Sequence record: OQ031076 | Source: Shigella phage SFP20 | Length of the DNA: 39,499 nucleotides | Direction: 5' to 3' (one strand) | Shown: positions 1 to 39,499 of the stretch, piece after piece | How the letters are laid out: every line of letters begins with the position of its first letter | Numbering within the stretch: position 1 is the first letter of the stretch | The notes under the pieces: model-generated | The model's database searches: none | The model's input: the letters and a program-made list of their open reading frames with translations, nothing else | Told to the model about the DNA's origin: nothing | Position numbers and translations under genes: made by a program

Positions 1-1050
1 ATGGCAAACGTTCCGGGTCAGAAAATTGGTGCAGACCAAGGTAAGGGCAAATCTAGTGCAGACCAGCTCGCACTGTTCCTTAAGGTCTTCGCTGGTGAAG
101 TCCTGACAGCTTTCACTCGCCGCTCTGTTACCGCTGACAAACATATTGTCCGTACCATTCAGAACGGTAAGTCCGCACAGTTCCCGGTAATGGGTCGCAC
201 CTCAGGTGTGTATCTTGCTCCCGGTGAGCGCCTGAGCGATAAGCGCAAGGGTATCAAACACACTGAGAAGGTTATCACCATTGATGGTCTGCTGACCGCT
301 GACGTGATGATTTTCGACATCGAAGACGCTATGAACCACTATGACGTGGCTGGCGAGTATTCCAACCAGCTCGGTGAGGCTCTGGCTATCGCTGCTGATG
401 GCGCGGTACTGGCTGAGATGGCGATTCTGTGTAACCTCCCGGCTGCATCCGATGAGAACATCGCTGGTCTGGGTAAGGCGTCCGTTCTGGAAGTTGGTAC
501 TAAAGCAGACCTGAACACTCCAGCCAAGCTGGGTGAAGCGATCATCGGTCAACTGACCATCGCACGTGCGAAGCTGACCGCCAACTACGTGCCTGCTGGC
601 GACCGCTACTTCTACACCACCCCTGACAACTACTCCGCGATTCTGGCGGCCCTGATGCCTAACGCTGCTAACTACGCTGCGCTGATTGACCCTGAGACGG
701 GCAACATCCGTAACGTAATGGGCTTCGTTGTGGTTGAAGTTCCTCACCTGACTCAGGGCGGTGCTGGGGAAACTCGTGGTGACGATGGCATCTCCATTGC
801 TTCCGGTCAGAAACACGCATTCCCGGCAACCTCCAGCTCTACCGTTAAGGTTGCTCTGGACAACGTTGTGGGCCTGTTCTCTCACCGTTCTGCCGTTGGT
901 ACTGTTAAGCTGCGTGACTTGGCGCTGGAACGTGACCGCGACGTCGATGCTCAGGGCGACCTGATTGTCGGTAAGTACGCTATGGGTCACGGCGGTCTGC
1001 GTCCAGAAGCGGCAGGCGCACTGGTTTTCAAGGCAGCGTCAGCGGGTTAA
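1..1050 (+). CDS. 10A: major capsid protein (gene 10A)
   Basis: 349 aa ORF; strong similarity by eye to T7 gp10A (KLALFLKVF, SAQFPV, KHTEKVITIDGLLTADV, AILAALMPNAANYAALIDPE, HRSAVGTVKLRDLALER, KYAMGHGGLRPEAAGA). The RBS and phi10 promoter lie at the window 3' end (circular permutation). Confidence 0.96.
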   Translation: MANVPGQKIGADQGKGKSSADQLALFLKVFAGEVLTAFTRRSVTADKHIVRTIQNGKSAQFPVMGRTSGVYLAPGERLSDKRKGIKHTEKVITIDGLLTADVMIFDIEDAMNHYDVAGEYSNQLGEALAIAADGAVLAEMAILCNLPAASDENIAGLGKASVLEVGTKADLNTPAKLGEAIIGQLTIARAKLTANYVPAGDRYFYTTPDNYSAILAALMPNAANYAALIDPETGNIRNVMGFVVVEVPHLTQGGAGETRGDDGISIASGQKHAFPATSSSTVKVALDNVVGLFSHRSAVGTVKLRDLALERDRDVDAQGDLIVGKYAMGHGGLRPEAAGALVFKAASAG

Positions 1051-1313
1051 TGACCTTTAAGGCCCTCTCTACAGAGGGTCCTACCTTAGAGACATACAGT
1101 TCTACGGTGGGAACCAGCTTGAAGGTTGACTTCCCTGAGCTTTCAGATGTGACCGATTGGTCGCTGCTTGAGGTGACTACACCTGATGGTGTTAGCTACT
1201 CCCGTAGAACCAACAGTCTCTACTTCAAGGCCACCTCTGGCGTGGAAGGTCTGGTGATTGTTGGGTATGACGGTTCGCCTGTGCGTTCCTTCAACGTATC
1301 TTTCACAAACTAA
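1..1313 (+). CDS. 10B: minor capsid protein 10B, made by -1 ribosomal frameshift near the 3' end of 10A (about 1023-1029, G GTT TTC) into the ORF ending at 1313
   Basis: The -1 frame downstream of GGTTTTC stays open for about 95 codons to the TAA at 1311-1313 (ORF 1050..1313 in the track); same arrangement as the T7 10A/10B frameshift. Confidence 0.6.
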
Positions 1314-1319
1314 TTGAAA

Positions 1320-1355
1320 CCCCTTGGGTGCCTTCGGGTGCTTGAGGGGTTTTTT
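1320..1355 (+). terminator. Tphi-like intrinsic terminator after gene 10
   Basis: CCCCTTGGGTGCC-TTCG-GGTGCTTGAGGGG stem (with G-U pairs) and UUCG tetraloop, followed by TTTTTT; resembles T7 Tphi (AACCCCTTGGGGCCTCTAAACGGGTCTTGAGGGGTTTTTTG). Confidence 0.85.
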
Positions 1356-1370
1356 GCTTAAGGAGGGCCT

Positions 1371-1937
1371 ATGGCTCAATACATTCCACTGAATGCTAAC
1401 GATGACTTGGATGCTGTTAACGATATGCTGGCTGCTATCGGTGAACCAGCAGTCCTCCAGCTCGACGAAGGGAATGCAGATGTCTCGAACGCTCAGCGCA
1501 TCCTGCATCGAGTAAATCGTCAGGTCCAAGCTAAAGGCTGGAACTTTAATATCAACGAGGCCGCTGTCCTCACACCGGATGTCCAAGACCAAAGGATTCG
1601 ATTCTTGCCGTCTTACCTCCGTGTCATGACTGCTGGTGCTACCAGCTACTACAGTAACATGGGCGGCTATCTCTATGACCTCAGCACTCAGTCGACAACC
1701 TTCACTGGACCGATTACCGTAGAGCTGGTTGAGATGAAGCCGTTCTCTGAGATGCCTGTGGTCTTCAGGGACTACATCGTGACCAAGGCCAGCCGAGAGT
1801 TCAACGCTAAGTTCTTCGGCAGCCCTGAGTCTGAAGCCTATCTGCGCGAGCAGGAAGCTGAGCTGTACCAGCAGGTGATGGAGTATGAGATGGACACCGG
1901 GCGCTACAACATGATGTCTGACATCGGTCGAGACTAA
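1371..1937 (+). CDS. 11: tail tubular protein A (gp11)
   Basis: 188 aa; position after gene 10 and motifs shared with T7 gp11 (AVNDMLAAIGEP, RQVQAKGWNFN, IVTKASREFNAKFFG, MEYEMD). RBS AAGGAGG upstream. Confidence 0.92.
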   Translation: MAQYIPLNANDDLDAVNDMLAAIGEPAVLQLDEGNADVSNAQRILHRVNRQVQAKGWNFNINEAAVLTPDVQDQRIRFLPSYLRVMTAGATSYYSNMGGYLYDLSTQSTTFTGPITVELVEMKPFSEMPVVFRDYIVTKASREFNAKFFGSPESEAYLREQEAELYQQVMEYEMDTGRYNMMSDIGRD

Positions 1938-1948
1938 TAGGAGGTGAT

Positions 1949-4318
1949 ATGCCACTTTACACACAATCAATCAAGAACCTGAAGGGTGGCATTAGCCAAC
2001 AGCCGGACATCCTGAGGTTCTCTGACCAAGGTGAACAGCAGATTAACGGCTGGTCATCCGAAAGTGATGGGCTTCAGAAGCGACCGCCGACCGTCTGGAA
2101 GAAGAGACTTTCAGCCGTGAACTGGGTCATCCCGAACAACGCTAAGTTCCACCTGATTAACCGCGATGAGAACGAGCAGTATTACATCGTACTCACCGGA
2201 AAGGAAATCATGGTCTTTGACCTTGAGGGGAACCAGTACGCTGTTTCAGGTGTAACGGACTACGTGAACACTTCCAAGCCACGTGACGACATCCGGGTCA
2301 TTACAGTAGCTGACTACACGTTCGTAGTGAATCGGCGCACTGTGGTGGCTCAGGGGACAAATAAGGCAAACCCTACTTACAACATGAAGAACCGCGCTTT
2401 GATTAACCTTCGTGGTGGTCAGTACGGTAGATTGCTGAAGGTAGGAATTAATGGCGGTACAAAGGTTGAGCACCAGCTTCCTCCGGGAGATAACGCCAAA
2501 GATGACCCACCTAAAGTCGACGCTCAGGCTATCGGTAAGGCGTTGGTGGACCTGCTTGTCGTGGCCTATCCGAACTACACGTTCACCCTTGGGTCTGGCT
2601 ACATCGAGATTAAAGCCCCAGCAGGGACCAACATCAACTCGGTGGAGACTGAGGATGGCTATGCCAACCAGCTAATCAATGCGGTACTTGATACTGTGCA
2701 GACTATCAGTAAGCTACCTCTGGCAGCACCTGAAGGCTACATCATCCGTATTCAGGGTGAGACCAACAGCTCAGCCGATGAGTATTTCGTGAAGTATGAC
2801 TCCGCGAAGAAGACTTGGCGCGAGACTGTGGAGCCGGGGACCGTAACTGGTTTCGATGCGTCGACCATGCCGCACGCTCTGGTCAGACAGGCCGATGGGA
2901 ACTTTACGTTCCAGACTCTCGATTGGTCTGAGCGGGGAGCAGGGAATGATGAAACCAACCCGATGCCGAGCTTCGTGAACTCCACGATTAACGATGTGTT
3001 CTTCTATCGTAACCGCTTAGGGTTCCTCTCTGGCGAGAACGTCATTATGTCCCGGTCGGCTGGCTACTTTGCGTTCTTCCCTAAAAGCGTGGCGACCCTC
3101 AGTGATGACGACCCGATTGATGTGGCTGTGAGTCACCCTCGAATCTCCATCCTGAAGTATGCCGTGCCGTTCGCTGAACAGCTCCTGCTGTGGTCTGATG
3201 AGGTACAGTTCGTGATGACCAGCTCTGGGGTCCTGACCGCCAAGTCCATTCAGCTTGACGTAGGCTCTGAGTTCGCTGTGAGTGATAACGCTCGACCGTT
3301 CGCTATCGGACGCTCAGTCTTCTTCGCGGCTCCTCGCGGCTCGTTCACCAGCATTAACCGTTACTTTGCGGTGGCCGACGTGACTGACGTGAAGGACGCA
3401 GACGATACGACCGGGCATGTGCTGTCCTACATTCCTAACGGAGTGTTCGACATCCAAGGGTCCTCGACTGAGAACTTCATCACGGTGTCGACTGAAGGTG
3501 CTCCGAACAAGCTGTTCATCTACAAGTTCCTCTTCAAGGATGGCGTACAGCTTCAAGCCTCGTGGTCACACTGGGAGCTGGAGCAGGGCGAGCAGATTAT
3601 GGCCTCAGCCTGTATCGGGTCCGCTATGTACATCGTGCGTAAGCATGGCTATGGCGTGGACTTGGAGAAGCTGGAGTTCATCAAGGAGACTGTGGACATC
3701 GCTGGCGAACCGTACCGTCTACACCTTGATGGCAAAACAACTATGGTCATCCCGACTAACGCATTCAACCCTAACACATACACATCATCCTTCGACGTTG
3801 GTGCGGCTTACGGTGGAGTTTTCCCACCAGCAGGGAAGTACGTCATGGTCGACTCAAGTGGGCGCTTCGTGCAACTGCCGGACACCGTATGGTCCAACAC
3901 TCGGTGGGTGACTGTGAAGGGAGATTGGTCAGGCAAGACAGTGTTCCTCGGTCGCGTCTACAAGTTCACCTACGCCTTCTCTCGGTTCCTCATCAAGTAT
4001 GAAGACCAGAATGGGACGGTAACGGAAGACTCCGGTCGACTACAGCTTCGCCGCGCTTGGGTGAACTATCAGCGTACTGGCGCTCTGGTGATGCGTGTCG
4101 TAAACCAACAGCGTGAGTTTCTGAACACCCTGAACGGCTACAAGCTGGGACTACAGGACATCGGTCAGGTCAATATTGGTGATGGTCAGTTCCGGTTCCC
4201 AATGAACGGTGACGCTCTGCACACTCGGTTAATCCTTGAGTCAGACTATCCGACTCCATTGTCCATCGTTGGTTGCGGCTGGGAGGCTTCATACGCCCGT
4301 AAAGCCAAAGCTATCTAA
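1949..4318 (+). CDS. 12: tail tubular protein B (gp12)
   Basis: 789 aa, size and position match T7 gp12 (794 aa); RBS TAGGAGGTG upstream. Confidence 0.9.
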   Translation: MPLYTQSIKNLKGGISQQPDILRFSDQGEQQINGWSSESDGLQKRPPTVWKKRLSAVNWVIPNNAKFHLINRDENEQYYIVLTGKEIMVFDLEGNQYAVSGVTDYVNTSKPRDDIRVITVADYTFVVNRRTVVAQGTNKANPTYNMKNRALINLRGGQYGRLLKVGINGGTKVEHQLPPGDNAKDDPPKVDAQAIGKALVDLLVVAYPNYTFTLGSGYIEIKAPAGTNINSVETEDGYANQLINAVLDTVQTISKLPLAAPEGYIIRIQGETNSSADEYFVKYDSAKKTWRETVEPGTVTGFDASTMPHALVRQADGNFTFQTLDWSERGAGNDETNPMPSFVNSTINDVFFYRNRLGFLSGENVIMSRSAGYFAFFPKSVATLSDDDPIDVAVSHPRISILKYAVPFAEQLLLWSDEVQFVMTSSGVLTAKSIQLDVGSEFAVSDNARPFAIGRSVFFAAPRGSFTSINRYFAVADVTDVKDADDTTGHVLSYIPNGVFDIQGSSTENFITVSTEGAPNKLFIYKFLFKDGVQLQASWSHWELEQGEQIMASACIGSAMYIVRKHGYGVDLEKLEFIKETVDIAGEPYRLHLDGKTTMVIPTNAFNPNTYTSSFDVGAAYGGVFPPAGKYVMVDSSGRFVQLPDTVWSNTRWVTVKGDWSGKTVFLGRVYKFTYAFSRFLIKYEDQNGTVTEDSGRLQLRRAWVNYQRTGALVMRVVNQQREFLNTLNGYKLGLQDIGQVNIGDGQFRFPMNGDALHTRLILESDYPTPLSIVGCGWEASYARKAKAI

Positions 4319-4342
4319 CTCATTGAATGGCCTATAGAAACT

Positions 4343-4365
4343 ATTACACCCTCACTATAGGGACT
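4343..4365 (+). promoter_or_regulatory. phage RNAP promoter (phi13 position), ATTACACCCTCACTATAGGGACT, +1 about 4360
   Basis: Match to the repeated 23-bp CCCTCACTATAGG promoter family found 12 times in the window. Confidence 0.8.
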
Positions 4366-4393
4366 ATAGGCCCTTTAAGTTATAGGAGACTTT

Positions 4394-4864
4394 ATGTATA
4401 TTCGTAAGGCTACTGAACCTGATGTCCACTACTTATTGTGGCATCTCTCACAAGATGACGTTAAAGAGTGCCGAGCAAACTTCGGGTCGACTAAAGGTCT
4501 GACTGATAGAATGCTTAGCCACCTCACTCCGTCATCTGTGGTTTTGACGAATGGTGTAGGCGAAGTGTTTGCCTATGGTGGGAACCAAGGTGATAACGTG
4601 TGGTTCCTGACTTCAAGTCTTGTCGAAAGGTTAAGACCGAAAGACAAGCGGGAGTTTATTCAGCGTATCTCTGAGTACAGGGACTTAATGTTAGACCAAT
4701 ACGGGACCATCTGGAACTACGTGTGGTCAGGCAATAAGTCTCACATTAGATTCTTGCGGTTGCTGGGCGCTAAGTTTCACCCTGAGGTGACTATCAGTCC
4801 GGTAACAGGTGAGCGTTTTCAATTATTCACAATCTCTAAGGAGGACGTATGTGCGAACCCGTAA
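4394..4864 (+). CDS. 13: internal virion protein A (gp13 position)
   Basis: 156 aa ORF with RBS TAGGAGAC between gene 12 and gene 14; assignment by synteny only. Confidence 0.65.
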   Translation: MYIRKATEPDVHYLLWHLSQDDVKECRANFGSTKGLTDRMLSHLTPSSVVLTNGVGEVFAYGGNQGDNVWFLTSSLVERLRPKDKREFIQRISEYRDLMLDQYGTIWNYVWSGNKSHIRFLRLLGAKFHPEVTISPVTGERFQLFTISKEDVCANP

Positions 4865-5436
4865 GTATCGGCATGGGTATCATGGCTGTAGCCGGGGCCA
4901 CTATGTCCGCATCCCAACAGGCAAAGGCTGAGGGTGCTGCTATTGACGCTCAGAACCGACAGGCTCAGGAGATGATTAAGCAGATGAACTACTCTGACGC
5001 CAACCTGAGGATGCAGGAGCGAGACCTTAAGGAACAGCAGGTCGCTGAACTGACCGAGACGACTCTGAACGGTATTCGTAATCAGGGCATGGTCCGTGCA
5101 GCAGTGGCTGAGTCTGGTCTGGAAGGTAACGCCATGAACCGCATTGAGCGCTCAGTGGAAGGCGACACCGTGAAGGAACGTGCTGGCATCACCGAAAGCT
5201 ACAACCGCGACTATGCGGCTATCTTCGGGAACCGTATTGCCAACATTGAGAACACCAAGTCTGCCATCAAGGGTCAGGCTAAAATCATCAAGACCAGCCC
5301 TCTGGCTCACGCACTTAACGTCACATCTGCTGGTATGCAGGGCTACATGGCTGGCGAGTCTCTCGCTGGGTCCAAGCCGTCAGGCGGTGCAGCTCCAATT
5401 AGTGCCGCTAAAGGCACACCTACAGGTCATAGCTAA
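4849..5436 (+). CDS. 14: internal virion protein B (gp14)
   Basis: 195 aa; begins MC like T7 gp14, similar length (196 aa), Ala/Gln-rich; RBS TAAGGAGG. Confidence 0.85.
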   Translation: MCEPVSIGMGIMAVAGATMSASQQAKAEGAAIDAQNRQAQEMIKQMNYSDANLRMQERDLKEQQVAELTETTLNGIRNQGMVRAAVAESGLEGNAMNRIERSVEGDTVKERAGITESYNRDYAAIFGNRIANIENTKSAIKGQAKIIKTSPLAHALNVTSAGMQGYMAGESLAGSKPSGGAAPISAAKGTPTGHS

Positions 5437-5447
5437 CAGGAGGACCA

Positions 5448-7730
5448 ATGGCTAGTAATATCGAATCAGCTTTAGCTAACCGGACTATGGGCCGTGGTCG
5501 CGCTCCGGGCAAAGCTATCAGTGTAGACTATCAAGCGGCTAACGTTCAGGGGCAGACTGGGGACTCCGGTCTTGCCCGTGCGTTCACCAACTTCGTGGAG
5601 TCCGGCACTGGCCTGTACAAGCAGTTTCAAGAGAAGGCCAAGAACCTTGGGGATGAGCGGTCTAACGAGATTATCCGTAAGCTGACTCCCCAGCAACGGC
5701 GTGAGGCCATCCAGAATGGGACCCTTCTGTATCAGGACGACCCATACGCAATGGAGGCACTGAAGGTCAAGACTGGACGAAACGCTGCCTATGCGGTAGA
5801 CGATGAGATTAACGTCAAGATTCAGAACGGCGAGTTCCGCACCCGTCAGGATATGGAGGAGTATCGCCACCAGCGACTTCAGGATGCCGCTAAGTCCTAC
5901 GCTGATGAGGCTGGTATTAATCCTAATGATGAGCACTTCCAGCGTGGATTTAACGCAGACATCACGGACCGTAACGTAGCCATCTATGGGTCGTTCAATA
6001 AGTATTTCTCTAAGCAGTCCGAGAATACTGCTATGCTGAACACCCGTGTAGAGCTGAACTCGTTCCTGAATGATGGGGACCTGATGCGCTCACCTGAGGC
6101 AGGCAAGTCTTTCATGGCGTACCTTCGCGATGGGCTGACAACTGCCGCCATTCCGTCTGACCAGAGAGCGACTGAAGTTATCTCCCAGACGGTTCGTGAC
6201 GCAATCCAGAAGTCTGGCGGGGCCAACTTCCTACAGCAGATTCGACAAGAGCGCATCACCCTTAACGGAGTGGACGCCACAGTCGAGGAGATTGTCGGGC
6301 CGGAGGTCTTCAACGCCGCTCTGATTGAGGCCCAAGGAACCGAGTACAAGCTGGTGGCTAAGTATCAGGAAGACCTAGCGTTGGGAGTCCAGTCTGCCCT
6401 GCTTCAGGATGACCCGACTATTGGTCTGGCTCAAATCCAGAAACTCAAGGCTCAGAACAACCAGCTCCAGCCGGGTGAGGAGATGACACCACAACGTCAG
6501 ATGCTCATCAATGCTGAGGCCAGCCTCTTAGAGACCGTGAAGCGCAAGTCCGCTGAGCAGGCCAAGGAGAACGTTAAGCTCATCCAGACGCAGAACAAGC
6601 AACTGGTCATCGACCAAGTGTATCAGAGACGACTGGCTGGGGACAACGTGTCCACCAACTATGAGGACCTTCCGGTATCTGAGGCCACTGGTGAGTTCAA
6701 GCGTTCGGACATGAACAACTACGCTATGGGTAAACTCCAGCAGATTGACCAGATGGACATCCCGCAAGCTGCGAAGGATGCTCAGAAGGTGGCACTGCTG
6801 CGGGCTGACACCAACAATGGACCGTTCCGTAATGCCTTCCAGACGCTGACTCAGGATGCTGCTGGTGAGTGGCAGGCTGCGGTAATCCGTGGTCAATACG
6901 ACCCGGACAAGATGCAGCGCTTCGAGGCCCTGCGTAAGGTCTACACTCAGGACCCTTCCAGCTTCGCGGCTCTATACCCTGACCAAGCCCAATTGTTCAC
7001 GACTTTCGAGCAGATGGACAAGATGGGTCTGGACCCTCAGACGATGATTGATGCTGACAAACAGGCTGCAAGCCAGTCCCGTGAGATGCGCATTGAGTCT
7101 GACAAGGCGTGGCAAGAGCTGAAGAACGACTCGAAGAACAAGGACCTCTCGCGGCTCCCGACGAGTCTTGACGCAAGCGCTCGTAAGGTCTGGGACTCAT
7201 GGTATTACCGCACAGGTAACGCCGATGCAGCTACCCAGAACACTCAGAAGTGGCTGAACGAGAACACCGTGACTTTCAGTGATGATGGTCAGGACGGTAA
7301 GTCAATCGGCATGGTGTCCAAGCACCAGCTTATGGTAGGGGATAACCCTGAGTCTTGGCAGGTTGGTCGAGACATTATCGACACAGCCCGCAAGCAGCTC
7401 ATCAAGACTAACCCTTGGGTCGTGAACTCTCAGCTCTCTGTAGTTGAGCAGAACGGCTCGGTCTTCCTGCAAGACGCCACTGGGACCATTCGTATTCGCT
7501 ACGATAAGGAACTGGTTGGTAAACTGTACCGTGAACAGCAGAAACAAGCCGAGGATAAAGCCTACGCTGAAGCTGAACGTAAAGCCAACACCCGCGCTCG
7601 CATTGTCGAGACTAAAGCGGCTGGCGATAAGCGTCGGGCCGAACGTGAAGGTAATATCCAGAAACGCGGTGGTCTGTACAGTGATGTCTCGCTGGAGGGT
7701 ATCGCAAACACCTTAATCGGTAAGGAGTAA
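5448..7730 (+). CDS. 15: internal virion (core) protein C (gp15)
   Basis: 760 aa vs T7 gp15 747 aa; synteny; RBS AGGAGG. Confidence 0.88.
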   Translation: MASNIESALANRTMGRGRAPGKAISVDYQAANVQGQTGDSGLARAFTNFVESGTGLYKQFQEKAKNLGDERSNEIIRKLTPQQRREAIQNGTLLYQDDPYAMEALKVKTGRNAAYAVDDEINVKIQNGEFRTRQDMEEYRHQRLQDAAKSYADEAGINPNDEHFQRGFNADITDRNVAIYGSFNKYFSKQSENTAMLNTRVELNSFLNDGDLMRSPEAGKSFMAYLRDGLTTAAIPSDQRATEVISQTVRDAIQKSGGANFLQQIRQERITLNGVDATVEEIVGPEVFNAALIEAQGTEYKLVAKYQEDLALGVQSALLQDDPTIGLAQIQKLKAQNNQLQPGEEMTPQRQMLINAEASLLETVKRKSAEQAKENVKLIQTQNKQLVIDQVYQRRLAGDNVSTNYEDLPVSEATGEFKRSDMNNYAMGKLQQIDQMDIPQAAKDAQKVALLRADTNNGPFRNAFQTLTQDAAGEWQAAVIRGQYDPDKMQRFEALRKVYTQDPSSFAALYPDQAQLFTTFEQMDKMGLDPQTMIDADKQAASQSREMRIESDKAWQELKNDSKNKDLSRLPTSLDASARKVWDSWYYRTGNADAATQNTQKWLNENTVTFSDDGQDGKSIGMVSKHQLMVGDNPESWQVGRDIIDTARKQLIKTNPWVVNSQLSVVEQNGSVFLQDATGTIRIRYDKELVGKLYREQQKQAEDKAYAEAERKANTRARIVETKAAGDKRRAEREGNIQKRGGLYSDVSLEGIANTLIGKE

Positions 7731-7735
7731 TAACA

Positions 7736-10700
7736 ATGGCGACTCGTGGTATTCGCAACAATAACATCGGGAACATTCGTGTTTCCAAAGACCAGTGGGA
7801 AGGAGCTACAGGAGACGATGGGTCTTTCGTAACGTTCGACACTCCTGACTCTGGCGTCCGCGCTCTGGCGAAGAACCTGATGTCCTACGGTCGCCAAGGC
7901 TACGACTCAATCGAGAAGATTATCAACCGATGGGCACCACCTAGCGAGAACGACACTCAGTCTTACATCGACTCTGTGGTGGCTGCTACTGGCATCCCGG
8001 CGACCCAAAGTATCGACCTGACGAACCCTGATGTCCTCGCCTCTCTGTCTGAGGCTATCGGCTACCACGAGACTGGTTCCCGGTATGACCCTGAGGTCTA
8101 CAAGCTCGGAGTCTCTCGCGCCTTAAGTGGTGCGGGAGGCATCGCCCCAAAGACTCCACCAGTAAGCGCTAACGTCTTCGACGCTCTCACGGAGGGCTTG
8201 AAGGCTAAACCTAAAGTCGCTCTTGGAGAGAACCTTCCGGGCGTTACTGGTATGAACATCGAAGGTCAGGAACCTGAGGCTCCTAACGAGTCTTTCGGAG
8301 AGATGTTCTATAAGTCAACTGGCGAGACGCTGGACCAAAGAGCTGACCGCTCTACATGGTTCGGCTTCGGTGGAGCTGCTGAGGCTGAAGTGAAGAACTC
8401 TCTGGTTGGCGTGGCTGTCCGCGCTGGTCAGACTGAGGACTCACTCGATGTCATTGGCGATGTGTTTAACCCTACCCGCTGGAATAACCACAAGTGGTCC
8501 CGCGAGGAGTTAGACCAGATTCGTAACGCTGGGGTACTCCCTCAGTATTACGGAGTCATCACTGGTGGTTCGCCTCAGAATCTGACCGAGCTGATTAACT
8601 TGGCGCTGGAGAACCAGAAGTTAGACGCTGAGAAGGCTAAGGCCGGGACTGGCGCTCAACTGGCGGCTGGTGTGATTGGTGCTGGCGTGGACCCACTGAC
8701 CTATGTTCCTATTGCCGGACAGGTAGGTAAAGGCGGGAAGCTGGTCAACAAGATGTTCACCGTGGCTGCTCAGTCTGGTGCGTTGGCTGGCGCGTCTGAG
8801 ATTGCTCGTACCTCTGTTGCTGGTGGTGATGCTCACGTTGCCGAGGCAATTATGGGCGGTGCTCTCTTCGGTGGTGGCATGACTGCTATCGGGGACGCTC
8901 TTGGCAAGGTTCTTGGAAAGTCGACCAATGAGTTCGCTGGTCCAGCTACACGTCTTGAGGCACGTGAGACTGCTCGCAACGTTGATGGTCAGGACCTGTC
9001 GCGTCTGCCAATCCGTGAAGGAGAGGAGACCTTCAGTCACCAAGGCGTTAAGTTTGCTGACGTTCCTAACGAGCCGGGAAGTGTGCGACTGGAAGATGGT
9101 TCAATCCTGATTGGCGAGAACCCGCTGAACCCTAAGACACGTCAAGTCTTCGACGAGGTGATTGAGCCTGAACGTGCTGCTGCTGGTGTAAACCTTGGTG
9201 GACTTACCGAGATTGGCTTGAAGCTCTTGAGGTCTGAGAACCCTGAGATTCGCGGACTTGCCGCTGACTTGGTGCGTTCCCCTACAGGTATGCAGTCAGG
9301 TGCGAGCGGGAAGATTGGGACTACAGCGTCAGACGTGTTCGAGCGACTTCGTGCAGTGGACCATCGGTTCTACAACGACATCGACGATGCGGTGACTGAG
9401 GCCCTGAAGGACCCGTACTTCCAGACCAACTTCAACCGTGACACTGGTGCTTTCCGTCAGGACATCTACCAGCGTGTAGCTCTGGCTATCGAGGACGGAA
9501 GTGGGAACCTGAAGTCTGAGCTGACTCCGGGCGAACTGAAGGTCTATGACCTCCTGAAGAACCAGTTTGACGCTAAGCGTGAGATGATGGAGAACCCGGC
9601 GATGTTCGGTCGAGTGGACGCTCAGTCTATCTTCCCCGGTAGCCGCTTCAAGGGGACCTACGTTCCTCATGTTTACAGCAACCAAATGAAGGAACTGTTC
9701 ATCAAGGAGCTGGGAAGCCCTGAGGCGCTACAGGAGGCCATCAAGAAGTCATGGCTCACGAGCTATGCGTCAAGACCTGAGGTCAAAGCGCGGGTGGATG
9801 AGGCCCTGATGGAAGCTGACCCTAATCTGACCCCAGAAGGACTTGCGGCTGCGGTCGATAAGTATGCCAACGATAAGGCTTACGGTATCTCACACACCGA
9901 CATGTTTGAGCGCTCATCCGTCATGGAAGAGAACATCAACGGCCTAGTGGGTCTGGAGAACAACAACTTCCTTGAGGCCCGTAACCTGTTCGATAGTGAT
10001 ATGTCTATCATCCTGCCTAATGGTCAGCCGTTCAACGTGAACAGCCTCCGTGAGTGGGATATGGACAAGATTGTCCCGGCGTACAACCGTCGAGTCAATG
10101 GTGATATTGCTATCATGGCTGGGACCGGGAAGACCACGAAGGAAGTGAAGGATGCAGTAGAGACCATGATGAACCGTGCTGGCGATGATGGGAAGTTGAA
10201 GGCTGAAGTCTCGACCCTGCGTGACACCCTGAAGATTCTGACTGGTCGTGCTCGCCGGGACGGTGCTGACGATGCTGCTTTCTCTACCGTGATGCGGACC
10301 ATGACCGACCTGTCCTTCTTCGCCAAGAATGCCTACATGGGCGTACAGAACTTGACAGAGATTGGTGGGATGCTGGCTCGTGGTAATGTACGTGCAATGC
10401 TGCATGGTATTCCGATGTTCCGTGACCTAGCCTTCCGTAACAAGAAGATGGGTGCATCGGAGATTAAGGACCTGCACAACGTGGTCTTCGGTAAGGAGCT
10501 TGACGACTCCATCCGTCCGTCCAAACAGGATGTCATCGACCGTCTGCGAGCTTACAGTGACCTGAGTAAACCTGTGGCTACTGCTTTGGGTTCCGCCAAG
10601 TATTACACTGGCGAGCTTGCAGTACGCTCCCCGTTTACGAAAGTCCTGAACGGGACGACGAACTATCTGCTGGATGCTGGGCGTCAGGGCTTCTTGTCTG

Positions 10701-11632
10701 ACATCGTGGAACACAGCCTGACCGGAAGCAAGCGTAAGTTTGATGACCGTTGGTTGAAGACCGCTGGTATCTCGGACGAACAGTGGAAGGGCATTAAGTC
10801 CCTCATCCGTGAGTCCGTGACCCGTGGTCCAGACGGGAAGTACACCATCAAGGACAAGAAGGCGTTTAGTCGGGACCCAAGGGCTATGGACCTCTGGCGT
10901 ATGGGTGATGCCATCGCTGACGAGACGCTGCTCCGTCCGCACAAGCTGAGCAACATGGATGCCAAGGCGTATGGACCTCTGGCGAAGACTGTCTTGCAGT
11001 TTAAGAACTTCGTCATCAAGTCCATCAACGGTCGAACCATGCGTACCTTCTACAACGCCACCAAGAACAACCGAGCGATGGACGCTGCACTGTCAACGGT
11101 CATGTCTATGGGTCTGGCTGGAATGTACTACATGGCTCAGGCGCACATCAAGGCTTACGCTATGCAGGACGGTCGTGACAGGGAGTATCTGAAACAAGCC
11201 CTTAACCCGACGATGATTGGCTATGCGGCTCTGTCCCGTAGCTCCCACTTGGGTGGGCCACTTGGGGTAGCCAACATTCTGGGTGGTATCGCTGGGTATG
11301 AGGACACTAAGATGCTCCGCTCGTCAATCCTTCCGCGCTCACCTACCGAGAAACCTGAACGTGCTATTACCTATGGCGCTGCAAAAAGTGACCAGGTGAT
11401 GAACGTGGTCGGTAACTTCCTTGAGCAGGTCCCGGCTTTCGGCTATGCTGCTAACGTTGGCGCTTCGGCTTACAACTTGGCTGGCTACCTGAAGGCTGAT
11501 ACCCGTGTGAATGAACGAGACTACATGACCGGGATGTATAACACTTTCCGCGAGCTGGTCCCTAACGACCCAATCACTCAGAAGCTGCTGTTAGGCACCT
11601 TTGAGGAGCAAGGCATTCACATCAAGGATTAA
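7736..11632 (+). CDS. 16: internal virion (core) protein D (gp16); N-terminal about 200 aa diverges from the T7 lytic-transglycosylase domain
   Basis: 1298 aa; long blocks shared with T7 gp16 (TGGSPQNL, GVIGAGVDPLTYVP, RLEARETARN, RSPTGMQSGASGK, GTYVPHVY, SRPEVKARVDE, ILTGRARR, FFAKNAYMGVQNLTEIGGM, DPRAMDLWR, TFYNATKNNRAMDAALS, ELVPNDP). Confidence 0.95.
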   Translation: MATRGIRNNNIGNIRVSKDQWEGATGDDGSFVTFDTPDSGVRALAKNLMSYGRQGYDSIEKIINRWAPPSENDTQSYIDSVVAATGIPATQSIDLTNPDVLASLSEAIGYHETGSRYDPEVYKLGVSRALSGAGGIAPKTPPVSANVFDALTEGLKAKPKVALGENLPGVTGMNIEGQEPEAPNESFGEMFYKSTGETLDQRADRSTWFGFGGAAEAEVKNSLVGVAVRAGQTEDSLDVIGDVFNPTRWNNHKWSREELDQIRNAGVLPQYYGVITGGSPQNLTELINLALENQKLDAEKAKAGTGAQLAAGVIGAGVDPLTYVPIAGQVGKGGKLVNKMFTVAAQSGALAGASEIARTSVAGGDAHVAEAIMGGALFGGGMTAIGDALGKVLGKSTNEFAGPATRLEARETARNVDGQDLSRLPIREGEETFSHQGVKFADVPNEPGSVRLEDGSILIGENPLNPKTRQVFDEVIEPERAAAGVNLGGLTEIGLKLLRSENPEIRGLAADLVRSPTGMQSGASGKIGTTASDVFERLRAVDHRFYNDIDDAVTEALKDPYFQTNFNRDTGAFRQDIYQRVALAIEDGSGNLKSELTPGELKVYDLLKNQFDAKREMMENPAMFGRVDAQSIFPGSRFKGTYVPHVYSNQMKELFIKELGSPEALQEAIKKSWLTSYASRPEVKARVDEALMEADPNLTPEGLAAAVDKYANDKAYGISHTDMFERSSVMEENINGLVGLENNNFLEARNLFDSDMSIILPNGQPFNVNSLREWDMDKIVPAYNRRVNGDIAIMAGTGKTTKEVKDAVETMMNRAGDDGKLKAEVSTLRDTLKILTGRARRDGADDAAFSTVMRTMTDLSFFAKNAYMGVQNLTEIGGMLARGNVRAMLHGIPMFRDLAFRNKKMGASEIKDLHNVVFGKELDDSIRPSKQDVIDRLRAYSDLSKPVATALGSAKYYTGELAVRSPFTKVLNGTTNYLLDAGRQGFLSDIVEHSLTGSKRKFDDRWLKTAGISDEQWKGIKSLIRESVTRGPDGKYTIKDKKAFSRDPRAMDLWRMGDAIADETLLRPHKLSNMDAKAYGPLAKTVLQFKNFVIKSINGRTMRTFYNATKNNRAMDAALSTVMSMGLAGMYYMAQAHIKAYAMQDGRDREYLKQALNPTMIGYAALSRSSHLGGPLGVANILGGIAGYEDTKMLRSSILPRSPTEKPERAITYGAAKSDQVMNVVGNFLEQVPAFGYAANVGASAYNLAGYLKADTRVNERDYMTGMYNTFRELVPNDPITQKLLLGTFEEQGIHIKD

Positions 11633-11650
11633 ACCCTCACTATAGGAAAC
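11628..11650 (+). promoter_or_regulatory. phage RNAP promoter (phi17 position), ATTAAACCCTCACTATAGGAAAC
   Basis: Promoter family match overlapping the gene 16 stop codon. Confidence 0.8.
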
Positions 11651-11688
11651 GGGGCGCTACCACAGGTCCCATTTAACTCAACACTTAA

Positions 11689-14196
<2,508 letters not shown>

Positions 14197-14242
14197 CAGA
14201 TAACTTTGGGTCAAGGACGACCCGTTTAACAATGGAGGTACT

Positions 14243-14437
14243 ATGATTGAGTTCGACTTCAAGAATGAGGTCCTCAAAGCCTCGCCTATCGTCGGGACCG
14301 CTGCGGCTGATGGTGCCAGTCGGTTCTTCTTTGGGTTAACACTCAACGAATGGTTCTACGTCGCTGCTATCGCGTATACCGTGGTTCAGATTGGCGTACT
14401 GATTTACAAGACGATTAAGAGCGGAGGTAAGACATGA
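14243..14437 (+). CDS. 17.5: holin (gp17.5)
   Basis: 64 aa; near-identical core to T7 gp17.5 (FFGLTLNEWFYVAAIAYTVVQIG). Confidence 0.92.
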   Translation: MIEFDFKNEVLKASPIVGTAAADGASRFFFGLTLNEWFYVAAIAYTVVQIGVLIYKTIKSGGKT

Positions 14438-14697
14438 CGCAGATGGACTTAGAGAAGTTCCTGTTAATGCTGGACACCGAACGTGCTCGACTCATGTTGC
14501 AAGACCTGCGGGATGACTCTAAGCGTTCGCCACAGCTTTACAACGCCATCGAGAAGCTGCTGGCTCGTCACAACTTTGTACTGAGCAAGGTGTCGGTGGA
14601 CGAGAAGCAACTGGCTGACATGGAGGCGCTGAACCGAGAGTACGACAAGGTGCTATCAGCGACCGAGGATAATGACACCGGGTATGGTGTTCAGTAA
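14434..14697 (+). CDS. 18: terminase small subunit (gp18)
   Basis: 87 aa; shares the RSPQLYNAIEKLLARH motif with T7 gp18; ATGA overlap with the holin stop. Confidence 0.9.
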   Translation: MTQMDLEKFLLMLDTERARLMLQDLRDDSKRSPQLYNAIEKLLARHNFVLSKVSVDEKQLADMEALNREYDKVLSATEDNDTGYGVQ

Positions 14698-14703
14698 GTG
14701 TTA

Positions 14704-14747
14704 GACTCAAGGTCATTACCACTATATGTAGTGGCCTTTATGATTAA
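14704..14747 (+). promoter_or_regulatory. putative RNase III processing stem-loop (R18.5 position)
   Basis: GACTCAAGGTCATTACCACTATATGTAGTGGCCTTTATGATTAAC: two-stem hairpin with conserved GACTCAAGG and GGCCTTTATGATTAAC flanks, repeated at other intergenic sites. Confidence 0.55.
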
Positions 14748-14801
14748 CACACACTACGAGCGGTGACGCTACGTGGATTCTGAGAAATGAGGAGGGCAAC
14801 T

Positions 14802-15251
14802 ATGCTCGAACTTTTACGTAAAGCAATCCCGTGGCTGGTTGCAGGACTCCTGTTCTGCTCTGGCTATTGGGTAGCTGATAATAAGTGGGAGGCGAAGGTA
14901 AACAATGAGTACATCACGAAACTTGAGGCACGAGAGAATCAACGGGCTGCTGTCCAAGGTGAAATCGACAAAGTGTCAGCAGAGTGGCAAGACAAGATGT
15001 CCGCGCTGGAAGGCTCTACTGATAGGATTATTGCTGACCTTAACCGCGATAACAAGCGGCTGCGCATCCGAGTCAAACCCACCAGTGGAACAGTCCAGAC
15101 TGACGGTCGATGCGTCATTGATGGTTACGCCGAACTTGACGAACGAGATGCTAAGCGTCTTATCGCCATCGGACTGAAAGGTGACGAATGGATTAAGGCC
15201 CTCCAGAAGACCGTGAGAGCCATGCAGCAAGAGAAGGAGGTGAAACCTTGA
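14802..15251 (+). CDS. 18.5: Rz-like i-spanin (gp18.5)
   Basis: [18 protein letters not shown]... closely matches T7 gp18.5 ([21 protein letters not shown]); start chosen at the ATG at 14802 behind RBS GAGGAGG (the track ORF begins at 14787). Confidence 0.88.
14905..15177 (+). CDS. 18.7: Rz1-like o-spanin lipoprotein (gp18.7), embedded in the +1 frame of 18.5
   Basis: 90 aa; begins MST and contains a lipobox-like [12 protein letters not shown] matching T7 gp18.7 (ATISGCASES); entirely inside gene 18.5. Confidence 0.8.
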   Translation: MSTSRNLRHERINGLLSKVKSTKCQQSGKTRCPRWKALLIGLLLTLTAITSGCASESNPPVEQSRLTVDASLMVTPNLTNEMLSVLSPSD

Positions 15252-17011
15252 GTCAAGACTTAGCAGCGCGTCAGGCGCTTATGACTGCCCGTATGAAGGC
15301 AGACTTCGTGTTCTTCCTGTTCGTTCTGTGGAAAGCTCTGTCACTTCCTGTTCCGACTCGCTGTCAGATTGACATGGCGAAGAAGCTATCGGCTGGGGAC
15401 AACAGGCGCTTCATCTTGCAGGCGTTCCGTGGTATCGGGAAGTCCTTCATTACGTGTGCCTTCGTGGTCTGGAAGCTATGGAATAACCCGGACTTGAAGT
15501 TCATGATTGTGTCGGCCTCAAAGGAACGAGCCGATGCGAACTCAATCTTCATCAAGCGTATCATCGACCTCATGCCTCAGCTCCAAGAGTTGAAGCCTAA
15601 GCAGGGGCAGCGAGACGCAGTAATCAGCTTTGACGTAGGACCTGCCAAGCCTGACCACTCTCCTTCGGTTAAGTCCGTTGGTATCACTGGTCAGTTAACT
15701 GGTAGCCGTGCTGACATCCTGATTGCCGATGACGTAGAGGTCCCCGGTAACTCCGCTACTCAGGCAGCACGGGACCGACTGTCAGAGCTGGTGAAAGAGT
15801 TCGACGCAATCCTGAAGCCGGGTGGTACGGTTATCTATCTGGGTACTCCTCAGACCGAGATGACCTTGTATCGACAGCTTGAAGGTCGTGGTTACTCAAC
15901 TACCATCTGGCCTGCCCGCTACCCACGTGATGAGAAGGACTGGAAGTCTTACGGCGACCGTCTGGCCCCGATGCTTCAGGCCGAGCTTGAGTCCGACCCT
16001 GAGGGCTACTACTGGCTCCCTACCGATGAGGTTCGATTCGACGATGAGGACTTGAGGGAACGTGAGCTGTCTTACGGTAAGGCTGGCTTCGCTCTCCAGT
16101 TCATGCTCAACCCGAACCTTGGTGATGCCGAGAAATACCCGCTGAAGCTGCGTGACCTTATCGTAGCGGACTTGGACCCTGAGTCAAGCCCTATGGTCTA
16201 CCAGTGGCTCCCGAACCTTCAGAACAAGCGTGAGGACGTTCCTAACGTGGGACTCATGGGTGATTCCTACCACACGTATCAGACTGTAGGTTCTGCCTTC
16301 AGTTCGTACACCCAGAAGATTCTGGTCATTGACCCCAGTGGTCGTGGTAAGGATGAGACCGGGTATGCGGTACTGTATCAGCTCAACGGCTACATCTTCG
16401 TGATGGAAGCTGGTGGTATGCGCGGTGGCTATGAGGACTCTACGCTGGAGTCTCTGGCGAAGATTGGTCGCAAGTGGAAGATTAACGAGTACGTCATTGA
16501 GGGTAACTTCGGTGATGGTATGTATCTCGAACTCTTCAAGCCTGTGGCGGCTCGTATTCACCCGGCAGCAGTAACTGAGGTCAAGAGCAAGGGTCAGAAG
16601 GAACTACGCATCTGTGACGTTCTGGAGCCTATCATGGGGTCCCACAGACTCATCGTGAACTCCTCGACCATTGTGTCTGACTACCAGACTGCCGCTGACA
16701 AGGATGGCGTCCGTAACCCTATCTACTCCCTGTTCTACCAGATGACCCGTATCAGCCGTGAACGTGGGGCCTTGGCACACGATGACCGACTTGATGCTCT
16801 GGCTATCGGTGTACAGTTCTTCGTAGAGTCTATGGCTAAGGATGCCGTTAAGGGACAGCGTGAAGTCACCGAGGAGTGGCTGGAGGAACAGATGGAAGAC
16901 CCACGGAAAGGCTTTAAGTCCATCGAGACGGACTACTGGGACAATGGTGTCCGGGTCCAGTTCAATACAGATGATGACTTGGGCTTAGGGTCCTACGTAC
17001 AGTTCCACTAG
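15248..17011 (+). CDS. 19: terminase large subunit (gp19), apparent TTG start
   Basis: 587 aa; extensive identity to T7 gp19 ([134 protein letters not shown]). The track's first codon is TTG at 15248, preceded by RBS AAGGAGG. Confidence 0.95.
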
Positions 17012-17103
17012 CAGTTTGCATAAAGTACCGCTTTAGTTGCATGAATACGCACTATGTAAGTCGGTACATAACGCTCGTAACTCTATGTATTCCTTAGGAA
17101 AAT

Positions 17104-17126
17104 CTTATACCCTCACTATAGGAAAG
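17104..17126 (+). promoter_or_regulatory. phage RNAP promoter (phiOR position), CTTATACCCTCACTATAGGAAAG
   Basis: Promoter family match downstream of gene 19. Confidence 0.8.
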
Positions 17127-17301
17127 ACCCCCCGGTTACTTATAGTAAAGACTCAATGAATAATCATATGCACACTTTATGCAAGACCTTAGGAGGCAGA
17201 CTCCTGAGTTCTTACCTAAGGCTAGCACCGATGGAGAGGGTGATTGTAATCATCACACCCTCATAACTTAAGTAGACCCTAAGCGACAGGAGGTATGTAG
17301 C

Positions 17302-17460
17302 ATGGGTAAGACCAAAGCTGTTCTCAAAGCTCTGGCGATCAATAGAGCTACATACAGGTTTCTTGCTGCTGTTCTACTTGCTACTGGCGTTACTGCTGGA
17401 AGTCAGTGGGTCGGGTGGGTCGAGACTCTCGTATGTACTCTGGTGTCTGAGTGTAATTAA
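17302..17460 (+). CDS. 19.5: small hydrophobic protein (gene 19.5 position)
   Basis: 52 aa ORF (MGKTKAVLKALAINRATYRFLAAVLLATGVTAG...) with RBS GGAGG; below the 60-aa track cut-off; assigned by position. Confidence 0.55.
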   Translation: MGKTKAVLKALAINRATYRFLAAVLLATGVTAGSQWVGWVETLVCTLVSECN

Positions 17461-17492
17461 CGCCATCATGGTAACAATCAACGAAAGACGGA

Positions 17493-17534
17493 CCTAAGGT
17501 CAGTTCATAGCTGACGCTACTCTACTGACCTTAG
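17493..17534. repeat. perfect 10-bp inverted repeat (CTAAGGTCAG / CTGACCTTAG) with about 20-nt loop near the right genome end
   Basis: Read directly; no following T-tract, so not a typical terminator. Confidence 0.6.
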
Positions 17535-17697
17535 CTACTGTAGTCAAGGACTTTAGGTAACACCTTAAGAGAAGCTCACTTAGGGTCATCCTACTCACTG
17601 GTCTGCCCTAGTGTCGCCTGACCTACGGTCCTTGACCTACAGTGGCTGAGGCCTACAGTAGGGACGATGAGTTTTGGACCAAAAGTTTGAGACCACA

Positions 17698-17900
17698 TCT
17701 CACAGTTCAAGAACCTCAAGTCTCCCCATAGGCCCTCTTTCAGTCCAGACCAAAGGCCCTACCCCTAGACCTTCGGTCTAAACCTCAAGTCTTTGACCCG
17801 AAGTCGACCCGAAGTCTGGACCGATAGGGCCTATATCTTGTGGTTGGGACGATGGGTCGGGACTATATGTTGTGTCCTTGAGTCTCTATCTGTATCAGCC
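17698..17900. repeat. probable direct terminal repeat (collapsed to one copy) and physical genome end region
   Basis: TCTCACAGT at 17698-17706 matches the first bases of the T7 left end; CCTTGAGTCTCTATCTGTATC near 17875-17895 resembles the T7 TR end (CCTTGAGTGTCTCTCTGTGTCC). Boundaries approximate. Confidence 0.4.
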
Positions 17901-17905
17901 TCAAG

Positions 17906-18027
17906 TCATCACTACAGTCATCACTACAGTCATCACCTACAGTCAACCAGCCTACAGTCAATCCCTAAGTGATGGCCTACCTACAGTCACCAGACCTACA
18001 GTCAATAGACACCATGTCGACCTACAG
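17906..18027. repeat. array of short direct repeats ending in CCTACAGT (CATCACTACAGT x2, CATCACCTACAGT, and others)
   Basis: Tandem and dispersed ...CTACAGT units; positional analogue of the T7 left-end CCTAAAG repeat series. Similar units at 17620-17660 on the other side of the putative TR. Confidence 0.7.
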
Positions 18028-18241
18028 TTTATCAGAGTCCTAAGGTCTAGACTCACAGGTTATCACATCCGGTCCGTTTAGCAGTCAGAGACCATAGCTG
18101 ACTAGGGTTATTGTTGTTGGTGTCTGCCAACTGGACTCTTATTATCCATAGTCCAGACCTAAAGTCAATCACCTGTAGTCGATAATGGTCTTCCTTATAT
18201 AGTCACTGGACTACTGTATAAATTACCATGATAAATAGTTG

Positions 18242-18270
18242 TTGACAGTAGGTCTAACTTTTGGTTTAAT
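18242..18270 (+). promoter_or_regulatory. sigma70-type early promoter (A1-like): TTGACA, 17 bp, TTTAAT with upstream TG
   Basis: TTGACAGTAGGTCTAACTTTTGGTTTAAT; spacer contains GTCTAAC as in T7 A1. Confidence 0.6.
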
Positions 18271-18399
18271 AGCTTCCGTCAACACGACACGGCAACAACC
18301 GGATAGTGAAGACGCCGGGTCGGTCCGGTTAAGTAGTCAGCCTGTAAGACATACGAAAAACAGGCAACCGACAGCTAGGCGACTAGCGACAGAAAGTAG

Positions 18400-18429
18400 T
18401 TGACAAGATGTACCGACTTAAAGTAGTAT
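18400..18429 (+). promoter_or_regulatory. sigma70-type early promoter (A3-like): TTGACA, 18 bp, TAGTAT
   Basis: Downstream GTACCACATCGAAACGACAGTGAAG is nearly identical to the T7 A3 initial transcribed region (GTACCACATGAAACGACAGTGAG). Confidence 0.7.
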
Positions 18430-18554
18430 GTACCACATCGAAACGACAGTGAAGCCTAACACTGAAACAGGCTAGCGAGGCGACGACAGCCGAGCGAATG
18501 CTCTTTAACAATCTGGATAACTCTTAATGTGCGCCGATAATGCTAGTAAGCGAT

Positions 18555-18625
18555 TAACTCAAGAGACTTGTTGGCTACTGCGGGTCAGGCTCAAGATGAG
18601 CGCCTCAGGTCTCTTTCTGATAATC
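18555..18625 (+). promoter_or_regulatory. putative RNase III site upstream of gene 0.3 (R0.3 position)
   Basis: Preceded by CTCTTTAACAATCTGG, as in T7 upstream of R0.3; AACTCAAG ... TCTCTTTCTGATAATC flanks with internal inverted repeats (AGAGAC/GTCTCT). Confidence 0.5.
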
Positions 18626-18649
18626 ACTCACACTTAAAGGATACACATC

Positions 18650-19102
18650 ATGATTTACACTAACGAACCAGCCAACGTCTTCTATGTGCTCGTGTCTGCC
18701 GCTCGTGCTAACCTGTCTGATATGGCTAACATGGCCCGTCAGTTAGACCTTAAGGCACTGCTGCAAGCCGAACCTGAATACTACGGTGTGCTTGAATGCA
18801 CTGGGCTTACAGGCTGCTACCGCGAGGAGGGACAAGAGGTCGCCACTGAAGAGAGAACCTACCGTGTGCGCTGTGAGTCCAAGGCTCAAGCTATCAACGT
18901 TGCACGACTGGCCTGCAATGACTTTGAGCAAGACTGCGTGATGGTCTACAAGTCTCAGACTCACACGGCTGGACTGATGTTCTGCAAAGGCTTGGACGGG
19001 TTCAAGACCACACGTCTGAACGGGTCATTCCAGCAAGTCGATGCACCAAAGGGCGAATGCTTCACGAAAGACGCTGAAGGGCGCTTCTGGGAGGTGGTGT
19101 AA
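18650..19102 (+). CDS. 0.3: S-adenosylmethionine lyase/hydrolase (T3-type gene 0.3 anti-restriction protein)
   Basis: 150 aa; N-terminus MIYTNEPANVFYVLVSA... and motifs TGCYRE, VYKSQTHTAGL closely match my recollection of the T3 SAMase (about 152 aa); first early gene after the sigma70 promoters. Confidence 0.8.
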   Translation: MIYTNEPANVFYVLVSAARANLSDMANMARQLDLKALLQAEPEYYGVLECTGLTGCYREEGQEVATEERTYRVRCESKAQAINVARLACNDFEQDCVMVYKSQTHTAGLMFCKGLDGFKTTRLNGSFQQVDAPKGECFTKDAEGRFWEVV

Positions 19103-19103
19103 G

Positions 19104-19307
19104 ATGGTTAACTCATACCCTAATCACATCAAGCCATGGATAACGGTTGATATTGAGACCGTGGGCGACTCCAAGTTTGTGACCATACGGTCGAGCATAC
19201 ACGTTAACAAGGAGTTCAAACTTCCTCATAGCTATAGCCTGAGCTGGGGAGATTGGGAGATTCTACGGGATTCCGCTTTCCTCAAGTACGCCGGGAGGTT
19301 CTACTGA
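19104..19307 (+). CDS. hypothetical early protein
   Basis: 67 aa from the ATG at 19104 with RBS GGGAGGTGG; the track ORF 19041..19307 extends upstream into gene 0.3. Confidence 0.5.
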   Translation: MVNSYPNHIKPWITVDIETVGDSKFVTIRSSIHVNKEFKLPHSYSLSWGDWEILRDSAFLKYAGRFY

Positions 19308-19432
19308 TGTACACGATAAGCTACAGCAGTGAGCAAGCCTTCTATGACGGTCTAGTCGAGCTAATGAAGCGCGGGGCCTGCTACACGGCTAACCACCATG
19401 CGTTAACCATAACGCTGACAGGCGGGTACTGA
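19307..19432 (+). CDS. hypothetical small early protein (41 aa)
   Basis: ATG overlapping the upstream stop (TGATG); coding-like codon usage; below track cut-off. Confidence 0.3.
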   Translation: MYTISYSSEQAFYDGLVELMKRGACYTANHHALTITLTGGY

Positions 19433-19440
19433 GTGCCAGA

Positions 19441-19475
19441 CTACAGGTCATCCATGCGGGTGGCCTGACTGATTG
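19441..19475 (+). promoter_or_regulatory. putative RNase III stem-loop (R0.5 position)
   Basis: CAGGTCATCCATGCGGGTGGCCTGACTGATTG shares the AGGTCAT ... GTGGCCT ... TGATT pattern with the other candidate sites. Confidence 0.4.
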
Positions 19476-19505
19476 TCACTTAACCACAAGAAGGAAACAC
19501 ACGTA

Positions 19506-20240
19506 ATGAACGCACACGATAAAGTAATCATGAATAACCTGATGTCCCAGCTTCACGCTATCATCTGTCAGGCTGACTACAAGGTGGAGTCGCTGGGGTC
19601 TGGCATAGCTGCGCAAGACCGCTGGGGAGCCTTTGAGATACTGGCGAGGGAACATGGTTACAGGCTGTTAGGACTGGGACACTTCGCCGCTGCCTTTGAG
19701 CATGAGGACCTGCCGGGATATGCAATCAAGGTGGGCTTCAAGAAGGATGACTCAGGCGCTGCATATGCGGCCTTCTGCCGAGAGAATGAGGGTCTGGCTG
19801 GACTACCAATCATCCATCTGGTCAAGCGCTTCAGCAGGGCGTACATGGTGGCTATGGACAAGTACCGCTCACTGAATGACATCGGCGGGGGCTACTGCCG
19901 GGACGGTGAGACCTACGAGCAACGAGTCTTGAACGTGTCGTGGCGTGTAGTGAACGCAATAATAGACCAATGCGAGATGCCAGCCGCTGCACTGACTTGG
20001 TGGCTGGACAATGAGGCCCGACAAGAGTTTGCACACGTCGAGACCCAGTACATCAAGCAACTGGCGACCACAGCGCGTAAGATTCACACGTTCTTCTACG
20101 GTCTGGCGAGCTTCGACACTCACCGGGCAAACGTGATGGTCGATAACAACGGGCGCTTGATAATCACGGACCCGGTGTCTTGGACCTCAGCAGATCATCA
20201 AGACGACATGGCGAACAAGCTGAACGCAATAGCTGAATAG
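19506..20240 (+). CDS. 0.7: serine/threonine protein kinase (gene 0.7), kinase domain only
   Basis: Motifs shared with T7 gp0.7: GHFAAAFEH, IKVGFKKDDSGAAYAAFCR, ASFDTH, ITDPVS. 244 aa from the ATG at 19506 vs about 359 aa in T7; the basic C-terminal region is absent. Confidence 0.8.
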   Translation: MNAHDKVIMNNLMSQLHAIICQADYKVESLGSGIAAQDRWGAFEILAREHGYRLLGLGHFAAAFEHEDLPGYAIKVGFKKDDSGAAYAAFCRENEGLAGLPIIHLVKRFSRAYMVAMDKYRSLNDIGGGYCRDGETYEQRVLNVSWRVVNAIIDQCEMPAAALTWWLDNEARQEFAHVETQYIKQLATTARKIHTFFYGLASFDTHRANVMVDNNGRLIITDPVSWTSADHQDDMANKLNAIAE

Positions 20241-20309
20241 TGATAGACGAGAGGTCATCGAACGATAGGTGGCCTCAAAGATTATTACTTCAAACGATAG
20301 GTGAGAACT

Positions 20310-20507
20310 ATGATACCAATAGCACTGATAGTCATCGGCTATGGGCTGATACTCTGGGTCATCCTCCGGGACATCCAGAAGGCACGTAAAGTCTACAAAT
20401 TCAACTATGTGTCGCTCGGTCGCTGGACTGTGCGTCAACCAAACGGGCGCTTTATGCGTAACTTAGCGAATGTCTGGGACATCGCAACCTTAGGGAGCAA
20501 GCTATGA
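20310..20507 (+). CDS. hypothetical small membrane protein
   Basis: 65 aa with hydrophobic N-terminus (IPIALIVIGYGLILWVIL); ATG at 20310 within the track ORF 20301..20507. Confidence 0.5.
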   Translation: MIPIALIVIGYGLILWVILRDIQKARKVYKFNYVSLGRWTVRQPNGRFMRNLANVWDIATLGSKL

Positions 20508-20758
20508 GCTACAAACACAAGACCTCGCGTTACACCGTTCGTCAACAACAGGAGCGCGACCGGGTACTACAGGCAAGACTCCGGGCTGAGGGCCACAAGG
20601 CCGAGCTGATGTGTCTGGCATACGGTGGACGACCACGCACTGAAGATGGTAAACTTCTGGTCTCAGGCTGGAGGGCGATAGACCAGCGGTCAGCCATCCG
20701 TCACACGACTAAAGGCGACTTCAGTCACCTCCACGCTAACCCTTTGATATGCAAGTGA
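20504..20758 (+). CDS. hypothetical early protein
   Basis: 84 aa ORF with ATGA overlap with the upstream ORF; basic N-terminus. Confidence 0.45.
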   Translation: MSYKHKTSRYTVRQQQERDRVLQARLRAEGHKAELMCLAYGGRPRTEDGKLLVSGWRAIDQRSAIRHTTKGDFSHLHANPLICK

Positions 20759-20762
20759 TTTG

Positions 20763-20785
20763 AATATACCCTCACTAGAGGACTC
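20763..20785 (+). promoter_or_regulatory. variant phage-promoter-like element (CCCTCACTAGAGG) upstream of gene 1
   Basis: AATATACCCTCACTAGAGGACTC: one mismatch (TAGA for TATA) to the family consensus; followed by the GACTCAAGG motif. Confidence 0.4.
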
Positions 20786-20854
20786 AAGGTCTAAGACTTC
20801 AGTTAAAGACCAAAGAGACTTTAAGTGAAAGACTAACAAACAAGGACTTTAAGT

Positions 20855-23521
20855 ATGAGCGTCATTCAGCTTGAGAAGCACGACTTCTCGGACATCTCCA
20901 ACGCTATCGAGCCGTTTAACATTCTGGCTGACCACTACGGGCAGGACCTCGCAGTCAAACAGCTTCAGCTTGAGCATGAGGCATACACTGAAGGCGAGCG
21001 TCGTTTCATCAAGAATCTTGAGCGTCAGGCTGAGCGCGGGGAGCTGGCTGATAATCAGGTCGCAAGACCACTGATGCAAACTCTGGTCCCTAAACTGGCG
21101 CAAGCCGTCAAGGAGTGGCACGAGACCCAAGGGTCAACCCGTGGTAAACCTCAGGTCGCCTTCCTGAAGCTGAGCACTGAGTCGAAACCTCGTGCGCTAC
21201 TGGTCCAGCCTGAGTCGGTGGCGGTCATCGTCCTGAAGATTGCGCTCTCCAAGCTGGTCAAGCCTGAAGGCGTACCGATTACACCGATGGCCTCCGCGAT
21301 TGGTCGCACACTTGAGGATGAAATCCGCTTCGGTCGCATCCGTGACCAAGAGCAGGAGCACTTCAAGAAGACCATAGCCGAGAACCTGAAGAAACGCGCT
21401 GGCGTGGCCTACAAGAAAGCCTACATGCAAGCGGTCGAAGCCTCCATGCTGGACCAGAAGCAACTGGCTGATGCGTGGGGAACATGGTCGCCTGATGAGG
21501 CTGTACATGTTGGCATCAAGATGCTGGAGCTTCTCATCCAGTCCACACAACTGGTCGAACTGAAGCGCCACAACGCCGGGAACGCAGCGTCAGACGTCGA
21601 GATGGTCCACTTGTCGGACTTCTGGGCCAAGAAGATGGCACAGCGTGGCTACTCACTGGCAGGCATCGCCCCGGTTTACCAGCCTTGTGTCGTGCCTCCA
21701 CGTCCTTGGAACTCGGTGGTCGGTGGCGGGTACTGGGCTAAAGGTCGCAGACCTCTCCCGCTGATGCGCTTAGGGTCGAAGGCCGCTATCGCTCGCTACG
21801 AGGAAGTTTACATGCCTGAAGTCTACGAGGCAGTGAACATCATTCAGCAGACTCCTTGGAAGGTGAACAAGAAGGTTCTGGACGTAGTGAACATGGTCGA
21901 GAAGCTGAACAATACGCCTATCGCTGACATCCCACAGATGGACCCGATGAAACCTGAGGACTACAACGGGGAGACCGAGGAGGAGCTGAAGGCGTGGAAG
22001 AAAGCAGCCGCTGGAATCTATCGCCGCGAGAAGGCCCGACAGTCCCGCCGTTTGTCCCTGAGCTTCATCGTCGGACAGGCGAACAAGTTCTCTCAGTTCA
22101 AGGCCATCTGGTTCCCGTACAACATGGACTGGCGCGGTCGAGTCTACGCGGTCCCGATGTTCAACCCACAGGGCAACGACATGCAAAAGGGTCTACTGAC
22201 TCTGGCAGTCGGCAAGCCAATCGGTGCGGACGGATTCAAGTGGCTTAAGGTCCACGGTGCGAACTGTGCGGGTGTCGATAAAGTCACCTTTGAGGAGCGC
22301 ATCAAGTGGGTGGAAGACAACCATGACAACATTCTCGCAGCCGCGAAGTCTCCGATGGACAGCATCGACTGGTGGGGTCAGTTAGACTCTCCGTTCTGCT
22401 TCCTCGCCTTCTGCTTCGAGTATGCTGGAGTCATGCACCACGGGCTGAGCTACTCCTGCTCTCTGCCTATCGCGTTCGATGGGTCATGCTCTGGGATTCA
22501 GCACTTCAGCGCAATGCTTCGGGACCACGTTGGTGGACATGCGGTCAACCTGACGCCAAGCGGGAAGGTCCAAGACATCTACCGCATCGTGTCTGACGAA
22601 GTGGAGGAGCGACTCAAGGAGCTGCTGGTCAACGGTAGCGACAACGAAGTCAAGACCTTCGAGGACAAGAAGACTGGCGAGATTACTGAACGTCTCATCC
22701 TCGGGACCCGTGAGCTGGCCCGGCAGTGGCTGACCTACGGAATGTCACGCTCGGTCACTAAACGCTCTGTCATGACTCTGGCCTACGGGTCGAAGGAATA
22801 CGGGTTCGCGGACCAAGTGTTCGAGGACACCGTGATGCCAGCGATTGATGCAGGCAAGGGGGCGATGTTCACAGACCCGAGCCAAGCGTCTCGCTTCATG
22901 GCTAAGATGATTTGGGATGCAGTGAGCGTGACTGTGGTAGCTGCGGTGGACGCGATGAAGTGGCTGCAAGGCGCGGCTAAGCTGCTGGCTGCTGAGGTCA
23001 AGGACAAGAAGACCAAAGAGGTCCTGAAGCCGTGCCTCCCGGTTCACTGGGTCACGCCTGATGGCTTCCCGGTCTGGCAGGAGTACCGCAAGAAGGACAC
23101 CACACGTCTGGACCTGATGTTCCTAGGGACTTTCCGTCTGCAACCCACAGTCAACAAAGGGGCGAGCAAGGAGCTGGACAAGCACAAGCAGGAGTCAGGC
23201 ATCAGCCCGAACTTCGTCCACTCACAGGATGGCAGTCACCTGAGGAAGACTGTAGTCCACACTCACCGCAAGTATGGAGTCATGAGCTTTGCGGTCATTC
23301 ATGATAGCTTCGGGACCATCCCGGCAGACGCTGAGTTCCTGTTCAAGGGCGTCCGCGAGACTATGGTCGAGACCTACCGCGACAACGATGTGCTGCAAGA
23401 CTTCTACGAGCAGTTCGCGGACCAGCTTCATGAGACCCAGCGCGATAAGCTGCCTGAGTTACCGAAGCGTGGTAAACTGAACATTGAAGACATTCTGTCA
23501 TCTGACTTTGCATTCGCCTAA
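20855..23521 (+). CDS. 1: single-subunit DNA-dependent RNA polymerase (gene 1)
   Basis: 888 aa; extensive identity to T7/T3 RNAP (LADHYG, GERRF, RFGRIRD, LVELKRHNAGNA, QPCVVPP.PW, IWFPYNMDWRGRVYAVPMFNPQGNDM.KGLLTLA, DSPFCFLAFCFEYAG, FDGSCSGIQHFSAMLRD, RSVTKRSVMTLAYGSKE, HKQESGI.PNFVHSQDGSHLR, IHDSFGT, C-terminal SDFAFA). Confidence 0.98.
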   Translation: MSVIQLEKHDFSDISNAIEPFNILADHYGQDLAVKQLQLEHEAYTEGERRFIKNLERQAERGELADNQVARPLMQTLVPKLAQAVKEWHETQGSTRGKPQVAFLKLSTESKPRALLVQPESVAVIVLKIALSKLVKPEGVPITPMASAIGRTLEDEIRFGRIRDQEQEHFKKTIAENLKKRAGVAYKKAYMQAVEASMLDQKQLADAWGTWSPDEAVHVGIKMLELLIQSTQLVELKRHNAGNAASDVEMVHLSDFWAKKMAQRGYSLAGIAPVYQPCVVPPRPWNSVVGGGYWAKGRRPLPLMRLGSKAAIARYEEVYMPEVYEAVNIIQQTPWKVNKKVLDVVNMVEKLNNTPIADIPQMDPMKPEDYNGETEEELKAWKKAAAGIYRREKARQSRRLSLSFIVGQANKFSQFKAIWFPYNMDWRGRVYAVPMFNPQGNDMQKGLLTLAVGKPIGADGFKWLKVHGANCAGVDKVTFEERIKWVEDNHDNILAAAKSPMDSIDWWGQLDSPFCFLAFCFEYAGVMHHGLSYSCSLPIAFDGSCSGIQHFSAMLRDHVGGHAVNLTPSGKVQDIYRIVSDEVEERLKELLVNGSDNEVKTFEDKKTGEITERLILGTRELARQWLTYGMSRSVTKRSVMTLAYGSKEYGFADQVFEDTVMPAIDAGKGAMFTDPSQASRFMAKMIWDAVSVTVVAAVDAMKWLQGAAKLLAAEVKDKKTKEVLKPCLPVHWVTPDGFPVWQEYRKKDTTRLDLMFLGTFRLQPTVNKGASKELDKHKQESGISPNFVHSQDGSHLRKTVVHTHRKYGVMSFAVIHDSFGTIPADAEFLFKGVRETMVETYRDNDVLQDFYEQFADQLHETQRDKLPELPKRGKLNIEDILSSDFAFA

Positions 23522-23532
23522 GGAGGCACCTA

Positions 23533-23733
23533 ATGAAATTCGCACACAAAATCACCAACGTATCGGGTGGTAACAAGCTGGTAACTGTGACTGAGCACAA
23601 CGGTAAGGCGCTGGTCAAGGTGACAATGATTCCAGCCGGGACCGCCAAGCGTGTGGGCCTCACCCAGAAGGAGCTGGTCCAGAACGTCCAGTGGTCCCAC
23701 GAGAAGGCCCTTGAAGCTGGGGCAGCGAAATGA
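23533..23733 (+). CDS. hypothetical protein (between gene 1 and 1.1)
   Basis: 66 aa ORF with strong RBS TAAGGAGG; no recognisable motif. Confidence 0.5.
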   Translation: MKFAHKITNVSGGNKLVTVTEHNGKALVKVTMIPAGTAKRVGLTQKELVQNVQWSHEKALEAGAAK

Positions 23734-23807
23734 CAGACCTGAAGTGGCTGGCCTTATGGCTGGCCTTCCTTGCAGTATTCACCCTAATCCAACGACGCAG
23801 AGGCTAA
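23730..23807 (+). CDS. putative 25-aa hydrophobic peptide (MTDLKWLALWLAFLAVFTLIQRRRG)
   Basis: ATG overlaps the upstream stop (ATGA); single predicted transmembrane-like segment; very short. Confidence 0.25.
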   Translation: MTDLKWLALWLAFLAVFTLIQRRRG

Positions 23808-23812
23808 TAACC

Positions 23813-24268
23813 ATGTTCAACCGTAAACTGAAAGCACGTATCGCAGAACTTGAGTCCAACCTGACGAAAAGCGATGAGATGAACGACATAATGCGGCGTG
23901 ACAATCGCAGGCTTAAGGACAAGCTGGCGGTAGCCGACAAGAAGCGTGACCCTGAGCCGCTGCAAGTCAAGCGTATGGTCGGCCTTAAGTTCAAGGCGCT
24001 GTTCAATGGCCTCTATCAGCCTACCGAGTTCAAGACCGGGCCGGGACCATGTGGCAAGACGGTAACGCATTTCACCACGAGTCGTACCGAGCGTGAGCTG
24101 ACAATCCACCAGCACCACACGGATGGCTCCAGCAAGTCCTTCGAGTATCGACTGAGTGACATCGACGGTCGCATCCAGTACGACTATGAGAACGTGACAG
24201 TCTACGGAGAGGAGGCAGAACGTGAGCGCCTGATGTGGCGAGCAGCCCGTGTCGCCCGTTTCGCTTAA
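23813..24268 (+). CDS. hypothetical protein, 151 aa (N-terminal charged helix, C-terminal His-rich region)
   Basis: ATG at 23813 with RBS-like GCAGAGG upstream, within the track ORF 23651..24268; coding-like codon usage; unassigned. Confidence 0.5.
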   Translation: MFNRKLKARIAELESNLTKSDEMNDIMRRDNRRLKDKLAVADKKRDPEPLQVKRMVGLKFKALFNGLYQPTEFKTGPGPCGKTVTHFTTSRTERELTIHQHHTDGSSKSFEYRLSDIDGRIQYDYENVTVYGEEAERERLMWRAARVARFA

Positions 24269-24286
24269 ACCCTCACTATAGGATTA
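24264..24286 (+). promoter_or_regulatory. phage RNAP promoter (phi1.1 position), CTTAAACCCTCACTATAGGATTA
   Basis: Promoter family match. Confidence 0.8.
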
Positions 24287-24287
24287 A

Positions 24288-24327
24288 ACTCAAGGTCATC
24301 AGACTTCTGGTGGCCTTCATGATTAAC
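24288..24327 (+). promoter_or_regulatory. putative RNase III stem-loop (R1.1 position)
   Basis: ACTCAAGGTCATCAGACTTCTGGTGGCCTTCATGATTAAC; shares both flanks with the 14704 and 31548 sites. Confidence 0.55.
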
Positions 24328-24350
24328 CCTAAACTACTGGAGATTCAACC

Positions 24351-24530
24351 ATGTATCAGAATACCGTAAACTTTGAGCGCATCCGTGAACGTCAGCAGAC
24401 TGAAGGCTTCATGCCTAAGGGTCGCAAGCTGAACAAGACCAAGCGTGGCGGTGGCGTCAAGGGTGCTTTCCGCAATGCTGAAGGTAAAGACTCTCTGGTC
24501 AACCAAGAGAAATACTTCGTAGGAGCGTAA
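24351..24530 (+). CDS. 1.1: gene 1.1 protein
   Basis: 59 aa basic protein containing KGRKLNKTKR, as in T7 gp1.1; below track cut-off, found by manual translation. Confidence 0.7.
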   Translation: MYQNTVNFERIRERQQTEGFMPKGRKLNKTKRGGGVKGAFRNAEGKDSLVNQEKYFVGA

Positions 24531-24533
24531 GCG

Positions 24534-24821
24534 ATGGGCATGTTCTCAAGAGCACACAGCGGCAACCTCAACACGCTTCGTAAGGCGATACACAACTGGC
24601 AGTCCGAGACCGATTACAACGCAGTGGTGAGCACATGGTTCGACCCGTGTCACAATCGCACCTGCGTCAAGGCTGTGATAGTCCACAACCACACACGCGA
24701 GGTCCTCATTGAGAAGGACTTCACGGATTACCCTCATATCCGAGATGAAGACGTCCAGTCTGTGACGGTCGCCACTTGGTTCAACAAACAGTTCAACGAC
24801 TATACTGGTCGCTTCCTTTAA
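24534..24821 (+). CDS. 1.2: gene 1.2 protein (inhibitor of host dGTP triphosphohydrolase, by analogy with T7)
   Basis: 95 aa; N-terminus MG..SGNL and position match T7 gp1.2; RBS GTAGGAG. Confidence 0.65.
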   Translation: MGMFSRAHSGNLNTLRKAIHNWQSETDYNAVVSTWFDPCHNRTCVKAVIVHNHTREVLIEKDFTDYPHIRDEDVQSVTVATWFNKQFNDYTGRFL

Positions 24822-24838
24822 TTCTGGAGACATTCGAG

Positions 24839-25906
24839 ATGACAACTATTAAAACCGCGCCACACCGCGCCGTAGATTACTCTGAGTCAGGCGTTAAGAA
24901 AGCGCTGGCAGCAGCCGGGAGTCTGGAAGCTGAAGTCAAGTACGATGGCGTCCGGGTCAATATTCCGGTCCTGCGTGAAGGCGAGACTTACTGGCTGAGC
25001 CGCGAGTCTAAACCACTGCCAGCCTTGGAGTGGATGAACTCTGAGCTAGGCAATGCGTGGACCCAAGCTGACTGGCGATGGTTTCTACGTCAAGCTGGCT
25101 ACGAAGGTGTGGGCCTGATGATTGACGGCGAGGTGATGGTCAAAGGTGTGGACTTCAACACGTCCTCAGGTCTCATCCGAACGAAGTGGCTGAAGCCTAG
25201 CAACGAGGCGTTCGCTGAATGCTATCCGGCCCGTGATAAGAAGGTCCCGTTCTGGGCTGCCCGGTCCCGACTGCAAGTCATCGTCTACGGTATCATCGAC
25301 CTGCCAACCATCGCAGACCCGAAGGCCGAAGGTCCTATCCACAGCGTCACCCGCATGAGGGCTGAAGCTATCGTCCCTCTCCTCCAGAAATACTTCCCAG
25401 AAATCGACTGGGTTCTGTCTGAGTCACACACGGTCTTTGACCTTGAGTCGCTCAACTCCCTGTACGAACAGAAGCGTCTGGAAGGACACGAAGGGCTGGT
25501 AGTCAAGGACCCCCTGGGCCGCTACAAGCGTGGCAAGAAGTCAGGCATGTGGAAGATGAAACCTGAGGAGACTATAGACGGGACCGTATGTGGCCTCGTG
25601 TGGGGGACTCCGGGTAAGGCCAATGAAGGTAAGGTCATCGGCTTCGAGGTCCTGCTGGAGGATGGCATGGTAGTTAATGCCTGTGGCCTGACTGAAGAAC
25701 AGAAGACCGAGTTCACCAAGACTGTACTTTCGGGACCTTCAGTTGGTGAGTGGCAGGAAGCTGAGCAGACAGGAGAATGTCCAAACCCATACGAAGGCTG
25801 GCAGGTCGAGGTCCTCTACATGGAGCGCTTCCCTGATGGTTCCCTGCGTCACCCGAGCTTCAAGTGCTGGCGCGGCACGGAAGACAACCCGACCGTTAAG
25901 AGCTAA
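24839..25906 (+). CDS. 1.3: ATP-dependent DNA ligase (gene 1.3)
   Basis: 355 aa from the ATG at 24839; adenylation motif KYDGVR, plus YWLSR, DGEVMVKGVDFNT.SGL.RTKW, EGHEGLVVKDP, YKRGKKSG.WKMKPE, NEGKVIGFEVLLE, DGSLRHPSF..RGTEDNP matching T7 ligase. Confidence 0.95.
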   Translation: MTTIKTAPHRAVDYSESGVKKALAAAGSLEAEVKYDGVRVNIPVLREGETYWLSRESKPLPALEWMNSELGNAWTQADWRWFLRQAGYEGVGLMIDGEVMVKGVDFNTSSGLIRTKWLKPSNEAFAECYPARDKKVPFWAARSRLQVIVYGIIDLPTIADPKAEGPIHSVTRMRAEAIVPLLQKYFPEIDWVLSESHTVFDLESLNSLYEQKRLEGHEGLVVKDPLGRYKRGKKSGMWKMKPEETIDGTVCGLVWGTPGKANEGKVIGFEVLLEDGMVVNACGLTEEQKTEFTKTVLSGPSVGEWQEAEQTGECPNPYEGWQVEVLYMERFPDGSLRHPSFKCWRGTEDNPTVKS

Positions 25907-25916
25907 CTAAATGACA

Positions 25917-25948
25917 ACCCAGTGGTCTTCGGACTGCTGGGTCTTTTC
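25917..25948 (+). terminator. intrinsic terminator (TE-like early terminator) after the ligase gene
   Basis: ACCCAG-TG-GTC-TTCG-GAC-TG-CTGGGT stem-loop followed by CTTTTC; same position as T7 TE. Confidence 0.7.
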
Positions 25949-25969
25949 GCATTTGGGCCGGACCGAACG

Positions 25970-25992
25970 TTTAAACCCTCACTATAGGACCA
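25970..25992 (+). promoter_or_regulatory. phage RNAP promoter, TTTAAACCCTCACTATAGGACCA
   Basis: Promoter family match. Confidence 0.8.
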
Positions 25993-26018
25993 TCCCTCAA
26001 CAACCTAAGGAGTACCTT

Positions 26019-26279
26019 ATGTTCAAGAACTTAATGTTCAACCGTTATTCCAACACCTTCCATCTGTCCCACAACCCGTTCGCCTGCATCAAGCGCAACG
26101 AGAAGCTGGGCTACTTCGGGAAGGCCGTTAAGCTGTCACCTACAGTCTACGCTCTGATTACTCCGGGCAAAGCTGATGAGGCTCGACAGAAGCGTGAGAC
26201 CTCTGTACCTGTGGTCTACACTAAGTGGCCTCGCCTGCGTCTGGCCTTGGCATGGGCTAAAGAAGTCTACAACGACTAA
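26019..26279 (+). CDS. hypothetical protein (gene 1.6 position)
   Basis: 86 aa from the ATG at 26019 behind RBS TAAGGAG, within the track ORF 25911..26279. Confidence 0.55.
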   Translation: MFKNLMFNRYSNTFHLSHNPFACIKRNEKLGYFGKAVKLSPTVYALITPGKADEARQKRETSVPVVYTKWPRLRLALAWAKEVYND

Positions 26280-26291
26280 GGAGCGTGAGCT

Positions 26292-26669
26292 ATGGTTCAT
26301 TACTGTCCGGTCTGCGAGGAGTTCGGTGACAACTGCACCTGTCACGACCAGAAGCAGCCTATCCCGGCTAAGCCAGAAGCTATCTATACTGGTGGTTCCT
26401 CCTCCTATTACACTGTGCAGGTGAAGAACACGACCACGCCGTATGGTCTTCCTTATACTGCTGAGTGCAACGACATTATCGAAGCTCTAGGTATGAACTT
26501 CGCGGAAGGCAATGCGTTCAAGGCCCTCTGGCGTAGAGCAGCACAGCGGACTTTAGGTCTGCGTAAGGCTGGCGCTAAAGACGATGGACTGTATGATGCT
26601 GAGAAGGTCGAGTTCTTCGGTGCTCGTCTGGTCGCACAAAGTAAGGCACTGAATCATGAGTCCAAGTAG
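26292..26669 (+). CDS. hypothetical protein with N-terminal Cys/His cluster (gene 1.7 position)
   Basis: 125 aa; CPVCEEFGDNCTCHD near the N-terminus; contains NAFKALWR. Function not assignable by eye. Confidence 0.55.
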   Translation: MVHYCPVCEEFGDNCTCHDQKQPIPAKPEAIYTGGSSSYYTVQVKNTTTPYGLPYTAECNDIIEALGMNFAEGNAFKALWRRAAQRTLGLRKAGAKDDGLYDAEKVEFFGARLVAQSKALNHESK

Positions 26670-26747
26670 CTGGTGCTTTAGACAGTGGGTATCAACCGGA
26701 AACACGGACTACTTGTCCATGTACCATATGTGGAAGGAGAAGGGACT

Positions 26748-26939
26748 ATGACCGTCTATCGCGGAGTGTTCGGACAACTGTACGCAGTTAACCGTCATGG
26801 GATAGTATGCGTTAAACCTGAAGGCTGCGACTGGCAGCCATCCCACTATAGCCCTGAAGGTTTTCAGGACGCTATTTATAAAGGCTATGTTAAGGAGGTC
26901 AATGATGACCGTGGAGCAGAAATACATCGTGGAGCTTGA
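26748..26939 (+). CDS. hypothetical protein (gene 1.8 position)
   Basis: 63 aa from the ATG at 26748 with RBS GGAAGGAGAAGGG; overlaps the gene 2 start in another frame. Confidence 0.45.
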
Positions 26940-27066
26940 GGGTCGCGTTCAATCCTTCGAGGTCCCGGTCTACGCTAAGTCACTCGACGAGGCGACCTTA
27001 AAGTCTCAGGAATATGAAGATGCTGGTTTCGTGGTAGGCCGCATTCGCCCTGAGCAGAAGCAATAA
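26902..27066 (+). CDS. 2: host RNA polymerase inhibitor (gene 2)
   Basis: 54 aa (below track cut-off); [14 protein letters not shown] ... GFVVGRIRP matches T7 Gp2 (SFEVPIYAETLDEA ... GFEVTRVRP); RBS TAAGGAGG. Confidence 0.8.
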
Positions 27067-27084
27067 ACCCTCACTTTAGGACTA
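27062..27084 (+). promoter_or_regulatory. phage RNAP promoter variant (phi2.5 position), AATAAACCCTCACTTTAGGACTA
   Basis: Family match with TTTA in place of TATA. Confidence 0.65.
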
Positions 27085-27109
27085 CCATTAATCAACAGGA
27101 GATTTACTG

Positions 27110-27805
27110 ATGGCTAAGCAAGAACCTCTGAAGACTTTCACCACTCCGGTAGCTGGTCTGGTCGAGCCTTATAGCTGGCTCAATAAAGCTGACACCAAGT
27201 TCAACGAGCGCGGTGAGCACAAAGTCAACCTGACATTCAGTCTGGATGACCCGAAGGTCCGCAAGATGATTGACGTCTTGCAGAAGATTCACGACGATGC
27301 GTATGCGAAAGCTCTCGCAGACCACGAGAAGAACCCACCTCAGGTTCAGCGTGGCAAGAAGCCTATCGAACCTCGTGAAGGCGACATGCCGTGGATTGAA
27401 AATGGTGACGGTACTGTTACCCTGAAGTTTAAATGCTTTGCGTCTTACCTGAAAGACGGCAAGTCTGAGCCTATCGTATTACGGTTCTACGACACCGATG
27501 CTAAACTCATCCGTGACGTCCCGAATATTGGCACAGGCTCAGAGCTGAAGGTCAAGTTTAAAGTCCTGCCGTTCAAGTGGAACGCTGCGACTGGTGCGAG
27601 CGTTAAGCTGCAACTCGAATCGGTGCTGCTGGTCACTCTCAAAGAGTGGAAAGGCGATGGTGCTGGTGGCGATGGTGGCTGGGGTGATGACGAAGACATC
27701 GGGTCTGGTGGCTACAAGGCCTCGACCGATGGCGACTTCGGGTCTGATGACTTCGGCGGTGATGCTGATGGCTCTGCTGAAGACTCCGGTGACTACGACT
27801 TCTAA
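27110..27805 (+). CDS. 2.5: single-stranded DNA-binding protein (gene 2.5)
   Basis: 231 aa; GDMP, NGDGT.T.KFKC.AS, GASVKLQLESV and acidic C-terminal tail ending DF as in T7 gp2.5. Confidence 0.95.
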   Translation: MAKQEPLKTFTTPVAGLVEPYSWLNKADTKFNERGEHKVNLTFSLDDPKVRKMIDVLQKIHDDAYAKALADHEKNPPQVQRGKKPIEPREGDMPWIENGDGTVTLKFKCFASYLKDGKSEPIVLRFYDTDAKLIRDVPNIGTGSELKVKFKVLPFKWNAATGASVKLQLESVLLVTLKEWKGDGAGGDGGWGDDEDIGSGGYKASTDGDFGSDDFGGDADGSAEDSGDYDF

Positions 27806-27807
27806 TC

Positions 27808-28260
27808 GTGGCTGCATGGACACCAAAACGGGGGCACTCTGTGGGTGCCTACCGCTCTGGACTTGAGGCCAAGAACCAGCAGTGGCTGGAACAGAACGGC
27901 GTCAAAGCGGAGTACGAAAGCCATTATATCAACTATGTGATTCCGGCTTCCGACCACAAGTACACACCAGACTTCATCCTTCCGAACGGCATCATCGTCG
28001 AGACCAAAGGTATCTTCGACAGTGAAGACCGCAAGAAGCATCTGCTGGTGCGCGAGCAGCATCCTGAGCTGGACATCCGGTTCGTGTTCTCCTCGTCTCG
28101 CTCCAAGCTGTACAAAGGGTCCCCGACCACGTATGGCGCATGGTGCGAAAAGAACGGCTATAAGTTTGCCGACAAGTTTATCCCGGTTGAGTGGCTGAAA
28201 GAGGCGACTGTACGTCTGCCTTCCGGTATCCTCATCCCGAAGAAAGGAGCTAAGAAATGA
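27808..28260 (+). CDS. 3: endonuclease I, Holliday-junction resolvase (gene 3); apparent GTG start
   Basis: 150 aa; VGAYRSGLE, VIPAS.H.YTPDF.LPNGI.VETKG, DRKKHLLVREQHPELDIRFVFSSSRSKLYKGSPT.YG..CEK.G.KFADK match T7 gp3. Confidence 0.93.
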   Translation: MAAWTPKRGHSVGAYRSGLEAKNQQWLEQNGVKAEYESHYINYVIPASDHKYTPDFILPNGIIVETKGIFDSEDRKKHLLVREQHPELDIRFVFSSSRSKLYKGSPTTYGAWCEKNGYKFADKFIPVEWLKEATVRLPSGILIPKKGAKK

Positions 28261-28484
28261 CCTTCAAAGAAGTACAGATTGTCCGTCAGCGCCTGTCCAT
28301 CGACAAGATTCCGGTAGGCTATGCGTTCATCGTTCATGGTCGCCCAGACGAAGTGTACGTGAAGATTAGCAACTCGCACGTCTTCAACCATAAGCGTCTC
28401 CAGATGCACACGACTGTGAGCGAGCGCTTCAAGTCTCACCTGAACCTCGTTATTGTCGAGCTGGTGGTGTACAATGGCAAGTAA
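28257..28484 (+). CDS. hypothetical protein between genes 3 and 3.5
   Basis: 75 aa ORF with coding-like codon usage; ATG overlaps the gene 3 stop (ATGA); no counterpart I recall at this position in T7. Confidence 0.5.
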   Translation: MTFKEVQIVRQRLSIDKIPVGYAFIVHGRPDEVYVKISNSHVFNHKRLQMHTTVSERFKSHLNLVIVELVVYNGK

Positions 28485-28932
28485 GGTTCAGTTCAAACCA
28501 CGAGCTGTGACCGATGCAATCTTCGTCCACTGTTCTGCGACCCAACCGTCTCAGGACATCGGCGTAGACACTATCCGCATGTGGCATAAGCAGCAGGGCT
28601 GGCTGGACGTAGGCTACCACTTCATCATCAAACGTGATGGCACAGTGGAAGAAGGACGCCCGGTCGATGTCGTAGGGTCACACGTTAAGGATTGGAACTC
28701 CCGGTCCGTAGGCGTCTGCCTTGTAGGTGGAATCGACGCCAAGGGCAAGTTTGAAGCTAACTTCACGCCTGCTCAGATGAGCGCCCTACGCAACAAGCTG
28801 GCTGAACTGAAGGTCCTGTACCCTCAGGCAGACATCAAGGCTCATCACGATGTAGCACCAAAGGCCTGCCCAAGTTTCGACTTGCAGCGCTGGCTGAAAA
28901 CTAACGAAATGGTCACTTCCGACCGAGGCTAA
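28474..28932 (+). CDS. 3.5: lysozyme / N-acetylmuramoyl-L-alanine amidase (gene 3.5)
   Basis: 152 aa from the ATG at 28474; near-identity to T7 gp3.5 (VQFK, TDAIFVHCSAT.PSQ, GWLDVGYHFIIKRDGTVE, VGVCLVGGID.KGKF.ANFTPAQM, AHHDVAPKACPSFDL, TSDRG). Confidence 0.96.
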   Translation: MASKVQFKPRAVTDAIFVHCSATQPSQDIGVDTIRMWHKQQGWLDVGYHFIIKRDGTVEEGRPVDVVGSHVKDWNSRSVGVCLVGGIDAKGKFEANFTPAQMSALRNKLAELKVLYPQADIKAHHDVAPKACPSFDLQRWLKTNEMVTSDRG

Positions 28933-28948
28933 CAAGGAGAATTAAAAC

Positions 28949-29161
28949 ATGATTAAGTTTATCGAATTTCTGGGTCGTCTGGTCGTGCGTGGTTATTCTC
29001 GTGCTGCGAGTGTGGAACGAAAAGTCGCATCTGCTGCGGGTAAAGGCGCGGAAGCGGCTGCTGCGGAAGCGGACAGTCTTCGCATCAAGTCTCTGGACGC
29101 TGGCCTCCGCGCTCGTGGTCTGGACAAGAAGGCTGAACAACTGAAGGCTTTCTTCAGCTAA
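28949..29161 (+). CDS. hypothetical protein (gene 3.8 position), Ala-rich
   Basis: 70 aa ORF with RBS AAGGAGA. Confidence 0.5.
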   Translation: MIKFIEFLGRLVVRGYSRAASVERKVASAAGKGAEAAAAEADSLRIKSLDAGLRARGLDKKAEQLKAFFS

Positions 29162-29164
29162 TCT

Positions 29165-29187
29165 TTTAAACACTCACTAAAGGGAGA
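29165..29187 (+). promoter_or_regulatory. phage RNAP promoter, T3-like variant TTTAAACACTCACTAAAGGGAGA
   Basis: Only copy with CACTAAAGGGAGA (T3-type -3..+6) and ACACT at -12..-8. Confidence 0.7.
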
Positions 29188-29233
29188 GGACTTCGGTCTT
29201 TTCCCTTTTGTCGCATTATTGATTAAGGAGTGA

Positions 29234-30940
<1,707 letters not shown>

Positions 30941-30999
30941 TCCTCAATACTTCTGGATTGACGAGTGGGAAGAACTTAATGAACAAGACCGGAGGAACA

Positions 31000-31530
31000 A
31001 TGCGAAACTTAATCAGCGGTAAGACCCTCAGTGAGTTCCAGAACCAGCTTGGCCCGAAGGAGGGCCTTAACGTCTTCACGACACGCTGCACTGGCAGGAC
31101 CAAGAGTCGCGCCTTACTGTTCATCTCCACGGTTATGGTCCAAGGGTCTATGGACATCGGGCCTCTCCGTGGCAACCTCGGTGATGATGAGGTCAATTAC
31201 ACCAAGATGGAAATCATCAAGTCCCTAGACCAGATGCAGCTCGTAGGCTTCTCGTGGTCCGGTGACGTTCTGTCCTACTACCCGTTTGAGGAGTATCAAG
31301 ATGTTAAAGAGGTTGTGCGAGAAGTTAAAGTCGAAGTATCACCTTTCGCTGGCGAAGTGGTATCACCACGAAGCTACCGTGTTGTCGAACATTCTGAAGG
31401 ACCAGCGGTTCCAGTCGATAGCTTGGAACAAAGCTACCCAGAAGTGCGCGTATCATCTGGCGAGAGTGCTGTAGTCCCGATGGAGGTCATTGAACCTCTG
31501 GTCCCGGACATGACGCCTCCCAAGCAATAA
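31000..31530 (+). CDS. hypothetical protein (gene 4.3-4.7 region)
   Basis: 176 aa from the ATG at 31000 behind RBS GGAGG, within the track ORF 30919..31530; this frame has the G-rich first codon positions typical of the other genes here. Confidence 0.45.
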   Translation: MRNLISGKTLSEFQNQLGPKEGLNVFTTRCTGRTKSRALLFISTVMVQGSMDIGPLRGNLGDDEVNYTKMEIIKSLDQMQLVGFSWSGDVLSYYPFEEYQDVKEVVREVKVEVSPFAGEVVSPRSYRVVEHSEGPAVPVDSLEQSYPEVRVSSGESAVVPMEVIEPLVPDMTPPKQ

Positions 31531-31548
31531 GCCCTCACTGTAGGATAG
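31526..31548 (+). promoter_or_regulatory. phage RNAP promoter variant, AATAAGCCCTCACTGTAGGATAG
   Basis: Family match with TGTA in place of TATA. Confidence 0.65.
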
Positions 31549-31588
31549 ACTCAAGGCCATTCACATCGAGTGGTCTTTATGATTAGAC
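31548..31588 (+). promoter_or_regulatory. putative RNase III stem-loop upstream of gene 5
   Basis: GACTCAAGGCCATTCACATCGAGTGGTCTTTATGATTAGAC; same flank motifs as the other candidate sites. Confidence 0.5.
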
Positions 31589-31603
31589 TATAGGAGATTA
31601 ACC

Positions 31604-33775
31604 ATGATTGACTTACAGAACATCTGGGGTTCGGACATTGAGACTAACGGTCTCCTTGACACCGTGTCTCAGTTCCACTGTGGGGTCCTGATTAACGCCG
31701 AGTCGAACGAGACCCTGAAGTACGGGGTGGTGCCGATGGTCGGTATCGTCGGTGGCTTTAAGGAGTATGTGGAGAAGGTTGAGCAGATTGCAGCAACTCC
31801 ACATGGACTGCTGGTCTTCCACAACGGTATTAATTATGACGTTCCAGCGATTGACATCCTGAAGCGTAAATACTTTGGCAAGCGCTTCAACTTTCCGAAA
31901 CAGAAGATGATAGACACGCTGGTCATGGGCCGACTGATGTACCCGAACATTAAGTTCTCGGACATTGGGGCTGTGAAAGCTGGGCGTCTGCCGCCTAAGA
32001 TGATGGGCCGCCAGTCGCTTGAAGCGTGGGGCTATCGTCTCGGTGAGATGAAGGGTGAGTACAAGACCGATTACATTGCCAAGTGCAAGGCTGAAGGTAT
32101 CGACTATAAGGCCGGGGACGAATGGTTGTTCCCTAGCCAAGAGATGCTGGACTATAACGTCCAAGACGTTGTGGTCACACTGGCCCTGTTCAAGAAGTTC
32201 CTGACCGACCAGTTCTACTTTGGGTCTCCTGAAGCAGGACTTGAGGCTGTGTACGCATTGCGTCTCGAACATGATGCTGCATGGACCTGTACGAAGATGG
32301 AGCGCAACGGCTACCCGATGAACTCGGAGATAGTCGAAGGCTTGTATCGTGATCTGTCTGTCAAACGTGCTGAGCTTCTGGATAAGCTGCGGTCGACGTT
32401 CGGTAGTTGGTATTCACCTAAGGGTGGCAAAGAGTTCTTCAAGCACCCACGAACCGGGGCAGACCTGCCGAAATACCCGCGAGTCATCTACCCAAAGGTA
32501 GGGGCAATCTTCAAGAAGCCGAAGAACAAAGCTCAGCGCTTAGGTCTGGAGCCTTGCGAACGAGACTCACGAGATACGATGGAAGGCGCACCGTTCACAC
32601 CGATTACCTTCGTTGAGTTCAATCCGGGGAGTGGCGACCACTTAGCTAAGGTTCTGATGGACCGTGGCTGGGAGCCTACTGAGTTCACGGATACAGGGAA
32701 GCCTAAGTGTGATGACGAAACTCTTGAGCACGTTAAGCTTGCAGACCCTGAGGCACAGGCTTGCGTAGAGCTGGTCCGTGAGTATCTGGTGGTCCAGAAG
32801 CGCATCGGTCAGGCGGCTGAAGGTAAGAACGCATGGCTGCGACTTGTGGGTCCTGACGGAAGGATGCACGGGTCGATTAACCCATGTGGTGCTGTAACCG
32901 GACGTGCGACTCACAGTTCACCGAACATGGCTCAGGTCCCGGCTAACGGTGCTCCTTGGGGTGAAATATGCCGAAGTGCTTTCGGTGCTCAGTGGAACAA
33001 GAACAATGGCAAGCCAGACCCGTGGATTCAAGTTGGGGTCGATGCCTCAGGCCTTGAACTCCGTTGTCTGGGGAACCGTGCGTCCCCGTTCGATGGTGGT
33101 GAATATGCGAAGACTGTGGTCGAGGGGGACATCCACTGGGCTAATGCGGTCAACGCCGGGTTAGCACCTAACGTCCCACGCGACAAGTCTAACCACGACC
33201 ACGATGCTTTCCGTAACAACGCCAAGACGTTCATCTATGCGTTCCTGTATGGTGCAGGGGCCGCGAAGATTGGACTGATAGTTGGCGGTGGTAAGAAAGA
33301 AGGTTCCGCCCTGATGAAGAAATTCATTGAGGGTACACCAGCTATCAAGGACCTGCGAGAGGCGGTGCAAAACACGCTCATCTCCGAGTCCAAGTGGGTA
33401 GACGGTGAGAACATCGTGAAGTGGAAACGTCGCTGGCTGAAGGGTCTGGACGGTCGACGCATTCACATCCGGTCTCCGCACTCAGCACTTAACGCCTTAC
33501 TTCAGGGCGATGGTGCGGTAGTATGTAAGCACTGGATTGTCGAGACTGAACGTATGCTCGAAGAGGCCGGGTATGTCCACGGCTGGGAAGGAGACTTTGC
33601 GTACATGGCATGGGTCCACGACGAATTGCAGATTGCGTGTCGTACTCAGGAGATTGCCGAAGAAGTAGTCAAGATTGCTCAACTTGCTATGCGCAAGGTG
33701 GGTGAGTTCTATAACTTTAAATGTGTCCTTGATACCGAAGGTAAGATTGGACCAACGTGGAAGGAGTGTCACTAA
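31604..33775 (+). CDS. 5: DNA polymerase (gene 5)
   Basis: 723 aa; T7 gp5 motifs: FHCGV, VFHNG..YDVPA, EAWGYRLGEMKGEYK, DYNVQDVVVT, HPRTG..LPKYPR, GGIFKKPKNKAQR, QKRIGQ.AEG, GRATH, GIDASGLELRC, NAKTFIY.FLYGAG, WKRRW.KGLDGR..H.RSPHAALN.LLQ, AYMAWVHDE.Q, LDTEGK.GP.W. Confidence 0.98.
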   Translation: MIDLQNIWGSDIETNGLLDTVSQFHCGVLINAESNETLKYGVVPMVGIVGGFKEYVEKVEQIAATPHGLLVFHNGINYDVPAIDILKRKYFGKRFNFPKQKMIDTLVMGRLMYPNIKFSDIGAVKAGRLPPKMMGRQSLEAWGYRLGEMKGEYKTDYIAKCKAEGIDYKAGDEWLFPSQEMLDYNVQDVVVTLALFKKFLTDQFYFGSPEAGLEAVYALRLEHDAAWTCTKMERNGYPMNSEIVEGLYRDLSVKRAELLDKLRSTFGSWYSPKGGKEFFKHPRTGADLPKYPRVIYPKVGAIFKKPKNKAQRLGLEPCERDSRDTMEGAPFTPITFVEFNPGSGDHLAKVLMDRGWEPTEFTDTGKPKCDDETLEHVKLADPEAQACVELVREYLVVQKRIGQAAEGKNAWLRLVGPDGRMHGSINPCGAVTGRATHSSPNMAQVPANGAPWGEICRSAFGAQWNKNNGKPDPWIQVGVDASGLELRCLGNRASPFDGGEYAKTVVEGDIHWANAVNAGLAPNVPRDKSNHDHDAFRNNAKTFIYAFLYGAGAAKIGLIVGGGKKEGSALMKKFIEGTPAIKDLREAVQNTLISESKWVDGENIVKWKRRWLKGLDGRRIHIRSPHSALNALLQGDGAVVCKHWIVETERMLEEAGYVHGWEGDFAYMAWVHDELQIACRTQEIAEEVVKIAQLAMRKVGEFYNFKCVLDTEGKIGPTWKECH

Positions 33776-34059
33776 TGGCTATTACTAAACGTATTCGCGT
33801 GAGTTTTGACCTGAAGATGGTTGTTAGCTCAAAGGAAGAAGAGACAATGTGTCGTCAGCTTGCTGAGATGACTAAAGCCTATGCTGAGGGCGAGAAGCTG
33901 GATGGACTTCAGTTGGCTCTGGTCAAAACAGCAATCGAGTCAGGTCCTGAGTCTGCCCTTGAAATTGCCGTCAAGAAGACCATCAAGGAGGAGCTGGTAG
34001 ACGCCTTTGGTGATGACCAGTTCGGAGTATCCAACCTGCGATTCGAGGTCAAGCAATGA
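33775..34059 (+). CDS. 5.5: gene 5.5 protein (H-NS-binding protein in T7)
   Basis: 94 aa; MAITKRIRVSFDL vs T7 gp5.5 MAMTKKFKVSFDV; TAATG overlap with the gene 5 stop. Confidence 0.7.
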   Translation: MAITKRIRVSFDLKMVVSSKEEETMCRQLAEMTKAYAEGEKLDGLQLALVKTAIESGPESALEIAVKKTIKEELVDAFGDDQFGVSNLRFEVKQ

Positions 34060-34265
34060 GTGAATACTTACGGGTCCTTGCGGCCCTTAAGTCCTGCCCG
34101 AAGACCTTCCAGTCCAACTATGTGCGCAACAACGCTGCACTTGTGGCTGAGGCTGCGAGTCGTGGACATCTAAGCTGCCTGTCTATGGATGGGCGTAACA
34201 ACGGTGCGTGGGAGATTACCGCTGCTGGCACCAAGTTCCTGAACCAACACGGAGGCTGTCTATGA
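34056..34265 (+). CDS. 5.7: gene 5.7 protein
   Basis: 69 aa; near-identical to T7 gp5.7 (LKSCPKTFQSNYVRNNA.LVAEAASRGH.SCLS, GAWEITA.GT.FL, GGC). Confidence 0.9.
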   Translation: MSEYLRVLAALKSCPKTFQSNYVRNNAALVAEAASRGHLSCLSMDGRNNGAWEITAAGTKFLNQHGGCL

Positions 34266-34594
34266 GCTTACTAGAAACTTTACAATCCCTGCTGCGTGAG
34301 AACCCTTGGTCAGACGAGCTGCCAGACGAGTGGGAAATCCTTGAGGATGGAGACTGGTGTGACAACCATAAGTCCGAGGCCAAAGAGGACATCGTTAAGC
34401 ACCTGCCTTCAGGTAAAATCTTCCGCGTGTCTCTGGGTCGAACTGGGGACTACTGGCAGGGCTACGAGACTGAGTTCTATGATGCTGAAGAGGTTGAACC
34501 TTATGAAGCGGTCGTGGTTCTATACCGTCCTGTGAAACTTCTGGATGTCACTGTCCCGGCAATGAGTAAAGCCAAGGCGGTGAGCAATGAGTGA
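34262..34594 (+). CDS. hypothetical acidic protein (gene 5.9 position)
   Basis: 110 aa from the ATG at 34262 within the track ORF 34208..34594; acidic and Trp-containing (ELPDEWEILEDGDWCD). Confidence 0.5.
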   Translation: MSLLETLQSLLRENPWSDELPDEWEILEDGDWCDNHKSEAKEDIVKHLPSGKIFRVSLGRTGDYWQGYETEFYDAEEVEPYEAVVVLYRPVKLLDVTVPAMSKAKAVSNE

Positions 34595-35453
34595 GAAGAA
34601 GATAGCTCTGGTTCTGGATGGTGACTATCTGGTCTTCTCTTCTATGGCTGCTGCCGAGGACGAGACAGACTGGGGCGATGACATCTGGACACTTATCTGC
34701 GACCATGAGAAGGCTCGTCGTATCCTTGAGAACACCATCGCTGAAATCGTTAAGAAGCGCAAGGCGTGGAAAGACGCTAAGATTGTGATGTGCTTCACCG
34801 ATGACGATAACTGGCGTAAGGGTGTTCTGCCTACCTATAAGGCCAACCGTAAAGGTTCTCGCAAGCCTGTCGGTTACAAGAAGTTCGTAGCCGAAGTGAT
34901 GGCTGACCCACGGTTCAACAGCTTCCTGCGTCCTACTCTTGAGGGTGACGACTGTATGGGTATCATCGGGACCCGACCTCAGATTGTCGGATGTGACCAT
35001 GCGGTGCTGGTGTCCTGTGATAAGGACTTCAAGACCATCCCGAACTGTGAGTTCTTCTGGTTAACCACTGGTGAAGTCCTGAGCCACACGACTGCTGAGG
35101 CAGACTACTGGCACATGGAGCAGACCATCAAGGGTGACATGACCGATGGCTACGGTGGCATTCCGGGGATGGGCGAGGACACTACCCGTGCGTTCCTTGA
35201 CGAGCCGTACTACTTCGTGCAGGAGACCCGTGAGCTGAAGACTGGCAAGAACAAAGGGCAGCTTAAGGTCGAGTGGAAGAAGTATCCGAAGCGCGAGGAC
35301 CAGACGTTGTGGGACTGCATGGTTACACTGGCTGCTAAAGCTGGTATGACCGAGGAGGAGCTGCTGGTCCAAGCACGAGTGGCTCGCATCTGCCGGGCGA
35401 CCGACTTCGACTTCAAGCAGAAGGAGGTCATTCTGTGGACTCCCTGCATCTAG
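34587..35453 (+). CDS. 6: 5'-3' exonuclease (gene 6)
   Basis: 288 aa; DGDWLVF/DGDYLVFSSMAA, YKANRK, KPVGY, LEGDD.MG, CDKDFKTIPNC.F, IKGD.TDGY.GI.G, LWDC, GMTEE match T7 gp6. Confidence 0.95.
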   Translation: MSEKKIALVLDGDYLVFSSMAAAEDETDWGDDIWTLICDHEKARRILENTIAEIVKKRKAWKDAKIVMCFTDDDNWRKGVLPTYKANRKGSRKPVGYKKFVAEVMADPRFNSFLRPTLEGDDCMGIIGTRPQIVGCDHAVLVSCDKDFKTIPNCEFFWLTTGEVLSHTTAEADYWHMEQTIKGDMTDGYGGIPGMGEDTTRAFLDEPYYFVQETRELKTGKNKGQLKVEWKKYPKREDQTLWDCMVTLAAKAGMTEEELLVQARVARICRATDFDFKQKEVILWTPCI

Positions 35454-35574
35454 TCTACTGGGCTGGCCTGCTGGTCCTGTACTTTATGTACACAATCAGT
35501 GGGTCCAATCGGCCTAAGCATTAAGCCTAACCGATAGTCTTATCCTATCAATGGTCCATTACCCATAGGGAAAT

Positions 35575-35597
35575 AATAAACCCTCACTATAGGGATT
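35575..35597 (+). promoter_or_regulatory. phage RNAP promoter (phi6.5 position), AATAAACCCTCACTATAGGGATT
   Basis: Family match; followed by an inverted repeat TAAGACT ... AGTCTTA (about 35611-35640). Confidence 0.8.
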
Positions 35598-35660
35598 TTG
35601 GACCAAAGATAAGACTATAAGATAGACTTAAGTCTTAACTTAAAGAGAGGAGACGTAACG

Positions 35661-35933
35661 ATGGCAATCAAAGTCATTGATGATACAATCAATCAACTCG
35701 TTGAAGAACGACTCAAGGTCCCTGCCTTCTCCGAGTCAGCCGTTCAGTTCCTGCACATCCTGTTCAACGCAAGCTATGCGTCCAAGCTGGGTGTCATCAA
35801 CGACCTGAAGGTTGCTGGCTACAGTGAAGGATATATCGCAGGCTTTATCGGTGGTCTTCAGTATTGTTCAGACACTCTGGACTCTGCGGTAGCTAAACGT
35901 CAAAGCCTGAAGGACAACGTACAGTTCGACTAA
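35661..35933 (+). CDS. 6.5: gene 6.5 protein (hypothetical)
   Basis: 90 aa ORF with RBS GAGAGGAG; assigned by position. Confidence 0.6.
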   Translation: MAIKVIDDTINQLVEERLKVPAFSESAVQFLHILFNASYASKLGVINDLKVAGYSEGYIAGFIGGLQYCSDTLDSAVAKRQSLKDNVQFD

Positions 35934-35944
35934 CAGGAGGGACT

Positions 35945-36169
35945 ATGTGCTTCAGCCCTAAGATTAGCACTCCCAAGCCTAAGCCTAATGCACCTGAACC
36001 TGCGCCTCTGAGTGAGGACGTAGCCAGCGTGGACATCGGGGCTGAGGATGGAGCGGACACCAAGGAGACCAAAGGTATTTCAGACCTTAAGGTCAAGCGG
36101 GAGTCCTCACCGAAAGATAAATCGTCAGTGAGCCGCGCTATGCGAGCCTCTGGCGTCAACATGGGGTAA
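35945..36169 (+). CDS. 6.7: gene 6.7 virion protein
   Basis: 74 aa; MCFSPKI.TPK ... EPAPL ... LKV.R matches the T7 gp6.7 N-terminus; RBS ACAGGAGGG. Confidence 0.8.
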   Translation: MCFSPKISTPKPKPNAPEPAPLSEDVASVDIGAEDGADTKETKGISDLKVKRESSPKDKSSVSRAMRASGVNMG

Positions 36170-36173
36170 GACT

Positions 36174-36575
36174 ATGCTTCATTACCGAAACTCAAGCGAT
36201 GGTCGCCGCATGGCTGCTGAGCGCCTCTGGGAAGACGGACAGTCTGACTTCGCCTCGTTCTCTGACTTTAAGCAGCATACCTTCCGTATGGCTGATGAGT
36301 TAGAAGGAGAGGAGTATACAATCTACGATGATGAGCTAAAGCCTGTGGCCTACCTCTACATGCTGGCTTCATCGTCTTGGCACCGAAAGACTCCCGGTCT
36401 TGACCTTTCCATTCTCGCTATCCGTAGTGACTCGCAGTCCTCCCGCAAGGTTCTTGAGACTGTCAGCCACATTATTGACGGAGAGTGTAGACGATGGGGT
36501 CTGAACTGGTGGTCCCGTGTCAAGCACAATGGGCCAGTAGACATCGTTCTAACCAAGGAGATAAACCGTGGGTAA
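36174..36575 (+). CDS. 7: gene 7 protein (hypothetical; gene 7 position)
   Basis: 133 aa, same length as T7 gp7; assigned by synteny. Confidence 0.6.
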   Translation: MLHYRNSSDGRRMAAERLWEDGQSDFASFSDFKQHTFRMADELEGEEYTIYDDELKPVAYLYMLASSSWHRKTPGLDLSILAIRSDSQSSRKVLETVSHIIDGECRRWGLNWWSRVKHNGPVDIVLTKEINRG

Positions 36576-36819
36576 ATCTATTAGCAAGGCATTCAAGAAA
36601 GTGGTGGGTGGTGCCCTGAATACTGTGGGTCTGGGACCTTCAGCTCCTCAGCCGAAAGCTCAGGAACAGCAGGTCGCTGCTGCGCCAGTTGACGTCCCTC
36701 AGGACCAAGTGACTGACGTCGAGACCGATGTGACCGAGACCGATAAGAAGAAGGTCAAGGCGACTGGTAAGCGTGGACTTCAGGTCTCTCGTACCTCTGG
36801 TGGCGGTATCTCAATCTAA
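36568..36819 (+). CDS. 7.3: gene 7.3 tail/virion protein, apparent GTG start
   Basis: 83 aa; MGK ... C-terminal SRTSGGGISI vs T7 gp7.3 ARSSGGGINI; RBS AAGGAGA before the GTG at 36568. Confidence 0.75.
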   Translation: MGKSISKAFKKVVGGALNTVGLGPSAPQPKAQEQQVAAAPVDVPQDQVTDVETDVTETDKKKVKATGKRGLQVSRTSGGGISI

Positions 36820-36831
36820 CGGAGGTGACTA

Positions 36832-38400
36832 ATGGCTGAACGTGAAGGCTTCGCTGCTGAAGGAGCCAAGGCGGTCTATGACCGACTGAAGAACGGTCGC
36901 CAGCCGTATGAGACCCGTGCTCAGAACTGCGCTGCTGTCACCATCCCGTCACTGTTCCCGAAAGAGTCTGACAACTCCTCAACCGAGTATACGACTCCGT
37001 GGCAGGCTGTTGGTGCTCGCTGCCTGAACAACCTCGCTGCTAAACTGATGCTGGCCCTGTTCCCTCAAGCCCCGTGGATGAGACTCACCGTCTCTGAATA
37101 CGAGGCCAAGACCCTGAGTCAAGACTCTGAGGCCGCTGCTCGTGTGGATGAGGGGCTGGCTATGGTCGAGCGTGTTCTGATGGCCTACATGGAGACTAAC
37201 AGTTTCCGTGTCCCACTGTTCGAGGCTCTGAAGCAACTTATCGTCTCAGGCAACTGTCTGCTGTACATTCCTGAACCTGAGCAGGGGACCTACAGTCCTA
37301 TGCGCATGTATCGTCTGGTCTCATATGTGGTCCAGCGCGATGCGTTTGGTAACGTGCTACAGATTGTCACCCTCGACAAGGTTGCGTACAGCGCACTCCC
37401 GGAAGACGTTAAGTCACAGCTCAACGCTGATGACTACGAGCCGGACACTGAGCTGGAAGTTTACACGCACATCTATCGTCAGGACGACGAGTACCTGCGT
37501 TATGAGGAAGTGGAAGGAGTAGAGGTTAAGGGGACCGATGGTTCCTACCCGCTTACCGCCTGTCCTTACATCCCGGTACGAATGGTTCGACTGGACGGTG
37601 AAGACTATGGTCGTTCTTACTGCGAGGAGTATCTGGGCGACCTGAACTCGCTGGAGACGATTACAGAAGCTATCACCAAAATGGCTAAGGTAGCCTCCAA
37701 AGTGGTGGGTCTCGTTAACCCGAACGGCATCACGCAACCTCGACGTCTGAACAAGGCGGCTACAGGTGAGTTCGTGGCTGGTCGCGTAGAGGACATCAAC
37801 TTCCTGCAACTGACGAAAGGTCAGGACTTTACGATTGCCAAGTCGGTGGCTGATGCTATCGAGCAACGTTTAGGCTGGGCCTTCCTTCTTAATAGTGCTG
37901 TTCAGCGTAATGCCGAGCGAGTCACTGCCGAAGAGATTCGTTATGTTGCTGGCGAACTGGAGGCGACCTTAGGTGGCGTGTATTCCGTGCAGTCTCAGGA
38001 GATGCAGTTACCTCTGGTCCGTGTGCTGCTGAACCAGCTTCAGTCTGCTGGCATGATTCCTGACCTTCCGAAAGAAGCAGTAGAGCCTACGGTCTCCACT
38101 GGTCTGGAAGCTCTGGGTCGTGGTCAGGACTTGGAGAAGCTGACTCAGGCGGTTAACATGATGACTGGACTTCAGCCTCTGGCTCAGGACCCGGACATCA
38201 ACTTACCGACCCTTAAGTTGCGACTCCTTAACGCTCTGGGCATCGACACCGCTGGTCTGCTCCTGACGCAAGACGAGAAGATTCAGCGTATGGCTGAGCA
38301 GTCGTCTCAACAGGCAGTCGTACAAGGCGCTGGTGCTGCTGGTGCCAATATGGGCGCTGCTGTGGGTCAGGGCGCTGGCGAGGATATGGCTCAGGCTTAA
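36832..38400 (+). CDS. 8: portal / head-tail connector protein (gene 8)
   Basis: 522 aa; extensive identity to T7 gp8 (YETRAQNCA, TIPSLFPK, TPWQAVGAR.LNNLA.KLMLALFP, YVVQRDAFGNVLQ, LRYEEVEG, ACPYIP.RMVRLDGE.YGRSY.EEYLGDL.SLE, GLVNP.GITQPRRL.KA.TG.FV.GR.EDI.FLQL, ERVTAEEIRYVA.ELE.TLGGVYS, LPLVRVLL.QLQ, PKEAVEPT.STGLEA.GRGQDL.KL). Confidence 0.98.
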   Translation: MAEREGFAAEGAKAVYDRLKNGRQPYETRAQNCAAVTIPSLFPKESDNSSTEYTTPWQAVGARCLNNLAAKLMLALFPQAPWMRLTVSEYEAKTLSQDSEAAARVDEGLAMVERVLMAYMETNSFRVPLFEALKQLIVSGNCLLYIPEPEQGTYSPMRMYRLVSYVVQRDAFGNVLQIVTLDKVAYSALPEDVKSQLNADDYEPDTELEVYTHIYRQDDEYLRYEEVEGVEVKGTDGSYPLTACPYIPVRMVRLDGEDYGRSYCEEYLGDLNSLETITEAITKMAKVASKVVGLVNPNGITQPRRLNKAATGEFVAGRVEDINFLQLTKGQDFTIAKSVADAIEQRLGWAFLLNSAVQRNAERVTAEEIRYVAGELEATLGGVYSVQSQEMQLPLVRVLLNQLQSAGMIPDLPKEAVEPTVSTGLEALGRGQDLEKLTQAVNMMTGLQPLAQDPDINLPTLKLRLLNALGIDTAGLLLTQDEKIQRMAEQSSQQAVVQGAGAAGANMGAAVGQGAGEDMAQA

Positions 38401-38418
38401 ACCCTCACTATAGGAACA
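38396..38418 (+). promoter_or_regulatory. phage RNAP promoter (phi9 position), CTTAAACCCTCACTATAGGAACA
   Basis: Family match; transcript leader contains a 9-bp perfect inverted repeat GGAACAACG (38414-38422) / CGTTGTTCC (38452-38460). Confidence 0.8.
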
Positions 38419-38488
38419 ACGTCTGGTCTACAATTTGTAGGTTTCTAGTCCCGTTGTTCCTATCAACAACCATCAAAGGAGAGACTTA

Positions 38489-39373
38489 ATGTCCCAATCA
38501 GTTTATGCCGAGTTCGGCGTTAGTCCTAATGCAATCACTGGTTCCGTTGAGGACCTGAACGAACACCAACAGTCTATGCTGGAGAAGGACGTAGCTGTCC
38601 GTGATGGCGATGATGCCATTACCTTCAAGCAACTGGAAGCCGAGCAACAGGAAGAGGCGACCGAAGAAGGCGAGAACGTCGAAGAGGCTGAAGGCGAAGA
38701 AACCGAAGGCAACGACGATGAGTCCGATACCGAAGGCGATGACCAAGAGTTCGTTGAGCTGGGCGAAACCCCGAAAGAGCTGACCGAAAGTGTAGCCGCT
38801 CTTGACGAGAATGAAGCTGCGTTCGACGACATGGTGTCTGCTGCTGTAGAAGCTGGTAAGGTTACTGCTGATGACATAGCCACTATTAAGGCTGAATACG
38901 CATCTAAAGGTGAACTGTCCGAGGCATCCTACGCTAAGCTGGCTGAAGCTGGATACACCAAGCGTTTCGTCGATTCGTTCGTCCGTGGTCAGGAAGCTCT
39001 GGCTGAGCAGTATGCTGCGGGTGTGGTTCGCTACGCTGGTGGTGCTGAGCAGTTCAACCGCATCCTGTCTCACCTTGAGGCCAACGATAAGTCAACCAAG
39101 GAAGCCCTTGAGTCTGCAATCATCCGTAAGGACCTTGCGACCGCTAAGGCCATCCTGAATCTGGCTGGTCGTAACCTCGGCAAGACCCGTGGCGTTGCAC
39201 CTCAGCGCACCCTGACGACCCAAGGTAAGCCAGCAGTCGCTGCACCGAAGGTCCAGACCGAAGGCTTCAGCTCCAAGGCTGACATGATTAAGGCCATGAG
39301 CGACCCGCGCTATCTGCGTGATGCTGCTTACACCAACTCTGTCCGCACGAAGGTTGCTGCTTCCAACTTCTAA
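38489..39373 (+). CDS. 9: capsid assembly (scaffolding) protein (gene 9)
   Basis: 294 aa; RDGDDAI, acidic central region, SYAKLAE.GYTK.F.DS..RGQEAL.EQY, DLAT.KAI.NLAG, IKAMSDPRY, C-terminal SNF as in T7 gp9. Confidence 0.93.
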   Translation: MSQSVYAEFGVSPNAITGSVEDLNEHQQSMLEKDVAVRDGDDAITFKQLEAEQQEEATEEGENVEEAEGEETEGNDDESDTEGDDQEFVELGETPKELTESVAALDENEAAFDDMVSAAVEAGKVTADDIATIKAEYASKGELSEASYAKLAEAGYTKRFVDSFVRGQEALAEQYAAGVVRYAGGAEQFNRILSHLEANDKSTKEALESAIIRKDLATAKAILNLAGRNLGKTRGVAPQRTLTTQGKPAVAAPKVQTEGFSSKADMIKAMSDPRYLRDAAYTNSVRTKVAASNF

Positions 39374-39394
39374 TATACCCTCACTATAGGGAGA
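39372..39394 (+). promoter_or_regulatory. phage RNAP promoter phi10 (major capsid promoter), AATATACCCTCACTATAGGGAGA
   Basis: Best match to the T7/T3 class III consensus (GGGAGA at +1..+6); followed by a leader and RBS AGGAGA at 39486-39491 that serves the ATG at window position 1 once the window is circularised. Confidence 0.85.
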
Positions 39395-39499
39395 CCAAGA
39401 GTTACGACTCAAGGTTTCCCTGTAACTTCAGTCCATACGGATTGGGCACAACGAAGTCACTAAACTTTATTTCTTTCATTCGAATAGGAGAATTATCAT

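What the first reader, a model, noticed from the sequence alone, without database searches (positions are those of the whole stretch)
19506..20240. Gene 0.7 encodes a kinase domain only; C-terminal shut-off region absent
The ORF ends about 110 residues short of T7 gp0.7 and lacks the basic Arg/Lys-rich C-terminal portion associated in T7 with host transcription shut-off, while kinase motifs (GHF, VGFKKDDSGAAY, HRANVMVD, ITDPVS) are retained. The following ORFs (20310-20507, 20504-20758) do not resemble the missing segment.
Basis: partly seen in the sequence, partly recalled or inferred. Interest (0 to 1): 0.45.

Follow-up and report, generated by a model that had tools for sequence, protein, structure and literature searches.

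The report
Kinase-only T7-type gene 0.7
This T7-like phage carries an intact, probably active version of the T7 early protein kinase that naturally lacks the DNA-binding host shut-off tail; this short form is normal for its phage genus, so the finding is correct but ordinary.

Summary
Window 19506-20240 (+) encodes a 244-aa homologue of the T7 gp0.7 kinase (T7K). In the alignment it ends at T7 residue R242, the published boundary between the kinase domain (1-242) and the shut-off (SO) domain (243-359).

It is not a frameshift or truncation artefact:
- The ORF ends in three consecutive in-frame stops.
- These stops lie inside a conserved T3/T7-type RNase III-like hairpin.
- A profile of 57 SO domains finds nothing in any frame of the window, although it finds T7 gene 0.7 at E=1.4e-26.
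- The two downstream ORFs are unrelated, genus-wide genes.

The short form is normal for the lineage. The window is a Kayfunavirus genome, 95.6% identical to Shigella phage SFP21B. The same ~244-aa kinase occurs in 42 GenBank phage records and in more than 40 protein clusters. It has its own PHROG family (15752) and also occurs in Caroctavirus CR8.

All family-invariant catalytic residues are kept, and a confident AlphaFold model has a protein-kinase-like fold. The most likely function is an early, promiscuous Ser/Thr/Tyr kinase without SO-mediated transcription shut-off or DNA targeting. A gp2-like RNA polymerase inhibitor is present elsewhere in the window.

Whether SO was lost or never gained is unresolved. 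Interest is low.

The parts
19425..19486 (+). RNase III-like processing hairpin just upstream of gene 0.7 (core ACAGGUCAUC...GGUGGCCUG)
   Evidence: Folds at -26.3 kcal/mol, z=-2.0. Its core sequence and hairpin-with-internal-loop shape match the annotated T3 site R1. Cleavage was not tested.
19490..19495 (+). Shine-Dalgarno-like GAAGGA, 10 nt before the ATG
   Evidence: Read directly from the sequence. Homologues are annotated from the same start, giving 244 aa.
19506..20240 (+). Gene 0.7: 244-aa kinase-only homologue of the T7 protein kinase (T7K/gp0.7)
   Evidence: PHROG 15752 E=1.3e-105, matching 1-244 to profile 18-260/260; PHROG 2828 (T7 type) matched only at profile 48-226/366. 91.8% identical to the SFP21B 'protein kinase'. 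AlphaFold2 pLDDT 91.4. Foldseek PDB hits are all protein-kinase-like folds.
19671..19685 (+). Glycine-rich loop G56-L-G58-H-F60 (T7 G74-N-G76-H-F)
   Evidence: G56, G58 and F60 are invariant in 55 homologues. T7 G76, the site of the catalytically dead G76F mutant in PMC13645617, corresponds to window G58.
19728..19730 (+). Invariant Lys75 in IKVGFKK (candidate ATP-binding lysine)
   Evidence: Invariant column. The role is inferred from kinase-fold knowledge.
20115..20132 (+). Catalytic-loop-like D204-T-H206-R-A-N209
   Evidence: D204, H206 and N209 are invariant in 55 homologues.
20169..20180 (+). DPV motif (DFG-like) D222-P-V224 followed by S225 (T7 D213-P-V215, S216 autophosphorylation site)
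   Evidence: Invariant columns. Correspondence to T7 residues 213-216. Role of the motif and of S216 from PMC13645617.
20238..20246 (+). Three consecutive in-frame stop codons, TAG TGA TAG
   Evidence: Relatives end ...NAIAE-TGA-TAG at the same place.
20239..20290 (+). RNase III-like processing hairpin that starts at the stop codons of gene 0.7
   Evidence: In the 77-nt fold of 20236-20312: -21.5 kcal/mol, z=-4.18, 0 of 200 shuffles fold as well. Shape and core match the annotated T3 sites R0.5 and R1. The stem is kept in SFP21B and GW1 despite several substitutions, one pair changing on both sides (C-G to U-A). The same hairpin occurs in kinase-less K1F at 1768-1839.
20310..20507 (+). orfA: 65-aa basic protein with a hydrophobic N-terminal stretch (candidate membrane protein), unrelated to the shut-off domain
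   Evidence: PHROG 2385 E=2.3e-29. Homologue of K1F gene '0.6'. The CR8 counterpart has a predicted transmembrane helix. It is in the same frame as gene 0.7 but separated by four stops.
20504..20758 (+). orfB: 84-aa basic (pI 10.3) early protein, unrelated to the shut-off domain
   Evidence: PHROG 7066 E=1.6e-40. The 120 homologues listed are all standalone, 83-139 aa. hhalign against the SO profile gives probability 0.1%. Present in 217 phage records, including kinase-less K1F. AlphaFold2 gives three helices at pLDDT 72, with no PDB match.
20855..23521 (+). Gene 1: T7-type single-subunit RNA polymerase (context; marks gene 0.7 as lying in the early region)
   Evidence: 888-aa ORF. Annotated as DNA-directed RNA polymerase in SFP21B and GW1.
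26902..27066 (+). gp2-like inhibitor of host RNA polymerase (context: another route to host transcription shut-off is kept)
   Evidence: 87% identical to SFP21B_030. PHROG 1307 'RNA polymerase inhibitor' E=5.4e-24.

Best explanation
Window 19506-20240 is a genuine, complete early gene of a Kayfunavirus (K1F-like, T7 supergroup) phage. It encodes only the kinase domain of the T7 gp0.7 protein kinase family.

Shown here:
- It is homologous to T7K over the whole kinase domain.
- It keeps every family-invariant residue: the glycine-rich loop, Lys75, D204/H206/N209, the DPV motif and Ser225.
- It is predicted with high confidence to adopt a protein-kinase-like fold.
- It stops at the residue aligned with T7 R242, where the basic DNA-binding shut-off (SO) domain starts in T7.
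- No SO-like sequence exists anywhere in the window.
- The gene sits between two T3/T7-type RNase III-like hairpins, the second of which contains its stop codons.

Inferred:
- The protein is made early from host-polymerase transcripts. It acts as a promiscuous, self-limiting Ser/Thr/Tyr kinase on host proteins, including defence proteins, as T7K and the T7K delta-SO mutant do.
- Because it lacks SO, it should not shut off host transcription by itself and should be much less toxic.
- It should also lack the DNA-tethered bias towards nucleic-acid-binding substrates.
- Host RNA polymerase inhibition would be left to the gp2-like protein (26902-27066). A neighbouring ORF (34056-34262) sits where T7 gene 5.7 lies, but its function is unassigned.

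The kinase-only architecture is the normal, selectively maintained state in this lineage, not a defect of this genome.
For: Length and boundary:
- 244 aa against 359 aa (T7) and 369 aa (T3). The stop aligns with T7 Q243.
- Published domains are kinase 1-242 and SO 243-359. [quoted passage not shown]

Lineage-wide conservation:
- SFP21B and GW1 have 244 aa.
- Every complete protein cluster with at least 54% identity is 229-244 aa, with 22-23 residues after the DPV aspartate.
- 42 GenBank phage records carry it, 39 of them covering at least 80% of the query.
- Caroctavirus CR8 has a 242-aa version at 55% identity, in the same slot.
- It has its own PHROG family, 15752, matched end to end.
- Purifying selection: 27 synonymous against 20 non-synonymous codon differences with SFP21B, and 54 against 33 with GW1. 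My rough dN/dS estimate from these counts is about 0.2.

No hidden SO domain:
- tblastn best E is 0.49.
- The SO HMM run with --max against the six-frame translation gives best E 3.7. The positive control on T7 gives 1.4e-26.
- Four in-frame stops follow the ORF.
- The conserved hairpin over the stop codon keeps its stem in SFP21B and GW1 despite substitutions, and also occurs in kinase-less K1F.

Catalytic competence:
- All 35 invariant columns are kept.
- AlphaFold2 pLDDT is 91.4 and pTM 0.87.
- Foldseek PDB hits are aminoglycoside phosphotransferases and PknB, Stk1 and ULK1 kinases.

Other shut-off genes: a gp2-like protein is present, together with gp5.5-like and adjacent ORFs.
Against: - No experiment on any natural kinase-only Studiervirinae kinase was found. 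The BASEL phages tested in PMC13645617 that I could check carry the long form (Bas64 is a Teseptimavirus with a 358-aa kinase). Activity and promiscuity are therefore inferred from conservation.
- The alignment of the last ~12 residues to T7 231-242 rests on weak similarity, anchored on the D-E-L motif in SFP21B and GW1. The boundary is good to within a few residues rather than proven to the residue.
- The Ser/Thr/Tyr content of early proteins (13.8%) is not lower than that of middle proteins (13.6%). The proposed genomic signature of a hyperpromiscuous kinase is therefore not evident here.
- In T7 and JSS1, removing SO cuts phosphorylation to about 31% and abolishes anti-Dnd activity. A kinase-only protein may thus be a weaker anti-defence factor than assumed.
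Confidence: 0.85

Rival explanations
1. The short ORF is an artefact or a recent pseudogene. A sequencing frameshift, or a nonsense mutation like the T7 JS78 amber, would have cut off a T7-like C-terminal domain whose remains lie downstream.
For: - The truncation point coincides with the T7 kinase/SO boundary, as a nonsense mutant would.
- orfA is in the same reading frame as gene 0.7.
Against: - The length and terminus are identical in 42 phage records and in more than 40 protein clusters down to 54% identity, and in a second genus.
- Three consecutive stops plus a fourth follow the ORF.
- No SO-like sequence is found in any frame.
- The downstream ORFs are conserved independent genes, present even in kinase-less K1F.
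- The stop codon lies inside a conserved processing hairpin.
Confidence: 0.02
2. The shut-off or DNA-targeting function is supplied in trans by one of the small basic early proteins encoded just downstream (orfA, pI 11.0, or orfB, pI 10.3). The system would then be a split version of T7K.
For: - Both downstream proteins are strongly basic and lie directly after the kinase, in the same early transcription unit.
- The T7 SO domain is also basic (pI 11.3) and about 117 aa, comparable to the 108-aa orfB versions in SFP21B and GW1.
- CR8 keeps the same kinase-orfA-orfB order.
Against: - No sequence or profile similarity: hhalign probability 0.1%, BLASTP not significant, and no PHROG 2828 hit.
- orfB is in 217 phage records against 42-45 for the short kinase, and both orfA and orfB are in kinase-less K1F. 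They are therefore not linked to the kinase.
- No orfB homologue is fused to a kinase.
- The orfB model (pLDDT 72) has no structural match.
- orfA looks like a membrane protein.
Confidence: 0.06
3. The gene is a degenerate, catalytically inactive kinase remnant (a pseudokinase) kept for another role or on its way to loss. K1F and CR44b do without it.
For: - The gene is accessory. It is absent from K1F and from CR44b (PMC4038870).
- It is found in only about a fifth of the Kayfunavirus-type records.
Against: - All 35 family-invariant residues are intact, including the glycine-rich loop, Lys75, D204/H206/N209 and DPV-S.
- The codon differences indicate purifying selection.
- The model shows a confident, complete kinase fold.
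Confidence: 0.05

Closest known systems
T7 gp0.7 / T7K (UniProt P00513; PHROG 2828; Pfam PF27024 Phage_T7_kinase) and its T3, Bas64 and JSS1_004 homologues
   Same: - Homologous kinase domain, about 33-40% identity.
- The same invariant glycine-rich loop, lysine, D-x-H-x-x-N and DPV-S motifs.
- The same early-region position upstream of gene 1, with RNase III-type sites around it.
   Different: - It lacks the whole 117-aa basic SO domain (T7 243-359) that binds DNA, shuts off host transcription, is toxic and biases the kinase towards nucleic-acid-binding substrates.
- It lacks about 20 N-terminal residues.
- It has an insertion of about 27 residues in the helical lobe.
- Two extra small genes lie between it and gene 1.
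Engineered or mutant T7K lacking SO (T7 delta-SO, residues 1-242, PMC13645617; JSS1 delta-SO, PMC12345140; the classical JS78 amber mutant, recalled from memory and not checked here)
   Same: The end point is the same in the alignment: window E244 aligns with T7 R242. The architecture, kinase domain only, is the same.
   Different: - Those are laboratory truncations of a two-domain protein. They show reduced phosphorylation (about 31% of phosphopeptides) or loss of anti-Dnd activity.
- The window protein is a natural form that has been maintained for a long time, is only about 33% identical to T7K, and may be adapted to work without SO. This has not been tested.
PHROG 15752 proteins: the 'protein kinase' of Shigella phages SFP21B and SFPH2, Cronobacter phages GW1 and Dev2 (gp0.5), Escherichia phage IMM-002 and Citrobacter phage CR8 (0.7)
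   Same: The family, length (242-244 aa), terminus and genomic slot are the same, at 55-92% identity. The window gene is simply another member.
   Different: Nothing of substance. The window has an extra TAG codon before the shared TGA-TAG stops. Several RefSeq entries carry the T7-derived label 'inhibitor of host transcription', which probably does not apply to these SO-less proteins.
T7K homologues of jumbophages (Munch, G17) and prophages described as having lost the SO domain (PMC13645617)
   Same: They too have a kinase domain without SO. In the 50%-identity representative library, kinase-only is common: 59 of the 138 representatives that could be scored.
   Different: Those are distant lineages with a less conserved DPV valine. 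The window protein keeps the full Autographiviridae-type ITDPVS motif and sits in a T7-like early region.

Membership tests
T7 gp0.7-type phage protein kinase (Pfam PF27024 Phage_T7_kinase; PHROGs 15752 and 2828) | Significant sequence similarity across the kinase domain | tested here: met
   PHROG 15752 E=1.3e-105 over 1-244; PHROG 2828 E=1.7e-52. phmmer hits to T7- and T3-type kinases at 1e-30 to 1e-39, all carrying precomputed PF27024. The local Pfam copy lacks this model and gave no hit.
T7 gp0.7-type phage protein kinase (Pfam PF27024 Phage_T7_kinase; PHROGs 15752 and 2828) | Conserved catalytic motifs: glycine-rich loop GxGxF, VIKVGFKK lysine, FDxHxxN loop, and the DPV (DFG-like) motif followed by the autophosphorylated Ser | tested here: met
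   G56, G58, F60, K75, D204, H206, N209, D222, P223, V224 and S225 are all invariant columns and all present. Mapping to T7 G76 and D213-S216. Motif roles from PMC13645617.
T7 gp0.7-type phage protein kinase (Pfam PF27024 Phage_T7_kinase; PHROGs 15752 and 2828) | Protein-kinase-like bilobal fold | tested here: met
   AlphaFold2 pLDDT 91.4, pTM 0.87. Foldseek against the PDB gives 145 hits at E<=0.001; all 50 listed are aminoglycoside phosphotransferases or protein-kinase domains, though with low TM-scores of 0.3-0.39. No solved close relative was found by sequence.
T7 gp0.7-type phage protein kinase (Pfam PF27024 Phage_T7_kinase; PHROGs 15752 and 2828) | Early-region gene upstream of the phage RNA polymerase gene | tested here: met
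   It lies between the SAM hydrolase (18650-19102) and gene 1 (20855-23521).
T7 gp0.7-type phage protein kinase (Pfam PF27024 Phage_T7_kinase; PHROGs 15752 and 2828) | Ser/Thr/Tyr phosphotransfer activity on host proteins | not testable with these tools
   Needs a kinase assay or phosphoproteomics. No published test of a PHROG 15752 member was found.
Two-domain T7K architecture (kinase + shut-off/DNA-binding domain) | C-terminal basic SO domain homologous to T7 residues 243-359 | tested here: not met
   The protein ends at the T7 R242 equivalent. The SO HMM and tblastn find nothing in six frames, and the positive control works. PHROG 2828 is matched only at profile positions 48-226 of 366.
Two-domain T7K architecture (kinase + shut-off/DNA-binding domain) | Kinase-independent shut-off of host transcription, and toxicity | not testable with these tools
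   Predicted absent because the responsible domain is absent. The RefSeq label 'inhibitor of host transcription' on relatives is transferred from T7.
T3/T7-type RNase III processing sites of early mRNA | Hairpin of about 50 nt with an internal loop and a conserved core (AGGUCAU...GGCCU) at the borders of early cistrons | tested here: met
   19425-19486 and 20239-20290 match the annotated T3 sites R1 and R0.5 in sequence and shape. The stem is kept in relatives despite substitutions. Further copies start near 14695 and 24280.
T3/T7-type RNase III processing sites of early mRNA | Cleavage by host RNase III | not testable with these tools
   Needs in vitro cleavage or mapping of transcript ends.

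The most novel reading that the evidence does not exclude
The kinase-only form is not a degenerate T7K. It would be the ancestral, or a horizontally acquired, module: an accessory cassette bracketed by RNase III sites that moves among Kayfunavirus and Caroctavirus early regions.

On this reading, the SO domain was a later addition in the T7/T3/K11 lineages. Doing without SO would be adaptive. It would keep broad anti-defence phosphorylation while avoiding abortive-infection systems that fire on host transcription shut-off, such as ShosTA, which is triggered by T7 Gp0.7 (PMC11961720).
Probability: 0.2. Interest if true: 0.45.

Novelty: already known. Interest (0 to 1): 0.2.

Why it matters
The practical value is mainly a correction of annotation. 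Proteins of this short family are labelled in RefSeq with the full T7 description, including 'inhibitor of host transcription', although the domain responsible for that function is absent.

Biologically, a long-maintained natural delta-SO kinase inside the T7 supergroup is a ready-made comparison for recent work on the SO domain. That work shows that SO tethers T7K to DNA, raises phosphorylation, is toxic, and triggers at least one defence system. Kayfunavirus phages with and without gene 0.7 could therefore be used to ask what the bare kinase domain contributes to anti-defence.

None of this is surprising to a specialist.

Tried and rejected
- **Frameshift or read-through restoring a long ORF: rejected.** There are four in-frame stops and no SO signal in any frame.
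- **Downstream ORFs as a detached SO domain: rejected.** BLASTP is not significant and hhalign gives probability 0.1%. No homologue is fused to a kinase. The orfB family is genus-wide and independent of the kinase.
- **orfB structure as a lead to a DNA-binding role: led nowhere.** The AlphaFold2 model has pLDDT 72 and three helices. No Foldseek PDB match is better than E=5.
- **Local Pfam-A scan: uninformative.** It gave no hit for the kinase because that copy lacks PF27024.
- **Profile search of the PDB: no solved relative**.
- **Ser/Thr/Tyr depletion of early proteins as an indirect sign of a hyperpromiscuous kinase: inconclusive.** Early 13.8%, middle 13.6%, late 16.3%.
- **Loss versus never gained: unresolved.** A midpoint-rooted neighbour-joining tree of 138 kinase cores puts the window clade outside the SO-bearing clade. 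Only 64% of 200 bootstraps keep it with at least 10 SO-free taxa apart from all SO-bearing ones, and 22% leave its position open.
- **Literature on JS78: nothing relevant in the held library**. That point therefore rests on memory only.
- **Supplementary tables of PMC13645617: not held**. I could not check whether PHROG 15752-type proteins were in their homologue set.
- **BASEL accessions: one was a wrong lead.** MZ501110.1 is an unrelated Seuratvirus. Bas64 is MZ501081.1 and carries the long form.

Full report
**What the window is**

The 39.5-kb window is an essentially complete, circularly permuted genome of a T7-like phage of the genus Kayfunavirus (Studiervirinae).
- Over 1-25000 it is 95.6% identical to Shigella phage SFP21B at 96% coverage, and it is collinear with that record.
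- The region of the finding lies in the early region. The order is SAM hydrolase (18650-19102), two small ORFs, gene 0.7 (19506-20240), two small ORFs (20310-20507 and 20504-20758), then the T7-type RNA polymerase (20855-23521).

**Checking the observation**

The ORF at 19506-20240 starts at an ATG 10 nt after GAAGGA and encodes 244 aa.
- T7 gp0.7 is 359 aa and T3 gp0.7 is 369 aa.
- In a MAFFT alignment the last residue, E244, sits opposite T7 R242, and the stop sits opposite Q243.
- This is the boundary used in the recent T7K study. There the kinase domain is residues 1-242 and the shut-off (SO) domain is Gln243-Gly359. [quoted passage not shown]
- The alignment of the last dozen residues is weak. 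It is anchored on a D-E-L motif in the closest relatives, so I take the coincidence as good to within a few residues.
- The missing T7 segment is 117 aa with pI 11.3. The window protein has pI 5.8.

**Is it an artefact?**

No, for five reasons.
- The ORF ends TAG-TGA-TAG, and a fourth in-frame TAG precedes the next gene.
- tblastn of the T7 and T3 C-terminal segments against the window gives nothing better than E=0.49.
- I built an HMM from 57 SO domains of long homologues and ran it with all filters off against every six-frame segment of the window. It gives nothing better than E=3.7. The same HMM finds T7 gene 0.7 in a six-frame translation at E=1.4e-26.
- The stop codons are part of a hairpin (20239-20290; -21.5 kcal/mol, z=-4.18). 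It matches the annotated RNase III sites of T3 in core sequence and in its hairpin-with-internal-loop shape.
  - Its stem is kept in SFP21B and GW1 despite several substitutions, including one pair changed on both sides.
  - It also occurs in kinase-less K1F behind a different gene.
  - A second such hairpin lies just upstream of gene 0.7 (19425-19486), so the gene is a cassette bracketed by two putative processing sites.
- The downstream ORFs are independent, conserved genes.
  - orfA belongs to PHROG 2385 and is homologous to K1F '0.6'. orfB belongs to PHROG 7066.
  - The 120 orfB homologues listed are all standalone proteins of 83-139 aa.
  - The orfB family profile does not match the SO profile (hhalign probability 0.1%).

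**How typical is the short form?**

It is fully typical of the lineage.
- SFP21B and GW1 have 244-aa kinases.
- In the 5.8-billion-protein collection, every complete homologue with at least 54% identity is 229-244 aa, with 22-23 residues after the DPV aspartate. The long type (366-402 aa) appears only at 44% identity or less.
- In GenBank phages, 42 records carry the short type and 39 of them cover at least 80% of the query. They come from phages isolated on Salmonella, Enterobacter, Shigella, Cronobacter, Klebsiella, Escherichia and Citrobacter.
- Citrobacter phage CR8, from another genus (Caroctavirus), has a 242-aa version at 55% identity in the same slot, followed by orfA- and orfB-like genes.
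- PHROGs already separates the short family (15752, profile length 260, matched end to end at E=1.3e-105) from the T7 family (2828, profile length 366, matched only at positions 48-226).
- The codon differences indicate purifying selection: 27 synonymous against 20 non-synonymous with SFP21B, and 54 against 33 with GW1.
- The gene is accessory within the group.
  - K1F lacks it, and CR44b lacks it (PMC4038870).
  - orfB is found in 217 phage records, against 42-45 for the kinase.

**The wider family**

A full HMMER scan of 1.84 billion representatives finds 338 relatives.
- Of the 138 best hits in which the kinase core could be delimited, 36 have a recognisable SO domain, 59 are kinase-only and 43 have other C-terminal extensions.
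- SO-less kinases also arise inside the long-type clade. P0059 (247 aa) lies in an ocr-type T7-like contig only 85 bp upstream of the RNA polymerase gene, with no SO signal.
- A midpoint-rooted neighbour-joining tree places the window clade outside the clade that holds all SO-bearing kinases. Bootstrap support for that separation is only 64%.
- Whether Kayfunavirus lost SO or never had it therefore stays open.

**Is the kinase likely active?**

Probably yes, but this is inferred.
- All 35 columns that are invariant across 55 short and long homologues are kept. They include the glycine-rich loop (G56, G58, F60), K75, D204/H206/N209, and D222-P223-V224 with S225.
- Window G58 corresponds to T7 G76, the site of the catalytically dead G76F mutant. 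The DPV-S motif corresponds to T7 213-216, the DFG-like motif and the inhibitory autophosphorylation site.
- An AlphaFold2 model built on this alignment is confident (pLDDT 91.4, pTM 0.87). Only the terminal helix 229-242 is weaker.
- Foldseek against the PDB returns only protein-kinase-like folds, namely aminoglycoside phosphotransferases and kinases such as PknB, Stk1 and ULK1. TM-scores are low.
- No solved close relative exists by sequence.

**Most likely mechanism**

The protein would be an early, promiscuous, self-limiting Ser/Thr/Tyr kinase. Without SO it should lack three properties of T7K: DNA tethering, the resulting bias and boost towards nucleic-acid-binding targets, and kinase-independent transcription shut-off with its toxicity.
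- In T7, delta-SO leaves about 31% of phosphopeptides. In JSS1, delta-SO abolishes anti-Dnd activity.
- Host RNA polymerase inhibition can still come from the gp2-like protein at 26902-27066 (PHROG 1307, E=5.4e-24). A gp5.5-like H-NS inhibitor is also present, and the adjacent ORF sits where T7 gene 5.7 lies, although its PHROG has no assigned function.
- T7 Gp0.7 triggers the ShosTA abortive-infection system through transcription shut-off (PMC11961720). A kinase without SO might avoid such sensors. This is speculation.
- I found no experiment on a natural kinase-only Studiervirinae kinase. Bas64, tested in PMC13645617, is a Teseptimavirus with a 358-aa kinase.

**Comparison with what is known, and verdict**

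The gene is a member of the T7 gp0.7 kinase family. Sequence, motifs, fold and genomic position all meet the membership tests.
- It is not a member of the two-domain T7K architecture, because the SO domain was tested for and is absent.
- It belongs to an already catalogued short subfamily (PHROG 15752) and is 92% identical to an annotated GenBank protein.
- One useful by-product: the RefSeq label 'inhibitor of host transcription' on members of this subfamily is probably an over-transfer from T7.

Novelty: already known. Interest: 0.2.

Noticed in passing
window 14695-14755, 19425-19486, 20239-20290, 24280-24340: Four T3/T7-type RNase III-like hairpins share the core AGGUCAU...GGCCU. Two resemble T3 R0.5 (AACUCAAGGUCAU...GGCCUUxAUGAUUAAC) and two resemble T3 R1. 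The pair at 19425 and 20239 brackets gene 0.7, so the kinase gene looks like a self-contained cassette between two processing sites.
   Followed up: partly
L007 (Salmonella phage ST37, OQ860975.1) 416-1345; equivalent to window 19006-19656 deleted: In Salmonella phages ST34, ST35 and ST37, a ~650-bp deletion joins the N-terminal part of the SAM hydrolase gene to the kinase gene from about residue 51. The result is a 309-aa ORF annotated only as 'S-adenosyl-L-methionine hydrolase'. It still contains the whole kinase core from the glycine-rich loop onwards.
   Followed up: partly
L006 (phage K1F, NC_007456.1) 2262-2465: K1F, the type species of the genus, has no gene 0.7. It does have an unannotated homologue of orfB (79% identity) in the gap between its gene '0.6' (homologous to orfA) and gene 1.
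   Followed up: yes
window 20504-20758: orfB is 84 aa here but 108 aa in the closest relatives SFP21B and GW1. The window version lacks about 24 N-terminal residues and starts at an ATG that overlaps the orfA stop. Versions of 83-86 aa, 108 aa and 130-139 aa all occur in the family. The C-terminal GDFSHLHANPLICK is almost invariant but is predicted to be disordered. Function is unknown.
   Followed up: partly
RefSeq records NC_048161.1, NC_048071.1, NC_048025.1, NC_023558.1, NC_023548.1 (relatives): The short kinases are annotated 'protein kinase; inhibitor of host transcription; positively regulates RNaseIII; negatively on RNaseE', which is copied from T7. The same records call the phage RNA polymerase 'N4-like RNA polymerase' and the SAM hydrolase 'SAM-dependent methyltransferase'. 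These labels look like over-transferred or wrong names.
   Followed up: no
L010 (Logan SRR13517634 contig, 41.3 kb) 2501-3244: An ocr-type T7-like phage from the long-kinase clade carries a 247-aa kinase that ends 11 residues after the DPV aspartate. An RNase III-like hairpin follows directly, and the RNA polymerase gene starts 85 bp later. This is an independent natural loss of the SO domain.
   Followed up: partly
window 20238-20240 versus L001/L002: Relative to SFP21B and GW1 the window has a 3-nt insertion at the end of gene 0.7. It changes GAG-TGA-TAG to GAA-TAG-TGA-TAG, which adds a third stop codon without changing the protein end.
   Followed up: yes
window 1-39499: The window starts at the major capsid gene and carries the terminase-to-early-region junction (about 17010-18650) in its middle. 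It is therefore a permuted assembly of a terminally redundant T7-like genome, with the same permutation as the SFP21B record.
   Followed up: no

What the first reader, a model, noticed from the sequence alone, without database searches (positions are those of the whole stretch)
20301..20758. Two unassigned small ORFs between the kinase and the RNA polymerase
A 65-aa predicted membrane protein (hydrophobic N-terminus, basic C-terminus) and an overlapping 84-aa basic protein occupy the slot just upstream of gene 1. Early-region small proteins of T7-like phages are typical host-takeover or anti-defence factors, and these have no counterpart I can recognise.
Basis: inference. Interest (0 to 1): 0.5.

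Follow-up and report, generated by a model that had tools for sequence, protein, structure and literature searches.

The report
Two conserved early phage genes
The two small ORFs are real, conserved early genes of a T7-like (K1F-type) Shigella phage that are already in the databases as hypothetical proteins, and although each has named relatives in other phages, nobody knows what either protein does.

Summary
The window is Shigella phage SFP20, a Kayfunavirus (K1F-like, T7 supergroup). Both ORFs exist as described:
- ORF1: 65 aa, 20310-20507, with a hydrophobic N-terminus and a basic tail.
- ORF2: 84 aa, 20504-20758, basic, overlapping ORF1 by 4 nt (ATGA).

Both are genuine genes. dN/dS is about 0.18-0.19 in frame and about 1 or higher in the control frames. 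Each has a Shine-Dalgarno sequence, and the coupled stop/start junction is conserved in relatives. GenBank already lists them as hypothetical proteins SFP20_018 and SFP20_019.

- ORF1 is the homologue of T3 gene 0.6, K1F gene 0.6 and BA14 gp0.6A (phrog_2385; hhalign probability 96.7%). This family occurs in 616 phage records.
- ORF2 is the "gp0.38" family of EcoDS1, CR8 and Dev2 (phrog_7066). It occurs in about every phage of the Kayfunavirus/Caroctavirus clade, and in every relative examined it is the last gene before the RNA polymerase gene.

Neither ORF is detectably related to T7 gp0.6A (the MreB inhibitor), T3 gp0.65 or the C-terminal shut-off domain of T7 gp0.7. Neither matches Pfam, NCBIfam, the PDB or any outside fold.

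The function is still inferred. ORF1 is probably a membrane-anchored binder and ORF2 a soluble binder of host targets early in infection. Interest is low to moderate: uncharacterised members of known families.

The parts
20234..20292 (+). Conserved RNA hairpin upstream of ORF1, a putative RNase III-type processing site
   Evidence: MFE -23.4 kcal/mol, z = -3.1 against shuffles. A 46-53 nt stretch is at least 89% identical in 13 relatives including K1F, while the flanks diverge. One-sided changes keep the pairing, but there are no compensatory pairs. T3 has an annotated RNase III site, R0.5, before its gene 0.6. The RNase III function is inferred, not tested.
20299..20304 (+). Shine-Dalgarno sequence of ORF1 (AGGTGA)
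   Evidence: Duplex with the 16S 3' end has dG -6.7 kcal/mol for the ATG at 20310, against +0.3 for the GTG at 20301.
20310..20507 (+). ORF1 = gene 0.6 homologue (T3/K1F type; GenBank SFP20_018): a 65-aa single-pass membrane protein
   Evidence: phrog_2385, E 2.3e-29. hhalign against T3 gp0.6 gives 96.7%. dN/dS is 0.18. It is 100% identical to WBF70035.1.
20310..20369 (+). ORF1 residues 1-20: transmembrane anchor, variable in sequence
   Evidence: Kyte-Doolittle mean 2.62 over residues 1-19. AF2 predicts a helix at 2-28 with pLDDT 86-92. dN/dS is 0.32 for residues 6-23, against 0.11 for the tail.
20370..20504 (+). ORF1 residues 21-65: strongly conserved basic tail, predicted cytoplasmic, with the signature R-W/F-T-V-R-x-x-N-G-R-F
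   Evidence: The tail carries 10 K/R against 2 D/E. Invariant residues are R38 T40 V41 R42 N45 R47 F48 N51 A59, across Kayfunavirus, T3, BA14, KpV289 and Bas103. AF2 predicts a beta-hairpin at 32-43 and a helix at 46-64. The topology is inferred from the positive-inside rule.
20492..20497 (+). Shine-Dalgarno sequence of ORF2 (AGGGAG), lying inside the 3' end of ORF1
   Evidence: Duplex dG -8.1 kcal/mol. GGGAG is conserved in all relatives.
20504..20507 (+). ATGA stop/start overlap, implying translational coupling of ORF1 and ORF2
   Evidence: Seen directly in the sequence. 21 of 22 relatives have the equivalent TAATG junction.
20504..20758 (+). ORF2 = gp0.38-family protein (GenBank SFP20_019): 84 aa, basic, soluble
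   Evidence: phrog_7066, E 1.6e-40. It is identical to WBF70036.1. Foldseek on BFVD finds only family members, including EcoDS1 Gp0.38. dN/dS is 0.19.
20705..20731 (+). ORF2 residues 68-76: family signature T-T-x-G-D-F-x-H-L
   Evidence: T68 G71 D72 F73 H75 L76 are invariant across the 50%-identity representatives of the whole family. They lie in the low-confidence part of the AF2 model, where pLDDT is 48-55.
20763..20785 (+). Phage-RNA-polymerase promoter-like site immediately upstream of gene 1
   Evidence: The core CCCTCACTAGAGGAC lies at 20769-20783. It is one of 11 such sites in the window, against 0.49 expected. It is conserved in all 22 aligned relatives and changes together with the RNA polymerase type. 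CR8 annotates a predicted promoter at the same place.
19473..20240 (+). Upstream neighbour: gp0.7-type protein kinase, kinase domain only
   Evidence: phrog_15752, E 1.7e-106. It is 33% identical to T7 gp0.7 over the kinase part only. Relatives annotate a 244-aa CDS, which corresponds to the ATG at 19506.
20855..23521 (+). Downstream neighbour: gene 1, the single-subunit RNA polymerase
   Evidence: An 888-aa ORF, about 50% identical to T7 RNA polymerase.

Best explanation
Shown:
- The interval holds two genuine, translationally coupled early (class I) genes of the Kayfunavirus Shigella phage SFP20.
- ORF1 is the homologue of T3/K1F gene 0.6.
- ORF2 is the gp0.38 family. Every relative examined has it as the last gene before the RNA polymerase gene.

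Predicted from sequence and models:
- ORF1 is a 65-aa single-pass inner-membrane protein. Its N-terminal helix serves only as an anchor. Its highly conserved, very basic 45-residue tail (a beta-hairpin plus an amphipathic helix) is held at the cytoplasmic face of the membrane.
- ORF2 is a soluble basic protein. Its N-terminal half is a helical hairpin. Its C-terminal half is conserved but poorly ordered and carries the motif T-T-x-G-D-F-x-H-L.

Inferred:
- Both are made from host-RNA-polymerase transcripts in the first minutes of infection, probably from an RNase III-processed mRNA.
- Both act without enzymatic activity, by binding host components. ORF1 would act at the membrane. ORF2 would act in the cytoplasm through a C-terminal segment that folds on binding.
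- That would make them host-takeover or counter-defence accessory factors. Their targets are unknown.
For: Real genes:
- dN/dS is 0.18 and 0.19 in frame, against 0.97-4.3 out of frame.
- Both have strong Shine-Dalgarno sequences, and the coupled junction is conserved.

Identity:
- ORF1 and T3 gp0.6, BA14 gp0.6A, KpV289 orf05 and Bas103_0010 all fall in phrog_2385, E 1e-28 to 1e-30.
- hhalign of ORF1 against T3 gp0.6 gives 96.7%. K1F annotates its copy as gene 0.6.
- ORF2 falls in phrog_7066. It is named 0.38 in CR8, Dev2 and EcoDS1.

Distribution:
- RNA polymerases at least 60% identical occur in 222 phage records. ORF2 occurs in 223, and ORF1 at 60% identity or more in 214.
- The order ORF1-ORF2-gene 1 holds even in the most divergent family members. 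The kinase is present in only about 10 of 23 relatives.

Early expression:
- Sigma-70-like promoters lie at about 18400-18540. No terminator-like site lies on the + strand before gene 1.

Anchor plus functional tail:
- dN/dS is 0.32 for the transmembrane part and 0.11 for the tail.
- The charges follow the positive-inside rule, and the AF2 model agrees.

Binder rather than enzyme:
- The proteins are only 65 and 84 aa.
- Neither matches Pfam, NCBIfam or PDB sequences.
- Neither model matches any fold outside its own family.
- The most conserved part of ORF2 is the least ordered in the model.
Against: - No experiment and no homology to any characterised protein supports a host target. The 'binder of host components' step is inference from size, position and analogy with other T7-group early proteins.
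- The models are of moderate quality (pLDDT 72 and 78, pTM 0.51 and 0.38), and the alignments are shallow (Neff about 1.6).
- ORF1 is dispensable in nature. It is absent in L018, internally deleted in L009, and fused to a gp0.4-like N-terminus without its transmembrane helix in P0113.
- The strong positive charge of both proteins fits nucleic-acid binding equally well.
Confidence: 0.6

Rival explanations
1. ORF1 is a functional analogue of T7 gp0.6 or gp0.4. It would be a cytoskeleton or division inhibitor (MreB, FtsZ or FtsA) that acts from the membrane to stop the infected cell growing or dividing.
For: - ORF1 occupies the early-region slot and carries the name 'gene 0.6'.
- T7 Gp0.6 inhibits MreB and Gp0.4 inhibits FtsZ (PMC5624674).
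- In the loci examined, the T3-type and T7-type 0.6 genes never co-occur.
- Both proteins have a short motif, T-V-x-x-P-x-G, followed by a basic helix.
- MreB, FtsA and FtsZ act at the inner face of the membrane, where the ORF1 tail is predicted to sit.
Against: - Profile comparisons find no homology: probability 0.3% and 0.75%, and the two fall in different PHROGs.
- T7 gp0.6A has no transmembrane helix.
- The co-occurrence sample contains only one T7-type genome.
Confidence: 0.12
2. ORF1 anchors ORF2 at the membrane. The two would form one stoichiometric complex that works as a unit.
For: - The stop/start coupling is conserved in nearly all relatives.
- ORF1 and ORF2 are adjacent in all family members, including the most divergent.
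- T3-type phages also place a small basic ORF (0.65) overlapping the end of gene 0.6.
Against: - ORF2 occurs without ORF1 (L018) and with ORF1 variants that lack the hairpin or the transmembrane helix (L009, P0113).
- A homing-endonuclease gene separates the pair in three relatives.
- ORF1 homologues in BA14, KpV289 and Bas103 have no such partner.
- Both proteins are strongly basic, which does not favour a simple electrostatic pairing.
Confidence: 0.2
3. ORF2 is a nucleic-acid-binding regulator of phage gene expression. It would act on the gene 1 promoter or leader, or on the phage RNA polymerase itself.
For: - In every relative examined, ORF2 lies immediately upstream of the conserved phage promoter and gene 1.
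- It has pI 10.3 and an Arg-rich N-terminal helix modelled with pLDDT 83-90.
- It is about universal in its clade.
Against: - Its fold resembles no known DNA- or RNA-binding domain.
- ORF2 sequence type does not follow RNA polymerase or promoter type. The window's ORF2 is closest to L004 and L005, whose polymerase is only about 79% identical and whose promoter differs.
- The Arg-rich helix is the more variable half of the protein.
Confidence: 0.15
4. ORF1 is a superinfection-exclusion protein, or another membrane-level blocker of DNA entry or of a membrane-associated abortive-infection system.
For: - It is a small, early-expressed, single-pass inner-membrane protein. From general knowledge, this architecture resembles T4 Imm and HK97 gp15.
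- It is widespread across Studiervirinae genera that share an ejection machinery.
Against: - The conserved part is the predicted cytoplasmic tail. The membrane and periplasmic portion is only 2-3 residues outside and its sequence is variable.
- No homology to known exclusion proteins was found.
Confidence: 0.1
5. ORF1 plus ORF2 replace the missing C-terminal host-shut-off domain of the T7-type gp0.7 kinase.
For: - The kinase here is only 255 aa, against 359 in T7, and lacks the C-terminal third.
- The two ORFs follow it directly.
Against: - hhalign against T7 gp0.7 gives probability 0.2-0.3%.
- More than half of the relatives keep ORF1 and ORF2 but have no kinase at all.
Confidence: 0.03
6. 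The ORFs are chance open frames and are not expressed.
For: They are short and have no characterised homologue.
Against: - Selection is frame-specific and purifying.
- Hundreds of homologues keep the same length and junction.
- Both have strong Shine-Dalgarno sequences.
Confidence: 0.01

Closest known systems
T3 gene 0.6 protein (NP_523298) = K1F gene 0.6 (AAZ72967), EcoDS1 gp0.6, BA14 gp0.6A; phrog_2385, function unknown
   Same: - ORF1 is 65 aa, within the family's 64-66 aa range.
- It has the same N-terminal transmembrane helix followed by an R-D motif.
- It has the same tail signature, R-W/F-T-V-R-x-x-N-G-R-F.
- It sits in the early region between gene 0.3 and gene 1.
- Support: same PHROG and hhalign 96.7%.
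   Different: - It is only about 38% identical to T3 gp0.6, with a 5-residue gap after the anchor and a different C-terminal end.
- It lies downstream of the kinase, not upstream.
- It is followed by gp0.38 rather than gp0.65.
EcoDS1 Gp0.38, CR8 0.38, Dev2 gp0.38; phrog_7066, function unknown
   Same: - ORF2 has the same conserved core and the T-T-x-G-D-F-x-H-L signature.
- It has the same position, coupled to gene 0.6 and about 100 nt upstream of gene 1.
   Different: The SFP20 copy is the short form, 84 aa. It lacks the optional 25-aa or roughly 50-aa N-terminal modules of the 108- and 130-139-aa forms.
T7 gp0.6A/0.6B (phrog_8393; Gp0.6 inhibits MreB, PMC5624674)
   Same: - A small early protein with the same gene number and position.
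- A second basic reading frame overlaps its end.
- A short T-V-x-x-P-x-G motif is followed by a basic helix.
   Different: - No detectable homology: hhalign 0.3-0.75% for ORF1 and 0.6% for ORF2 against the 0.6B tail.
- T7 gp0.6A has no membrane anchor.
- Its family has a different distribution, which includes phi92-like and Aeromonas phages.
T3 gene 0.65 protein (phrog_10380)
   Same: - A small, very basic protein (pI 11.4).
- Its gene overlaps the 3' end of gene 0.6.
- It shares an L-x-x-M/L-A-Y-G motif.
   Different: hhalign probability is 0.8%. It has no T-T-x-G-D-F-x-H-L tail, and it is followed by the kinase rather than by gene 1.
T7 gp0.7 C-terminal host-transcription shut-off domain
   Same: It is basic, encoded early, and sits next to the kinase domain.
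   Different: No homology is detectable. ORF1 and ORF2 persist in relatives that lack the kinase.

Membership tests
T3/K1F gene 0.6 family (phrog_2385) | Significant match to the family profile | tested here: met
   ORF1 against phrog_2385: E 2.3e-29 over residues 1-64.
T3/K1F gene 0.6 family (phrog_2385) | The named founders fall in the same profile and align to ORF1 | tested here: met
   T3 gp0.6 gives E 9.1e-30 and BA14 gp0.6A gives 5.7e-29 against phrog_2385. hhalign of A1 against T3 gp0.6 gives probability 96.7%, E 4.6e-10. K1F's annotated 'gene 0.6' product is 87% identical to ORF1 by tblastn.
T3/K1F gene 0.6 family (phrog_2385) | Architecture: about 65 aa, an N-terminal hydrophobic helix, an R-D motif, and the basic tail motif R-W/F-T-V-R-x-x-N-G-R-F | tested here: met
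   Alignment A6 has Y11 I14 D21 R38 T40 V41 R42 N45 R47 F48 N51 A59 invariant. Hydropathy and charge agree.
T3/K1F gene 0.6 family (phrog_2385) | Early-region location between gene 0.3 and gene 1 | tested here: met
   The window order is SAM lyase, DUF7300, kinase, ORF1, ORF2, gene 1. The position relative to the kinase is inverted compared with T3.
gp0.38 family (phrog_7066) | Significant match to the family profile and to named members | tested here: met
   ORF2 against phrog_7066: E 1.6e-40. Foldseek on BFVD hits EcoDS1 Gp0.38 at E 2.3e-9 with 82% identity, and CR8 at 2.1e-5.
gp0.38 family (phrog_7066) | Conserved C-terminal signature T-T-x-G-D-F-x-H-L | tested here: met
   T68 G71 D72 F73 H75 L76 are invariant in A7.
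gp0.38 family (phrog_7066) | Position: coupled to the preceding gene 0.6 and about 100 nt upstream of gene 1 | tested here: met
T7 gp0.6A (MreB inhibitor; phrog_8393) | Sequence or profile homology to T7 gp0.6A | tested here: not met
   hhalign gives 0.3% and, profile against profile, 0.75%. T7 gp0.6A falls in phrog_8393, not phrog_2385.
T7 gp0.6A (MreB inhibitor; phrog_8393) | Binding to or inhibition of MreB | not testable with these tools
   This needs expression and morphology assays or interaction assays.
T3 gp0.65 (phrog_10380) | Profile homology | tested here: not met
   hhalign of A2 against A3 gives probability 0.8%, over a 16-column L-x-x-x-A-Y-G stretch only.
T7 gp0.7 C-terminal shut-off domain | Profile homology to residues about 240-359 of T7 gp0.7 | tested here: not met
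   hhalign gives 0.2% for ORF2 and 0.3% for ORF1.
Known anti-defence proteins | Match to a curated anti-defence profile (for example dbAPIS or AntiDefenseFinder) | not testable with these tools
   No such library is available here. PADLOC, which covers defence rather than anti-defence, gave nothing. The sequences are absent from the supplements of two accessory-gene screens.

The most novel reading that the evidence does not exclude
ORF2 (gp0.38) could be a new kind of host-takeover or counter-defence factor. It has no detectable relative among the 1.8 billion cluster representatives searched outside about a dozen clusters, almost all small proteins like itself. It is universal in the Kayfunavirus/Caroctavirus clade. 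It would dock onto a conserved enterobacterial target through its disordered T-T-x-G-D-F-x-H-L tail. The widespread gene 0.6 membrane protein (ORF1) would be a second, independent inhibitor acting at the inner face of the membrane. Neither mechanism would have a described precedent.
Probability: 0.35. Interest if true: 0.55.

Novelty: already known. Interest (0 to 1): 0.25.

Why it matters
Early small proteins of T7-group phages have repeatedly turned out to be precise inhibitors of host machines. Known targets include RNA polymerase, FtsZ, MreB, restriction enzymes, dGTPase and RecBCD.

The gene 0.6 family (ORF1) occurs in 616 phage records, about half of the 1,189 records whose RNA polymerase matched the window's. 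The gp0.38 family (ORF2) occurs in every K1F-like phage. Several of these phages are being developed for therapy against E. coli K1, Shigella, Salmonella Typhi and Enterobacter.

Neither family has an assigned function. Finding their targets would fill two of the remaining blanks in the best-studied phage group.

As a sequence finding, however, this adds nothing new. The genes are deposited and sit in named families.

Tried and rejected
1. Pfam, NCBIfam and PADLOC scans of both ORFs and of longer homologues gave nothing above noise.
2. PDB sequence-profile searches gave nothing significant.
3. Fold searches found nothing outside the family.
   - The ORF1 model against PDB by Foldseek gave E of 9 or more.
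   - The ORF2 model against BFVD returned only family members.
   - The afdb50 library was unavailable.
4. An exhaustive profile search of ORF2 against 1.8 billion cluster representatives found only 12 clusters. One was a weak repeat hit in a 952-aa bacterial protein, judged spurious.
5. ORF2, or ORF1, as the detached C-terminal shut-off domain of T7 gp0.7 was rejected.
6. ORF2 as a homologue of T3 gp0.65 was rejected at 0.8%. ORF2 as a homologue of the T7 0.6B tail was rejected at 0.6%.
7. ORF1 as a homologue of T7 gp0.6A was rejected at 0.3% and 0.75%. This held despite a shared T-V-x-x-P-x-G motif, and after I built a 7-member gp0.6A family alignment.
8. ORF1 and ORF2 as paralogues of each other was rejected.
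9. An ORF1-ORF2 frameshift fusion like T7 0.6A/0.6B was not pursued. The ORF2 frame is open for 14-47 codons upstream in relatives, which is not beyond chance, and I saw no slippery site.
10. Literature searches found no functional study. I searched for Kayfunavirus early genes, gene 0.6 of T3, gp0.38/gp0.65, the PHROG ids and EcoDS1. The K1F genome paper (PMC1317022) is not held.
11. The Rfam scan of the region gave nothing.
12. The gene 1 leader does not fold better than shuffles (z = -0.56).
Full report
**What the window is.** ORF1 is 100% identical to 'hypothetical protein SFP20_018 [Shigella phage SFP20]', found on a 39,499-nt contig, which is the length of the window. ORF2 is identical to SFP20_019, WBF70036.1. 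The nearest records are Kayfunavirus genomes, that is K1F-like Studiervirinae. Shigella phage SFP21B is 89% identical over this region. The deposited genome is circularly permuted, so the early region lies in the middle of the window.

The local gene order is as follows:
- SAM lyase, 18650-19102
- a DUF7300 protein
- gp0.7-type kinase, 19473-20240
- ORF1
- ORF2
- gene 1, the RNA polymerase, 20855-23521

**Checking the observation.** Both ORFs are present as described.
- The mechanical ORF1 begins at GTG 20301.
- ORF1 residues 1-19 are strongly hydrophobic (Kyte-Doolittle 2.62). Residues 20-65 have 10 K/R against 2 D/E, and pI is 11.0.
- ORF2 runs 20504-20758, is 84 aa with pI 10.3, and has an AGGGAG Shine-Dalgarno sequence inside the end of ORF1.
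- The overlap between the two is just ATGA.

**Are they genes?** I compared 22 related loci, fetched.
- Nei-Gojobori dN/dS is 0.18 for ORF1 and 0.19 for ORF2, against 0.11 for the kinase.
- Within ORF1, dN/dS is 0.11 for the tail (residues 24-65) and 0.32 for the membrane segment.
- The same nucleotides read in the two other frames give ratios of 0.97 to 4.3.
- The stop/start junction is conserved as TAATG in 21 of 22 relatives and ATGA here, with the GGGAG Shine-Dalgarno sequence upstream.

These are real, translationally coupled genes.

**Who are they?**

ORF1 matches phrog_2385 at E 2.3e-29. So do T3 'gene 0.6 protein', BA14 gp0.6A, KpV289 orf05 and Bas103_0010.
- hhalign of the ORF1 alignment against T3 gp0.6 gives probability 96.7%, E 4.6e-10.
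- The K1F reference genome annotates its copy as gene 0.6.
- The joint alignment shows a variable transmembrane helix, an R-D motif and an invariant tail signature, R-W/F-T-V-R-x-x-N-G-R-F.
- tblastn finds the family in 616 phage records. 214 hits are at 60% identity or more (the Kayfunavirus clade). 402 are at 36-47% in Przondovirus, Berlinvirus, Teetrevirus and others.

ORF2 matches phrog_7066 at E 1.6e-40.
- Its relatives are called 0.38 in CR8 and Dev2, and Gp0.38 in EcoDS1.
- It is a narrow family. It occurs in 223 phage records, in 132 clusters at 90% identity, and in only 12 clusters among 1.8 billion 50%-identity representatives.
- RNA polymerases at least 60% identical to the window's occur in 222 records. 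ORF2 is therefore about universal in its clade, and ORF1 nearly so.

By contrast, the kinase is present in only about 10 of 23 related loci.

**Anatomy and context.** The order ORF1-ORF2-gene 1 holds in all relatives examined, including the most divergent ORF2 homologues.
- ORF2 has a conserved core and optional N-terminal modules, giving lengths of 83-86, 108 and 130-139 aa.
- Across the whole family the invariant residues form the tail motif T-T-x-G-D-F-x-H-L.
- AF2 models the N-terminal half of ORF2 as a confident helical hairpin (pLDDT 83-90). The most conserved C-terminal part scores only 48-55. I read this as a segment that orders only on binding a partner, which is inference.
- ORF1 is modelled as a helix at 2-28, a beta-hairpin at 32-43 and a helix at 46-64, with pLDDT 78. 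The positive-inside rule puts the tail in the cytoplasm, which is also inference.

Natural variants show that ORF1 can be lost or truncated while ORF2 stays:
- L018 lacks ORF1.
- L009 has an internally deleted copy.
- P0113 is a fusion of a gp0.4-like N-terminus to the last 30 residues of ORF1, still followed by a coupled ORF2.
- In three relatives, a homing-endonuclease gene sits between the pair.

**Expression signals.**
- Sigma-70-like promoters lie upstream at about 18400-18540. No terminator-like site occurs on the + strand before gene 1. This is consistent with class I transcription by the host polymerase.
- A hairpin at 20234-20292 folds better than shuffles (z = -3.1). It is nearly invariant in 13 relatives whose flanks differ.
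- T3 has an annotated RNase III site, R0.5, before its own gene 0.6. I take the hairpin as a probable processing site, but there is no covariation and no sequence similarity to the T3 or T7 sites.
- Between ORF2 and gene 1 lies a phage-promoter-like sequence. It is one of 11 in the genome against 0.49 expected. It is conserved in all 22 aligned relatives and switches from CCCTCACTA to CTATCACTA together with the polymerase type.

**Function.** Every route to a characterised relative failed.
- There are no Pfam, NCBIfam, PADLOC or PDB sequence matches.
- No fold matches outside the family.
- No paper found here addresses these proteins.
- The sequences are absent from the supplements of two phage accessory-gene screens.

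Specific leads were tested and rejected:

| Lead | hhalign probability |
|---|---|
| ORF2 / ORF1 vs T7 gp0.7 C-terminal shut-off domain | 0.2% / 0.3% |
| ORF2 vs T3 gp0.65 | 0.8% |
| ORF2 vs T7 0.6B tail | 0.6% |
| ORF1 vs T7 gp0.6A | 0.3% and 0.75% |

T7 Gp0.6 is the MreB inhibitor (PMC5624674). The name 'gene 0.6' therefore does not carry the MreB function across to ORF1.

The best-supported account is structural and positional:
- ORF1 is a membrane-anchored protein that presents a conserved basic tail at the inner face of the membrane.
- ORF2 is a soluble basic protein with a conserved docking-type tail.
- Both are made first in infection, and both are too small and featureless to be enzymes.
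- They most probably act as binders of host components.

The rivals cannot be excluded with these tools and are scored individually. They are a cytoskeleton or division inhibitor, an ORF1-ORF2 complex, a regulator of gene 1, and superinfection exclusion.

**Verdict.** The ORFs are real, conserved early genes. They are not without counterparts, and the proposed role remains untested. They are already deposited and belong to named, uncharacterised families, so the finding is ordinary as a sequence observation. Its residual interest is that two very widespread T7-group early proteins still have no known target.

Noticed in passing
window 20763-20785 (core 20769-20783): A phage-RNA-polymerase promoter-like site sits directly upstream of the polymerase gene itself, which implies positive feedback on gene 1. 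It is one of 11 such sites in the window, against 0.49 expected. It is conserved in all 22 aligned relatives. It switches from CCCTCACTA to CTATCACTA together with the polymerase type. CR8 annotates a predicted promoter at the same place.
   Followed up: partly
window 20234-20292: A conserved RNA hairpin lies between the kinase and ORF1 (z = -3.1). It is nearly invariant in 13 relatives including K1F, while the flanks diverge. One-sided substitutions keep the pairing, but there are no compensatory pairs. It is likely an RNase III-type processing site, like T3 R0.5.
   Followed up: partly
window 19473-20240; loci L001-L028: The gp0.7-type kinase here is the kinase domain only (244-255 aa, against 359 in T7) and is optional among relatives. 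Across the related loci scored for both (window, L001-L024 except T7, and K1F), none carries both the kinase and a gp0.4-like gene (PF26807, Phage_T7_GP04); K1F's record lists no kinase. They look like alternative early modules.
   Followed up: partly
L004 2080-2500, L006, L008 (Escherichia phage IMM-002 and relatives): A gene of about 420 nt, annotated endonuclease VII (a homing-endonuclease-like insert), lies between ORF1 and ORF2. It takes over the coupled TAATG start.
   Followed up: no
L042 1220-1420 (P0113): This is a natural chimera. A gp0.4-like N-terminus is fused in frame to the last 30 residues of ORF1, so the transmembrane helix is lost. It is still followed by a coupled ORF2 and gene 1, and it was found on three contigs.
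   Followed up: partly
L028 2262-2468 (K1F reference DQ111067): The K1F record annotates gene 0.6 but leaves the ORF2 homologue unannotated. Only a 65-aa GTG-initiated remnant of the frame is open there. This is either a 5' frameshift or a sequencing error.
   Followed up: no
ORF2 homologues (alignment A2): ORF2 comes in three length classes through optional N-terminal modules. One is a 25-aa module, NKSYGINLVH...ATGY. The other is a module of about 50 aa, F-T-D-K-N-G-V-E-W-K-Y-x-G-T-D-S-R-G-R-N-Y-W. Both are of unknown meaning.
   Followed up: no
window 19041-19307: The mechanical ORF for the DUF7300 protein overlaps the 3' end of the SAM lyase gene by about 60 nt. Relatives annotate a later start just after the SAM lyase stop.
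   Followed up: no

What the first reader, a model, noticed from the sequence alone, without database searches (positions are those of the whole stretch)
20763..20854. Promoter-like element and structured leader immediately upstream of the RNA polymerase gene
A one-mismatch copy of the phage promoter (CCCTCACTAGAGG) precedes gene 1, followed by GACTCAAGG and an inverted repeat (GGTCT ... AGACC). In T7, gene 1 is transcribed only by host RNAP. A functional phage promoter here would create positive autoregulation of the RNAP gene; alternatively it is a decayed promoter or part of an R1-type processing site.
Basis: inference. Interest (0 to 1): 0.45.

Follow-up and report, generated by a model that had tools for sequence, protein, structure and literature searches.

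The report
Phage promoter before its own polymerase gene
The element is a real copy of this T7-like phage's own promoter sitting just upstream of its RNA polymerase gene, so the polymerase can probably boost its own synthesis. This arrangement is shared by the whole K1F-like phage group and is already annotated in some relatives, so it is a solid but ordinary finding.

Summary
CCCTCACTAGAGG lies at 20769-20781, in the 96-nt gap between an 84-codon early ORF and gene 1 (RNAP, 20855-23521). It is the 12th member of the phage promoter family in this genome. It scores 25.6 bits in a matrix built without it, and nothing else outside the family exceeds 8 bits.

The window is a permuted Kayfunavirus (K1F-like) genome. 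All 21 Kayfunavirus or Caroctavirus loci examined carry a cognate phage promoter 75-100 nt upstream of gene 1. The promoter's specificity bases follow each phage's own promoter type across three classes: CCCTCACT, CTATCACT and GGTACACT. T7- and T3-like phages instead have the canonical R1 RNase III hairpin there and no promoter.

This argues strongly for a working promoter, hence positive feedback on gene 1, and against a decayed relic. The -2 T-to-G change is private to this genome: 0 of 50,697 phage records carry it, and all nine close relatives have T. In T7 the same change keeps about 39% of activity in vitro.

The leader is more conserved than synonymous sites. Its predicted structure is not statistically supported, and it lacks the 3' half of the canonical RNase III motif.

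The kind is known: it is annotated as 'predicted promoter' in CR44b and CR8, and LUZ100 phi1 is an experimentally mapped analogue.

The parts
20763..20785 (+). Phage-RNAP promoter, positions -17 to +6 (AATATACCCTCACTAGA|GGACTC). It is the leftmost phage promoter of the genome.
   Evidence: It scores 25.6 bits in a matrix built without it, and no non-family site exceeds 8 bits. It is one of 12 family members, all on the + strand. An orthologous cognate promoter is present in all 21 Kayfunavirus/Caroctavirus loci.
20780..20780 (+). Predicted transcription start (+1 G), 75 nt before the gene 1 ATG.
   Evidence: Placed by register with the other 11 promoters. Relatives have +1 at -75/-76 or -81 from the ATG. 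This is an inference; the start was not mapped.
20778..20778 (+). Private substitution T->G at promoter position -2.
   Evidence: The 35-mer carrying G has no match in 50,697 phage records. The same 35-mer with T matches all 9 CCCT-type relatives exactly. The T7 -2G variant keeps about 39% of wild-type activity in vitro (PMC5937735 S2 File).
20780..20854 (+). 75-nt gene 1 leader, under purifying selection.
   Evidence: Leader identity to relatives is 91-99%, against 65-83% at third codon positions of identical residues in gene 1.
20783..20817 (+). Inner hairpin CUC-AA-GGUCU...AGACC-AAA-GAG. It is present in both host- and phage-initiated RNA. It begins with the ACUCAAGGUC word shared with canonical RNase III sites.
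   Evidence: Present in the predicted folds. The motif is shared with the sites at 14702, 24285 and 31546. There is no compensatory variation.
20772..20828 (+). Extended 57-nt irregular hairpin. It is possible only in read-through (host-RNAP) RNA. The promoter core UCACU (-8..-4) pairs with AGUGA (20824-20828), and the -2 G pairs with U20822.
   Evidence: It appears in the MFE in four Kayfunavirus leader types. P(paired) of -8..-4 is 0.89, the highest of the 12 promoters. Dev2/SFPH2-type phages have an exact 11-nt complement. MFE is -18.0 kcal/mol with G against -16.1 with T. The z-score is only about -1.3.
20842..20846 (+). Shine-Dalgarno AAGGA, 8 nt before the ATG.
   Evidence: Read directly from the sequence. 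The block AAGGACTTTAAGTATG is invariant in all Kayfunavirus leaders.
20855..23521 (+). Gene 1, the single-subunit RNA polymerase (888 aa).
   Evidence: ORF. It is 87-99% identical to Kayfunavirus RNAPs. Its specificity loop FRLQPTVNKGASKELDKHKQ is of the CCCT-promoter type.
20504..20758 (+). Upstream early ORF (84 aa, gp0.38/0.42-like). Its stop codon is 5 nt before promoter position -17, so the promoter is intergenic.
   Evidence: ORF. Annotation of relatives.
18400..18429 (+). Best sigma-70-like early promoter candidate (TTGACA-18-TAGTAT). It would supply the first gene 1 transcripts.
   Evidence: Consensus scan (10 of 12 matches). The number of such hits in the region is no higher than in shuffles, so this is weak evidence.

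Best explanation
The element at 20763-20785 is a working promoter for the phage's own RNA polymerase, placed 75 nt upstream of the polymerase gene.

Proposed sequence of events:
1. Host RNA polymerase starts at early promoters about 2.4 kb upstream, reads through the early genes and gene 1, and supplies the first polymerase molecules.
2. These molecules then initiate at G20780 and make further gene 1 mRNA. This is a positive-feedback loop that no longer depends on host transcription.
3. Transcription from this site continues rightward into the rest of the genome.

It is the leftmost phage promoter of the genome, about 3.1 kb from the physical left end. The arrangement is ancestral to the Kayfunavirus/Caroctavirus clade. 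In this genome the promoter carries a private T-to-G change at -2, which most likely makes it weaker without silencing it.

What is shown: family membership, conservation, co-variation with promoter type and RNAP specificity loop, intergenic position, and selection on the leader.

What is inferred: initiation at 20780, the feedback itself, and the size of the -2G effect.
For: - The candidate scores 25.6 bits in a matrix built without it. It is the 12th and last site above 8 bits in 79 kb of both strands.
- All copies are on the + strand and intergenic or at gene ends.
- All 21 Kayfunavirus-like loci have a repeated promoter word within 400 nt upstream of gene 1. None of 57 other Studiervirinae loci has a promoter-like one.
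- The copy upstream of gene 1 matches each phage's own promoter type: AACCCTCACTATAGG (GW1, Ro103C3lw, Eclo_IJM), AACTATCACTATAGG or ..TAAAGG (K1F, PE3-1, Dev2, NS1, and others), and GGAAGGTACACTATAGG (CR8).
- The RNAP specificity loop and the N-terminal AT-rich-recognition region differ between these classes in step with the promoter type.
- The T7 -2G promoter variant gives 67.5 and 63.9 RNA/DNA reads, against a wild-type mean of 169, so about 39%.
- No terminator-like site lies between 20780 and the ATG.
- The same element is annotated 'predicted promoter' in CR44b and CR8.
- In LUZ100, a phage-specific promoter directly upstream of the RNAP gene was mapped by ONT-cappable-seq.
Against: - No transcription data exist for this phage or, as far as I could find, for any Kayfunavirus.
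- The -2G effect is extrapolated from T7 RNAP, which is roughly 60% identical to this enzyme, and from in vitro data.
- The substitution lies in the melting region and could hurt more here than in T7.
- The -2G could also be a sequencing error.
- Conservation of the promoter core could partly reflect its pairing in an RNA hairpin.
- Continued gene 1 transcription might be a side effect of a promoter whose real task is downstream transcription or DNA entry.
Confidence: 0.75

Rival explanations
1. The region is chiefly an R1-type RNase III processing hairpin that separates gene 1 mRNA from upstream early mRNA. On this reading the promoter-like sequence is conserved because it forms the 5' arm of the stem, not because it initiates transcription.
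For: - It occupies the position of T7 R1, and T7/T3-like loci have a canonical hairpin at that position.
- The leader starts with ACTCAAGGTC, the 5' word of the three canonical RNase III sites of this genome.
- Read-through RNA folds into a 57-nt irregular hairpin with about 20 bp that uses promoter bases -8..+2.
- P(paired) of the promoter core is 0.89-0.97 at this promoter, the highest in each genome.
- Dev2/SFPH2-type phages have an exact 11-nt complement of the promoter core at +45.
- -2G or -2A pairs with U, whereas the consensus T does not.
Against: - It does not explain conservation of -17..-9, which lie outside the stem, or why -9/-10 and the upstream AT-rich part switch together with every other promoter of the genome.
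- The 3' consensus GTGGCCTTnATGATT of canonical sites is absent.
- Fold z-scores are only -0.3 to -1.3.
- Variable columns are no rarer in paired positions (8 of 40) than in unpaired ones (12 of 52). There is no compensatory pair, one G-C to G.U change and one U-A to C.A change.
- Rfam finds nothing in the region.
Confidence: 0.06
2. In this particular genome the promoter is a decaying or inactive copy. The -2 T->G change has crippled it, and gene 1 is transcribed by host RNAP alone, as in T7.
For: - The G at -2 is unique: 0 of 50,697 phage records carry it, and all 9 CCCT-type relatives have T.
- It removes an A/T pair from the region that must melt.
- It is the lowest-scoring site when scored with the matrix built from the other 11 sites.
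Against: - It is a single change in 23 positions.
- Leave-one-out scores of two other conserved promoters (19.4 and 20.0 bits) are lower than the candidate's 25.6.
- Natural promoters in this genome and its relatives tolerate A, T or G at -2/-3 (TTTAGG, TAAAGG, TGTAGG).
- T7 -2G keeps about 39% activity, comparable with -2C at 48%.
- The -17..-3 sequence is identical to that of the strong GGGAGA promoter at 39372.
Confidence: 0.08
3. The promoter is functional, but its selected role is not autoregulation. As the first phage promoter to enter the cell, it lets the phage RNAP take over transcription-coupled genome internalisation and downstream class II transcription. It would thus serve as a substitute for the missing phiOL and for phi1.1-type promoters. 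Extra gene 1 mRNA would be a by-product.
For: - It is the leftmost phage promoter, about 3.1 kb from the left end, and there is no phiOL-like site between the end and gene 1.
- The next phage promoter is 3.5 kb further right, at 24281.
- No terminator is predicted between 20780 and 24281 on the + strand.
- T7 RNAP-driven DNA entry is established for T7 (own knowledge).
Against: - Any transcript starting at 20780 necessarily contains gene 1 with its conserved SD, so feedback follows whatever the selected role.
- The two roles are not exclusive.
- Nothing here discriminates between them.
Confidence: 0.1
4. It is a host sigma-70 promoter, as annotated for the orthologous 23 bp in the phage PE3-1 record.
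For: The GenBank record KJ748011 labels 2874-2896 'host RNAP promoter'.
Against: - That 23-mer is GACTTAACTATCACTATAGGACT, the phage's own promoter consensus.
- The sigma-70 scan finds nothing at 20700-20860.
Confidence: 0.01

Closest known systems
Orthologous 'predicted promoter' upstream of gene 1 in Citrobacter phages CR44b (Kayfunavirus, NC_023576, 1814-1836) and CR8 (Caroctavirus, NC_023548, 3356-3378). The same sequence occurs in K1F at 2473-2495 of NC_007456.
   Same: Same position: intergenic, between gp0.38/0.42 and gene 1, with +1 at 75-100 nt from the ATG. The leader is homologous (91-93% identity to K1F-type). The promoter is cognate to each phage's own RNAP.
   Different: This genome uses the T3-like CCCTCACT specificity class rather than CTATCACT or GGTACACT, and it carries a private G at -2. 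None of these promoters has been tested experimentally, as far as I could find.
Promoter phi1 of Pseudomonas phage LUZ100 (PMC10134795)
   Same: It is a phage-specific promoter directly upstream of the phage RNAP gene. The authors propose priming by host read-through followed by positive feedback.
   Different: The LUZ100 start site was mapped by ONT-cappable-seq, and the promoter is thought to be repressed by a MarR-like regulator in a temperate-like context. Here there is no mapping and no repressor, and the phage is a distant lytic relative.
Promoter phi-A8 of Vibrio phages phiA318/phiAs51 (PMC4099482)
   Same: It is a predicted phage-specific promoter upstream of the RNAP gene, and the authors suggest autoregulation.
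   Different: It precedes the kinase gene plus the RNAP gene. It belongs to an SP6/K1E-like lineage with an unrelated promoter sequence. It is prediction only.
T7 R1 RNase III site, and T7-type RNase III sites in general
   Same: Same place, immediately upstream of gene 1. It shares the 5' word ACUCAAGGUC and forms an irregular hairpin of about 20 bp.
   Different: It lacks the conserved 3' half GUGGCCUUnAUGAUU that the three canonical sites of this genome have. It overlaps a promoter. Cleavage is untested.
Synthetic T7 'autogene' (T7 promoter driving T7 gene 1; Dubendorff and Studier 1991, own knowledge; used in PMC6395690)
   Same: The circuit logic is the same: a cognate promoter in front of the single-subunit RNAP gene gives self-amplifying expression once primed.
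   Different: The autogene is engineered, whereas here the arrangement is natural and conserved. It is primed by host early transcription and is presumably restrained late in infection, for example by lysozyme-type inhibition (an inference).

Membership tests
T7-group (Studiervirinae) phage-RNAP promoter | A roughly 23-bp sequence (-17..+6) matching the genome's own repeated promoter consensus. | tested here: met
   25.6 bits in a matrix built from the other 11 sites. The next best non-family site is below 8 bits.
T7-group (Studiervirinae) phage-RNAP promoter | Specificity bases (-12..-8) cognate to the phage's own RNAP. | tested here: met
   ACCCT is identical to 9 of the other 11 promoters. 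The orthologous site switches to ACTAT or GGTAC in phages whose other promoters and RNAP specificity loops switch.
T7-group (Studiervirinae) phage-RNAP promoter | AT-rich upstream part (-17..-13). | tested here: met
   AATAT is identical to the promoter at 39372-39394.
T7-group (Studiervirinae) phage-RNAP promoter | TATA unwinding region (-4..-1). | tested here: inconclusive
   The site reads TAGA instead of TATA. The T7 -2G variant keeps about 39% activity in vitro. Other natural sites here have TTTA, TAAA and TGTA. The effect on this enzyme is unknown.
T7-group (Studiervirinae) phage-RNAP promoter | Same orientation as the genes, non-coding position, GG at +1/+2. | tested here: met
   The site is on the + strand, in the 96-nt gap 20759-20854, and starts GGACTC.
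T7-group (Studiervirinae) phage-RNAP promoter | Initiation by the cognate RNAP. | not testable with these tools
   This needs in vitro transcription or 5'-end mapping.
T7-type RNase III processing site (R1) | Position between early genes, immediately upstream of gene 1. | tested here: met
   The site occupies the place of the canonical R1 hairpin of T7/T3-like loci.
T7-type RNase III processing site (R1) | Conserved sequence CTCAAGG[TC]CAT...GTGG[CT]CTTnATGATT. | tested here: not met
   The 5' word CTCAAGGTC is present. The 3' word is absent, although it is present at 14733, 24312 and 31572.
T7-type RNase III processing site (R1) | Stable irregular hairpin of about 20 bp, supported by conservation or covariation. 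| tested here: inconclusive
   A hairpin at 20772-20828 with -18 kcal/mol is predicted in four leader types, but z is about -1.3. There are no compensatory changes, and variable columns are 8/40 paired against 12/52 unpaired. One clade has an 11-nt exact complement.
T7-type RNase III processing site (R1) | Cleavage by host RNase III. | not testable with these tools
   This needs an in vitro cleavage assay or an rnc mutant.
Self-transcribed single-subunit RNAP gene (natural autogene, as LUZ100 phi1) | Cognate promoter upstream of the RNAP gene with no terminator in between. | tested here: met
   +1 is at 20780 and the ATG at 20855. No terminator-like site lies between them.
Self-transcribed single-subunit RNAP gene (natural autogene, as LUZ100 phi1) | Independent priming by host RNAP from upstream promoters. 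| tested here: inconclusive
   Sigma-70-like sites occur at 18400-18429, 17632 and 18514. Their number (6) is not above shuffles (5.3). No + strand terminator-like site lies between them and gene 1.
Self-transcribed single-subunit RNAP gene (natural autogene, as LUZ100 phi1) | Gene 1 mRNA with a 5' triphosphate end at the phage promoter during infection. | not testable with these tools
   This needs cappable-seq or primer extension.
Host sigma-70 promoter (PE3-1 annotation) | -35 and -10 hexamers with 16-18 nt spacing. | tested here: not met
   There is no hit in 20700-20860.

The most novel reading that the evidence does not exclude
The 23-bp promoter and the first 49 nt of the leader form one bifunctional DNA/RNA element.

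As DNA, it is the promoter for the phage RNAP.

As RNA, it exists only in host-initiated read-through transcripts. There the promoter core (-8..+2) is the 5' arm of a 57-nt hairpin that is processed (by RNase III or otherwise) or that alters gene 1 translation or stability.

Host-made and phage-made gene 1 mRNAs would therefore differ in their 5' structure and fate. Position -2 would then be under two pressures, melting of the promoter and pairing in the stem. That would explain why this promoter alone carries A (Dev2/SFPH2 clade, with a perfect 11-bp stem) or G (this genome, with G.U replacing U.U and a gain of 1.9 kcal/mol).
Probability: 0.15. Interest if true: 0.5.

Novelty: new member of a known kind. 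Interest (0 to 1): 0.3.

Why it matters
T7 is the textbook case of a strict hand-over: host RNA polymerase makes the phage polymerase, which then transcribes everything else. A whole sister group, Kayfunavirus and Caroctavirus, with more than 200 sequenced phages including therapy candidates such as K1F, appears to have replaced the R1 processing site with a cognate promoter. This closes a positive-feedback loop on the polymerase gene.

That affects three things:
- how early-to-middle timing should be modelled in these phages;
- how their genomes should be annotated, since one record calls the element a host promoter and most do not annotate it;
- how K1F-type polymerase/promoter pairs behave when the native gene 1 region is cloned, because it would be self-activating.

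The private -2G allele offers a natural weak/strong pair for testing how much feedback strength matters. None of this is conceptually new, because LUZ100 phi1 and the synthetic T7 autogene already exist.

Tried and rejected
- Rfam, E-value mode over 17000-24500, found nothing relevant.
- Folding the leader alone and a 191-nt context gave z-scores of -0.33 and -0.31, so there is no thermodynamic signal.
- I tested covariation on 15 distinct K1F-type or GW1-type (CTAT- or CCCT-promoter) leaders. There were no compensatory pairs and no depletion of variation in stems. The structure claim is therefore left open.
- I looked for the -2G allele elsewhere:
  - an IMG/VR pattern scan gave 16 loci, all with TA or AA at that position;
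  - a metagenome scan for CCCT-type leaders gave 0 hits;
  - a broader metagenome scan gave 39 loci, of which about 18 were Kayfunavirus and none had -2G;
  - a GTDB genome scan gave 4 unrelated chance hits;
  - a megablast of the 35-mer gave 0 hits.
- I tried to read the K1F genome paper (PMC1317022) and Chen & Schneider 2005 (PMC1275584) to see whether this promoter is described there. Neither is held. Prior description in those papers therefore cannot be excluded and is in fact likely.
- I searched for Kayfunavirus transcriptomes and found none.
- The sigma-70 reading from the PE3-1 annotation is rejected.
- I considered a minus-strand promoter formed by the 11-nt inverted copy in Dev2-type phages. 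I rejected it by inspection, because -11 to -17 do not match the consensus.
- I looked for a class II pause signal (ATCTGTT) in the leader and found none.

Full report
OBSERVATION. The sequence is as described.
- CCCTCACTAGAGG lies at 20769-20781.
- GACTCAAGG lies at 20781-20789.
- GGTCT (20788-20792) and AGACC (20807-20811) form an inverted repeat.
- The ATG of an 888-codon ORF is at 20855.
- The preceding 84-codon ORF stops at 20758, so the element sits in a 96-nt intergenic gap.

The 13-mer with up to two mismatches occurs 12 times, always on the + strand, against 1.2 expected. The repeat finder returns the same 12 sites as one family. Eight sites read CCCTCACTATAGG. The candidate differs only by G for T at -2, counting G20780 as +1 by register with the others.

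In a -17..+6 weight matrix built from the other 11 sites, the candidate scores 25.6 bits. Leave-one-out scores of the others range from 19.4 to 35.8 bits. No other position on either strand exceeds 8 bits. It is therefore a true member of the promoter family, not a chance match.

WHAT THE WINDOW IS. The region is 80-91% identical at the DNA level to Kayfunavirus (K1F-like, Studiervirinae) genomes. The closest are Escherichia phage Ro103C3lw, Cronobacter phage GW1, Shigella phage SFP21B and the Enterobacter Eclo_IJM phages. The window is a circular permutation of the genome. Position 1 of the linear Ro103C3lw record aligns to window position 17698.
- The promoter at 17121 is therefore a right-end (phiOR-like) promoter.
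- There is no phage promoter between the left end and gene 1.
- The candidate is the leftmost phage promoter, about 3.1 kb from the end.

COMPARATIVE EVIDENCE. I fetched 80 loci around RNAP homologues from IMG/VR and several GenBank genomes. Every locus with an RNAP at least 79% identical carries a promoter-like element with +1 at 75, 76 or 81 nt upstream of the gene 1 ATG, or about 100 nt in CR8.

In a blind k-mer test, 21 of 21 such loci had a word repeated at least three times in the locus within 400 nt upstream of gene 1. Among 57 other Studiervirinae loci (RNAP 59-64% identical; T7-, T3- and KP32-like), 52 had none. The remaining five had unrelated words. Those 57 loci show the canonical R1-type hairpin there instead.

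The element follows each phage's own promoter type.
- In GW1-type genomes all promoters, including this one, read AACCCTCACTATAGG.
- In K1F-type genomes all read AACTATCACTATAGG.
- In CR8 (genus Caroctavirus) all read GGAAGGTACACTATAGG.

The RNAP specificity loop changes in step.
- GW1-type: FRLQPTVNKG[AGS]SKELD.
- K1F-type: FNLQPTVNKG[TMS]KKELD.
- CR8: QYRPTLNLGKSKEMD.
- The N-terminal region that reads the AT-rich part also changes between classes.

A sequence that switches specificity bases together with the enzyme in three lineages, while its flanks stay homologous, is under selection as a promoter. That K1F and T3 loops confer orthogonal promoter choice has been shown experimentally (PMC4299498).

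THE -2G ALLELE.
- The 35-mer 20766-20800 has no megablast match in 50,697 phage records.
- The same 35-mer with T at -2 matches all nine CCCT-type relatives exactly from -12 onward.
- No metagenome or IMG/VR copy has G at this position.

The change is therefore private to this genome, or it is a sequencing error.

For T7, a barcoded in vitro library gives RNA/DNA read ratios of 67.5 and 63.9 for TAATACGACTCACTAGAGG, against a wild-type mean of 169. That is about 39% of wild type. The -2A variant retains about 88% and the -2C variant about 48% (PMC5937735).

Natural promoters in this genome already vary at -2/-3 (TTTA, TAAA, TGTA). K1F-clade phages of the Dev2/SFPH2 type carry -2A at this very promoter. 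The upstream half, -17..-3, is identical to that of the GGGAGA promoter at 39372.

I conclude that the promoter is attenuated rather than dead. This is an extrapolation from T7.

THE LEADER. The 75-nt leader is 91-99% identical to K1F-type and GW1-type relatives. Third codon positions of identical residues in gene 1 are only 65-83% identical. The leader is therefore constrained.

Evidence against a defined structure:
- The leader alone folds no better than shuffles (z = -0.33).
- A 191-nt context gives z = -0.31.
- Rfam finds nothing.

Evidence pointing toward a structure:
- If the upstream promoter bases are included, as in host-initiated read-through RNA, the minimum-energy fold in four leader types is a 57-nt irregular hairpin. 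In the window it spans 20772-20828 at -18 kcal/mol. Its outer stem is the promoter core UCACU (-8..-4) paired with AGUGA.
- The probability that -8..-4 are paired is 0.89-0.97 at this promoter, the highest of all promoters in each genome tested.
- In Dev2/SFPH2-type phages the leader is rearranged and contains an exact 11-nt complement of the promoter core, CTTTAGTGATA at +45.
- The -2G pairs with U20822. The computed minimum free energy is -18.0 kcal/mol with G, -17.6 with A and -16.1 with the consensus U.
- The leader begins with ACTCAAGGTC. This is the 5' word of the three canonical T7-type RNase III sites in this genome (14702, 24285 and 31546), two of which also directly follow promoters.

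Evidence against the hairpin being a canonical processing site:
- The 3' word of those sites (GTGGCCTTnATGATT) is missing.
- Fold z-scores are only about -1.3.
- Among 15 distinct K1F-type or GW1-type (CTAT- or CCCT-promoter) leaders, variable columns are as common in paired positions (8 of 40) as in unpaired ones (12 of 52).
- No pair shows a compensatory change. One stem pair changes to G.U and one to a C.A mismatch.

A processing or regulatory hairpin overlapping the promoter is therefore possible but not demonstrated.

MECHANISM.
- Inferred from consensus hits only: host RNAP starts at early promoters, the best candidate being 18400-18429, and reads through the early genes into gene 1.
- Shown: no + strand terminator-like site intervenes between those promoters and gene 1.
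- Inferred, and strongly supported by the comparative data: the first RNAP molecules initiate at G20780 and transcribe gene 1 again. This gives positive feedback that outlasts host shut-off and continues rightward for 3.5 kb to the next promoter at 24281.
- Inferred from T7 data: the -2G lowers the gain of this loop in this phage.
- Untested: read-through RNA, but not promoter-initiated RNA, can form the extended hairpin.
- Own knowledge, used only as context. T7 has phiOL upstream of its early region. T7 lysozyme preferentially inhibits weak class II promoters. T7 RNAP pulls the genome into the cell. A T7 promoter in front of gene 1 (the 'autogene') is self-amplifying.

COMPARISON WITH WHAT IS KNOWN.
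- The orthologous element is annotated 'predicted promoter' in CR44b and CR8.
- It is wrongly annotated 'host RNAP promoter' in PE3-1 (rejected).
- It is implicitly listed among promoter repeats of phage Sparklingdew (PMC13298934).
- The K1F records carry no regulatory features.
- A phage-specific promoter directly upstream of the RNAP gene has been mapped experimentally in LUZ100, with a positive-feedback model (PMC10134795).
- One has been predicted in phiA318 (PMC4099482).
- I could not read the K1F genome paper or Chen & Schneider 2005. They may already describe the promoter.

VERDICT. The promoter reading is well supported by comparative genomics, with a confidence of 0.75. The decayed-relic and host-promoter readings are unlikely. 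The processing-site reading survives only as a possible second function.

The finding is a new allele of a known, genus-wide arrangement. The clade-wide co-variation and the promoter/hairpin overlap are modest additions. Interest is 0.3.

Noticed in passing
window 29165-29187 and downstream to about 29215: The promoter AACACTCACTAAAGGGAGA deviates from the consensus at -10 and -2. It is identical from -13 to +4 (AACACTCACTAAAGGGA) in K1F-type and GW1-type genomes, so unlike all other promoters it does not co-vary with the specificity class. Its transcript begins with GGGAGAGGAC-UUCG-GUCUUUUCCC followed by UUUUGU, which is a 5' hairpin that looks like an intrinsic terminator.
   Followed up: no
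window 14702-14750, 24285-24325, 31546-31590: There are three canonical T7-type RNase III sites (CTCAAGG[TC]CAT...GTGG[CT]CTTnATGATT). The second and third directly follow the phage promoters at 24281 and 31543. Promoter plus R-site thus forms a recurring cassette whose 5' part resembles the gene 1 promoter/leader.
   Followed up: partly
window 20780-20854: The leader contains six RGACY words at 20780, 20794, 20807, 20816, 20830 and 20844, with spacings of 14, 13, 9, 14 and 14 nt. It also contains a duplicated GACTTTAAGT (20817-20826 and 20845-20854). The first copy is followed by a three-codon mini-ORF, GTG AAA GAC TAA (20825-20836), which mimics the gene 1 ribosome-binding region.
   Followed up: no
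L001 (KJ748011.1) 2874-2896: The PE3-1 GenBank record annotates the orthologous phage promoter as 'host RNAP promoter'. The sequence is the phage's own consensus, and no sigma-70 match exists at the equivalent window position.
   Followed up: yes
window 17698-18010: The physical left end of the genome maps to about 17698. The region holds short direct repeats (ACCTACAGTCAA-type, 17935-18006). It also holds a TATCTGTA word near 17885 that resembles the T7 concatemer-junction pause signal. There is no phiOL-type phage promoter between the end and gene 1.
   Followed up: partly
L110, L115, L116, L118, L119, L124, L129, L135, L136, L138, L142, L143 (metagenome contigs): An unrelated repeated element..GGTTAGGG TCACTCAAGGACTCAAGGTCAT.., turns up in many environmental contigs that show no Kayfunavirus leader. 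I did not establish what it is.
   Followed up: no
L106 (OP272491.1, Enterobacter phage 02_vB_Eclo_IJM): In this record the RNAP, ligase, DNA polymerase and capsid genes are annotated as many short fragments. That suggests numerous frameshift errors in the deposited sequence. Single-base differences in such records should not be over-read.
   Followed up: no

What the first reader, a model, noticed from the sequence alone, without database searches (positions are those of the whole stretch)
23533..24268. Accessory three-ORF cluster between gene 1 and gene 1.1
T7 has essentially only promoters and the primary replication origin between gene 1 and 1.1. Here there is a 66-aa ORF with a strong RBS, a 25-aa hydrophobic peptide and a 151-aa protein with a charged N-terminal helix (RRDNRRLKDKLAVADKKR) and a His-containing C-terminal domain, immediately upstream of the phi1.1 promoter and R1.1 site. 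This is the most likely place in the window for an undescribed early function, but I cannot assign one.
Basis: inference. Interest (0 to 1): 0.65.

Follow-up and report, generated by a model that had tools for sequence, protein, structure and literature searches.

The report
Conserved early genes after phage RNA polymerase
The three small genes after the RNA polymerase gene of this T7-like Shigella phage are real and conserved but already catalogued as proteins of unknown function; a 25-residue membrane peptide and membrane-anchored relatives of the third protein hint that they act at the host's inner membrane.

Summary
The window is Shigella phage SFP20, genus Kayfunavirus. All three ORFs are real.

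- **orfA** (23533-23733, 66 aa) and **orfB** (23730-23807, 25 aa, hydrophobic) overlap in ATGA. They occur together in about 220 Kayfunavirus records. orfB evolves as a protein: pN/pS is 0.22 in frame and above 1 out of frame.
- **orfC** (23813-24268, 151 aa) belongs to the T3 gene 1.05 family (Pfam PF25755, 92 bits). It has a fast-evolving coiled coil, a strongly conserved six-strand beta domain and a C-terminal helix (AF2 pLDDT 95.6).
- **orfC is dispensable.** It is deleted in K1F and nonsense-interrupted in SH3 and Peacock, while orfA and orfB persist. The "cluster" is therefore two independent modules.
- **The one new clue.** About 30 of 98 family representatives, from at least four other genera, carry an N-terminal transmembrane helix before the coiled coil. 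This suggests the 1.05 domain works tethered to the cytoplasmic face of the inner membrane.
- **Rejected readings.** A programmed orfB-orfC frameshift fusion, a P-loop NTPase and a non-coding element are all excluded. An obligate split-anchor relation between orfB and orfC is weakened but not excluded.

Verdict: ordinary conserved hypothetical early genes, of modest interest.

The parts
20767..20782 (+). Phage-promoter-like site upstream of gene 1 (context)
   Evidence: TACCCTCACTAGAGGA, 2 mismatches to the window's promoter consensus. GW1 has a perfect consensus at the same place, and both are followed by an AT-rich stretch with GACTTTAAGT repeats.
20855..23521 (+). Gene 1, T7-type RNA polymerase (context)
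   Evidence: 888-aa ORF. It aligns with the annotated RNA polymerase genes of GW1, GA2A and K1F.
23520..23526 (+). Shine-Dalgarno AAGGAGG for orfA, overlapping the gene 1 stop codon
   Evidence: Read directly from the sequence. It lies 6 nt before the ATG at 23533.
23533..23733 (+). orfA: 66-aa basic protein (pI 10.1) with a beta-beta-beta-alpha fold; core gene of the genus Kayfunavirus
23730..23807 (+). orfB: 25-aa single-helix hydrophobic micro-protein ending in QRRRG, coupled to orfA by an ATGA overlap and ending in tandem TAA TAA
   Evidence: Same length and position in all loci where it was extracted. DNA found in 219 records. pN/pS 0.22 in frame, above 1 off frame; variable sites 6/5/17 by codon position. 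Annotated as GA2A_08A.
23813..24268 (+). orfC: 151-aa member of the T3 gp1.05 family
   Evidence: PF25755 at 92.4 bits against a cutoff of 27; phrog_8103 at E = 2e-52. AF2 pLDDT 95.6.
23816..23944 (+). orfC residues 2-44: long N-terminal helix, coiled-coil-like, fast-evolving with indels
   Evidence: AF2 secondary structure. pN/pS 0.72 for residues 15-52, with discrete alleles among relatives.
23975..24187 (+). orfC residues 55-125: the PF25755 match, lying within the six-strand beta domain that AF2 places at residues 50-130; carries the motif F..G.GPCGK.V...Q.H.DG..K.F.Y..DI.GR
   Evidence: Pfam envelope. G76, C80, Q100, F110, G119 and R120 are invariant in 79 diverse sequences. pN/pS 0.20. 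No significant PDB fold match.
24206..24262 (+). orfC residues 132-150: C-terminal helix
   Evidence: AF2.
24268..24283 (+). Phage promoter phi1.1 (core match)
   Evidence: AACCCTCACTATAGGA with no mismatches. It is one of 12 matches in the window, against 0.32 expected by chance.
24281..24329 (+). R1.1-like hairpin (candidate RNase III site)
   Evidence: -17.6 kcal/mol, z = -1.9. T3 has an annotated R1.1 site at the equivalent position.
24351..24530 (+). Gene 1.1 homologue (context)
   Evidence: PF08200 at E = 7e-10.

Best explanation
The region holds two independent, conserved gene modules. They are co-transcribed with gene 1 because no promoter or terminator separates them from it.

**Module 1, orfA and orfB.** This is a genus-wide, translationally coupled pair. 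orfA is a small basic soluble protein with a beta-beta-beta-alpha fold. orfB is a 25-residue single-pass membrane peptide. I infer N-out, C-in topology from its QRRRG tail.

**Module 2, orfC.** This is the Kayfunavirus version of T3 gp1.05. It consists of a variable coiled-coil stalk, a strongly constrained roughly 80-residue beta domain and a C-terminal helix. It is dispensable for plaque formation.

**Proposed mechanism (inferred, not shown).** The 1.05 domain is a cytoplasmic binding module that acts at or near the inner face of the cytoplasmic membrane. The stalk oligomerises it or spaces it from the membrane. It binds or sequesters a host factor as part of host takeover or counter-defence, as the other non-essential class I genes of T7-like phages do. 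orfA and orfB would form a second, separate membrane-associated early function.

**What is shown:** coding status, conservation, modularity, predicted folds, dispensability of orfC, and the presence of membrane anchors in relatives.

**What is inferred:** topology, membrane localisation of the anchorless orfC, any orfA-orfB contact, and the host-directed role.
For: **Coding status and conservation:**

**Modularity:**
- K1F keeps orfA and orfB but lacks orfC.
- SH3 and Peacock carry in-frame stop codons in orfC.
- Elunavirus L1 and three metagenomic lineages have a coiled-coil gp1.05 directly after gene 1, with no orfA or orfB.

**Family membership:** PF25755 at 92 bits.

**Membrane link:**
- 28 of 98 representatives at 50% identity have an N-terminal transmembrane helix followed by a coiled coil and the domain. 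About five more are borderline.
- The same architecture sits directly after gene 1 in Teetrevirus SH2, Berlinvirus Carena, Pektosvirus PcaP1EGY and Przondovirus Cornelius.
- Basic residues follow the helix, and the domain-only forms have no signal peptide. This places the domain in the cytoplasm.

**Early-gene setting in other lineages:** Pifdecavirus and Ahphunavirus.

**Accessory-gene behaviour:**
- At most 113 full-length matches against 220 records that carry orfA.
- The stalk is mosaic, with pN/pS 0.72, while the domain has 0.20.

**Restriction to phages:** the exact motif FKLGLGPCGK occurs once in 185,579 species genomes, on a contig that looks like a podophage.
Against: - No experiment, no homology to a characterised protein and no significant fold match supports any specific activity.
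- orfC itself has no transmembrane helix. More than half of the family consists of the domain alone, so membrane tethering is not required for function.
- In the Sphingomonas-type podophages the domain-only gene lies inside the DNA replication module, between the DNA polymerase and the 5'-3' exonuclease. In T3 it overlaps the annotated primary origin. Both fit a replication-related role as well as a host-directed one.
- orfA and orfC are both basic (pI 10.1 and 9.6), which would suit nucleic-acid binding.
Confidence: 0.45

Rival explanations
1. orfB is the detached membrane anchor of orfC. An ancestral gp1.05 with a transmembrane helix, coiled coil and domain was split, and the two products reassemble at the membrane.
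For: orfB ends 5 nt before the orfC ATG. Its layout, a short N-terminus, about 17 hydrophobic residues and then RRR, mirrors the N-terminal anchors of the transmembrane-bearing family members. That full architecture is present in at least four sister genera, so it may be ancestral.
Against: orfB is kept under purifying selection where orfC is deleted (K1F) or interrupted (SH3, Peacock). Anchorless coiled-coil gp1.05 exists without any upstream hydrophobic ORF in Elunavirus L1 and in loci L025, L026 and L028. orfB always travels with orfA (220 against 219 records, ATGA overlap). There is no sequence similarity between orfB and the anchors.
Confidence: 0.15
2. gp1.05 (orfC) is an accessory DNA-replication or origin-associated factor, for example one that tethers replicating phage DNA or the replisome, rather than a host-directed effector.
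For: T3 gene 1.05 overlaps the annotated primary origin. In other Studiervirinae the gene follows the promoter and AT-rich repeat element. In the Sphingomonas-type podophages it lies between the DNA polymerase and the 5'-3' exonuclease. The protein is basic. The best, though non-significant, Foldseek probabilities include the small DNA-binding barrel Sso7d (prob 0.80, E = 0.35).
Against: The gene is lost or truncated in viable phages. Here it has no adjacent origin-like element. The Foldseek matches are not significant. In Pifdecavirus and Ahphunavirus it sits among the early genes, not the replication genes.
Confidence: 0.2
3. orfB is a membrane-active peptide acting alone, with orfA as its regulator or antidote. 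Its role could be superinfection exclusion, inhibition of a host membrane protein, or a toxin-like effect similar to a type I toxin.
For: Its size, single hydrophobic helix and cationic C-terminus resemble known small membrane proteins. It is strictly conserved and coupled to orfA.
Against: There is no homology to any described small protein. The only hit is a sub-threshold match to DUF5325 (E = 0.042). Nothing bears on activity.
Confidence: 0.15
4. The ORFs, or at least orfB, are spurious, and the sequence is conserved as a non-coding element such as an origin, an RNA structure or a processing site.
For: T7 and T3 have an origin and promoters in this slot. orfB is unannotated in most records.
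Against: The codon-position pattern and frame-specific pN/pS point to coding sequence. There is no Rfam hit and no inverted repeat. There is no promoter between 20782 and 24268. GC content is 46-62% with no AT-rich tract.
Confidence: 0.03

Closest known systems
Enterobacteria phage T3 gene 1.05 protein (Pfam PF25755, PHROG 8103/6379)
   Same: orfC residues 55-125 match at 92 bits. It shares the invariant G-x-G-P-C-G ... Q ... F ... G-R motif. It occupies the same genomic neighbourhood, after gene 1 and before phi1.1, R1.1 and gene 1.1. Function is unknown in both.
   Different: T3 gp1.05 is 90 aa, essentially the domain alone. It has its own promoter phi1.05 and overlaps the primary origin. 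orfC adds a 45-residue coiled-coil helix and a C-terminal helix, has no promoter of its own, and is separated from gene 1 by orfA and orfB.
Membrane-anchored gp1.05 homologues of Teetrevirus SH2, Berlinvirus, Przondovirus and Pektosvirus (164-190 aa)
   Same: They share the coiled coil followed by the PF25755 domain, and the position directly after gene 1.
   Different: They carry an N-terminal transmembrane helix that orfC lacks. They have an upstream phage promoter and an AT-rich repeat element in place of orfA and orfB.
Kayfunavirus orfA/orfB pair as annotated in Escherichia phage GA2A (GA2A_08, GA2A_08A) and K1F (CKV1F_gp06); PHROG 8082
   Same: They are orthologues, 55-92% identical for orfA and near-identical for orfB, with the same ATGA overlap.
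   Different: None of substance. The window is simply another member of the genus. orfB is unannotated in most records, including those checked here for GW1 and K1F.
Non-essential class I (early) host-takeover genes of T7, such as 0.3 Ocr, 0.4, 0.7 and 1.2 (from my own knowledge of T7 biology)
   Same: They are small, non-essential genes in the same early transcription unit, and they vary among relatives.
   Different: There is no sequence or fold similarity, and no target is known for orfA, orfB or orfC. This is an analogy by genomic context only.

Membership tests
Pfam PF25755 Phage_T3_1_05 (orfC) | Sequence score above the curated gathering threshold | tested here: met
   92.4 bits against a cutoff of 27, E = 1.7e-26, covering profile positions 2-73 of 73.
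Pfam PF25755 Phage_T3_1_05 (orfC) | Conserved core motif F..G.GPCGK.V ... Q.H.DG..K.F.Y ... GR | tested here: met
   G76, C80, Q100, F110, G119 and R120 are invariant, and F73, G78, G81, V84, D104, K108 and Y112 are at least 90% conserved, in 79 diverse sequences. All are present in orfC.
Pfam PF25755 Phage_T3_1_05 (orfC) | Position between gene 1 and the phi1.1 promoter and gene 1.1 in Studiervirinae | tested here: met
   Window order is gene 1, orfA, orfB, orfC, phi1.1, 1.1, 1.2, ligase. The same slot is used in T3, SH2, Carena, Cornelius, L1 and PcaP1EGY.
T3-type gene 1.05 locus | Own phage promoter (phi1.05) and AT-rich origin element immediately upstream | tested here: not met
   There is no promoter match between 20782 and 24268 and no AT-rich tract. 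orfA and orfB fill the space.
PHROG 8082 (orfA) | Full-length profile match | tested here: met
   E = 1.2e-34 over positions 1-66 of 66. The family has no known function.
Single-pass small membrane protein (orfB) | Conserved translated ORF with one hydrophobic helix of about 17 or more residues and a charged flank | tested here: met
   The hydrophobic core LALWLAFLAVFTLI is followed by QRRRG. GRAVY is 0.5-0.76 in all orthologues. The selection pattern is that of coding sequence. Membrane insertion and topology cannot be tested with these tools.
P-loop NTPase (considered for orfC because GPGPCGKT fits GxxxxGK[ST]) | Invariant Walker A Lys-Ser/Thr within an alpha/beta Rossmann-like fold | tested here: not met
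   Family members have CGL, CRR, CGQ, CGKV and CGKE at this site. The predicted domain is an all-beta unit of about 80 residues.
Programmed frameshift fusion of orfB and orfC | A conserved frame relation and a slippery site | tested here: not met
   The offset between the two start codons is 83 nt in the window and GW1 (orfC in the -1 frame) but 82 nt in GA2A and SFP21A (orfC in the +1 frame). The upstream extension of the orfC frame is terminated in those phages.
Known anti-phage defence proteins (PADLOC) and NCBIfam families | Any profile match | tested here: not met
   PADLOC gives no hits. NCBIfam gives only sub-threshold noise with E above 0.08.
Microtubule-binding protein (a GenBank label on some homologues) | A significant match to a MAP family | tested here: not met
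   MAP70 scores E = 0.034, 13.4 bits against a cutoff of 27, and the match lies on the coiled-coil segment only.

The most novel reading that the evidence does not exclude
The gp1.05 domain is a previously unrecognised phage effector that acts tethered to the inner membrane. It is found only in virulent Autographivirales-type podophages. Kayfunaviruses additionally carry a genus-wide two-gene early module, a 66-aa basic protein and a 25-aa transmembrane micro-protein. Together these would define a membrane-directed host-takeover or counter-defence step that is absent from the T7 paradigm.
Probability: 0.3. Interest if true: 0.55.

Novelty: new member of a known kind. Interest (0 to 1): 0.3.

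Why it matters
T7-like phages are the best-understood lytic phages, yet the slot just after the RNA polymerase gene holds proteins nobody has characterised. This work clarifies that slot:
- It contains two separable modules.
- A 25-residue membrane peptide, missing from the GW1 and K1F records checked here, is under clear purifying selection across a whole genus.
- About a third of gp1.05 family diversity is membrane-anchored.

Together these give concrete targets for localisation, pull-down and deletion experiments. Kayfunaviruses, including K1F, are used as therapeutic and biocontrol candidates, so knowing what their conserved early genes do has practical value. As it stands the result is mainly an annotation improvement, not a discovery.

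Tried and rejected
- **Function by sequence.** Pfam, PHROGs, NCBIfam and PADLOC returned only PF25755 and PHROGs of unknown function. Profile searches of PDB sequences found nothing for orfA and only coiled-coil noise for orfC.
- **Literature.** "gp1.05" and "gene 1.05" appear only in genome annotation tables. PF25755 is not mentioned in any paper. The single paper that mentions SFP20 says nothing about these genes.
- **P-loop reading of GPGPCGKT.** Rejected.
- **Frameshift fusion of orfB and orfC, and the 170-aa GenBank start for orfC.** Both rejected.
- **orfB as the obligate split anchor of orfC.** Weakened by K1F and by anchorless homologues that have no upstream orfB.
- **Amphipathic N-terminal membrane-targeting helix in T3 gp1.05 and orfC.** Hydrophobic moments of 0.46 and 0.29 are not convincing.
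- **tblastn with the orfB peptide.** No result, probably because of the low-complexity filter. A DNA search was used instead.
- **Profile scan of bacterial genomes.** An exact-motif scan found one phage-like contig.
- **Rfam and repeat scans.** Nothing found.

Full report
**Identity of the window.** The 151-aa product is 100% identical to a protein of Shigella phage SFP20, found on a contig of exactly 39,499 bp. The nearest sequenced relatives over 23400-24400 are Kayfunavirus phages: GW1 at 84% nucleotide identity, then GA2A and others. The record is circularly permuted relative to the T7 convention, so gene 1 (RNA polymerase) lies at 20855-23521.

**Checking the observation.**
- orfA runs 23533-23733 (66 aa). 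AAGGAGG lies 6 nt upstream of its ATG and overlaps the gene 1 stop codon.
- orfB runs 23730-23807 (25 aa, MTDLKWLALWLAFLAVFTLIQRRRG). Its ATG overlaps the orfA stop in ATGA, and it ends in tandem TAA TAA.
- orfC runs 23813-24268 (151 aa), with GAGG 9 nt upstream of its ATG.

A perfect match to the phage promoter consensus follows at 24268-24283. It is one of 12 matches in the window, against 0.32 expected by chance. After it comes a hairpin resembling the R1.1 site, and then homologues of genes 1.1 and 1.2 and the ligase. There is no promoter match between 20782 and 24268. I found no terminator-like site on the + strand between gene 1 and orfC. The three ORFs are therefore co-transcribed with gene 1.

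**Are they real genes?** Yes.
- orfA has 220 tblastn hits in the phage collection, all at full length.
- The 87-nt stretch containing orfB is found in 219 records with the same taxon distribution as orfA.
- In the 11 loci where orfB was extracted, and in a more diverged metagenomic lineage (L027, MSDLLWLVLWLAFLAAYTICQRRRG), orfB is always 25 codons long, always overlaps orfA in ATGA, and always ends in QRRRG.
- orfB's variable sites fall 6/5/17 by codon position. Its pN/pS is 0.22 in frame, against 1.6 and 1.1 in the other frames. This is the signature of a translated peptide, not of a conserved DNA or RNA element.
- Rfam and repeat scans of the region are empty.
- orfA has pN/pS 0.36, and the orfC beta domain 0.20.
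- The 170-aa start used in the SFP20 GenBank record (ATG at 23756, overlapping orfB) is not conserved. In GA2A and SFP21A that frame terminates before orfC.

**What orfC is.** It belongs to Pfam PF25755, "Enterobacteria phage T3 gene 1.05 protein" (92.4 bits against a cutoff of 27, residues 55-125), and to phrog_8103.

AlphaFold2 on a 79-sequence alignment gives a confident model (pLDDT 95.6). It has a helix at residues 2-44, six beta strands at 50-130 and a helix at 132-150.

An exhaustive search of 1.84 billion representative proteins finds only 99 clusters at 50% identity, one of which is a spurious repeat protein. Across 79 of these sequences G76, C80, Q100, F110, G119 and R120 are invariant.

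The motif GPGPCGKT fits the Walker A pattern literally. However, the Lys and Thr vary across the family and the domain is all-beta, so a P-loop NTPase is rejected.

Within Kayfunavirus the domain is tightly constrained. The coiled-coil segment is mosaic and carries indels, with pN/pS 0.72.

**Three architectures in the family.**
- About 54 of the 98 true representatives are the domain alone. T3 gp1.05, at 90 aa, is of this type.
- About 13-16 have a coiled coil followed by the domain. This window is of that type.
- 28 clear cases, plus about 5 borderline ones, have an N-terminal transmembrane helix, a coiled coil and the domain.

The anchored form sits directly after gene 1 in Teetrevirus SH2, Berlinvirus Carena, Pektosvirus PcaP1EGY, Przondovirus Cornelius and a metagenomic T7-like contig. 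The domain-only forms have no signal peptide, and basic residues follow the anchor helix. The domain should therefore be cytoplasmic and, in a third of the family's diversity, tethered to the inner membrane through a coiled-coil spacer. This is the only mechanistic clue I could extract, and it is an inference.

**Modularity.** orfA and orfB always travel together. orfC does not travel with them.
- K1F has orfA and orfB followed directly by the promoter, with orfC deleted.
- SH3 and Peacock have in-frame stop codons in orfC.
- At most 113 phage records hold a full-length orfC match, against 220 with orfA.
- Conversely, Elunavirus L1 and three metagenomic lineages have a coiled-coil gp1.05 with no orfA or orfB. 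There the upstream space holds a phage promoter and an AT-rich ACTTAAAG-repeat element. T3 annotates that element as the primary origin.

These facts weaken the otherwise attractive idea that orfB is the split-off anchor of orfC. A programmed frameshift fusion is excluded. orfC lies in the -1 frame relative to orfB in the window and GW1, but in the +1 frame in GA2A and SFP21A.

**Searches for function.**
- Foldseek against the PDB gave no E-value below 0.14. The best probabilities were for small beta barrels or sandwiches such as Sso7d, ribosomal proteins and PH-like domains.
- The AFDB library was unavailable.
- The searchable literature mentions gp1.05 only in annotation tables.
- The "microtubule-binding protein" label on some homologues rests on a sub-threshold coiled-coil hit.

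**Context elsewhere.** In Pifdecavirus and Ahphunavirus the domain gene lies among the early genes. In Sphingomonas-type podophages it lies between the DNA polymerase and the 5'-3' exonuclease. The exact motif FKLGLGPCGK occurs once in 185,579 representative bacterial and archaeal genomes, on a contig that looks like such a podophage. The family therefore appears confined to virulent podophages.

**Interpretation.** The best-supported account is structural and evolutionary. There are two independent conserved modules. One is a genus-core coupled pair, a soluble basic protein and a single-pass membrane micro-protein. The other is a dispensable, mosaic gp1.05-family protein.

For mechanism I commit, at low confidence, to a cytoplasmic binding domain that acts at or near the inner membrane in host takeover or counter-defence. 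This rests on the anchored relatives, the accessory-gene behaviour and the company these genes keep in the early region.

A replication-associated role is the main rival. It is supported by proximity to the origin in T3, by the replication-module context in other podophages, and by the basic charge of the proteins.

**Verdict.** The novelty is low, because the genes have catalogued homologues of unknown function. The useful outputs are a corrected start for orfC, evidence that the often-unannotated 25-aa gene is real, and the membrane-anchor clue for the gp1.05 family.

Noticed in passing
window 20767-20854: There is a phage-promoter match (TACCCTCACTAGAGGA) 88 nt upstream of the gene 1 ATG. 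GW1 has a perfect consensus at the same place. An AT-rich stretch with GACTTTAAGT repeats follows. In T3, Berlinvirus, Przondovirus and Elunavirus the analogous promoter and ACTTAAAG-repeat element lies after gene 1, and T3 annotates it as the primary origin. Kayfunaviruses may therefore have the origin-like element, and phage-polymerase transcription of gene 1, upstream of gene 1.
   Followed up: partly
window 23756-24268: The SFP20 GenBank product for orfC is 170 aa, from an upstream ATG that overlaps orfB. That extension is out of frame or terminated in GA2A and SFP21A. The conserved start is the ATG at 23813.
   Followed up: yes
L003 1858-2373 (Enterobacter phage EV136_1); also IME278 and SAKp10309: orfC homologues are annotated as "microtubule-binding protein". 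The only support is a sub-threshold MAP70 hit on the coiled coil (E = 0.034), so this is probably a mis-annotation.
   Followed up: yes
L012 1852-2330 (SH3); L010 2101-2562 (Peacock); L006 2975-3060 (K1F): orfC carries an in-frame stop codon in SH3 (within the domain) and in Peacock (within the coiled coil, leaving a 99-aa domain-only ORF that starts at the conserved Met55). It is absent altogether from K1F.
   Followed up: yes
window 23799-23807: The conserved orfB C-terminal codons for RRRG (AGA/CGC AGA GGC) also supply the GAGG Shine-Dalgarno sequence for orfC. They are conserved even in K1F, which has no orfC.
   Followed up: partly
L019 8001-8258 (Sphingobium sp. CCH11-B1 contig LSJY01000082): This 19-kb contig in a bacterial assembly carries a DnaB-like helicase, a family A DNA polymerase, a 5'-3' exonuclease and a gp1.05-domain gene. 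It looks like a podophage genome rather than chromosomal DNA.
   Followed up: no
L017 1-326: The 110-kb metagenomic contig that carries a domain-only gp1.05 homologue also has a weak Pfam hit to Gad2 (PF26128), an anti-Gabija protein family, about 8 kb upstream.
   Followed up: no

What the first reader, a model, noticed from the sequence alone, without database searches (positions are those of the whole stretch)
28257..28484. Extra ORF between endonuclease I and lysozyme, translationally coupled on both sides
A 75-aa ORF with good coding character is wedged between gene 3 and gene 3.5. Its ATG overlaps the gene 3 stop (ATGA), and the lysozyme ATG (28474) lies inside its 3' end, so lysozyme translation is probably coupled to it. 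I recall genes 3 and 3.5 as adjacent in T7.
Basis: partly seen in the sequence, partly recalled or inferred. Interest (0 to 1): 0.4.

Follow-up and report, generated by a model that had tools for sequence, protein, structure and literature searches.

The report
Conserved small gene 3.2 of K1F-like phages
The extra 75-codon reading frame between the endonuclease and lysozyme genes is a real protein-coding gene under purifying selection, already annotated as a hypothetical protein (gp3.2) in about 200 K1F-like phages; its function is still unknown, so it is an ordinary finding.

Summary
An ATG at 28257 overlaps the endonuclease I stop (ATGA). The frame ends at TAA 28482-28484. The lysozyme ATG (28474) lies 11 nt inside its 3' end.

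The window is a Kayfunavirus (K1F-like T7 relative). The ORF is a known but uncharacterised gene: gp3.2 in Cronobacter phage Dev2, 3.01 in CR8, PHROG 15211, present in 219 phage records. T7 and T3 lack it.

It is coding. dN/dS is about 0.08-0.12, like the neighbouring lysozyme; variable sites fall mostly at third codon positions; no homologue has a stop.

New here:
- The 75-aa protein is the stand-alone C-terminal domain of a small modular family (14 clusters among 1.84 billion representatives).
- Longer members (132-227 aa) carry unrelated, swappable N-terminal modules.
- The gene always sits directly after endonuclease I.
- A moderate-confidence AlphaFold model gives a basic (pI 9.9), SH3-like small β-barrel with no specific structural relative.
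- An invariant polar patch (SNSHxFN…QMHTT…RF) suggests a binding surface.

Translational coupling on both sides is supported by conserved architecture but is not shown experimentally. Function is unknown; most likely an accessory middle-gene binding protein. Already known; low interest.

The parts
27059..27082 (+). Phage RNA polymerase promoter-like 24-mer (phi2.5 equivalent). It heads the transcription unit 2.5-3-3.2-3.5-3.7.
   Evidence: One of 12 copies of TTAAACCCTCACTATAGGxA in the window. No copy lies between 27082 and 29162.
27808..28260 (+). Gene 3, endonuclease I. The start is GTG 27808 or GTG 27841, as annotated in relatives. Its stop TGA is at 28258-28260.
   Evidence: Pfam PF05367 at E=1.6e-80. 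Annotated as endonuclease in Pisces and Dev2.
28243..28249 (+). Shine-Dalgarno AAAGGAG for gene 3.2, 7 nt upstream of its ATG. It is the positional counterpart of the SD that serves lysozyme in T7.
   Evidence: Sequence. Conserved in all Kayfunavirus loci. The T7 junction reads aaaggaggaaagaaaTAATG.
28257..28484 (+). Gene 3.2: a 75-aa, 8.8-kDa protein of pI 9.9. It is the stand-alone C-terminal domain of the gp3.2 family.
   Evidence: ORF; PHROG 15211 at E=2e-49; 219 phage records; dN/dS 0.08-0.12; AF2 model with pLDDT 74.9 and six beta strands.
28356..28430 (+). Codons 34-58, encoding the family's invariant core: Y34, S38-N39-S40-H41, F43-N44, Q49, H51, T53, R57-F58. Putative binding surface.
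   Evidence: These columns are invariant across 20 family members, including the 38-41% identical Providencia-type sequences.
28463..28469 (+). SD-like GGTGGTG for lysozyme, embedded in codons 69-71 of gene 3.2 and 4 nt upstream of the lysozyme ATG.
   Evidence: Sequence. Val70 and Val71 are GTG in 25 of 26 loci, while Val65 and Val67 vary freely (third-position entropy 1.85 and 1.37 bits).
28474..28932 (+). Gene 3.5, lysozyme (N-acetylmuramoyl-L-alanine amidase). Its first 11 nt overlap the end of gene 3.2.
   Evidence: Pfam PF01510 at E=3.4e-16 and PHROG 822 at E=7.8e-80. Its N-terminus aligns with the T7 gp3.5 start.
28949..29161 (+). Gene 3.7-like small ORF (70 aa), the last gene of the unit.
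   Evidence: PHROG 1950 at E=1.1e-22. Annotated as gp3.7 in Dev2.
29162..29204 (+). The next phage promoter-like site (29162-29185), overlapping a hairpin (29182-29204). It marks the end of the unit and resembles phi3.8 plus R3.8 of T3.
   Evidence: Repeat family D1; hairpin; T3 annotation.

Best explanation
The ORF is gene 3.2 of a K1F-like phage (Kayfunavirus). It is a genuine middle (class II) protein-coding gene inserted exactly at the junction where genes 3 and 3.5 abut in T7 and T3.

Expression. It is co-transcribed with genes 2.5, 3, 3.5 and 3.7 from the phage promoter at 27059. It is translated from the strong SD/ATG that overlaps the gene 3 stop, the same site that drives lysozyme in T7. 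Its last codons carry a weaker SD (GGTGGTG) and the start of the lysozyme gene. Ribosomes finishing gene 3.2 therefore stop 6-8 nt past the lysozyme AUG and can re-initiate there (inferred).

Product. It is an 8.8-kDa basic protein predicted to fold as an SH3-like small beta-barrel. It equals the conserved C-terminal domain of a modular family whose longer members carry unrelated, exchangeable N-terminal modules.

Function. The most likely role is an accessory, non-core binding protein. It would dock onto a conserved macromolecular partner (a nucleic acid, or a phage or host protein) through the invariant polar patch SNSHxFN…QMHTT…RF. The N-terminal modules of long forms would add lineage-specific functions and are dispensable.

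Shown: the gene is real, conserved, under purifying selection, and fixed in position. Inferred: the coupling, the fold, and the binding role. The partner is unknown.
For: - Identity of the window. It is 93-95% identical to Escherichia phage Pisces, Cronobacter phage Dev2 and other Kayfunavirus genomes, where the ORF is annotated as a hypothetical protein or gp3.2.
- Spread. It occurs in 219 phage records, and about 100 of them have the short-form junction.
- Coding. dN/dS is 0.118 over all loci and 0.081 among short forms; variation is mostly at third codon positions; there are no stops.
- Family size. An exhaustive profile search of 1.84 billion representatives finds only 14 clusters. All carry the domain at the C-terminus, behind at least 7 unrelated N-terminal types, and one has two N modules.
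- N-terminal modules. They hit only this family.
- Position. The gene is always immediately after endonuclease I with an overlapping start, even in distant Providencia-type members where 1-2 other genes separate it from lysozyme.
- Transcription. There is no internal promoter.
- Charge. The C-domain pI is 9.5-10 in Kayfunavirus members.
- Junctions. Both are conserved, with synonymous constraint on GGTGGTG.
Against: - No experimental or homology-based function exists. Pfam, PADLOC and PDB sequence searches are empty or sub-threshold.
- Foldseek against the PDB gives nothing significant.
- BFVD returns only family members and uncharacterised proteins.
- Providencia-type C-domains are not basic (pI 6.3-8.2), which weakens a nucleic-acid-binding reading.
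- Patches of low synonymous variation are common in this region, so the constraint on GGTGGTG is only suggestive.
- The RNA around the lysozyme start has no significant structure (z = -0.72), so coupling may not be obligatory.
- The K1F reference record carries a frameshift in the last ~22 codons. If it is real, the intact protein is dispensable in the laboratory.
Confidence: 0.8

Rival explanations
1. Counter-defence or host-takeover adaptor. The conserved C-domain would be the effector or docking unit, and the swappable N-terminal modules would recognise variable host targets. The 75-aa form in this window would be the minimal effector.
For: - The gene is lineage-specific and absent from T7 and T3.
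- N-terminal modules are exchanged, duplicated, internally deleted or lost.
- It sits among class II genes. From general knowledge of T7, this region holds several small host-interference proteins (gp2, gp4.5, gp5.5, gp5.9).
Against: - No similarity to any characterised protein.
- About half of the genomes carry the short form with no variable module.
- N-module type does not follow host genus. E. coli phages carry at least three types plus the short form.
- The C-domain evolves under ordinary purifying selection, not diversifying selection.
Confidence: 0.2
2. Nucleic-acid-binding accessory factor of phage DNA metabolism. A small basic beta-barrel that would assist or modulate endonuclease I or recombination.
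For: - The pI is 9.5-10 in all Kayfunavirus members.
- The SH3/KOW/L2-like fold class is often used for nucleic-acid binding.
- The gene always directly follows endonuclease I and overlaps it, in all 14 clusters.
- It lies within the DNA-metabolism gene block.
Against: - Providencia-type C-domains are near neutral.
- Adjacency to gene 3 may only reflect one ancestral insertion site.
- The invariant residues are mostly S, N, H, T and Q, not K or R.
Confidence: 0.2
3. The ORF matters mainly as a translational spacer that tunes lysozyme synthesis; the peptide itself would be irrelevant.
For: - It took over the SD/start that serves lysozyme in T7.
- Lysozyme is left with a weaker, embedded SD and an 11-nt overlap, and both are conserved.
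Against: - Strong purifying selection acts on the amino-acid sequence along the whole domain, and 15 residues are invariant at down to 38% identity.
- The domain is kept in Providencia-type phages where it is not adjacent to lysozyme.
Confidence: 0.05
4. A chance ORF or mis-annotation, with conservation due to a non-coding element or to the antisense 93-aa ORF.
For: - Spurious ORFs of similar length are common in this region.
- A patch of low synonymous variation spans codons 33-51.
Against: - dN/dS is 0.08-0.12 in this frame only.
- The other frames carry stops, and the antisense frame has stops in 14 of 26 loci and dN/dS 0.85 in the rest.
- Patches of low synonymous variation are equal or stronger in endonuclease I and lysozyme.
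- There is no promoter and no significant RNA structure.
Confidence: 0.02

Closest known systems
Kayfunavirus hypothetical protein gp3.2 (Cronobacter phage Dev2 CDM12540 / YP_009005126; Pisces QEG09572; Citrobacter phages SH4/SH5 ORF18; PHROG 15211)
   Same: It is the same gene: 96% identical to the Pisces protein, with the same length, the same ATGA and 11-nt overlaps, and the same position.
   Different: Nothing of substance. The window's copy has one extra residue (MTFKEV… against MTKEV…). None of these records assigns a function.
Long-form homologues (K1F 'unknown' AAZ72978, CR8/CR44b gp3.01, vB_EholP_HHH XFC52569; PHROG 16385)
   Same: They share the C-terminal 66-70 residues (70-84% identity) and the same position and overlaps.
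   Different: They carry an extra N-terminal module of 60-150 aa, of several unrelated types, plus a Pro-rich linker (PQVLPASSVPPVTVKRE). The window's gene lacks both.
T7 and T3 gene 3 / gene 3.5 junction
   Same: The flanking genes are the same. The same SD (AAAGGAG) lies at the end of gene 3, with a start that overlaps the gene 3 stop.
   Different: In T7 and T3 that start belongs to the lysozyme gene. Here it belongs to the inserted gene 3.2, and lysozyme starts 217 nt further on behind a weaker SD.
SH3-like small beta-barrel domains (FeoA, DtxR/IdeR C-terminal domain, EF-P/eIF5A KOW-like domain, ribosomal protein L2 C-domain)
Small lineage-specific class II accessory proteins of T7 (gp2, gp4.5, gp5.5, gp5.9; from general knowledge, not tested here)
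   Same: They are also small proteins encoded among the DNA-metabolism genes, non-core, and act by binding a partner.
   Different: No sequence or structural similarity was found to any protein of known function, and the target is unknown.

Membership tests
Kayfunavirus gp3.2 family (PHROG 15211 short form / PHROG 16385 long form) | Significant full-length match to the family profile | tested here: met
   PHROG 15211 at E=2e-49 over residues 4-75 of 75. PHROG 16385 at E=3.1e-32 against the C-terminal 70 positions of the profile.
Kayfunavirus gp3.2 family (PHROG 15211 short form / PHROG 16385 long form) | Invariant core motif Y…SNSHxFN…QxHxT…RF | tested here: met
   All 15 invariant columns of the 20-sequence alignment are present in the window protein.
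Kayfunavirus gp3.2 family (PHROG 15211 short form / PHROG 16385 long form) | Position immediately downstream of endonuclease I, with a start that overlaps its stop | tested here: met
   ATGA at 28257-28260. The same arrangement is seen in 30 or more loci.
SH3-like small beta-barrel fold | Five or six-stranded barrel that superposes on known SH3-like domains with a convincing score | tested here: inconclusive
   The ORF is in a different frame from lysozyme. Lysozyme aligns with T7 gp3.5 from its first Met.
Translationally coupled overlapping gene pairs (termination-reinitiation) | Stop of the upstream gene within a few nt of the downstream start, with an SD inside the upstream gene | tested here: met
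   ATGA overlap plus AAAGGAG for the 3 -> 3.2 pair. An 11-nt overlap plus GGTGGTG for the 3.2 -> 3.5 pair.
Translationally coupled overlapping gene pairs (termination-reinitiation) | Downstream translation depends on upstream translation | not testable with these tools
   This needs reporter fusions or ribosome profiling. The RNA fold around the lysozyme start shows no significant occluding structure (z = -0.72).
Pfam Imm11 (immunity protein of polymorphic toxin systems) | Score above the Pfam gathering threshold | tested here: not met
   13.1 bits against a cut-off of 22.1, E=0.059, over 27 residues only.
Known defence-system proteins (PADLOC-DB) | Match to any model | tested here: not met
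   No hit for the window protein. Only two weak hits (E of 0.002-0.003), and those are to N-modules of two long forms. No anti-defence library was available.

The most novel reading that the evidence does not exclude
The gp3.2 family would be a modular host-interference or counter-defence adaptor of K1F-like phages. The invariant SH3-like C-domain, which is all that this window encodes, would be the effector or docking unit. The exchangeable N-terminal modules would retarget it. Its fixed translational linkage to endonuclease I and lysozyme would set its dose relative to those two enzymes.
Probability: 0.2. Interest if true: 0.55.

Novelty: already known. Interest (0 to 1): 0.22.

Why it matters
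The gene itself is already annotated, so finding it adds nothing new. Its modest value lies in three points.

1. It shows how a T7-like phage accommodated an inserted gene. The insert took over the lysozyme ribosome-binding site and supplies a new one inside its own 3' end. That may alter the dose of lysozyme, which in T7 also regulates the phage RNA polymerase.

2. gp3.2 turns out to be the minimal form of a narrow family with shuffled domains and no known function. It is under strong purifying selection in about 200 phages that are candidates for therapy.

3. A conserved 75-aa stand-alone domain is an easy target for pull-down and structural work that could assign a function to the whole family.

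Tried and rejected
- RNA structure that would occlude the lysozyme RBS: the fold of 28400-28520 is not better than shuffles (z = -0.72).
- A nucleotide-level element inside the ORF. Codons 33-51 show low synonymous variation, but endonuclease I and lysozyme have equal or stronger patches, so this is regional heterogeneity and not a special element.
- Antisense 93-aa ORF 28158-28439: stops in 14 of 26 relatives and dN/dS 0.85 in the rest.
- Internal phage promoter: none lies between 27082 and 29162. The sigma-70 and terminator scans are at chance level.
- A gene 3-3.2 fusion by -1 frameshift: the sequence AAG AAA TGA is not a classical slippery heptamer (inspection only), so this was not pursued.
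- N-terminal module related to the C-domain by ancient duplication: hhalign aligns only 18 columns at 21% probability. Inconclusive.
- Pfam Imm11: sub-threshold.
- First AF2 run with 9 close sequences: pLDDT 39, unusable.
- The afdb50 fold library was not available.
- Six completed literature searches found only a genome-table mention of gp3.2 without a function (PMC4925675).
- PDB sequence searches found nothing.
- No clear relation between N-module type and host genus.

Full report
**What is there**

- A 75-codon ORF runs from ATG 28257 to TAA 28482-28484.
- Its ATG overlaps the TGA of the upstream gene (ATGA, 28257-28260).
- An in-frame TAA two codons upstream (28251-28253) rules out a longer form.
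- A strong Shine-Dalgarno sequence, AAAGGAG (28243-28249), lies 7 nt before the ATG.
- The downstream gene's ATG (28474) lies 11 nt inside the ORF's 3' end, preceded by GGTGGTG (28463-28469).

The flanking genes are endonuclease I (Pfam PF05367, E=1.6e-80) and a T7-type amidase/lysozyme (PF01510, E=3.4e-16; PHROG 822, E=7.8e-80).

**Is it more than chance?**

ORF length alone is not. The same 3 kb contains spurious ORFs of 86-95 aa, one of them antisense to this ORF. Comparison with relatives settles it.

The window is a K1F-like phage (Kayfunavirus). It is 93-95% identical over 1.1 kb to Escherichia phage Pisces, Cronobacter phages Dev2 and GW1, Citrobacter phages SH4 and SH5 and many others. 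The ORF is annotated there as a hypothetical protein, and as gp3.2 in Dev2. tblastn finds it in 219 phage records, and it matches PHROG 15211 at E=2e-49.

Across 26 distinct loci:
- The 63 non-overlapping codons of the domain have 19/15/50 variable sites at codon positions 1/2/3.
- Median Nei-Gojobori dN/dS is 0.118, against 0.062 for endonuclease I and 0.105 for lysozyme in the same loci.
- Among the short forms alone, dN/dS is 0.081.
- The other forward frames carry stops in every relative. The antisense frame has stops in 14 of 26, and dN/dS is 0.85 in the rest.

So it is a real protein-coding gene under purifying selection.

**Relation to T7 and T3**

In T7, genes 3 and 3.5 overlap as TAATG behind the SD aaaggagg. 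In T3 they also overlap directly. The window has the homologous SD and overlapping start, but here they serve gene 3.2. The gene is therefore an insertion exactly at the 3/3.5 junction, and it brings a new, weaker SD for lysozyme inside its own last codons.

The lysozyme N-terminus (MASKVQFKPR) aligns with T7's MARVQFKQRE from the first Met.

**Expression context**

Twelve phage-promoter-like 24-mers (TTAAACCCTCACTATAGGxA) occur in the window. One is at 27059, before gene 2.5, and the next is at 29162, before gene 4. None lies in between. Genes 2.5, 3, 3.2, 3.5 and 3.7 therefore form one middle-gene transcription unit.

Both junctions are conserved in essentially every Kayfunavirus locus examined (AAAGGAG-N7-ATGA and CTGGTGGTGTACAATGGNAAGTAA). 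The two Val codons that make up GGTGGTG are GTG in 25 of 26 loci, whereas Val codons five and three positions upstream vary freely (third-position entropy 1.85 and 1.37 bits). This fits an embedded ribosome-binding site and termination-reinitiation coupling.

Two cautions apply. Patches of low synonymous variation are common in this region. The RNA around the lysozyme start is not unusually structured (z = -0.72). Coupling therefore remains a well-supported inference and is not shown.

**The family**

A profile search that read all 1.84 billion representative proteins found only 14 clusters. All carry the domain at their C-terminus.

Members other than the short form are 132-227 aa long.
- They have at least seven mutually unrelated N-terminal modules, joined in Kayfunavirus by a Pro-rich linker (PQVLPASSVPPVTVKRE).
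- One member has two modules in tandem.
- Some have internally deleted modules.
- The N-modules hit nothing outside this family.

The 75-aa protein of the window begins precisely at the first strand of the conserved domain. It is thus the domain on its own, and about 100 of the ~219 phage records share this short junction.

Fifteen residues are invariant down to 38% identity. They cluster in Y34, S38-N39-S40-H41, F43-N44, Q49, H51, T53 and R57-F58.

In every context recovered, the gene directly follows endonuclease I with an overlapping start. In the distant Providencia-type members, one or two further genes separate it from lysozyme.

**Structure and function**

- With nine close homologues AlphaFold failed (pLDDT 39).
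- With 20 sequences it gave a moderate-confidence all-beta model (pLDDT 74.9, pTM 0.61, six strands).
- Foldseek against the PDB gives nothing significant.
- BFVD returns only family members and uncharacterised phage proteins.
- Pfam, PADLOC and PDB sequence searches are empty or sub-threshold.
- The protein is basic (pI 9.9). The C-domain pI is 9.5-10 throughout Kayfunavirus but 6.3-8.2 in the Providencia type.
- Six completed literature searches found only a genome-table entry (PMC4925675).

**Most likely mechanism**

The most likely role is an accessory middle-phase binding protein. It would use the invariant polar patch of an SH3-like barrel to dock onto a conserved partner, and the N-terminal modules of long forms would be optional additions.

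The rivals are as follows.
- A counter-defence or host-takeover adaptor is favoured by the module shuffling. It is weakened by the frequent module-less form and by the absence of a host correlation.
- A nucleic-acid-binding helper of endonuclease I or recombination is favoured by the charge, the fold class and the fixed adjacency. It is weakened by the neutral Providencia forms.
- A mere translational spacer is contradicted by the protein-level constraint.
- A chance ORF is refuted.

**Verdict**

The gene is already known as an annotated hypothetical protein. The added value is its domain architecture, its predicted fold class and its insertion logic. Interest is low.

Noticed in passing
window 4340, 11625, 17101, 20760, 24261, 25967, 27059, 29162, 31523, 35572, 38393, 39369 (+): Twelve copies of a 24-nt phage-RNA-polymerase promoter-like sequence (consensus TTAAACCCTCACTATAGGxA), all on the + strand. 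They give the transcription map of the phage.
   Followed up: partly
window 29162-29204: The promoter-like site before gene 4 overlaps a hairpin, GGGAGAGGACTTCGGTCTTTTCC. The arrangement resembles the phi3.8 promoter plus RNase III site R3.8 annotated in T3.
   Followed up: no
L027 (K1F, DQ111067) about 1640-1645; window equivalent about 28412: The K1F reference record has one extra C in the gp3.2 homologue (CACCACCGG against CACCACGG in relatives). This shifts the frame of the last ~22 codons. It is either a sequencing error or a tolerated mutation.
   Followed up: partly
phage records OR786095 (Staphylococcus phage MBBL139), PV615262 (Acinetobacter phage vB_Aba_01KA), MT350292 (Enterococcus phage EFA-1): Records labelled with non-enterobacterial hosts carry Kayfunavirus-like DNA (OR786095 is 89% identical to this region). 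The host labels look doubtful.
   Followed up: no
whole window: The window is about one genome length (39,499 bases, against 39,497 for Pisces) but circularly permuted. Gene 3 lies at 27.8 kb here and at 10.1 kb in Pisces.
   Followed up: no
window 27808-28260 (endonuclease I), codons about 32-55: A run of more than 20 codons has no synonymous variation at all among 21 otherwise diverged Kayfunavirus loci. This could reflect a recombination sweep or a nucleotide-level constraint. Unexplained.
   Followed up: no
window 27808 vs 27841: The endonuclease I start is ambiguous. The longest ORF starts at GTG 27808, and the Pfam match covers it from residue 1. Relatives are annotated from the position equivalent to GTG 27841.
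   Followed up: no
L026 (Providencia phage PSTCR2) 2178-2751; L031 3456-3812: In Providencia-type relatives, one or two further uncharacterised small genes are inserted between the gp3.2 homologue and lysozyme. The gene 3 to 3.5 interval is therefore a recurrent insertion site.
   Followed up: no
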